Assembly: GCA_913020725.1 (NCBI GenBank)
Contig: CAJWCD010000024.1
Span: 1-30,573, forward strand
DNA from: an uncultured Pseudomonadota bacterium
Lineage (GTDB): Bacteria > SAR324 > NAC60-12
Length of the DNA: 30,573 nt
Reading direction: 5' to 3'
Under the pieces are notes generated by a model that ran no database searches, was not told where the DNA came from, and saw nothing but the letters and a program-made list of their open reading frames with translations. Shown here piece by piece: positions 1 through 30,573 of the stretch (position 1 is its first letter; every line of letters begins with the position of its first letter). A program made the position numbers and the translations under genes.

Positions 1-20
1 TTCGTCTTGCCCGGGACTAA
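1..20 (+). CDS. 3' end (partial) of probable FGE-sulfatase/CLec-fold DGR target gene
   Basis: From nt 3 the frame reads CGT CTT GCC CGG GAC TAA = RLARD*, preceded by xTT (F if TTT). This matches the GFRxxR C-terminus of FGE/CLec-fold proteins. It is followed directly by hairpins and an avd gene. Only 20 nt are visible. Confidence 0.55.
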
Positions 21-40
21 CCCTCTTCCCTTTTCCAAAG

Positions 41-73
41 ACCCCTGCGTGGGGTGAGGGGGCGTCAGCCCCC
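41..73 (+). promoter_or_regulatory. GC-rich hairpin pair downstream of putative DGR target (candidate DGR homing hairpin/cruciform)
   Basis: ACCCC-TGCGT-GGGGT (41-55) and GGGGGC-GTCA-GCCCCC (58-73, 6-bp stem, 4-nt loop), 21-53 nt after the putative target stop codon. There is no U-tract right after the stem. Confidence 0.55.
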
Positions 74-85
74 CGGATTTCCCCA

Positions 86-520
86 ATGCCCAAAATGCGT
101 ACAACTCCGGTGGAATCCGTGGAGACGTGCCACAAGTTGCTGCTGTGGCTGGTCCCCCATCTCGACAAGTTCCCGCGCAACCGACGCTTCACGCTGGGAG
201 AGCGGCTGGAATCGACGCTGCTTATGGTACTGGAGGAAGTCATTGAGGCATTCTACAGCCGCGAGAAGCAAGCCTCACTGCACCGGGCCAACCGACGGTT
301 GGCGGTGGCGCGGCACCTGTGGCGACTTTGCCACGAATTGCAGGTGATTTCCACTCGTCGCTACGAACACGGGGCACAACTGGACTGGGAGGGTTTCAAT
401 CTCGCCGTGCAAAGCTGGATCGGCCACGCACAGCACGCGGAGACGGAGGGCTTGCGTCCCCACGGCATTTCTGGAATGCTGAAGCCTGCTCAACCCTTCT
501 ATTTCTGGAGATTGCCATGA
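86..520 (+). CDS. avd: DGR accessory variability determinant Avd (four-helix bundle), C-terminally fused to an RT-tail-like peptide; probably a remnant
   Basis: [28 protein letters not shown]...[30 protein letters not shown] is typical of bAvd-like proteins. The usual terminal GxxIGGW helix is absent and replaced by [26 protein letters not shown]. Confidence 0.85.
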
Positions 521-933
521 AGTACCTGCACACGATGATCCGTGTCCGTGACCTTGACGCCACCCTCGACTTCTTCATCAACAAACTCGGTTTTGTCGAA
601 CAGCGTCGCAAAGACTCTGAAGCGGGCCGCTTCACGCTGGTGTTCCTCGCACCGACTCCGGATGACCCACCGCTGGAACTGACTTACAACTGGGATCCGG
701 AAGCCTACGGCGGGGGACGCAATTTTGGGCATGTTGCCTACTCCGTCGAAAACATCTACGACTACTGCGCCAAGTTGCAGGAGTCCGGAATTCCGATCCT
801 GCGACCGCCCCGCGACGGCAAGATGGCGTTCATCCGGACACCGGATGAGATTTCCATTGAACTCTTGCAGGAAGGCGAGGCGCTGCCACCGCAGGAACCG
901 TGGACTTCGCTGCCGAACCAAGGCGAGTGGTGA
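517..933 (+). CDS. gloA: Lactoylglutathione lyase (glyoxalase I, VOC family)
   Basis: [14 protein letters not shown]...GRFTLVFL...[23 protein letters not shown]...[30 protein letters not shown] at 507-510, ATG at 517. Confidence 0.93.
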
Positions 934-934
934 G

Positions 935-1504
935 ATGCTGAAGCACCTGCGAGTGCTGATTCACGAACACATCATGCTGCCCATCACGGCGAGCAATGCA
1001 CCCGTTGCCCAACTCAGTTGGGGAGTTGCGGTGGGCATGTTTGTGGGGTTGACCCCGACGATGGGCGTGCAGATGTACCTTGCCGCCATGATTTGGGCAG
1101 TGAGCCGCTACATCCTCCAGTTTCCGTTCAACCTTCCTGTGGCCGTGGCGCTGGTCTGGATCACCAACCCGATCACGGTGGTGCCGATCTATTACGTTTT
1201 CCTCGCCACGGGTTCCCTGCTGCTCCAGAACGGTGAAGCCCTCAACTATGCCCACTTTGCGGAAAGCTTCGGGCGCATCGCCGCACTGGAGAGTGCATGG
1301 GACTCCATCGTCGAGGGCACCCGCTTTCTGCTCGTCGATCTTGGCTGGCCGATGGTCGTGGGCGGTTTGGCCTATGCGATTCCGGGAGCCATCCTCGGTT
1401 ATTTCCTCACTTTTCGGTTTGTCACCCGGCACCGCCGCCAAAAGGCCGCAGCGGCCAACATGGGCTACGAGCAGTGGCAGGCCATCAACGAGGTCATGCA
1501 CTGA
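935..1504 (+). CDS. DUF2062 family membrane protein
   Basis: GVAVGMFVGLTPTMGVQ...NLPVAVALVWITNPITVVPIY motif with several hydrophobic helices. ATG lies 1 nt after the gloA stop. Confidence 0.85.
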   Translation: MLKHLRVLIHEHIMLPITASNAPVAQLSWGVAVGMFVGLTPTMGVQMYLAAMIWAVSRYILQFPFNLPVAVALVWITNPITVVPIYYVFLATGSLLLQNGEALNYAHFAESFGRIAALESAWDSIVEGTRFLLVDLGWPMVVGGLAYAIPGAILGYFLTFRFVTRHRRQKAAAANMGYEQWQAINEVMH

Positions 1505-1527
1505 TCCCCACCGCAGAGAAAATAAGC

Positions 1528-2703
1528 ATGGAGGCAGAAGGCAGAAAGCGGCTGTACCAGATGGGCAACCGCCTGCACGAGGACGGGCATCCGGAGCAGG
1601 CCCGGCACGTTTGGCAACAGCTTGCGCTCGCTGCGGAGCCTCCGGAGACGCCAACCCCTTCCAACGCCAAACCCCTCAATCTCAACCACCTGCGCTGGAA
1701 GGTGGTCGGTTCGGTGTTACTCACGCTGATCTGCCTCTACGTCATCCTCTTCACCGCCTTTCCTCGCCGCGCCGATCCGTTCCTCGCGCTCATCAACGCT
1801 CTGACCGCCTCGCAACCTCAATCCGCGTGGGACGAATTTTGGTACACCGGACGCCCCTCGCTGGGCCAGCGTCGCTACTCGCAAGCCGATGAGGTTTGGC
1901 CGTTGCTTGAGGAGATGTTTGAGACGCTGCTGGGACAGAACGACTCACAGAATCAACAGCAGCGCAAATCCGGATTGGAAGATTGGCTGGAACGTTACCG
2001 ACGGCTCCGGGGCGGGCCGATGCACCCCACCGACTACTATGTCATCACCGGACGCGGGCTTTTCAACACGCGCCGCTTTCCTGAGGCGGTCACCGTCTTT
2101 CAGGAAGGCTTGCTCCACGCCAAGACTCCGGAGCAGCGCGGCAGCCTCTTTCAGGAAATCGGCACCACCTACTACTATCAGGGCTATCACCTTCAGCCCA
2201 ACGGGCTTGCCGAGTATGACCTGCACATGGTGCAGAAATCCGTGGATGCCTACAAGCAAGCAATTCGCTACACGGAAGGGGCCTACCTCTACGGCAACCT
2301 TGGCTGGGGGTATTATCTGCTGGAGGATTACGACCGTGCAGTGGAACACGGACAGCGGGCACTGGCGTTGGACCCGAAGCTCAACTATGTCCGCATGAAC
2401 CTCGGCATCACCTTTTTGCGGCAACACCGCTACAGCGAGTCGTTTCAGGCGTATGAGAGCATCCTGCGCTTCAATCCGGACGCGCTGGAATACGAGGGCG
2501 GGATTCGGGATTTGCTGGAACTGGAGCGGGAGCGCCCGGGGCGTTACCCCTTCATTCCCTTCATCCTCGGTTTCATCTACAAGAAGCAGGAACGCTACGC
2601 GCTGGCGCATGAGCAACTGGAGCGTTTCCTTGCGCGTCTGTTCCCGGAGGCCTTCTGGAAATCACAGGCCCGGCGGCTGCTTCAGGAAATGAGCGCCGGC
2701 TGA
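1528..2703 (+). CDS. Membrane-anchored tetratricopeptide repeat protein
   Basis: TM segment VVGSVLLTLICLYVILFTAF and TPR-like repeats (LYGNLGWGYYLLEDYDRAVEHGQRALALDPK; VRMNLGITFLRQHRYSESFQAYESIL). Start taken at ATG 1528, after the upstream stop. Confidence 0.8.
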   Translation: MEAEGRKRLYQMGNRLHEDGHPEQARHVWQQLALAAEPPETPTPSNAKPLNLNHLRWKVVGSVLLTLICLYVILFTAFPRRADPFLALINALTASQPQSAWDEFWYTGRPSLGQRRYSQADEVWPLLEEMFETLLGQNDSQNQQQRKSGLEDWLERYRRLRGGPMHPTDYYVITGRGLFNTRRFPEAVTVFQEGLLHAKTPEQRGSLFQEIGTTYYYQGYHLQPNGLAEYDLHMVQKSVDAYKQAIRYTEGAYLYGNLGWGYYLLEDYDRAVEHGQRALALDPKLNYVRMNLGITFLRQHRYSESFQAYESILRFNPDALEYEGGIRDLLELERERPGRYPFIPFILGFIYKKQERYALAHEQLERFLARLFPEAFWKSQARRLLQEMSAG

Positions 2704-3006
2704 TCACCCCTTGCGCAACCGTTCCAGATGAGCCTCCCACTCGACGGGCAGCAGGTGGAGTTTTTGCGTGTTACACGCCTTGCAACACGGCACCACGTTC
2801 GCTTTGGTGGTCTTGCCGCCTCGGGCGAGGGGGACGATGTGATCCATCGTCAGTTCCCGTGCCGGAACCTCACGCTCGCAGTAGTGGCAGTGGTTGTGCG
2901 CCCGACGATTTTTCCACCACTGCGACTGCTTGAGTTCCCGCGCCTTGCGCCGCTCGCGCTTGAGGTCTTCCGGGTCTGGAGGCCAGTACCAGGTGTCCTC
3001 GACCAT
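2704..3006 (-). CDS. Small HNH endonuclease family protein
   Basis: CHYC...LTMDHIVPLARGGKTTKANVVPCCKACNTQK is a zinc-binding HNH motif. The start overlaps the tolB stop by 1 nt. Confidence 0.9.
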   Translation of the reverse strand: MVEDTWYWPPDPEDLKRERRKARELKQSQWWKNRRAHNHCHYCEREVPARELTMDHIVPLARGGKTTKANVVPCCKACNTQKLHLLPVEWEAHLERLRKG

Positions 3007-4313
3007 CAGAAATTCCGGGTGCTCCAGTTGGGGCCAGTTTCCTCAAATTCGCGGGGGATGCGCGTAAGCCGACGCATCCCGGAACCATCCATGAAAATGA
3101 CGTAGAGTTTGTAGGTGCCCGTGGGGTTCGCCGAGAACGTCAGCAGCCGCCCGTCCGGAGACCAAGAGGGCTGTTCGCAATCGTAGTTGCCGCGTGTGAG
3201 CCTGCGGGATTCCTCGGTGAAGGGGTCCATAATGAAGATCTGCTGGCGCCCCCCGATCATCTTGGAATACGCGATCAGTGTGCCGTCCGGGGACCAGACC
3301 GGGTTGCTATTACTGGAGCCGTCAAAGGTGAGTTGGAAGGCGATTCCCGCGTCAAGTTCCTGATAGAAAAGCTGTTCGCGCCCGGTGCGGTCGGAGACGA
3401 AAACGATGTGCTGGTTGTCCGGAGCAAGGTGGGGCGAGGTGTCAATGCGCCGATGTTTGGTCAAGCGTTTGGGTTCGGCGCGAGTCCGGAGGTTGAACTC
3501 GTAGAGATCGGCGTTGCCGTTGCGACTGAGCGTGAGGATGATGCGCTCGTTGTCGTCAAACCAAGTGCCGCCGCTGGTGATTCCGAACTGCCCCTTGCGC
3601 GAAAGCAACACCCGCATGGGTTGGCCCTTCAGGCGATCCAATATGATCGCAGTGCCTTGACGGCTCACCGTGGTGTAGATCAGGCTTTTGCCGTCTGGAG
3701 ACCAGCGCGGGAAGAGGCTGATGAAGGGGTTGCGCGAAACGCCAGCAAGCCGCCGTCCGTGGGTGTTGATGCGGGCAATGATTTTGCGGCGTCCGGGTTG
3801 GCGCAAACTGAAGGCGACCGTGCTGCCCAGCGAGGCCGGAATCCCCGTGAGTTCTCCGGCGATGCGGTTGACGAGGTCCATCACCCCGGTTTCCTCAAAT
3901 TCGCCGTTCCGCAGCGTCATGTCCTGCGAGAGCAGCACACTGCCGTCGTTGCCTGCGACCGCAAGCCGGATGAGAGCCCCCCCCTTAGTTTTCACAAGTT
4001 GGGCGAGCAACTGCATGTCCGGGGCGTGTCCCTGCGCCTTGCAGGCGTTGTAGCGCGAATCCTGAATCCGGAAGACACCGCTCCAGCAGAGGTTGCGGTC
4101 GAAAATCCGCAGCCAGCGCGCAGCCTCCGGATGCGCCGCAAAGGCCGCATCTGGCTCAAGCTGCACTGTGAAGCGCGAGAAGCCGATTCCGCTGATGATG
4201 ATCTCTTCGCTGGAATACGTCTGGGCGTGTGCGGTAGAGAAGCATGCAATTCCCGCCCACACGAAAATCACCACCGCCCAATTTTTTAAAGGTCTACTCA
4301 AGGTTCTGCTCAA
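3006..4313 (-). CDS. tolB: Tol-Pal system beta-propeller protein TolB
   Basis: Signal peptide, TolB_N-like domain, and PD40 repeats (PRWSPDGK, PVWSPDGT, PSWSPDGR, SRNGNADLY, FVSDRTG). Lies downstream of a TolA/TonB-like gene. Confidence 0.85.
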   Translation of the reverse strand: MSRTLSRPLKNWAVVIFVWAGIACFSTAHAQTYSSEEIIISGIGFSRFTVQLEPDAAFAAHPEAARWLRIFDRNLCWSGVFRIQDSRYNACKAQGHAPDMQLLAQLVKTKGGALIRLAVAGNDGSVLLSQDMTLRNGEFEETGVMDLVNRIAGELTGIPASLGSTVAFSLRQPGRRKIIARINTHGRRLAGVSRNPFISLFPRWSPDGKSLIYTTVSRQGTAIILDRLKGQPMRVLLSRKGQFGITSGGTWFDDNERIILTLSRNGNADLYEFNLRTRAEPKRLTKHRRIDTSPHLAPDNQHIVFVSDRTGREQLFYQELDAGIAFQLTFDGSSNSNPVWSPDGTLIAYSKMIGGRQQIFIMDPFTEESRRLTRGNYDCEQPSWSPDGRLLTFSANPTGTYKLYVIFMDGSGMRRLTRIPREFEETGPNWSTRNF

Positions 4314-6130
4314 TTCTTTGGAGTGAATCTGACCACCACATTGTAGGGTGGTTTTTTCGCAAGCGCCTCTGGAAGCGGAGCGAGTTGCGCCAACCGAATC
4401 GCTGCCCGGACTTTCTTGACAAAGCTCGTCGAGGCTTTGGTTTCCTCCACAGTAAAGCGGAGGATTTCCCCAGATACCGCGATCTCCAACCGAATCCGCA
4501 CATAGCGATCTTTGCGGGAGGCACCTCCCACCTTCGGTTGGATTTTCCCTTGAATGTGCAGGTTGTATTCCCGCTCAGCCTTTTGGAGCTGCTTGATTGC
4601 TTCAAACCCAGAAAGATTCAGTAAGTTCTTTTGGTTTGAATCAACGACCGACTCCACCTCCAACACCAGTGGGAATTCCTCCAGCGGAGTGTTGATCAGG
4701 TCTTCGTCCTCGAAAAAACTGTTTTCCAAAGTGGGGGTGTCCAACGAAACGGGAGCGGGTGCCGTCGGTGCCGCAAGCAAATCCGTGTTGGAAACCGTGG
4801 GGAGCGCGGGGTCCAGTGTTGAGGGCAGCGCCATTTCCGTTGTTGAAGGCACGGCTACCGCAAGAGCGGTTGCTGACTGCTGGGGAGCAAGCTTCGGAGT
4901 GGTGAGTTTTGGTGTTTTCAGTGCAGGCTTGGCAACTGCCAAATTTCCAGAGCTGATCCTCGTTTTTGCAGTTTTCAGGGAGGGTTTGGGGGTGGCGATT
5001 TTCCCAATTCCTGCAAGCTTGGGTTTGGGGAGTTGGGTTCCGGACAAGCGCGGAGTGGTCGGCACCTCACCCGCCTTCACCTTGGGGAGGCTCAGCTTGG
5101 TTTTGAGGTTCGGCAACACAGTGGTCTTCGGTTTCACCAAAGGTGTACTGCGGGGATTCAAACGAAGCTTCGTTGGGGTTTTCGTTGCTGTCTTTCGGAT
5201 TGGGCGCAGTTTCGGGGTTTTGAGGATGGACTGCTTTTGCTTCGTCGCTTTTTTGCTCCCAGATTTCCGGATTTGCACCGCCTTGAGTGCGGGTTGTTTT
5301 TGCTTCGTCGCTTTTTTACTCCCGGGTTTCCGACTTTGCACTTTTGGTTGCTCAGGGCGGGCTACCGTAACATGTTTCCGTTTTGAAGGCACTGGCTTGG
5401 GCGGGGCTGGAATCGCAGAGGCTTGCTGCTTCGCCGAGGGCATTTTCTTTGAGTGTTTCGACTTGATGGGCGAGTTCGGCTGCGGTTTGAGCGTCGGCTG
5501 CACCGGAGCCGACGGTGTGGGGGACGTGCTGGGTGCGGACAAATTCAAAGGTGCGAGAGCTGTGGCCTCCCCAGTTTTTGGCTGAACCGTTGCTGGTGTT
5601 GCCAGCGACGCTGTGGTTTGCTGAACCTCCGGAGTCGCAATCAAGGTCGCGGTTTCGGACACCCCCCGCAGCATTGGTGTGGGCACCAACCTGGGCGGTG
5701 TCGGCGTAGGCTTGGCTGCGGAGGGTGCCACCGTGGATGCCGTTTGAGAAGGTGCAGGCGGTTCCGGCTCTGTTGGTGTGGGGCGGACGGACTCCGGCTG
5801 GGGGGAAGGAGTTGTTGGCGCTTCCGGTTTTGGCTTTTCTGGAGGAGGTGCTTCAATGACTGGCTTCTGCAACAAAGCTGCTTCCTGCGATGCTTTGGTG
5901 GGCTTGGGCTTGGGCTTAACAGGTTTACGAACCACCGGCTTGGGACGGACAATCGTAACTCCGACGCTGGCCCTCACGGGTTCGGGTTCTGGAGCCTCCT
6001 GCCATGCCCCCCAAGTGCTGATTGCCCCAAGCAGCAGCAGGTGGAGCAACAGTGATCCCAGCACCCCCCAACCAAAGCGTGAACGGGCGGTGGGAAGGGA
6101 AAATTGTTGGAGCGGTTGAACCGTGTTCAT
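4310..6130 (-). CDS. TolA/TonB-like energy transducer with very long Pro/Lys-rich linker
   Basis: N-terminal TM with SLLLHLLLL (TonB/TolA S-x3-H motif), long Pro/Thr/Lys-rich linker, and C-terminal TonB_C/TolA-III-like domain (VRIRLEIAVSGEILRFTV...AIRLAQLAPLP). 4-nt overlap with tolB. Confidence 0.8.
   Translation of the reverse strand: MNTVQPLQQFSLPTARSRFGWGVLGSLLLHLLLLGAISTWGAWQEAPEPEPVRASVGVTIVRPKPVVRKPVKPKPKPTKASQEAALLQKPVIEAPPPEKPKPEAPTTPSPQPESVRPTPTEPEPPAPSQTASTVAPSAAKPTPTPPRLVPTPMLRGVSETATLIATPEVQQTTASLATPATVQPKTGEATALAPLNLSAPSTSPTPSAPVQPTLKPQPNSPIKSKHSKKMPSAKQQASAIPAPPKPVPSKRKHVTVARPEQPKVQSRKPGSKKATKQKQPALKAVQIRKSGSKKATKQKQSILKTPKLRPIRKTATKTPTKLRLNPRSTPLVKPKTTVLPNLKTKLSLPKVKAGEVPTTPRLSGTQLPKPKLAGIGKIATPKPSLKTAKTRISSGNLAVAKPALKTPKLTTPKLAPQQSATALAVAVPSTTEMALPSTLDPALPTVSNTDLLAAPTAPAPVSLDTPTLENSFFEDEDLINTPLEEFPLVLEVESVVDSNQKNLLNLSGFEAIKQLQKAEREYNLHIQGKIQPKVGGASRKDRYVRIRLEIAVSGEILRFTVEETKASTSFVKKVRAAIRLAQLAPLPEALAKKPPYNVVVRFTPKN
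5235..5341. repeat. Imperfect 63-nt-period tandem duplication inside the TolA-like gene
   Basis: TTTTGCTTCGTCGCTTTTTT... at 5235 and 5298, encoding VQSRKPGSKKATKQKQ / VQIRKSGSKKATKQKQ. Confidence 0.85.
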
Positions 6131-6194
6131 GAGGGTTTGCCCACCGTGATTTTGCCAAATCTGAGAAGATCTGGTGCAATTTTCATATCCGGGC

Positions 6195-6221
6195 TTGACA
6201 TCTTCATGGAAGGATTATAGT
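6195..6221 (+). promoter_or_regulatory. Candidate sigma70 promoter for the HU gene
   Basis: Perfect TTGACA (6195-6200) and TATAGT (6216-6221). The 15-nt spacer is shorter than optimal. Confidence 0.5.
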
Positions 6222-6363
6222 CATAGCAAGGGCTAGCAGAACATTGCGAACCTTTCGCAAACGCAATGCCCGGCTCGCAGGAACGCGAGTTGATCCCCAA
6301 TCCAAGGAATGGAGTTGCCACAACTACCTTCCGTTTTTTAACCTTTCATCTTTGGACAAAGAC

Positions 6364-6639
6364 ATGACCAAATCTGAACTCGTGGATGCCATTGCCAGTG
6401 GTGCTGGCCTGAGTAAATCTGACGCAGCCAGCGCCCTTCAAGCCACTCTGGGTGCCGTTGAAAGCGCTCTGAAAAGCGGGGATTCCGTCTCCCTCATCGG
6501 CTTCGGCACCTTCTCCGTGGTCAAGCGCAGCGCCCGCATGGGTCGCAATCCGCAGAAGCCGGGAGAGCAGATCAGCATTCCGGCCTCAAAGGCTGTGAAA
6601 TTCAAGGTGGGCAGCAAGCTCAAGGCTGCCGTCAAGTAA
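6364..6639 (+). CDS. hup: DNA-binding protein HU
   Basis: MTKSELVDAIASGAGLSKSDA...GDSVSLIGFGTFSVVKRSARMGRNPQ...PASKAVKFKVGSKLK is the HU signature. Confidence 0.95.
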   Translation: MTKSELVDAIASGAGLSKSDAASALQATLGAVESALKSGDSVSLIGFGTFSVVKRSARMGRNPQKPGEQISIPASKAVKFKVGSKLKAAVK

Positions 6640-6650
6640 ACTCCCCTCCA

Positions 6651-6673
6651 ACGGGGCGCGACCTGCGCCTCGT
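6651..6673. terminator. Hairpin between convergent hup and mrcA
   Basis: ACGGGGCGC-GACCT-GCGCCTCGT, 9-bp stem with one G-U pair. There is no U-tract. Confidence 0.4.
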
Positions 6674-6676
6674 CCC

Positions 6677-9127
6677 CTACAATTCCAGTTCGTCCTCGTC
6701 CTCAATCGCCTGTTCTGCCCCAGAAGCATCCGCTGCCGATCCGCATTTGAGGGTCATGAGCGGATCCACCGGAGGCTCTGTCCCCATCCGGAAGTGCTCC
6801 TCCTGCGTTTGGTCGGAAGAGTCGCAGGGTCCGGCGCGGCGACCCGATGAGTGAATCCGCACGGTGATCACGCCTGGAGGTTGCGGAAACTGTTCGGTGG
6901 GCAGGCTGGCCACCGCGTTTTTCATGAACTCCACCCAGATGGGTGCAGCGGCCCGCGAACCACTTTCATGTGGTCCCAGGCTCCGGGGTTGGTCGAATCC
7001 CACATAAACCCCCGTGATCAACTGGGGAATGTAGCCAATGTACCAAGCATCAATGTAGTCGTTGGTCGTTCCGGTCTTGCCCGCCGAAGGCCGCTCGATG
7101 GAACGCGCTCGCCAACCCGTGCCTCGACGCACAACATCCTGGAGCATGTCTCCAACCAGAAAAGCCGTTTCTGGAGAGATCACCTGCTCGGCTTGTGGTT
7201 CCCATTGCTCCAACACGTTGCCGTGCTGATCCTCGACACGGAGGAGGTAAACGGGACGCCGTAGTTTGCCTTGATTGGCATAAACCGCATAGGCACTGAC
7301 CATCTCCTGCAATGTCACTGAAAACGATCCCAGTGCAATGGTGAGGTTGGACGGAATCGTCGTGGTGATGCCAAGCCGCTGGGCGTAGCTGATGATGGTC
7401 CTTGGATCAAGGTCATCCACCAGTCCAATCGTGGGCAGGTTGAGGCTCTTGACCAGAGCCGTCCGCAACGAAACGTTTCCGAGTAGTTTTTTACTGTAAT
7501 TCTTGGGAATCCAGATTTCCGCGCTGCCGTAGCTGGATTCCCCTGTTCGATAGGCCCGGGGGCTGTCGATGAGTTGGCTGGCCGGGGTGTAGCCGGCATC
7601 CAGCGCAGCAGCATAGACGATGGGTTTGAAGGCCGATCCGGGCTGGCGTTTGGCTTGGATTGCCCGGTTGAACTCACTGGTTTCGTGACGGTAACCTCCG
7701 ATCATGGCCAGCACCTGCCCATTTCCAGGGTTCATCACCATCACGGCACCGTTAATCCGTGGGGGTTGGTAGAGTTCCAGCTGGAAGCGGTCGGCTTCCG
7801 AGTGGAAATCCGCCAGCCGCACCCGAACGAGGTCACCTTGGGCAAGGGCATCGCTCAGTTGTTTCAGCGGCTCTGGTGGGTCACCCTGCTGCTCTCCTGC
7901 CAATTGCCAACGGCGGATGCTTTCCCAATCCAACACCCCCTCCTGCCCACCGAGCCAGACCACGGCCTCTTCCTCGTCCAGCGAGGTGACGATGCCATAC
8001 ACAATGTTTCCGAGCAGCATACGGTTCTGCTGCAGCACCTCGTAAGCAGCCAGGGCTTCGGAGTTATTGTCTGAGGTTGCTGTGACAAGCTCGGCGTCGG
8101 TGGCATTGTCCAGAGTTGTGGTCGCGTTGTCTGGGGCCGGTTCTGGCCGGAAGAGCGCCCCGCGATAGCCCTGTCGGCGCGTCAGGTCCAGCACTCCGCG
8201 CTGCAAGGCTTCGTGCGCAAAAATCTGGTAGTCTAGGTCCATCGCCAACTTCACCCGCAATCCCCCTTGGTAGAGGGAATCCTTGCCGTACTTGCTGAGC
8301 AGGTAGCGCCGCGCATGTTCCACATAGTACGCCGTTGCGTCTGCGGTGGGATCGTCAATGCGGATCAGCTTGAGTGGTTCCTGAAGGGCCACGCGATACT
8401 CTCCCGGAGTCAGGTAGTGTTCCTCTAACATGCGCTGCAACACCATATTGCGCCGTTGCAGGGCGAGTTCGGGGTTGACGTTCGGGTTGTAGCGGGAAGG
8501 CGCGGGCAGCACACCCACGAGTAGGGCGCTTTCCGCCACGGTGAGGTCGCGGACGTGCTTGCCAAAATAGCCCTGCGCCGCCGCTTCGACCCCTTCCGCA
8601 TTGCCGAGGAAGACCTTGTTGAGGTAGAGGCTCAGGATCTGCTCCTTGGTGAACTGGCGCTCCAGTTGGAACGCAAGCAGCAACTCCCGGAGTTTGCGGA
8701 TGATGAGCTTTTGTGTGGAGAGCAGGAAGAGCCGGGCGGTCTGCTGGGTGAGGGTGCTGGCCCCCTGCACAAAGCCACCCGCCATGATGTCAATGTAGAG
8801 CGCCTTGAAAATCCGGATCGGGTCAATGCCGTAGTGGGAGAAGAAGCGGCTGTCCTCGCTCGCCAACAGGGCTTGGACTAGGTGAGACGGGAACTCCTCG
8901 AAGGGCACGATGATGCGCCGCTGGATGTAAAGCTCGTCAATTTGGTTGCTATTGCGGTCGTAGATCACCGTAGGGCGCGTGTCACGTTTTTCCAGTTCGG
9001 CGTCAATGTTGGTGGGCAGTTCCTTGCTCAGGTCGTAAAGGAAAACCCCGCTACCAATCCCCAAGGCGGTTGCGAGGAGGATCCCGATCCAGAACAGCCA
9101 CTGCAACCAGCGCCAGACTCGTCTCAT
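6677..9127 (-). CDS. mrcA: Penicillin-binding protein 1A (class A PBP)
   Basis: Transglycosylase motifs EDSRFFSHYGID and GASTLTQQ, OB-like insert, transpeptidase motifs GSAFK, SLN and KTGT, and an N-terminal TM anchor. Confidence 0.93.
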   Translation of the reverse strand: MRRVWRWLQWLFWIGILLATALGIGSGVFLYDLSKELPTNIDAELEKRDTRPTVIYDRNSNQIDELYIQRRIIVPFEEFPSHLVQALLASEDSRFFSHYGIDPIRIFKALYIDIMAGGFVQGASTLTQQTARLFLLSTQKLIIRKLRELLLAFQLERQFTKEQILSLYLNKVFLGNAEGVEAAAQGYFGKHVRDLTVAESALLVGVLPAPSRYNPNVNPELALQRRNMVLQRMLEEHYLTPGEYRVALQEPLKLIRIDDPTADATAYYVEHARRYLLSKYGKDSLYQGGLRVKLAMDLDYQIFAHEALQRGVLDLTRRQGYRGALFRPEPAPDNATTTLDNATDAELVTATSDNNSEALAAYEVLQQNRMLLGNIVYGIVTSLDEEEAVVWLGGQEGVLDWESIRRWQLAGEQQGDPPEPLKQLSDALAQGDLVRVRLADFHSEADRFQLELYQPPRINGAVMVMNPGNGQVLAMIGGYRHETSEFNRAIQAKRQPGSAFKPIVYAAALDAGYTPASQLIDSPRAYRTGESSYGSAEIWIPKNYSKKLLGNVSLRTALVKSLNLPTIGLVDDLDPRTIISYAQRLGITTTIPSNLTIALGSFSVTLQEMVSAYAVYANQGKLRRPVYLLRVEDQHGNVLEQWEPQAEQVISPETAFLVGDMLQDVVRRGTGWRARSIERPSAGKTGTTNDYIDAWYIGYIPQLITGVYVGFDQPRSLGPHESGSRAAAPIWVEFMKNAVASLPTEQFPQPPGVITVRIHSSGRRAGPCDSSDQTQEEHFRMGTEPPVDPLMTLKCGSAADASGAEQAIEDEDELEL

Positions 9128-9193
9128 CAGGGGTTTCGCGAAGAAATTCGTGGAAAATCAACAACCGTGTCCAGCCGCCTGCGGGTTGCAGGC

Positions 9194-9754
9194 TCAGGTC
9201 GATTCTGGAGTGTGATGGAGTCCATCATGGGTTTGGGAGAGGAGTTGGCGCATGGGTTCCTGCCATTCCTCCGGAATGCGCTCCGCGCCAAGCCGCTCCC
9301 AAAATTCCATAAAACTTTCTTTGATGGACGAGTCATGCAGTTCCAGCAGCAGCAGTCTCAGGGCCAAGGCCACCTCGCCGGGGAGTTCGCCCAGTCCGGA
9401 TTTTCGGGACGTTGGTGTGGATGTCCCTTGAAAAACCTCGGCAGAGGTATAGAATAATTTGACCGCTTCGCACTGACACCGTTCGCTGTGCGGAAGGTCC
9501 GGAGGCTGCTTCGCCCGAAATTGTTCCCCGCAACGCAGACCATCATCACGCAGGCACTCGGTTGGAGTGTCCCAGTCTAGGAACGCCCGCACTTCGGCGC
9601 CTTCCAACGTGGTGATCACAGGTTCCGGCGATTTGTGTCGGACGAAGAAATGCTGCTTCTTGAGCCGATAAATCCAGTAGGCTAGTGCAATCGCCACAAC
9701 GGCGATGAGGAGTTTGATCACGGGCGGGAAACGGACACGGTGGCATGGGACCAA
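9194..9754 (-). CDS. Hypothetical membrane-anchored protein with Cys/His motif
   Basis: TM segment IKLLIAVVAIALAYWIY followed by C...DG...PPDLPHSERCQC. The start is uncertain and may be a GTG just before the TM. Confidence 0.6.
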   Translation of the reverse strand: MVPCHRVRFPPVIKLLIAVVAIALAYWIYRLKKQHFFVRHKSPEPVITTLEGAEVRAFLDWDTPTECLRDDGLRCGEQFRAKQPPDLPHSERCQCEAVKLFYTSAEVFQGTSTPTSRKSGLGELPGEVALALRLLLLELHDSSIKESFMEFWERLGAERIPEEWQEPMRQLLSQTHDGLHHTPEST

Positions 9755-10176
9755 AACGTCTTGGCCTCAACATGATGAGATTAAGGAATCTCCCCCAAAC
9801 TTACAAGTTGCCCCTTGCACGTCGCATTCCACCTCGTGGTGCTTGCCCCGTCTCGACGTTCCTGCTGCTCGTCGGTTTCGGGCTACTGCTCGCGGTTGCC
9901 CGGCCTACTGCCGCGCAGGAGAATCTCTCTGCCGAAGCGGCGCCACCCGTAACCTCTTGCGCGGCATTCGCCAAACCCAAGGACATCGTAGAGCGCAAGG
10001 CGCTCCTCGACTGCATCCAGAAGCTGCGAGACGACCGCAAGGCGCAGCGCAAGCAAGAGCGGCTTCAGCGCATCTACGACGGGTCTGTCACCCTCACGGA
10101 GCATGTGAACCGTTTTCTCGGAAAAATGGGGGCTGCAACTTCTCCGGGAAACGCTCCCCCAACCTCCTCGCCCTGA
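9745..10176 (+). CDS. Hypothetical exported protein
   Basis: Signal-peptide-like FLLLVGFGLLLAVARPTAAQE and a two-Cys helical segment. It sits directly upstream of, and co-oriented with, the YdcF gene. The start is uncertain. Confidence 0.5.
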   Translation: MGPKRLGLNMMRLRNLPQTYKLPLARRIPPRGACPVSTFLLLVGFGLLLAVARPTAAQENLSAEAAPPVTSCAAFAKPKDIVERKALLDCIQKLRDDRKAQRKQERLQRIYDGSVTLTEHVNRFLGKMGAATSPGNAPPTSSP

Positions 10177-10182
10177 ATCAAC

Positions 10183-10950
10183 GTGACTGCCGCGCCGCTC
10201 AAACTGATCCTTGAAGAATTGTTCTTCAGCCCCGTTCCTTTTTTGATTCTGCTGCTGATTCTTGCCGGATCGAGTTGGCGTAGAAGCGGCTGGACGCTGC
10301 AAAGCAAAACCCTGCTGGCCGTTTGGATGGTGCTGCTGCTGAGTACGAGTAGTTGGTTCTTCCAGTGGTTTGCCTTCCCACTCAAGTGGCTCACCCCGGA
10401 AAGTGTCCACAAACAGGTGGACGCGATTGTGGTCGCTTCTGCGGGAGTTCACCCTTCCGGAGCCCCCACCCCAAGTTCCACACTGCGGGCCTACACGGCA
10501 GGTCGGCTTTATCTGGAAGGTTTGGCTCCACTCGTGATCGTGACGGGCGGAGTGACCGAGCCCTATGCCCCACCCGTTTCCATCAAGGGGATTCACATCA
10601 TCCTCCGGGGCATGGGGGTCAAGGATGAGGACATCGTGATTGAAAACCTCTCGGCAGACACCTACGGAAACGGCGTGGAGACGGTGAAGATCATTGCAGA
10701 ACGCAACCTCAAGCGCATCCTCCTCGTCTCCCACGACTACCACCTTTTTCGTCTCAGTAGCGTGTTTGAGAAACTGGAGGAGGAACAGCAACTGGAAGTC
10801 GCGCATTATTCGTTTGCCGCCAACCAACAGGACACCGCTCGCATCGTGCCTTGGTGGCAGATCTTCGACTGGGAAAACTTCGGGCGGCTGCAAACCATCG
10901 CCCACGAGTACATTGGTCTGCTCACCTACAAAGCCACGGGGCGTATCTAA
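10183..10950 (+). CDS. YdcF/DUF218 (ElyC/SanA-like) family protein
   Basis: Two N-terminal TMs, [33 protein letters not shown] and HEYIGLLTY motifs. Confidence 0.88.
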
Positions 10951-10957
10951 CCCCCCA

Positions 10958-13900
10958 ATGCCGAAACGCACCGACCTCCACACCATCCTCCTGATTGGCT
11001 CTGGACCCATCGTCACCGGCCAAGCCTGCGAATTCGACTATAGCGGAACCCAAGCGTGCAAGGCTCTCAAGGAGGAGGGCTACCGGGTGGTGGTGGTCAA
11101 CAGCAACCCCGCGACCATCATGACTGATCCCGGCTTGGTGGATGCGACCTATATCGAGCCAATCACCCCCCATGCCGTTGAACAGATCATCATTCAGGAG
11201 CGTCCGGACGCGCTGCTGCCCACGATGGGAGGCCAAACCGCACTCAACATGGCGATGCGGCTTGCGGAGGATGGCATTTTGGAAAAGCACGGAGTGCAGC
11301 TCATTGGGGCCACTCCGGAGGTGATCCGCAAAGCGGAAGACCGGGATGAGTTCCGGAAGGCGATGCAGTCGCTTGGATTCGCTATGCCCACCAGCACGAT
11401 GGTTGCTGCCGTGGAGGATGCCCTTGCCTTCGCGGAAACCACACCCTACCCGCTCATCGTCCGCCCCTCCTTCACAATGGGAGGCGCCGGAGGCGGCATC
11501 GCGCACAACCCCGAACAACTGCGTAGCATCGTTTCCGGTGGGCTGACGGTCTCCCCCACCAGTGAGGTGCTGGTGGAGCAGTCGATCCTCGGCTGGAAGG
11601 AGTACGAACTGGAGGTGATGCGGGACCACAAGGACAACGTGGTCATCATCTGCTCCATCGAGAACCTCGACCCGATGGGCGTCCACACGGGCGACAGCAT
11701 CACCGTGGTCCCCGCGCAGACGCTCAGCGACCGCGAGTATCAGGCACTGCGCGACATGTCGCTGGCGATCATGCGCGAAATCGGAGTGGACACCGGCGGC
11801 TCCAACGTCCAGTTCGCGGTGCATCCGGAAACGGGCGAGGTCATGGTCATCGAGCTGAACCCCCGGGTTTCCCGGAGTTCCGCGCTGGCCTCCAAGGCAA
11901 CCGGATTCCCCATCGCCAAAATCACGGCGAAGCTTGCCGTGGGCTACACGCTGGACGAAATTCCGAACGACATCACCCACAAAACCCCCGCCTGCTTTGA
12001 GCCGTCCCTCGACTATGTTGTCACCAAGATTCCACGCTTCACCTTCGAGAAATTCTCGACCACGCCGGACCTGCTCGGCACCCAAATGCAGTCGGTCGGT
12101 GAGGTCATGGCGATTGGACGCACCTTCCGGGAATCGTTTCAGAAGGCACTGCGCTCGCTGGAAACGGGCACCTGCGGACTCGATGAGCCGGACTACTCGA
12201 AGCACCCTGGACCCCCGGAAGCCGTGCTTGAAAAACTCCTTCAGTTCCCGAGCAGTCAGAGCATCTGGTTCGTGGCCGACGCCATCCGACATGGGTGGAG
12301 CGATGAACGCCTGCATCAATTCAGCCACATCGATCCATGGTTCCTTGCACAAATCCGTTCACTGGTCACGGCAGAACGAAACATCCGGAAGACAGGCCGC
12401 AGCGAGATGACGCCGGTGTTGCTCCGGAACTGGAAACGCCTCGGGTTTTCTGATGAACGACTGGCCTTTCTGCTAGAAATCACGACTGCGGAAATCTCAA
12501 AACTGCGCCGCGAATGGAACATCCTGCCGGTCTACAAACTGGTGGACACTTGCGCTGCCGAATTCCCTTCTGAAACCCCTTATTTTTACTCGACCTACGA
12601 GGATGAAAACGAGTCCCTGCCCACTGATGCCCCCAAGGTACTCATCCTCGGTAGTGGTCCTAACCGTATCGGGCAGGGCATCGAGTTCGACTATTGCTGC
12701 GTCCACGCGGCTTTTGCCCTCCGGGAGTTGGGCTACGAGGCGGTCATGCTCAACTGCAACCCCGAAACCGTCAGCACCGACTACGACCCCTCCGATCGTC
12801 TCTACTTCGAGCCGATCACCTTTGAGGACGTCATGCATGTGGTCGAGTTGGAACGGCCCTTGGGGGTGATCGTCCAGCTTGGCGGGCAGACGCCTCTGAA
12901 ACTGGCGAAAGCCTTGAAGCAAGCCGGAGTGCGGTTGCTGGGCACCCCCTTCCGGAGCATTGATCGCGCCGAGGACCGTGCGCAGTTTGCGGGACTGCTT
13001 CGCAAGCTCAACCTCAAACAACCCCGCAACGGCATGGCCCGCTCACTGGGCGAGGCGGTTCAAATCGGAAACGAGATCGGCTATCCGCTGTTGTTGCGCC
13101 CCTCCTACGTCCTTGGCGGGCGAGCGATGATGGTGGCGCCCTCCGAGGAGCAACTCAAGGAATGCTTTGCCGAAGCCCTCAACGCTGCCCCGGAGCATCC
13201 CGTGCTGATTGACGAGTTTCTAGTAGGTGCCATTGAGGTGGATGCCGATTTTATTGGAGATGGAGAACACGCGGAACTTGGCGGCATCATGGAGCATATC
13301 GAAGCCGCTGGAGTTCATTCCGGAGACAGTGCCTGTGTGCTGCCCCCCCACCAACTCTCTCCTGAAGTCATGCGGACCATCGAGGAGCAGGGCCGTTTGC
13401 TGGCACTGGAACTGAAGGTGTGCGGGCTGATGAACGTGCAGTTTGCGGTCAAGGACGGCGAGGTGTACATCATTGAGGTCAACCCACGAGCGTCACGAAC
13501 GGTTCCGTTTGTCAGCAAGGCCAGCGGTCAGCCGCTCGCCAAGTACGCCACCCGGCTCATGCTGGGCGCAACGCTGGAAGGCTTGGGCTACCGCTACACC
13601 GTCCCGGATGGTTACTCGGTCAAGAAAACCGTCTTTTCGTTTGCGTGCTTTGCCGGAGCCGATGCGGAGCTTGCCCCGGAGATGCGGTCAACCGGCGAGG
13701 TGATGGGACGTGGGAAGAGTTTTGAGGAGGCATACATGAAGGCGCAGGCCGCCGTTTACAGCCCGAAGCTTTCAAACGCTCGCAGTGTTTTCATTGGGAT
13801 GCGGGGCGCGGACAAGGCGCAAATGGTTCTCGTCGCACAGCAACTTGTTCGCCAAGGCTACCGGATCCTTGCCACGGCAGGCACCGCCGACGTGCTGGAG

Positions 13901-14182
13901 CAAGCAGGGATTGCAGACATCCAATGCGTCCACATGCAGCCGGGGCAGCCGGACAGCCTCCAGGATTTTCTGCACCGGGGAGAGGTCGCACTGCTCATCA
14001 ACACCACCCGCTCGCGCAAGCGCAAGATGGGCGCGACCCACATCCGCAGGCTCGTCCTGCACTACAACCTGCCCTACTGCACCACCGTGGAGGGCGCCCA
14101 GCACTATGTCCAGTCCTTCACCAAGTTCGGGACGCTGGATCGCTTCCGTTATGTTTCGTTGCCGATGCCGGAAGCCTCCTGA
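10958..14182 (+). CDS. carB: Carbamoyl-phosphate synthase large subunit
   Basis: [37 protein letters not shown], duplicated ATP-grasp domains ([17 protein letters not shown]) and a C-terminal MGS domain. Confidence 0.97.
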
Positions 14183-14466
14183 ACGGAGGGCGGCTTTCCG
14201 AGTTCACGGTCCTCTTCTGCTGCCCGGGCGGCAAGGTACTGCCGCTGCAACGTCAGCTTCTGCTGCTGGTAGTCGGCACGGGAGATCCGTCCCATCAACT
14301 GATCCTCCTCCAACTCGCTGAGCGCGGCCAGCAGCGCGTCTCGCTGACTGAATTCTTCAGCGTCTGGAACCGGAAGCTGGTACTTTCGCAAGGGCTGGAA
14401 AAACAGAGGATAGGTGATGAAGAATAACGTCCCCAACCCTAGCAACGCAGCGATAGTAAACAACAT
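14149..14466 (-). CDS. Small membrane protein, CcmI N-terminal-like
   Basis: N-terminal TM followed by [32 protein letters not shown], resembling the CcmI/CycH N-terminal motif. Confidence 0.6.
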
Positions 14467-14470
14467 GGGA

Positions 14471-14902
14471 TTATCTCTGCAAGATTGCTTGCTGAAGTGT
14501 TCCGCCCTGCAATGCCCTGAGGAATTCCTCCTGAAGCACATCCTCCGCCATCAGTGCTTCAAAGCGGTTCCAGCGGTCGCTGAGGTGCCAGTAGCCAACG
14601 AGGCATTCAAAGCCGGTCGCTTGTCGATAATCTCGGATCGATGCATGGCGTGGAGGCGAGAGGGGCTTCATGTTGACACCACGACGGCAAACCTGCTGTT
14701 CGGCAGGTGTCAGCAGAGGCAGCAGATGACGCAGCAGGCGAGCTTGCGTTTGGCAGCGGACCAGTTGTGTAACCCGCTGATTGGTAAGACCGGAGCCGAG
14801 GTTGAGTTGCAACACCCGTTCTCGGCACCAGAGGGCATAGCGGGCGTCACCGAGGTAGGCGAGCGCGAACGAAGTCTGCTGGGCGGGATTGTCGCTGGCC
14901 AA
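14471..14902 (-). CDS. mrnC: Mini-ribonuclease III
   Basis: ALAYLGDA...V-x3-QARLL...LTPAEQQVCRRGVN...YRQATGFECLVGY. RNase III catalytic domain without dsRBD, with the catalytic D and E present. Start approximate. Confidence 0.85.
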   Translation of the reverse strand: MASDNPAQQTSFALAYLGDARYALWCRERVLQLNLGSGLTNQRVTQLVRCQTQARLLRHLLPLLTPAEQQVCRRGVNMKPLSPPRHASIRDYRQATGFECLVGYWHLSDRWNRFEALMAEDVLQEEFLRALQGGTLQQAILQR

Positions 14903-14905
14903 GAA

Positions 14906-15418
14906 CTACCACCCCTGATCCTGATTGCAGACGAGGCGCCCCTTGCGAATCCGGAAGAGGCCGTTGGTAATGATCCGGCGGTCAAGGATTTCCAACTCCT
15001 TCTCCCGCATCGGAACGCCAAAGCTGCCGTCCTTGCGCAACACGACTTGGGTTCCGGGCTTGGCGTTGAAGGTGTCCATTCCGTAGTCCACTCGCAGGGC
15101 CTCCGGAGATTCGTGCGGTTTGCGGCGCGGATTCTCGGAGATTTTCGCGTCCGGAGATTTCAGCAGGCAAACGTAGCGATCGTCGCCTTCGCCTAGTGAG
15201 CGACTGTGGAGTTTGTAATGCGTGCCCACCTTGTGGACGATGCGGCGGTGGAAGGAACTCATTGGTTCAAACGGCAGCACCTCTTCGTCGGACTCTAGGA
15301 AATCCTGGACGGCGTTACGGGTGGCCTGCAAAAGTTCCTGCTCGCGCTCGGAAAGTTCCATGTCGTCAATCATGACCTCGGATCGTTCCGAGGTCGCGGT
15401 CTCTGTTTGCTCTGTCAT
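14906..15418 (-). CDS. R3H domain protein
   Basis: FEPMSSFHRRIVHKVGTHYKLHSRSLGEGDDRYV is the R-x3-H single-stranded nucleic acid binding motif. It has an extra unrecognised C-terminal domain. Confidence 0.85.
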   Translation of the reverse strand: MTEQTETATSERSEVMIDDMELSEREQELLQATRNAVQDFLESDEEVLPFEPMSSFHRRIVHKVGTHYKLHSRSLGEGDDRYVCLLKSPDAKISENPRRKPHESPEALRVDYGMDTFNAKPGTQVVLRKDGSFGVPMREKELEILDRRIITNGLFRIRKGRLVCNQDQGW

Positions 15419-15431
15419 GATGGGCTGGGGA

Positions 15432-17903
15432 TCAAGAATAGGATTTGTGGGAATAGGCCGGAACGCCTTCGGGGTAATCTCCTTGCGGCAAAATTGTCAT
15501 TGGGGTGTCGGACGTTTCTTCGTTGGCGTCTTCTGGTGGGTCAATGACAACTGCCGGGAGCCGTTCTAGCGCATGCTGGAGGACTTCGTCCATTTGCTGT
15601 ACGGGGATGACCGCGAGATCCTTGGTGATCTCCTCCGGAATTTCTGCGAGATCTTTCTCGTTTCTCTTGGGGATGAGAACCGTCCGGATCATGCCGCGCT
15701 TGGCGGCAAGCAGTTTTTCTTTGAGTCCACCGATGGGCAGCACCTTGCCACGTAGGGTCACTTCTCCGGTCATGGCGACATCGTGCCGTACCGGAATTCC
15801 TGTGAACGCGCTGACCAAGGTGGTGGCGATGGTCACGCCCGCCGACGGGCCGTCTTTGGGAACCGCGCCTTCCGGAACATGTACATGGATGTCGGTTTTC
15901 TGGAAGACAGAGGAATAGATGCCCAAGGGGTTTGCGTTGGTCCGGACATAGCTGAGGGCCGCCTGCGCGGATTCCTTCATCACGTCACCCAGTTTGCCGG
16001 TGAGTTGCACCTTTCCTGATCCCTGCATGATGCTCGCTTCGGTGGTGAGCAGTTCGCCTCCCGCCTGGGTCCAAGCAAGTCCGGTTGTTACTCCGACCTC
16101 GCTTTTATCTTCGGCGCTGTTGTGCTTGTAGCGCGGCACACCAAGCATTTCCCGGACGCGCTTGGGCGTGACGTTGATCTTCTTGGTGCGTGGGTTGCGG
16201 ACTAGTAGCGTTGCGGCCTTGCGGCAGACTTTAGCGATCTCGCGTTCCAAGTTCCGGACACCCGCCTCACGGGTGTAGTGCTGGATGATGTTGGCGACTG
16301 CGGTGTTCTGGAAGTGAAGTTGCTTTGGGTTCAGCCCATTTTCCTCGACCTGCTTGGGAACAAGATGCTGGAAGGCGATGTGTCCCTTCTCCAACTCGGT
16401 GTAACCGGCAAGGTTGATGATCTCCATGCGGTCCTGCAAGGTGACCGGAATGTTCTGCCCCACGTTGGCCGTACAGAAGAAGAGGACATCGGAGAGGTCG
16501 AACTCCACCTCAAGGTAGTGGTCCATGAAGGTGTTGTTCTGCTCCGGGTCCAGCACTTCCAGCAGCGCCGCTGCCGGATCGCCCATCACGCCTCGGGTCA
16601 TCTTGTCCACCTCGTCAAGCAGCAAGAGCGGGTTACAGCTCTTCACCTTGCGGAGCGAGGTGATGATCTTGCCCGGCAGCGCACCAACGTAGGTGCGGCG
16701 GTGTCCGCGGATCTCGGCTTCGTCCCGGATGCCTCCCAAGCTGATGCGTGTGAATTTGCGTCCGAGGGCTTCAGCAACAGATCGTGCCAAGGAGGTCTTG
16801 CCGACTCCGGGAGGGCCAACGAGGCAGATGATCGGCCCCTTCATTTGCCCCACCTGTTTTGCGACCGCGAGGTATTCGATGATGCGCTCCTTGATCTTCT
16901 CCAAACCGTAGTGGTGTTCGTCAAGAATGCGCTCGGCTTCATCAAGGTCAAACTTGTCCTCGGTCTTCTCATCCCACGGCATGGAGAGCAAGCAGTCGAG
17001 GTAGTTCCGGACCACGTTGGCCTCGGCGGACATGGGCGGCATCATCTTGAGCTTTTTCAGCTCGCGCTCCCCCATCTCCTTGGCCTCTTCCGGCAGTGAC
17101 AGTTCCTCCAGTTTCTTGGTGTACTCCTCAAGCTCGGCCTTGCCGTCCTCGCCCTGTCCGAGCTCCTTCTGGATCGCCTTGACCTGCTCGTTGAGGTAAT
17201 ACTCCTTCTGGGTGCGGCCAATCTGACCCTGCACGCGCTCCTTGAGCTTGCGCTCGACCTTCTTGAACTCGCACTCCTCCAGCATCCGCTCAAAGACCAC
17301 CTCGAGACGCTTGTGGGGATCCTCAATCTCCAGCAGTTCCTGCTTCTTCTTGAGATCCATATTGAGCAGCGGCGCAATCCTGTCGGCGAGCCGGAAGGGT
17401 GATTCGGAATCGATCGCGAGTTTTTCGATGCCCTCGGTATGCCGCTTGACTTCCTTCAAGTAACGCTTGAACTCACTGCGGACATTCTTGCTGAGCGCGA
17501 CCAGTTCCGGATGCTGCTCCTCACTTTCGAAAATCGGTTCGACGAGCGCGGCATAGTACGGGTCACCCAACCGGGCCTCTATGAGTTTTCCTCGGGATTT
17601 TGCCTCAAACAGCGCCTTGATCGTCCCATTGTGGAGCCGCATGATCTGAAGCACCTGTCCAATCGTGCCTACGGAAAATAGGTCATCGGCACCGGGCTCC
17701 TCCACGAGCGGATCCTGCTGGGCGACCACAAAGATGCGGCGGTCTTGCGCGAGGGCTTCTTCAAGCGAGGCGATGGAAAACGCACGACCAATAAAGAACG
17801 GGGCGGTCATGTGCGGAAAAACCACGATGTCCCGCATCGGGAGCATCGGGAGCGTCAAACGCTGCAGTTGGGGCTCAGAAGGGTCAGTTGTTGGCATCGG
17901 CAT
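15432..17903 (-). CDS. lon: ATP-dependent protease La (Lon)
   Basis: LON N-domain ([10 protein letters not shown]), Walker [10 protein letters not shown], Walker B LLDEVDK, catalytic PKDGPSAG and GGLKEK. Confidence 0.97.
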
Positions 17904-18003
17904 AGAAAATGAGACAGAGGTCAGGTGATTGTGATCACGGGACCAGGTTCATTTAATCTACCACCCCCCGGAAAAAAGGCAAGCAATCCGGAACACGAGA
18001 AGC

Positions 18004-18351
18004 TCAGTCCAGCCTCTGGGGACGCACCGCAACCTCGGCGCACCAACGGTTGCCGTCTGCGTAAATCCGCACCGTCTTGAATTTGGGAATGTAGCGTTCG
18101 CCCTTGACCACGGAACGCAGATGGAAGCCCGCGGTCTCCTGTGCAAGACGTTCGGCCTCTTGCTTTTCCACAGCGCACGCACGCCCCCGAATGAGGACAT
18201 CCAGGCCACCTCGGTCGATCACTTCGTAGGTGGGATCGTAACTGCTGCGCATGCTAAAACCACCGCAGGCCGTCAGGAATCCGAGCGCGAGGACGCTGTA
18301 CAGCAGGAACCGTCCCTGACAGTTGTGGAGGTTGATCAAAAAAAAGCGCAT
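18004..18351 (-). CDS. Hypothetical lipoprotein
   Basis: Hydrophobic stretch ending in the lipobox FLTAC. Start uncertain. Confidence 0.55.
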   Translation of the reverse strand: MRFFLINLHNCQGRFLLYSVLALGFLTACGGFSMRSSYDPTYEVIDRGGLDVLIRGRACAVEKQEAERLAQETAGFHLRSVVKGERYIPKFKTVRIYADGNRWCAEVAVRPQRLD

Positions 18352-18440
18352 GGCTAGGGTGTCGGCTTGACAAGTCTTGGGGGGATTTTCAAACTGGTCT
18401 TCTTCATTCTTGGAATTCAACAACTCTGCCAACGCCATCC

Positions 18441-19727
18441 ATGCAAACCCGAACCTCCTCCGAACTGTTCCAGCGAGCGCAACAACGCATCCCCGGTGGG
18501 GTCAACAGTCCCGTCCGCGCTTTCAAGGCCGTCGGCGGTACCCCAATTTTTATCGAGCGGGCACAGGGTTCGCGGCTCTACGATGTTGACGGCAACGAAT
18601 ACCTCGACTACATCGGCTCATGGGGACCAATGATTCTAGGACACGCGCACGAGCAGGTGACAGCGGCACTGGAAAATGCCCTGCGTCGGGGCACCTCCTT
18701 CGGAACCCCCACCGCTGGAGAGGTGCGGCTGGCCGAGTTGATCAACGAGGCCGTGCCGAGTGTGGAACTGGTGCGACTGGTCAATTCCGGGTCCGAGGCC
18801 GCGATGGGTGTGCTGCGCGTGGCGCGGGGTTACACTGGACGCGACAAGATCGTCAAGTTCGAGGGTTGCTACCATGGCAGTGTGGATGCCCTGCTCGTCA
18901 AAGCCGGTTCCGGCGCAACCACGCTGGGCATTCCCGATTCTCCCGGAGTTCCGGACTCCTTCACGGAACACACGCTGCTGGCCGAGTTCAACGACCTCGA
19001 TTCTGTCTTGGAACTCATTGAAGCGCATCCGGAGGAAATCGCTGGAATCATCTTGGAGCCGGTTGCGGGCAACATGGGCATGATCGCACCTGAGCGTAAC
19101 TTCCTGCAAGGGCTGCGCAGCCTCTGCGACCGTACAGGCATCCTCTTGATTTTCGACGAGGTGATGACCGGATTCCGCGTGGATTTTGGCGGAGCCCAAG
19201 CCTTGTTCAACATCATCCCGGATCTCTCGCTTTTCGGCAAAGTCATCGGTGGCGGATTGCCCGTTGGCGCCTATGGGGGTCGTCAGGACATCATGCTCAA
19301 GGTCGCACCCGCCGGACCTGTTTATCAAGCGGGCACGCTTTCCGGAAACCCTCTTGCGGTGGCCGCTGGATTGACCACGCTGGAACTGCTCAAATCCGAA
19401 AACCCCTTTCCGGAGCTTGCCCGCAAATCTGCATGGCTCACTCAGGAATTCCAAAGCGCGGCCCAGCAAATCGGCATTCCGCTGCAAACGGTTTGCATGG
19501 GCGGGATGTTCGGGATGTTCTTCTCGGAAGAGCCCGTCCGGAATTATCAGGACGCTCTCAAAAGCGACACCGCCCGCTTCACAAGGTTTTTCCAGAGCAT
19601 GTTGCGGCAAGGGATTTACCTTGCCCCCTCCGCATTTGAGTCACTGTTCCTGTCGACGGCACATTCCGATGACGATTTGGAACAAACCGCCGCCGCCGCC
19701 CGCACCGCATTTGCGGAAGCCGCCTGA
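18441..19727 (+). CDS. hemL: Glutamate-1-semialdehyde 2,1-aminomutase
   Basis: IPGGVNSPVRAFKAVGG, SWGPMILGH, FDEVMTGFRV, GKVIGGGLPVGAYGG and YQAGTLSGNPLA. Confidence 0.97.
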   Translation: MQTRTSSELFQRAQQRIPGGVNSPVRAFKAVGGTPIFIERAQGSRLYDVDGNEYLDYIGSWGPMILGHAHEQVTAALENALRRGTSFGTPTAGEVRLAELINEAVPSVELVRLVNSGSEAAMGVLRVARGYTGRDKIVKFEGCYHGSVDALLVKAGSGATTLGIPDSPGVPDSFTEHTLLAEFNDLDSVLELIEAHPEEIAGIILEPVAGNMGMIAPERNFLQGLRSLCDRTGILLIFDEVMTGFRVDFGGAQALFNIIPDLSLFGKVIGGGLPVGAYGGRQDIMLKVAPAGPVYQAGTLSGNPLAVAAGLTTLELLKSENPFPELARKSAWLTQEFQSAAQQIGIPLQTVCMGGMFGMFFSEEPVRNYQDALKSDTARFTRFFQSMLRQGIYLAPSAFESLFLSTAHSDDDLEQTAAAARTAFAEAA

Positions 19728-19733
19728 TCTGCG

Positions 19734-20027
19734 CTAACGCCGCCTTCCGTTCACACGCTCGTCCGGGTGGGTGATTTCGCTGACTCGCAGTCCGTAGCGG
19801 TCATTGACGATCACCACCTCGCCTCGGGCGATCAAGCGGTCTCCGGCGAGCAGATCCACCGATTCGCCTAGAACCTTGTCGAAGCGCACCACCGAGCCCA
19901 CCTCCCAGCGGGCGATCTCGGACATCGAAATCTCCGCCCGCGCCACTTCTGCTTCCAGACGCTGCGGCACATCCGCCAGAAACTCCAGATCCCGTCCGGA
20001 GGTTTCAAGTCCAATTTGTTCAGCCAT
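19734..20027 (-). CDS. fliN: FliN/SpoA-domain flagellar motor switch-like protein
   Basis: LEFLADVP...GSVVRFDKVLGESVDLLAGDRLIARGEVVIVNDRYGLRVSEI. Confidence 0.85.
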   Translation of the reverse strand: MAEQIGLETSGRDLEFLADVPQRLEAEVARAEISMSEIARWEVGSVVRFDKVLGESVDLLAGDRLIARGEVVIVNDRYGLRVSEITHPDERVNGRRR

Positions 20028-20045
20028 GAGGTTTCCTGATGTTCA

Positions 20046-20579
20046 TTAGCTCCTTTCGGAGGCTTCAGCATCTTCTGATGCAGTAGGAATTTCCAAGTCA
20101 TCCTCTTCGGAATCTTCCACTGCTTCCGGCAAAGAGTCGTTTACTTCCGCATTGATTTCGGCAGCAGTTTCGGTTGCATTTGCTACAGTTTCCTCCGTTG
20201 TCACTGCTACCCCTGCTGTGGTGTCCGCAGCCTCAGTAGGTTCCGGCTCCAGAGTTTGCAGGGCAGGAGTTTGGGGCGGTTGCGGAGCCTCCTCATCCAG
20301 TTTGGTGCGAATACTCTCCAAGTCAACGGGCCGGAATTCCGGTCGCGGTTCGATACTGGCTTGCTGCGGGTTGAAATGGGCGAAGCCGGAGCGCTGGGCG
20401 CGGAAATTCGCAACCTCCCGAAGTGGCAGGTCGGCGTGGTTCGACGGGAACAGGTACTGCTCGCCCGGATTCTGCTCCCGCACAGCTTCCGCCAACAACT
20501 GCTCCAGCCGATCCTTGCGTTGCTCTAAGGCATTCAGACGTTCCAGTCGGGCTTGCCGGTCCTCATCCGTCAGTGCCAT
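20046..20579 (-). CDS. Hypothetical protein (N-terminal coiled coil, acidic disordered tail)
   Basis: The ORF fills the gap between the permease and fliN on the same strand, with a purine-rich RBS-like sequence upstream. The C-terminus is E/D/T/A-rich. Confidence 0.65.
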   Translation of the reverse strand: MALTDEDRQARLERLNALEQRKDRLEQLLAEAVREQNPGEQYLFPSNHADLPLREVANFRAQRSGFAHFNPQQASIEPRPEFRPVDLESIRTKLDEEAPQPPQTPALQTLEPEPTEAADTTAGVAVTTEETVANATETAAEINAEVNDSLPEAVEDSEEDDLEIPTASEDAEASERS

Positions 20580-20588
20580 CGCATCCCC

Positions 20589-21707
20589 TTACGCCGCTGC
20601 TACCGTCCGGGTTTGGTTTTTGGAACCGAGCTGTTTCACGAACGCCTCGATTTGCGGGCGGAAGAGGTTTTCCAAAGCTCCTGCGAAGAGGATTACCAAG
20701 CCTTGGATAAGGACGATCATATTGCGATCAACGAACTCCATCTCCAAGTCGAGTTCCGCTCCGCCCTGATAGAGGATACCGAAGAGCAGAGCAGCGAGCA
20801 AGATGCCGAAGGGATGGTTGCGACCGATCAGCGAAACGGCGATGCCCGTGAACCCGTAGCCGAACTGAAAGTTGAGGAGGATACGGTGGTTGAAGCCCAT
20901 CAACTCGTTGATGCCCACGAAACCTGCCAAGCCTCCACAGATCGCCATCGCGAGGATCGTGTTGCGCGTGACGCTGATGCCGCCGTAAACTGCTGCGGTT
21001 TCGTTCGCGCCCACGGTCCGGAGTTCGTAGCCCCAGCGTGTGTGCCAGACAAAACGCCAGACGAGAAACGCGCAGAACAACGCCCAGAAGAAGGTGAAAT
21101 TGAGTGGCGTCGGCGTGATCTCGATGCCGAGTGGGGCGAGGATTTCGTGCATTGCCGGAAGGAAACCACCCTGCCCGAATTCGCGAGACTCCGGAGACAT
21201 CTGCCCCGGCTGGATGAGGACGTTGACGAGCAAATAGACCATCAGCACGGACGCGATGAAGTTGAACATGATGGTCGTGATCACCACATGGCTGCCGCGC
21301 TTGGCCTGCAAGTATCCCGGAATTGCCCCCCAAATTCCGCCCAACACCACTGCCGCCAGCACCGCGAGGGGGAACACCAGCAACGTCGGCCAATCTCCCC
21401 ACCAGAGACACACCAGCCCCACGCCCAGTCCGCCGATGTAGGCTTGCCCTTCCGCGCCGATGTTGAAGAGTCGGCAGTGGAAACCCACCGCGAAGGCGAG
21501 TCCGGTGAAGATGAAGTTGGTCGTGTAGTAGAGCGTGTAACCAATGCCTTCATCATAGCCGAATGCGCCATAGAGCAGCGTTTCCAGCGCAAACAGTGGA
21601 TCCTCTCCCACCGACCAGACAAAGACTCCGGAGATGACGAAGGCAATCAGCAGGTTGATGACGGTGATGAGGGTGACGACGAGGATATTGGCGGTGCGTA
21701 CGCTCAT
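20589..21707 (-). CDS. Nucleoside/sugar ABC transporter permease (NupB/YufP-like)
   Basis: LFNIGAEGQ, HVVITTIMFNFIA, GYELRTVGANETAAVYGGI and GYGFTGIAVSLIGRNHP, with multiple TMs. Confidence 0.92.
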   Translation of the reverse strand: MSVRTANILVVTLITVINLLIAFVISGVFVWSVGEDPLFALETLLYGAFGYDEGIGYTLYYTTNFIFTGLAFAVGFHCRLFNIGAEGQAYIGGLGVGLVCLWWGDWPTLLVFPLAVLAAVVLGGIWGAIPGYLQAKRGSHVVITTIMFNFIASVLMVYLLVNVLIQPGQMSPESREFGQGGFLPAMHEILAPLGIEITPTPLNFTFFWALFCAFLVWRFVWHTRWGYELRTVGANETAAVYGGISVTRNTILAMAICGGLAGFVGINELMGFNHRILLNFQFGYGFTGIAVSLIGRNHPFGILLAALLFGILYQGGAELDLEMEFVDRNMIVLIQGLVILFAGALENLFRPQIEAFVKQLGSKNQTRTVAAA

Positions 21708-23230
21708 GCGGCCTCCTGTTGTACACCTGCCATCAGCAAGCCGATGGCCCGTTCGTCCGCTTCCGCCACCGGGATTTCACCCATCAGTCGTCCACTGAAC
21801 ATCACGAGGATGCGATCACTCAACGAGAGGATTTCATCGAGTTCCACTGAGACCAGCAGCACGGCTTTGCCCGCGTCACGCATGGCGAGGATGCGGCGGT
21901 GGATGAACTCGATTGCACCGATGTCCACCCCCCGTGTCGGCTGCCCGACCACAAGTAGGCTGGGATCGCGTTCCATCTCGCGGGCAACGACGAGCTTCTG
22001 CTGGTTGCCTCCGGAGAAGAGGGAGGAGCGCAACAGCGGATTGGCCGGACGCACATCGTAAGCAGTCATTTCCCGCTGCGCCTCCGCGATGATTTGCTTA
22101 CGGTTCATTTCGATGAGTCCATTGTATTTCGGATCGCGGTGGTAGCCGAGGATGATGTTCTCGGCGGCCTCAAAAGTGCTCACCAAGCCCATGCGCTGTC
22201 GGTCTTCCGGAACATGCGCCAGCCCAAGCTCGCGGAGCCGTGCCCCGTCCGCATGAGCCTCCGGAGTGATTTCTGTGCCGTTGAGCCGCAGCCGTCCTTG
22301 CTGAAGGGGGCGGATTCCTGTGATGACCTCCAGAAGCTCGGTCTGCCCGTTTCCGGAAACCCCCGCGACACCAATGATCTCGCCGGCCCGGACTTCAAAA
22401 CTCACATCCTTGACGCGCTCAACTCCAGCCTCGTCCCGGACGCTGAGGTGTTCGACCGCCAGCACGGGTTCGCCCGGATGCGCTGGAGCCTTGTCCACGC
22501 GCAGCAGCACCTTGCGGCCCACCATCAGTTCGGCGAGTTCCTCCTGATTCGTCTCGGAAGTCAGGCGGTGTGCGACCATTTTTCCTTGCCGCATCACCGA
22601 AACGTGGTCGGTGACTGCCATGATTTCCCGGAGTTTGTGGGTGATGAGGATCACCGTCTTCCCTTGGCTGCGGAGTTCGGAGAGGATATGAAAAAGGTCA
22701 TCCGCCTCCTGCGGGGTCAGCACCCCGGTGGGTTCGTCAAGGATGAGGATGTCCACCCCCCGGTAGAGCGCCTTGAGGATTTCCACGCGCTGTTGCAAAC
22801 CCACGGGCAGATCTTGGATGAGCGCATCGGCATCCACCTCCAGACGATACTCCCGTTCCAGCCGTAGCAGTTCCTGACGCGCATTCTCCAAGGAGCGGTC
22901 GAGTTGGAATCCGGACTCCACCCCCAGCACCACGTTTTCCAGCACGGTGAAGGTGTCCACAAGCATGAAGTGCTGATGCACCATCCCAATCCCGGATTCG
23001 ATGGCGTCGTGGGCGCTGTGAATCTTCAGCGCTTTGCCCTGTACGCGAATCTCCCCGGCATCGGCTTGGTAGAAGCCGTAGAGGATGCTCATCAACGTGG
23101 ACTTGCCCGCGCCGTTTTCCCCAATGATGCCGTGAATCGTCCCGGACTTCACCGTCAAGTTGACGTCGTGGTTGGCCTGTACGGCACCAAAGTGCTTGCT
23201 GATGCCGATCAGTTCAATGGCGGCGGGCAT
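21704..23230 (-). CDS. Nucleoside/sugar ABC transporter ATP-binding protein (CUT2, two NBDs)
   Basis: GENGAGKST, GIGMVHQHF, ILDEPT, FSGGNQQK and PTRGVDIGA. Confidence 0.95.
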   Translation of the reverse strand: MPAAIELIGISKHFGAVQANHDVNLTVKSGTIHGIIGENGAGKSTLMSILYGFYQADAGEIRVQGKALKIHSAHDAIESGIGMVHQHFMLVDTFTVLENVVLGVESGFQLDRSLENARQELLRLEREYRLEVDADALIQDLPVGLQQRVEILKALYRGVDILILDEPTGVLTPQEADDLFHILSELRSQGKTVILITHKLREIMAVTDHVSVMRQGKMVAHRLTSETNQEELAELMVGRKVLLRVDKAPAHPGEPVLAVEHLSVRDEAGVERVKDVSFEVRAGEIIGVAGVSGNGQTELLEVITGIRPLQQGRLRLNGTEITPEAHADGARLRELGLAHVPEDRQRMGLVSTFEAAENIILGYHRDPKYNGLIEMNRKQIIAEAQREMTAYDVRPANPLLRSSLFSGGNQQKLVVAREMERDPSLLVVGQPTRGVDIGAIEFIHRRILAMRDAGKAVLLVSVELDEILSLSDRILVMFSGRLMGEIPVAEADERAIGLLMAGVQQEAA

Positions 23231-23241
23231 TTCAGATTTTC

Positions 23242-23297
23242 GTTTTCAGTTTTCAGTTTTAAAATTCAGCCAAGAACGCACAAGAACTGACAAGAAC
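23242..23297. repeat. Short tandem repeats (7-nt GTTTTCA x3; CAAGAAC x3 at 10-nt period)
   Basis: GTTTTCA at 23242 and 23249, GTTTTAA at 23256; CAAGAAC at 23271, 23281 and 23291. Confidence 0.75.
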
Positions 23298-23434
23298 CTC
23301 ATGCTGTTTTCATGCGCGGATTCAACTCGTAAATGCAACTCACCCAATTCGAGACCTGTCCCTTCTCTCGCGCTACCTCCCCCATGTTGTGCGCGGGTAC
23401 GCCACCCGTGCTATCACCTAAACCCCTACAGCCT

Positions 23435-24373
23435 TCAGAGCTTGGCTAACCGTTCGTAAAGCAGTTCGAAAAAACCGTCGGCATCAATGGAGTGCATCAC
23501 GGTCGCGTTGGGTTCGCGGTCAGTGACGTTCCACCAGTCCATCACAGTCATGCCCATCGCCAGCGCCGAGTGGGTTTCCACCTCCACATTGACGAACTTG
23601 CCCTTGAACAATTCCGGGCGCAGCAGGTAGGCGATCACAGTAGGATCGTGTAGCGGCCCGCCGGTGGTGCCATATTTTTCCACGTCGTGCCGCTCGTAGA
23701 AATTGAGCATCCCGTAAGTGGCCTTCCCAACAGAGGTGTTGAGCGTTTTGAAGCTTTCCAGCCATTCCCGCTGCATGAGAGCCTTGTGAGTGACATCGAG
23801 CGGCATGACGGTGAGGGGCCGTCCGCACTCGAAAGTAGCGCGGGCCGCGTGGGGATCCACAAAAATATTGAACTCCCCGGTGGGCGTGATGTTTCCACCC
23901 TCAAAAAAACCCCCGCCCATGATCACGATTTCGCGGATTTTCGGGAGGATGTCTGGCGCCTTCGCAATCGCCATGCCGATGTTTGTGAGCGGTGCGAGCG
24001 TGCAAAGTGTGATCGAATTGTCTTCAGCATTCTGGAGCGTGTCGATGATCCAATCCACGCCGTGCTGCGGCTGGAGCGGATGCGTTGGCTCCGGGATGTC
24101 CCAGCCGTCCAAACCGGTTTTTCCGTGGACGTGTTCGGCGGTGACGAGATCGTGAACCAACGGTCCCGGACAGCCTTCGTAGACCGGAACGTCGGGGCGT
24201 TTGGCCAACTCGACGAGGGCGCGGGCGTTGTGGGTGGTTTTGTCGAGCGGGACGTTGCCGGCAACTGTGACAATGCCAAGAATTTCCAGTTGCTCCGGAG
24301 ACGCGAGTGCAAGCAGGAGCGCAATTGCGTCGTCTTGTCCGGGGTCGGTATCAATGATGATGGGACGGGGCAT
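23435..24373 (-). CDS. Nucleoside hydrolase (IUNH/Rih family)
   Basis: IIDTDPGQDDAIA, TVAGNV, HVHGKTGL, PLTN, EFNIFVDPHAA and LHDP motifs. Confidence 0.95.
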   Translation of the reverse strand: MPRPIIIDTDPGQDDAIALLLALASPEQLEILGIVTVAGNVPLDKTTHNARALVELAKRPDVPVYEGCPGPLVHDLVTAEHVHGKTGLDGWDIPEPTHPLQPQHGVDWIIDTLQNAEDNSITLCTLAPLTNIGMAIAKAPDILPKIREIVIMGGGFFEGGNITPTGEFNIFVDPHAARATFECGRPLTVMPLDVTHKALMQREWLESFKTLNTSVGKATYGMLNFYERHDVEKYGTTGGPLHDPTVIAYLLRPELFKGKFVNVEVETHSALAMGMTVMDWWNVTDREPNATVMHSIDADGFFELLYERLAKL

Positions 24374-24443
24374 TGGCGTTTCTGTGAATGCGAAAACAAA
24401 TACGTTAGCGGGGATGCCCTAGAAGGTTCAAGAGGATTCGGGA

Positions 24444-25193
24444 TCAGCGCAACCGCTTGAAACGCAGAGTGCCCTCGCGGTTCCCGGATTTCCAGTCACA
24501 GTCGAAGCGGAGATCCGGTTCCGGGAGTTTGCAAGTGTACTCCCCGCTTTTGCCGCTGTAGGGGTAGTGGCTGGTCCAGCCCAAGAGCCTGCCGTCCTCA
24601 ATGCGGGCGTTGCGCACTTCAATCTTACGCCCGTCCCGGCTTTGCACCGTTTTCAGGGACACTGCTCCAGATTTGCCCCGGAGGGTCAAGTAGAGCGAGC
24701 AGCTTTTCCCACTCTGCGGCTTGAGGCCCAAGCGGATCAGGCAGCCCTTCCAGCGTCCAGTTAGACGAAAACCCTTGGGCAAAGGGGGCCGCGCCTTAGC
24801 GATTTGGCAATCCTCCAAAGGCAGCGCCTCCCGTCCGGAACCAACAGGCTTAGCCAGCCGAGCTTCCACGCGGACGGCCATGCCGGATTCAAATTCGGCA
24901 AAGTTGATGGCTTCGTTCGGAGTCAGCAGACAACGAAATTGCAACTTGCCGGAATCAATGAGCAGTGCCCATGCTTCCGGAACCTGATTGGCAATTGGGG
25001 ACAGTCGCAGAAAACGCCCGGAGGCTTGCACAGACTTGCCGAGGTAGTTTTTACGGTAGCGGATCTCGTTACCCTGCAGGGCTTGCAACGCGTTCGGTAG
25101 TTTTTCCAAACTCAGAACATCCTGCCCCAACACCGGATTCGTGCCGTAGCACCCCAGCACAAGGACAAGAACAAGAATAATTCTGAAAATCAC
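24444..25193 (-). CDS. Hypothetical exported protein, possible OB-fold (tRNA_anti-like) N-terminal domain
   Basis: Signal peptide from GTG 25193. NEIRYRKNYLGKSVQASG...C...GMAVRVEA...LEDC resembles exported OB-fold proteins. Confidence 0.55.
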   Translation of the reverse strand: MIFRIILVLVLVLGCYGTNPVLGQDVLSLEKLPNALQALQGNEIRYRKNYLGKSVQASGRFLRLSPIANQVPEAWALLIDSGKLQFRCLLTPNEAINFAEFESGMAVRVEARLAKPVGSGREALPLEDCQIAKARPPLPKGFRLTGRWKGCLIRLGLKPQSGKSCSLYLTLRGKSGAVSLKTVQSRDGRKIEVRNARIEDGRLLGWTSHYPYSGKSGEYTCKLPEPDLRFDCDWKSGNREGTLRFKRLR

Positions 25194-25223
25194 GCTGCCG
25201 CCAAACAAGTAAAAATGGAGGGA

Positions 25224-25248
25224 ATCCGGAGCGGAGACCGCTCCGGAT
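25224..25248 (-). terminator. Hairpin downstream of the BMP gene (terminator or mRNA-stabilising stem)
   Basis: Perfect 11-bp inverted repeat ATCCGGAGCGG-AGA-CCGCTCCGGAT. On the minus strand a T-run follows a few nt later. Confidence 0.6.
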
Positions 25249-25275
25249 GTGGTCAATCAGGATCAATGTGCTGAT

Positions 25276-26295
25276 TTACTTCCTGATCAGAGCCTGATGT
25301 GAGAGGCAAGACATGGTGTCGTCGTAGCGATGGACTCGGAGTTTGCCGGAGTTAATATCTTGACGAACCTGCTCCGCTTTGTTCTTCATCGCGCTACTGA
25401 TGAGATGGGCGTTGTGTTCGTCAAGTGCCCAGCCCACGCCATCTTCGGCGAGGCCCAAGACCTTGACGCCGGGCTTCCAGGTCCCTTCGTGAGCCGTCTT
25501 GAAGATTTCGTAGGCCGCAACGTCCACACGCTTGAGCATGGAGGTCAACACATATCCGGGTTGGATGTGGTTCTGGTTGCTGTCCACACCGATGGCGAGT
25601 TTCTTGTTGTCCGCCGCTGCTTGCAACACCCCCAGTCCGGTGCCGCCTGCTGCTGCATAAACGATGTCCGCACCGTTGTCGTACATACTCTTCGCCAGTT
25701 CTCCACCTTTTGTCGGGTTATTCCACGCCGCCGGAGTGGAGCCTGTCATCTTCTGATAGACGGTGGCCTTGGGGTTGATGTATTTCACCCCTTGCTCGTA
25801 CCCACAGGCGAAGCGCCGAATCAGCGGGATGTCCATGCCGCCGACAAAGCCGACCTTGCCAGTCTCGCTTTTCATCGCGGCAAGCACGCCGACAAGGAAG
25901 GACCCCTCATGCTCCTTGAAAGCGATGCCTTGCACATTCGGCAGGTTCAGCCAATCCACATCAATGATGCTGAACTTGGTGTTCGGGAACTCCTGGGCGA
26001 CCTTCTCGACAGCCGAAGCTTGCGCGAAGCCCACGGCGATCACCACCTCGGATCCTTTCTGCGCAAAGCGGCGCAGGTACTGTTCACGCTGAGCTTCTTG
26101 CGTGACCTCGGCTTCGCGGTAGCGGATGCCCGTTTCTTTGCGGAACTGCTCGGTGCCGTTCCAGATACCCTCGTTGAAGGATTTGTCGAACTTGCCGCCC
26201 ATGTCAAAGACGACCGCCGGTTTGAAGGCCAGCGCCGGGACGGCCAACACCGCCAGCAACGCAGCGGCCAGCAGTGTGTTGAACACACGTTCCAT
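25276..26295 (-). CDS. BMP family ABC substrate-binding protein (nucleoside-binding)
   Basis: GGKFDKSFNE, FKEHEGSFLVG, GFVGGMDIPLI, AAGGTGLG, IGVDSNQN and SMLKRVD. Signal peptide and AAGGAG RBS. Confidence 0.94.
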   Translation of the reverse strand: MERVFNTLLAAALLAVLAVPALAFKPAVVFDMGGKFDKSFNEGIWNGTEQFRKETGIRYREAEVTQEAQREQYLRRFAQKGSEVVIAVGFAQASAVEKVAQEFPNTKFSIIDVDWLNLPNVQGIAFKEHEGSFLVGVLAAMKSETGKVGFVGGMDIPLIRRFACGYEQGVKYINPKATVYQKMTGSTPAAWNNPTKGGELAKSMYDNGADIVYAAAGGTGLGVLQAAADNKKLAIGVDSNQNHIQPGYVLTSMLKRVDVAAYEIFKTAHEGTWKPGVKVLGLAEDGVGWALDEHNAHLISSAMKNKAEQVRQDINSGKLRVHRYDDTMSCLSHQALIRK

Positions 26296-26434
26296 ATCAT
26301 GCTCCTTGGTTTTGCTCCGGAAATCCGGAAAGTGAAGAAAGCGCTGCGGAATGCAGCAAGCTGCCGTCCATCCCCAGACGGCACACTACGGGGTGCAAGT
26401 CTAGACGGAATGCTCCCAATGATCAACGAAAATT

Positions 26435-27325
26435 TTACAACTCCAAGGACGGCAAACCCTGTTGCCAGCGGGCGGAGTTGACGGTGTTCACCATCAGCAT
26501 GGCGATTGTCATCGGCCCCACGCCGCCGGGCACGGGGGTGATCGCCGAGGCGATTTCCGAAACCGGGCCGTAGGCGACATCGCCCACAAGCCGACTGCCC
26601 TTGGGGGCGCTGGCGTCCTCAATGCGGTTGATGCCCACATCGATGACCACCGCTCCGGGCTTGACCATCTCGGTGGTGACGAACTCAGGCCGTCCAAGCG
26701 CGGCAATCAAAATGTCCGCCTGACTTGTCACAGACGGCAAATCGCGGGTGCGGGAGTGGCAGGTGGTGACCGTCGCATCCCAGCCCTTGCTGGAGAGCAG
26801 GGTTGCCATCGGGCGTCCAAAGAGATTGCTGCGCCCCAGCACAACCGCGTGGCTTCCGGAAGTTTGCACGCCGCTGCGCTTGAGCAGCTGGAGGACTCCG
26901 TAGGGAGTGCAGGAGATAAATTTCGGCGTGCCCATCGCAATCAGCCCGGCGTTGATGGGATGGAGACCGTCCACGTCTTTGTCCGGCGAGAGCGTCTGGA
27001 TCACGCGGACTTCGTTTAGTTCGTCCGGCAGCGGAAGTTGACAGAGGATGCCATGCACGGTGGGGTCGTCGTTGAGCTGGCGAATGAGTGCTTCCAGTTC
27101 CTCTTGGGTGGTGGTGGCCGGAAGGTCATGCGAGAGCGAGCGCATCCCAAGCTGTTCGGAGGTGCGGCGCTTGCTGCCGACGTACACCTGCGAAGCGGGG
27201 TCGGACCCCACAAGAATGACCGCGAGGCACGGTTGGGTTCCTGCGTTGGTGAGGCGTTCGACCTCCGGACGAAGCTCTTCAAGAATCTGATCTCGAATGG
27301 TTTTTCCAGAAATGATGTCTGCCAT
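26435..27325 (-). CDS. folD: Bifunctional methylenetetrahydrofolate dehydrogenase/cyclohydrolase
   Basis: YVGSK, GILCQLPLP, KDVDGLHP, CTPYG, VIDVGIN and ITPVPGGVGPMT. Confidence 0.97.
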   Translation of the reverse strand: MADIISGKTIRDQILEELRPEVERLTNAGTQPCLAVILVGSDPASQVYVGSKRRTSEQLGMRSLSHDLPATTTQEELEALIRQLNDDPTVHGILCQLPLPDELNEVRVIQTLSPDKDVDGLHPINAGLIAMGTPKFISCTPYGVLQLLKRSGVQTSGSHAVVLGRSNLFGRPMATLLSSKGWDATVTTCHSRTRDLPSVTSQADILIAALGRPEFVTTEMVKPGAVVIDVGINRIEDASAPKGSRLVGDVAYGPVSEIASAITPVPGGVGPMTIAMLMVNTVNSARWQQGLPSLEL

Positions 27326-27411
27326 GATGTTACAAGGGTTGGGTTTTCGCTTAAGCTTTTCGAAGCATGCGCTACACTGAAACCCTTGTCACAACCAACA
27401 CCAAGTTCCGA

Positions 27412-28497
27412 ATGAGCCTACTACAACCCCTTGTTGACCTGCACACAAACCGTGGTGCAGTGCTTAAAACAGTCGGGGACCGCTTCCAAGCTTTGCGATA
27501 CGGTAACAGACTGGAGCCGGAAATCAACCCTATCCTGCACGGCTGTGGGGTGTTGGACCTGCAAATTCGTCCACTGATCGAAGTCAAGGGTCCGGACGCC
27601 AGCCACTTCCTGCATGGGCTGCTCACGAACGATATCGTCGGTTTACCCTGCGGACGTTGGCAACCCAATTTATTCTGCGGGAGCAAGGGCAAGATCAAAC
27701 AGCGCTTGGAGGTGCTGAAGCTCGCTGCGGAATGCGTCGTGATCTGCTGCGAAGCGGAAGCGGGCATTGCCGTTGGCACCTTGCTCGACCACTACCTCGT
27801 CCGCGAAGACGTCACCCTCGCCTTCTTGAGCCGCGAGCAAATCCGCATGGATCTGTTTGGTTCCAAATCAACAGTGGCCCTGCACCGCCTTGGGATTCCA
27901 GAGCAAGCCTGCACGGGTTCGTTTGGCGAATTCGAGTTCCATGCGGCTCCAGTGCCGTGGGGCACGCAAACCCGTTGGGGCTGCTTGCTGCCGATTGCAG
28001 GGGCCGCCGAGTGGTTGGCGTCCGTACTGAACTCCGCTCCGGAATGCGATTTGGTCGGCACCGAGGCCGTGGACGCCGTGCGCATCGCCGAGGGGCTACC
28101 GTGTCCCGGTAATGATTTTGGTCCGGAGAACTTTCCGCAGGAAGCCGCGCTGGGCGATCACATTTCTTACACGAAGGGCTGCTACATTGGCCAAGAGCCG
28201 CACGCCCGCATGTTCCACCGGGGGCATCCAAACTGGCAACTCGTGGGCCTGCGCATCCCGGAGAGCGTGAAGGCTGCGGCAGGCGCACCACTGCTTCACG
28301 ACGGCAACGAGATCGGACGCCTCACCAGCGTTTCGCTGATCACGCAGGACGGGATGCGTGCCGCGCTGGGCTGGGTGCGACACGCCATCGCCGAGGCGCA
28401 AAATCCGGTGACGCTCGAATCCGGACGAGTCGAACTCACGCCGTTTCCGTTGCCCAACACCATCCGCCGCATCGTTCCGGAGACGAAATCCTCATGA
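27412..28497 (+). CDS. ygfZ: YgfZ/GcvT family folate-binding protein
   Basis: GPDASHFLHGLLTNDI and ISYTKGCYIGQE (YgfZ signature). The start is 27412 or 27367. Confidence 0.85.
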   Translation: MSLLQPLVDLHTNRGAVLKTVGDRFQALRYGNRLEPEINPILHGCGVLDLQIRPLIEVKGPDASHFLHGLLTNDIVGLPCGRWQPNLFCGSKGKIKQRLEVLKLAAECVVICCEAEAGIAVGTLLDHYLVREDVTLAFLSREQIRMDLFGSKSTVALHRLGIPEQACTGSFGEFEFHAAPVPWGTQTRWGCLLPIAGAAEWLASVLNSAPECDLVGTEAVDAVRIAEGLPCPGNDFGPENFPQEAALGDHISYTKGCYIGQEPHARMFHRGHPNWQLVGLRIPESVKAAAGAPLLHDGNEIGRLTSVSLITQDGMRAALGWVRHAIAEAQNPVTLESGRVELTPFPLPNTIRRIVPETKSS

Positions 28498-28631
28498 CTG
28501 CAAACCGCGCGCACACAAAACTTCCCGGAACGCCCACGCTCCCGGGCTGGACCCCGACGCCGCTGGGCTGCTTCTCCGGATTGGCGCTGGTAACACTATT
28601 GTCATACTTGCTAGTGCTGTTCATTTCCTGA
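28494..28631 (+). CDS. Putative 45-aa small membrane protein (not in ORF track)
   Basis: ATG overlaps the ygfZ stop (ATGA). Translation MTANRAHTKLPGTPTLPGWTPTPLGCFSGLALVTLLSYLLVLFIS* ends in a TM-like helix. Confidence 0.5.
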   Translation: MTANRAHTKLPGTPTLPGWTPTPLGCFSGLALVTLLSYLLVLFIS

Positions 28632-28707
28632 ACCACGATGCCTCGCCCGCTCTGCAATTCCACCGCACTCGCCGAACCACAAACCCCGGAATGGCTGGAG
28701 CCGATCG

Positions 28708-29145
28708 ATGCCTGATTCCCGAGCGTACCCAACCCGACCCTTTGTGGGAGTGGGCGTGGTGGTGCTGAAAGGAGAGTCCGTGCTGCTGATCCGGCGGGGG
28801 CGTCCGCCCCGGCTTGGTGAATGGAGCCTGCCCGGCGGAGCGCAACAGCTAGGAGAAACGGTTGCCGAGGCCGCCATTCGGGAAATCCGGGAGGAAACCG
28901 GACTAGAGATCGCAGCTCCAGAACTGCTTGATGTGGTGGATTCGCTCGTGCGTGATCCGGATGGACGGGTGCACTACCACTACACGTTGGTCGATTTCTG
29001 GAGCAAGTGGAGTTCCGGAGTCCCCCACGCCGGAGACGATGCGCAAGCCGTCCAGTGGCATGACCGTGAAACCCTCTCCCAACTTGGCCTCTGGAAAGAG
29101 ACCGTCCGCATCATTGCACTGGCGTTTTCTGCACAAGCCGCCTGA
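28708..29145 (+). CDS. NUDIX hydrolase
   Basis: YPTRPFVGVG and WSLPGGAQQLGETVAEAAIREIREETG (Nudix box). GGAG RBS upstream. Confidence 0.93.
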   Translation: MPDSRAYPTRPFVGVGVVVLKGESVLLIRRGRPPRLGEWSLPGGAQQLGETVAEAAIREIREETGLEIAAPELLDVVDSLVRDPDGRVHYHYTLVDFWSKWSSGVPHAGDDAQAVQWHDRETLSQLGLWKETVRIIALAFSAQAA

Positions 29146-29355
29146 AATCTTCGAAAAACTTGCCAGACGCCTGAATTTTTTCAGATTTTCCTTTCCATTT
29201 TGTTCCAGTCACAGAAAATAAAATTCAACAAAATCAATAATTTAAACAAAACTGTTTTTTGATATCTTGCAAATAATTGGGGCTTGCTGAAAAAGTCAAA
29301 ATCGACTCTGAAAGTACACAGCAACCGTCTAACCCCAAAAACAATTCGCAAAAAA

Positions 29356-29385
29356 TAGTAAAAACCAGAAAATTATGTTTTACTA
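29356..29385. promoter_or_regulatory. Inverted repeat TAGTAAAA-N14-TTTTACTA, candidate operator
   Basis: Perfect 8-bp inverted repeat in the AT-rich region upstream of the XRE gene. Confidence 0.4.
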
Positions 29386-29479
29386 ACTTTGAGTTTATGG
29401 ACTTATGGAAAACACCACGTTAAGGTTCCACACAAGCACGGGTGGGTTACCGGAACCTAGGGGGGAAAGGATATTCTTG

Positions 29480-29695
29480 ATGACACGACACGATTTTGGC
29501 TTCAGGGTCCGCAAGCTGAGTCACGCACACCACTGGACCCAAGCAAACCTGACCAGCCAACTCGGCTACTCCGAGGTGATGGTCAGCTCCATCGAAAACG
29601 GGCAGCGCTCGCCGAGCTTTGAGCAGATCCTCAAACTCGCCGATGTCTTTGGCGTGGCTCCCGGAGAACTCTTCAACAAGGAGGGCTTCGCATGA
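29480..29695 (+). CDS. XRE-family helix-turn-helix regulator
   Basis: FGFRVRKL...WTQANLTSQLGYSEVMVSSIENGQRSPSFEQILKLADVFGV. AAGGA RBS before ATG 29480. Confidence 0.9.
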   Translation: MTRHDFGFRVRKLSHAHHWTQANLTSQLGYSEVMVSSIENGQRSPSFEQILKLADVFGVAPGELFNKEGFA

Positions 29696-30084
29696 ACCTG
29701 GACGACCACGACGACGACCACGACTTTCGCACCGCCTCGCTTGCGACGGACCAACTCAACGGGGATTTCCGTGAGCAGCTCGTCTCGGCGATGTTCCTCG
29801 CCATCCAGTACTGGCAGCAGGCGACGTTCAAAAGCAAGCTCGACCTTGCGATGGAGTCCGGCATCTGGACCGCCAACCAGGACGGCAGCACGCTCGTCAC
29901 CCGCACCCTCGACAAGTACCTGCGCCTCTCAACCCTGCCCAAGCGTCCCCACACCGAGGAGGTCTTCCGGACCCTGCACTACGTCCTCAACCATTGCGAC
30001 AACCACTCGGCTCTCCGCGAGCAGTTGGAATCCCTCACCGACAAGCTCATCGTCGCCCACCACCAGCTCAGCCTGCTGAGCTGA
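29692..30084 (+). CDS. Hypothetical protein resembling a stand-alone C-terminal output domain of some large signalling proteins
   Basis: ATGA-coupled to the XRE gene with a GGAGG RBS. Motif M-x5-YW-x3-T-x-KSK-x2-LA-x-ESGIW...TRTLDKYL-x4-LPKRP. Confidence 0.75.
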   Translation: MNLDDHDDDHDFRTASLATDQLNGDFREQLVSAMFLAIQYWQQATFKSKLDLAMESGIWTANQDGSTLVTRTLDKYLRLSTLPKRPHTEEVFRTLHYVLNHCDNHSALREQLESLTDKLIVAHHQLSLLS

Positions 30085-30097
30085 CCCTCTTGACCCA

Positions 30098-30144
30098 GCC
30101 ACGGATCACACGGATCAGATCATTTGATCCGTGTGATCCGTGGC
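30098..30144. repeat. Perfect 20-bp inverted repeat with internal 9-nt tandem units (REP-like)
   Basis: GCCACGGATCACACGGATCA-GATCATT-TGATCCGTGTGATCCGTGGC. Confidence 0.9.
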
Positions 30145-30402
30145 AAGCAAACTTCCGCCTTCGATTCGCGGGCAGGGTTCGCGCCTGCCGACTCCCGGCT
30201 TTGAAAGAAACGGGCGGCTTCTGGTGTTTCTGCCATATTTTTTACTAGAATTTACGAGTCCTTACAAATTCTTTCTAGTATTTTATATAATCAGCTGTTT
30301 ATATCATTGATCTGCATCTAACAATCCGTGAAACTATGGGCATGTCTTGGGCGATCCGCATGGAGCGGGGCCTTTCATTCCTTCCTTTAATCTAAGGTGA
30401 CC

Positions 30403-30573
30403 ATGAGTATGCAACGATCTTTCATCCAGCTAATTTTTGCCCTCGTGGCTTCCCTCGCCTTGCTTGGAGGTTGTGCCTCCGAAGGTACCAAGGGGACGTC
30501 TGGCTCTGACGGCACCATTGCCGTGCCCACGGACAGTGATTTGACTCTCACCATCATTCATGAAGACAATGAC
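30403..30573 (+). CDS. Lipoprotein, 5' part (runs off window)
   Basis: MSMQRSFIQLIFALVASLALLGGCASEGTKGTSGSDG... with lipobox LGGC, AAGGTG RBS, and open to the window end. Confidence 0.75.
   Translation, partial: MSMQRSFIQLIFALVASLALLGGCASEGTKGTSGSDGTIAVPTDSDLTLTIIHEDND

Follow-up and report, generated by a model that had tools for sequence, protein, structure and literature searches.

An Avd-reverse transcriptase fusion ORF as the probable remnant of a DGR in a marine SAR324 bacterium

The ORF at positions 86-520 of the forward strand, which is open over 144 aa and overlaps the following gene, gloA, at ATGA, is in all probability (about 85%) the remnant of an avd-RT-TR DGR from which two segments are missing, likely through two deletions at microhomologies; the remnant is likely non-functional and in neutral decay. 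Avd residues 1-99 are followed in this ORF by residues 316-340 of a DGR reverse transcriptase (RT) and then by 20 codons of host intergenic DNA. A preliminary description of the sequence had proposed a collapsed DGR in which avd and an RT tail form one reading frame; comparison with the intact cassettes of the metagenome loci L018 and L019 confirmed this. The window, i.e. the whole stretch of DNA analysed (30,573 nt), is the entire contig C24 of assembly G000 (3.45 Mb, 93% complete, 204 contigs). G001 and G002 denote sister species and G006 a family member; labels of the type L0xx are used for metagenome loci, P0xxx for proteins, C-numbers for contigs of G000 and X3-X6 for DNA runs. The stretch occurs in marine and hydrothermal metagenomes, and a truncated allele of the related RT is labelled SAR324 cluster bacterium at its source.

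The fusion ORF and its intact counterpart

The contig starts within the end of a target gene or variable region (VR). Positions 1-20 (+) carry the final codons of a DGR target gene with its stop, or the VR 3' end (..RLARD*). They match the 3' end of the template repeat (TR) except for nt 13, where the TR has an adenine; the corresponding place in L012 is the end of an 805-aa caspase + Lcl_C + FGE-sulfatase target. The VR is followed at 21-76 (+) by a pyrimidine tract and two G+C hairpins (41-55 and 58-73), recognized by their fold and repeated in the genome. These likely form the target-recognition hairpin, a role suggested by their position, the fold alone being not significant (z -1.67; 17 of 200 shuffles as good). 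Codons 1-99 of avd, which encode helices 1-3 and the start of helix 4, occupy 86-382 (+) and are 98% identical to the intact avd of L018/L019. Residues 13-97 match the Avd family NF033474 (E 8e-21, 74.3 bits, cut-off 80) over profile positions 5-89 of 104; the match thus ends ahead of the last helix, as had been described for an Avd-like ORF that loses its final helix after about nt 382. PF22296 is matched at 38.9 against a cut-off of 40, so that the chimera falls below the curated Avd cut-offs of both families, whereas the intact allele scores 100.3 and 63.8, respectively. The conserved fourth-helix motif G-x-Q-x-G-G-W is missing from the chimera.

The RT fragment (383-456, +; aa 316-340 of 384) can be traced at both the DNA and the protein level. 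Nucleotides 380-456 are 94.8% identical over 77 nt to the intact cassette of L018/L019, the fragment is 81% identical to the RT of G006, and the peptide encoded at 383-457 is similar to DGR RTs (G006 RT, 75% over 28 aa). The fragment had been assigned to the extreme C-terminus of an RT; its origin in an RT tail stands, but it lies near and not at the end of the protein. Likewise, the proposed likeness of aa 97-125 to DGR RTs was borne out, while aa 125-144 are a read-through of host DNA at 457-516 (+), the intergenic sequence upstream of gloA, which is 88% identical to the spacer of G002 and is found in G001 too. Between the fusion ORF and gloA there is no TR and no RT core, in agreement with the preliminary description. 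The gene at 517-933 (+) is a gloA-like glyoxalase (PF00903, E 8.5e-19), a host gene outside the DGR with orthologs in four of five relatives searched, including both of those within the genus. A promoter scan gave one site, inside the gloA start, and none ahead of avd. In all four RNA runs, chosen for containing the stretch, contigs cover gloA or the gene after it, and 100-543 is free of them; as contigs cannot show absence, this was given no weight.

Intact cassettes are carried by L018 and L019, two of the 32 metagenome loci, in which a complete avd, 98% identical to that of the window, is followed by a 384-aa RT with YVDD (RVT_1, 68.2 bits in L019) and then by the TR, which in L019 overlaps the last 25 RT codons. 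A close cassette (RT identity 78%) is present in one of the family's 44 other genomes, that of G006, where target, hairpin, avd, RT and TR follow each other; a template repeat is thus present in L018/L019 and in G006. The intact relative that the preliminary description had asked for was therefore found and the breakpoints mapped on it, but the parent order that it assumed, avd-TR-RT, was not the actual one. Among 21 related loci with all three parts placed, loci cut by a contig end or inverted being excluded, avd-RT-TR is the order in 18 and avd-TR-RT in 3. The window copy is collinear with the intact avd-RT-TR cassette and has defined missing segments, as a remnant of this architecture (B2) should. 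An origin from phage was considered and rejected, the RT having no relative and the hairpin no match in viral contigs.

The surroundings of the intact cassette offered some further observations. At L019:1790-3805 it adjoins a 172-aa ORF and then a DUF927 gene, an arrangement that suggests a mobile element; the 172-aa ORF also occurs in G000, at C29:27655-28329, without a DGR. An avd stub is joined straight to the same 172-aa ORF at L039:1963-2111, which amounts to deletion of the whole engine. Two TR alleles (L019:1407-1516 and that of protein P0169) differ where the VRs imply adenine, giving D or E in the overlapping RT frame, and this difference would explain one of two non-adenine mismatches.

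Two joins and the order of loss

Junction 1 lies at 380-382 (+). By comparison with L018 (357-1360), 1,004 nt are absent between two CTG triplets, one at avd codon 99 and one at RT codon 315, a gap that comprises avd codons 100-119 and RT codons 1-315. A microhomology at CAACTG had been suggested; it was rejected, as the RT side reads CGGCTG and the common bases are CTG only. Junction 2, at 450-456 (+), is marked by GCTTGCG, and RT codons 341-384, the TR and the DGR spacer are missing there. RT likeness stops at nt 456, beyond which the intact RT continues differently, and in G002, which represents the empty site (hisF stop, short spacer, adjacent gloA), the spacer is alike from window nt 450; hence GCTTGCG is common to RT and host spacer. 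A contig of G001 starts at the same base (nt 450), whereas hisF of G000 sits on another contig with other DNA behind it. Two deletions are needed since the parent order is avd-RT-TR and not avd-TR-RT; for the same reason, a single deletion from an avd-TR-RT parent was rejected, the TR of the parent lying after the RT. The single in-frame deletion of more than 1 kb proposed earlier therefore holds for junction 1, which removed just over 1 kb in frame, but a second deletion at 450-456 removed the TR.

The ORF was likely produced by two microhomology-mediated deletions, and their order can be suggested from one allele. In P0151, junction 2 is preceded by at least 190 nt of RT and the ancestral WEDF is retained, so that junction 2 was probably the earlier; P0151 is known from a single contig, and such alleles may contain assembly errors. 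The first deletion would have taken the TR and the end of the RT and so killed the element, and the dead RT would then have been trimmed more than once near the same spot, in frame or out.

Two other ideas were tried and rejected. A general hot-spot of similarity between the avd end and the RT tail would place the best local match in the tail window, which was seen in 3 of 15 cassettes against about 14% expected (4 of 19 cassettes were dropped, having no anchor motif), and the retention of RT tails across several lineages may be a search bias. An RT-less TR donor (mini-DGR) does not fit the window allele, the tail of which ends about 60 nt short of the TR; L017 ends at the branch point, and the rejection covers the window allele and not L017.

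That junction 1 is a chimera of the assembly is almost certainly wrong. The contig does begin in a repeat 85 nt upstream of the fusion ORF, and intact and fused forms co-occur in samples, which are conditions under which such an error might arise. However, listed contigs of three of the four DNA runs, from three studies, bridge 380-382 (X4 and X6 each over 110-1500, X5 over 260-1500), X3 breaking at 380-382 among the pieces listed, and the fusion is carried by 8 of the 32 metagenome loci (L012-L017, L020 and L036). The alleles with the junction carry their own linked variants, and an overlap of 3 nt is too short for the joining of assembly words. The junction is thus no misassembly, a possibility that the preliminary description had raised.

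Allelic variation, retention and action in trans

The fusion is widespread, the top fused alleles being found on 6 to 17 contigs, and it exists in several forms. Among 30 fused proteins compared, junction 1 is in frame as GAQL-DW in 10 and as GGRL-DW in 5, and two frameshifted forms account for 9 and 6; these counts are no frequencies, since of the main cluster, which also includes intact Avd, only 15 of 70 members were listed. The depths of intact and fused contigs were not taken as frequencies either, as they do not give the proportion of cells. Replacements fell on positions conserved in at least 90% of 109 homologs in 5 of 12 cases for in-frame and 4 of 10 for out-of-frame alleles, and such positions make up 44 of 96 overall; the two shares being about the same, conserved sites are not spared. 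Among the changes at conserved sites are D27E, H77Y and, in the allele found on most contigs, W21R. Individual loci have decayed further: L036 has an additional frameshift in the tail, and L017 combines the fusion with a deleted avd start, a tRNA-Gly and repressor region lying upstream. Only a degenerate VR-like stretch is present in L013-L016, accompanied upstream of L013, L015 and L016 by a sugar-transport operon; L014 is short and differs further upstream. The 14 members of the RT cluster comprise 2 whole proteins, 10 that stop after aa 147-148, 1 that is frameshifted and 1 cut near aa 212, and stubs of avd end at nt 98 (C191), 144 (L040-L042) and 148 (L039).

Several side observations belong here. 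Ten of the proteins P0158-P0168 represent a common second dead allele, with the RT cut after aa 147-148, on contigs of up to 75 kb. In L036, the second half of gloA (codons 76-137) is replaced by a more diverged, A+T-richer copy with mostly synonymous changes, owing either to recombination or to a chimeric contig. In L067 and L068 (Methylococcaceae), likeness to avd ends at about aa 73 with no RT near, and these are further DGR remnants.

The open frame and the ATGA overlap with gloA, from which it had been argued that the chimera may be translated, are both present but are weak signs of function: frameshifted alleles are common, each of the two sister species shows a 1-nt indel in the hisF-gloA spacer, and gloA begins ATGAAG, so that its own first bases supply the stop of the fusion ORF and any -1 read-through stops there. 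With avd only about 2% diverged from its intact form, the frame would be expected to stay open without selection. Nevertheless, the chimera could have been kept as a folded Avd variant, in which a helix of the RT would replace helix 4 and the protein would oligomerise and either serve or poison an incoming intact DGR. We consider this very unlikely, even though a predicted structure lends it some appeal: in the AlphaFold model, a four-helix bundle, the RT tail supplies an unbroken fourth helix at 90-123, with a pLDDT of about 80 for aa 91-110, the Trp of the RT is aligned in the column of the invariant Avd Trp, and the model superposes on Bordetella Avd (4dwl) with an rmsd of 1.4 over 110 residues. 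The alignment underlying the model, however, placed intact Avd homologs against the tail and so biases the result; the mean pLDDT of the model is 73.7 against 89.9 for intact Avd (about 42 for aa 125-144), and of G104, G108 and W110, invariant in 110 intact Avd sequences, the chimera retains the aligned Trp only, both invariant helix 4 glycines being replaced.

Selection on the fused alleles is similarly two-sided. The avd part of eight fused DNA alleles has, once 8 non-homologous codons are excluded from L017, 7 synonymous against 4 replacement changes, an excess of synonymous changes over the neutral expectation (binomial p 0.008) and a more synonymous pattern than in two neighbouring genes (7 vs 17 pooled; Fisher p 0.07), which would favour retention, as would the existence of two different in-frame junctions; the excess could, though, have been inherited from intact alleles. 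Against retention stand the 15 frameshifted alleles, the changes at invariant sites and the loss of the start in L017. Independent fusions of Avd to an RT tail occur in other organisms as well: two are found among the 117 homologs listed (P0040 in frame, P0057 out of frame), in addition to P0152. The in-frame cases (P0040/P0153 and P0152) speak for a kept protein, and the out-of-frame one (P0057/P0154) against it. A TR may follow in P0153 and P0152, since these retain the natural RT end. None of the 12 loci found in a search for genomic examples of the P0040 fusion was fused. That Avd might naturally end in an RT-like peptide was rejected, as 102 of the 117 homologs listed keep G-x-x-[ILV]-GGW, variants of this pattern occurring in most of the remaining 15.

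The window contains only 20 nt of target or VR, but L012, the same locus, has the full target. Mismatches of VRs to the TR of L019 are concentrated at adenines, with 12/29 adenines against 2/81 other positions in L012, 20/29 against 2/81 in C191 and 19/29 against 4/81 in C46 (16/29 against 12/81 in C190, three more copies on C190 and C191 being degenerate), and this bias indicates that the DGR did act on genes of G000. Of an RT with a YxDD core, only aa 316-340 are found in the window and nothing elsewhere in G000: there is no RVT_1 match, and tblastn with the G006 RT returns only the RT tail of the fusion. The TR signature is likewise absent from the window and from G000, an incomplete assembly in which an RT could be unassembled. 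A second Avd-like match, at C67:4594-4848, was discarded as an unrelated four-helix-bundle gene, by eye of the 23S-rRNA-intervening type, with an internal TGA.

It was proposed earlier that the target might depend on a DGR acting in trans, and in its full form this would mean that the upstream target is live and remote and is diversified by an RT and TR that are intact at another site in the same cell, the fusion being incidental. We judge this highly improbable, no RT or TR having been found in the 93%-complete genome and the DGR slot of L019 being occupied by other DNA on C29. The VRs of C191 and C46 do match the intact TR at 79/81 and 77/81 non-adenine sites, an intact RT tail is present in all four DNA runs, G000 is incomplete and breaks at the repeat of the window, and trans action at degenerate loci is described in the available part of Doré et al. 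(bioRxiv 10.1101/2023.09.22.558884). The VR of C191, on the other hand, is identical in L039 (0/140 differences), but the preceding 380 nt are identical too, and this is only consistent with freezing.

A wider scheme would join these elements: an intact avd-RT-TR carried by a mobile element in part of the population would rewrite dispersed caspase-lectin targets marked by the repeated VR-end/hairpin module and be shed repeatedly by deletion, locking variants, with the helix-swapped Avd-RT fusion, which several unrelated lineages share, as a kept brake on the returning engine. As a whole, this scheme seems unlikely. The preferred reading remains a non-functional remnant in neutral decay; targets in such cells would keep their existing VR sequence, and diversity in the population would come from strains that still carry the intact cassette.

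The VR-end/hairpin module (window 21-98) is itself a dispersed repeat, with 8 matches in G000 (including C190, C191, C180 and C46), 4 in G001 and 1 in G002. Some copies follow non-target genes, GNAT-like and molybdopterin-oxidoreductase-like by ORF reading, and the module may serve for recombination within a variable island. Contig depth summed over nt 1-50 exceeds that of gloA about 50- to 90-fold in the four DNA runs, a value that is no copy number. At C47:1-347 (the minus-strand end), an 802-aa frame of caspase/FGE type breaks at the contig end before its VR and is a candidate for the gene that precedes the window.

Comparison with known systems

According to the available part of Handa et al. 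(bioRxiv 10.1101/2023.10.23.563531), reverse transcription requires a template with flanking RNA, the RT and Avd, and none of template, RT and Avd is whole in the window. A dead remnant is of little weight in itself; its value is as a marker of a SAR324 DGR with caspase and lectin-fold targets. In a literature search outside which most subscription papers lay, no paper joining DGRs and SAR324 was found, nor, by title or the start of the abstract, one on Avd-RT fusions, and a DGR in marine SAR324 is apparently previously undescribed. The base-resolved order of loss and the many separate inactivating alleles would allow a test of whether loss of the engine is selected, by locking variants, or neutral, and the case is a warning that chance can produce a fusion ORF that is open and overlaps the next gene at ATGA.

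Among solved structures, a sequence search with the chimera gave nothing, whereas the predicted fold of aa 1-120 resembles BPP-1 Avd (PDB 4dwl, 8ub7; Foldseek E 2.8e-3, TM 0.89 on target length). BPP-1 differs in its order, avd-TR-brt, and in its native helix 4, which is replaced in the chimera. The architecture of the intact parent is the avd-RT-TR type named B2 (Wu et al. 2018, PMC5758913). As far as the available part of that paper goes, B2 DGRs and the parent are alike in the order of target, hairpin, avd, YVDD RT and TR, in FGE-sulfatase/C-type-lectin targets and in adenine-specific differences between TR and VR; the window copy departs from them in having no RT core, TR or spacer and an Avd under the family cut-off.

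The closest parallel is found in Thiohalocapsa PB-PSB1, for which the available part of Doré et al. (bioRxiv 10.1101/2023.09.22.558884) describes degenerate DGR loci that lack the RT or TR in populations that also harbour intact variants, so that DGR decay with coexisting intact variants is already published. Deleted and intact variants coexist in nature in both systems, and both are cellular, with multiple targets and modular N-termini. As described there, decay in PB-PSB1 is tied to IS and MITE-like elements, and complete loci are kept in the genome. In SAR324, by contrast, no complete locus was found in the genome, the joins are microhomologies, and an Avd-RT fusion results.
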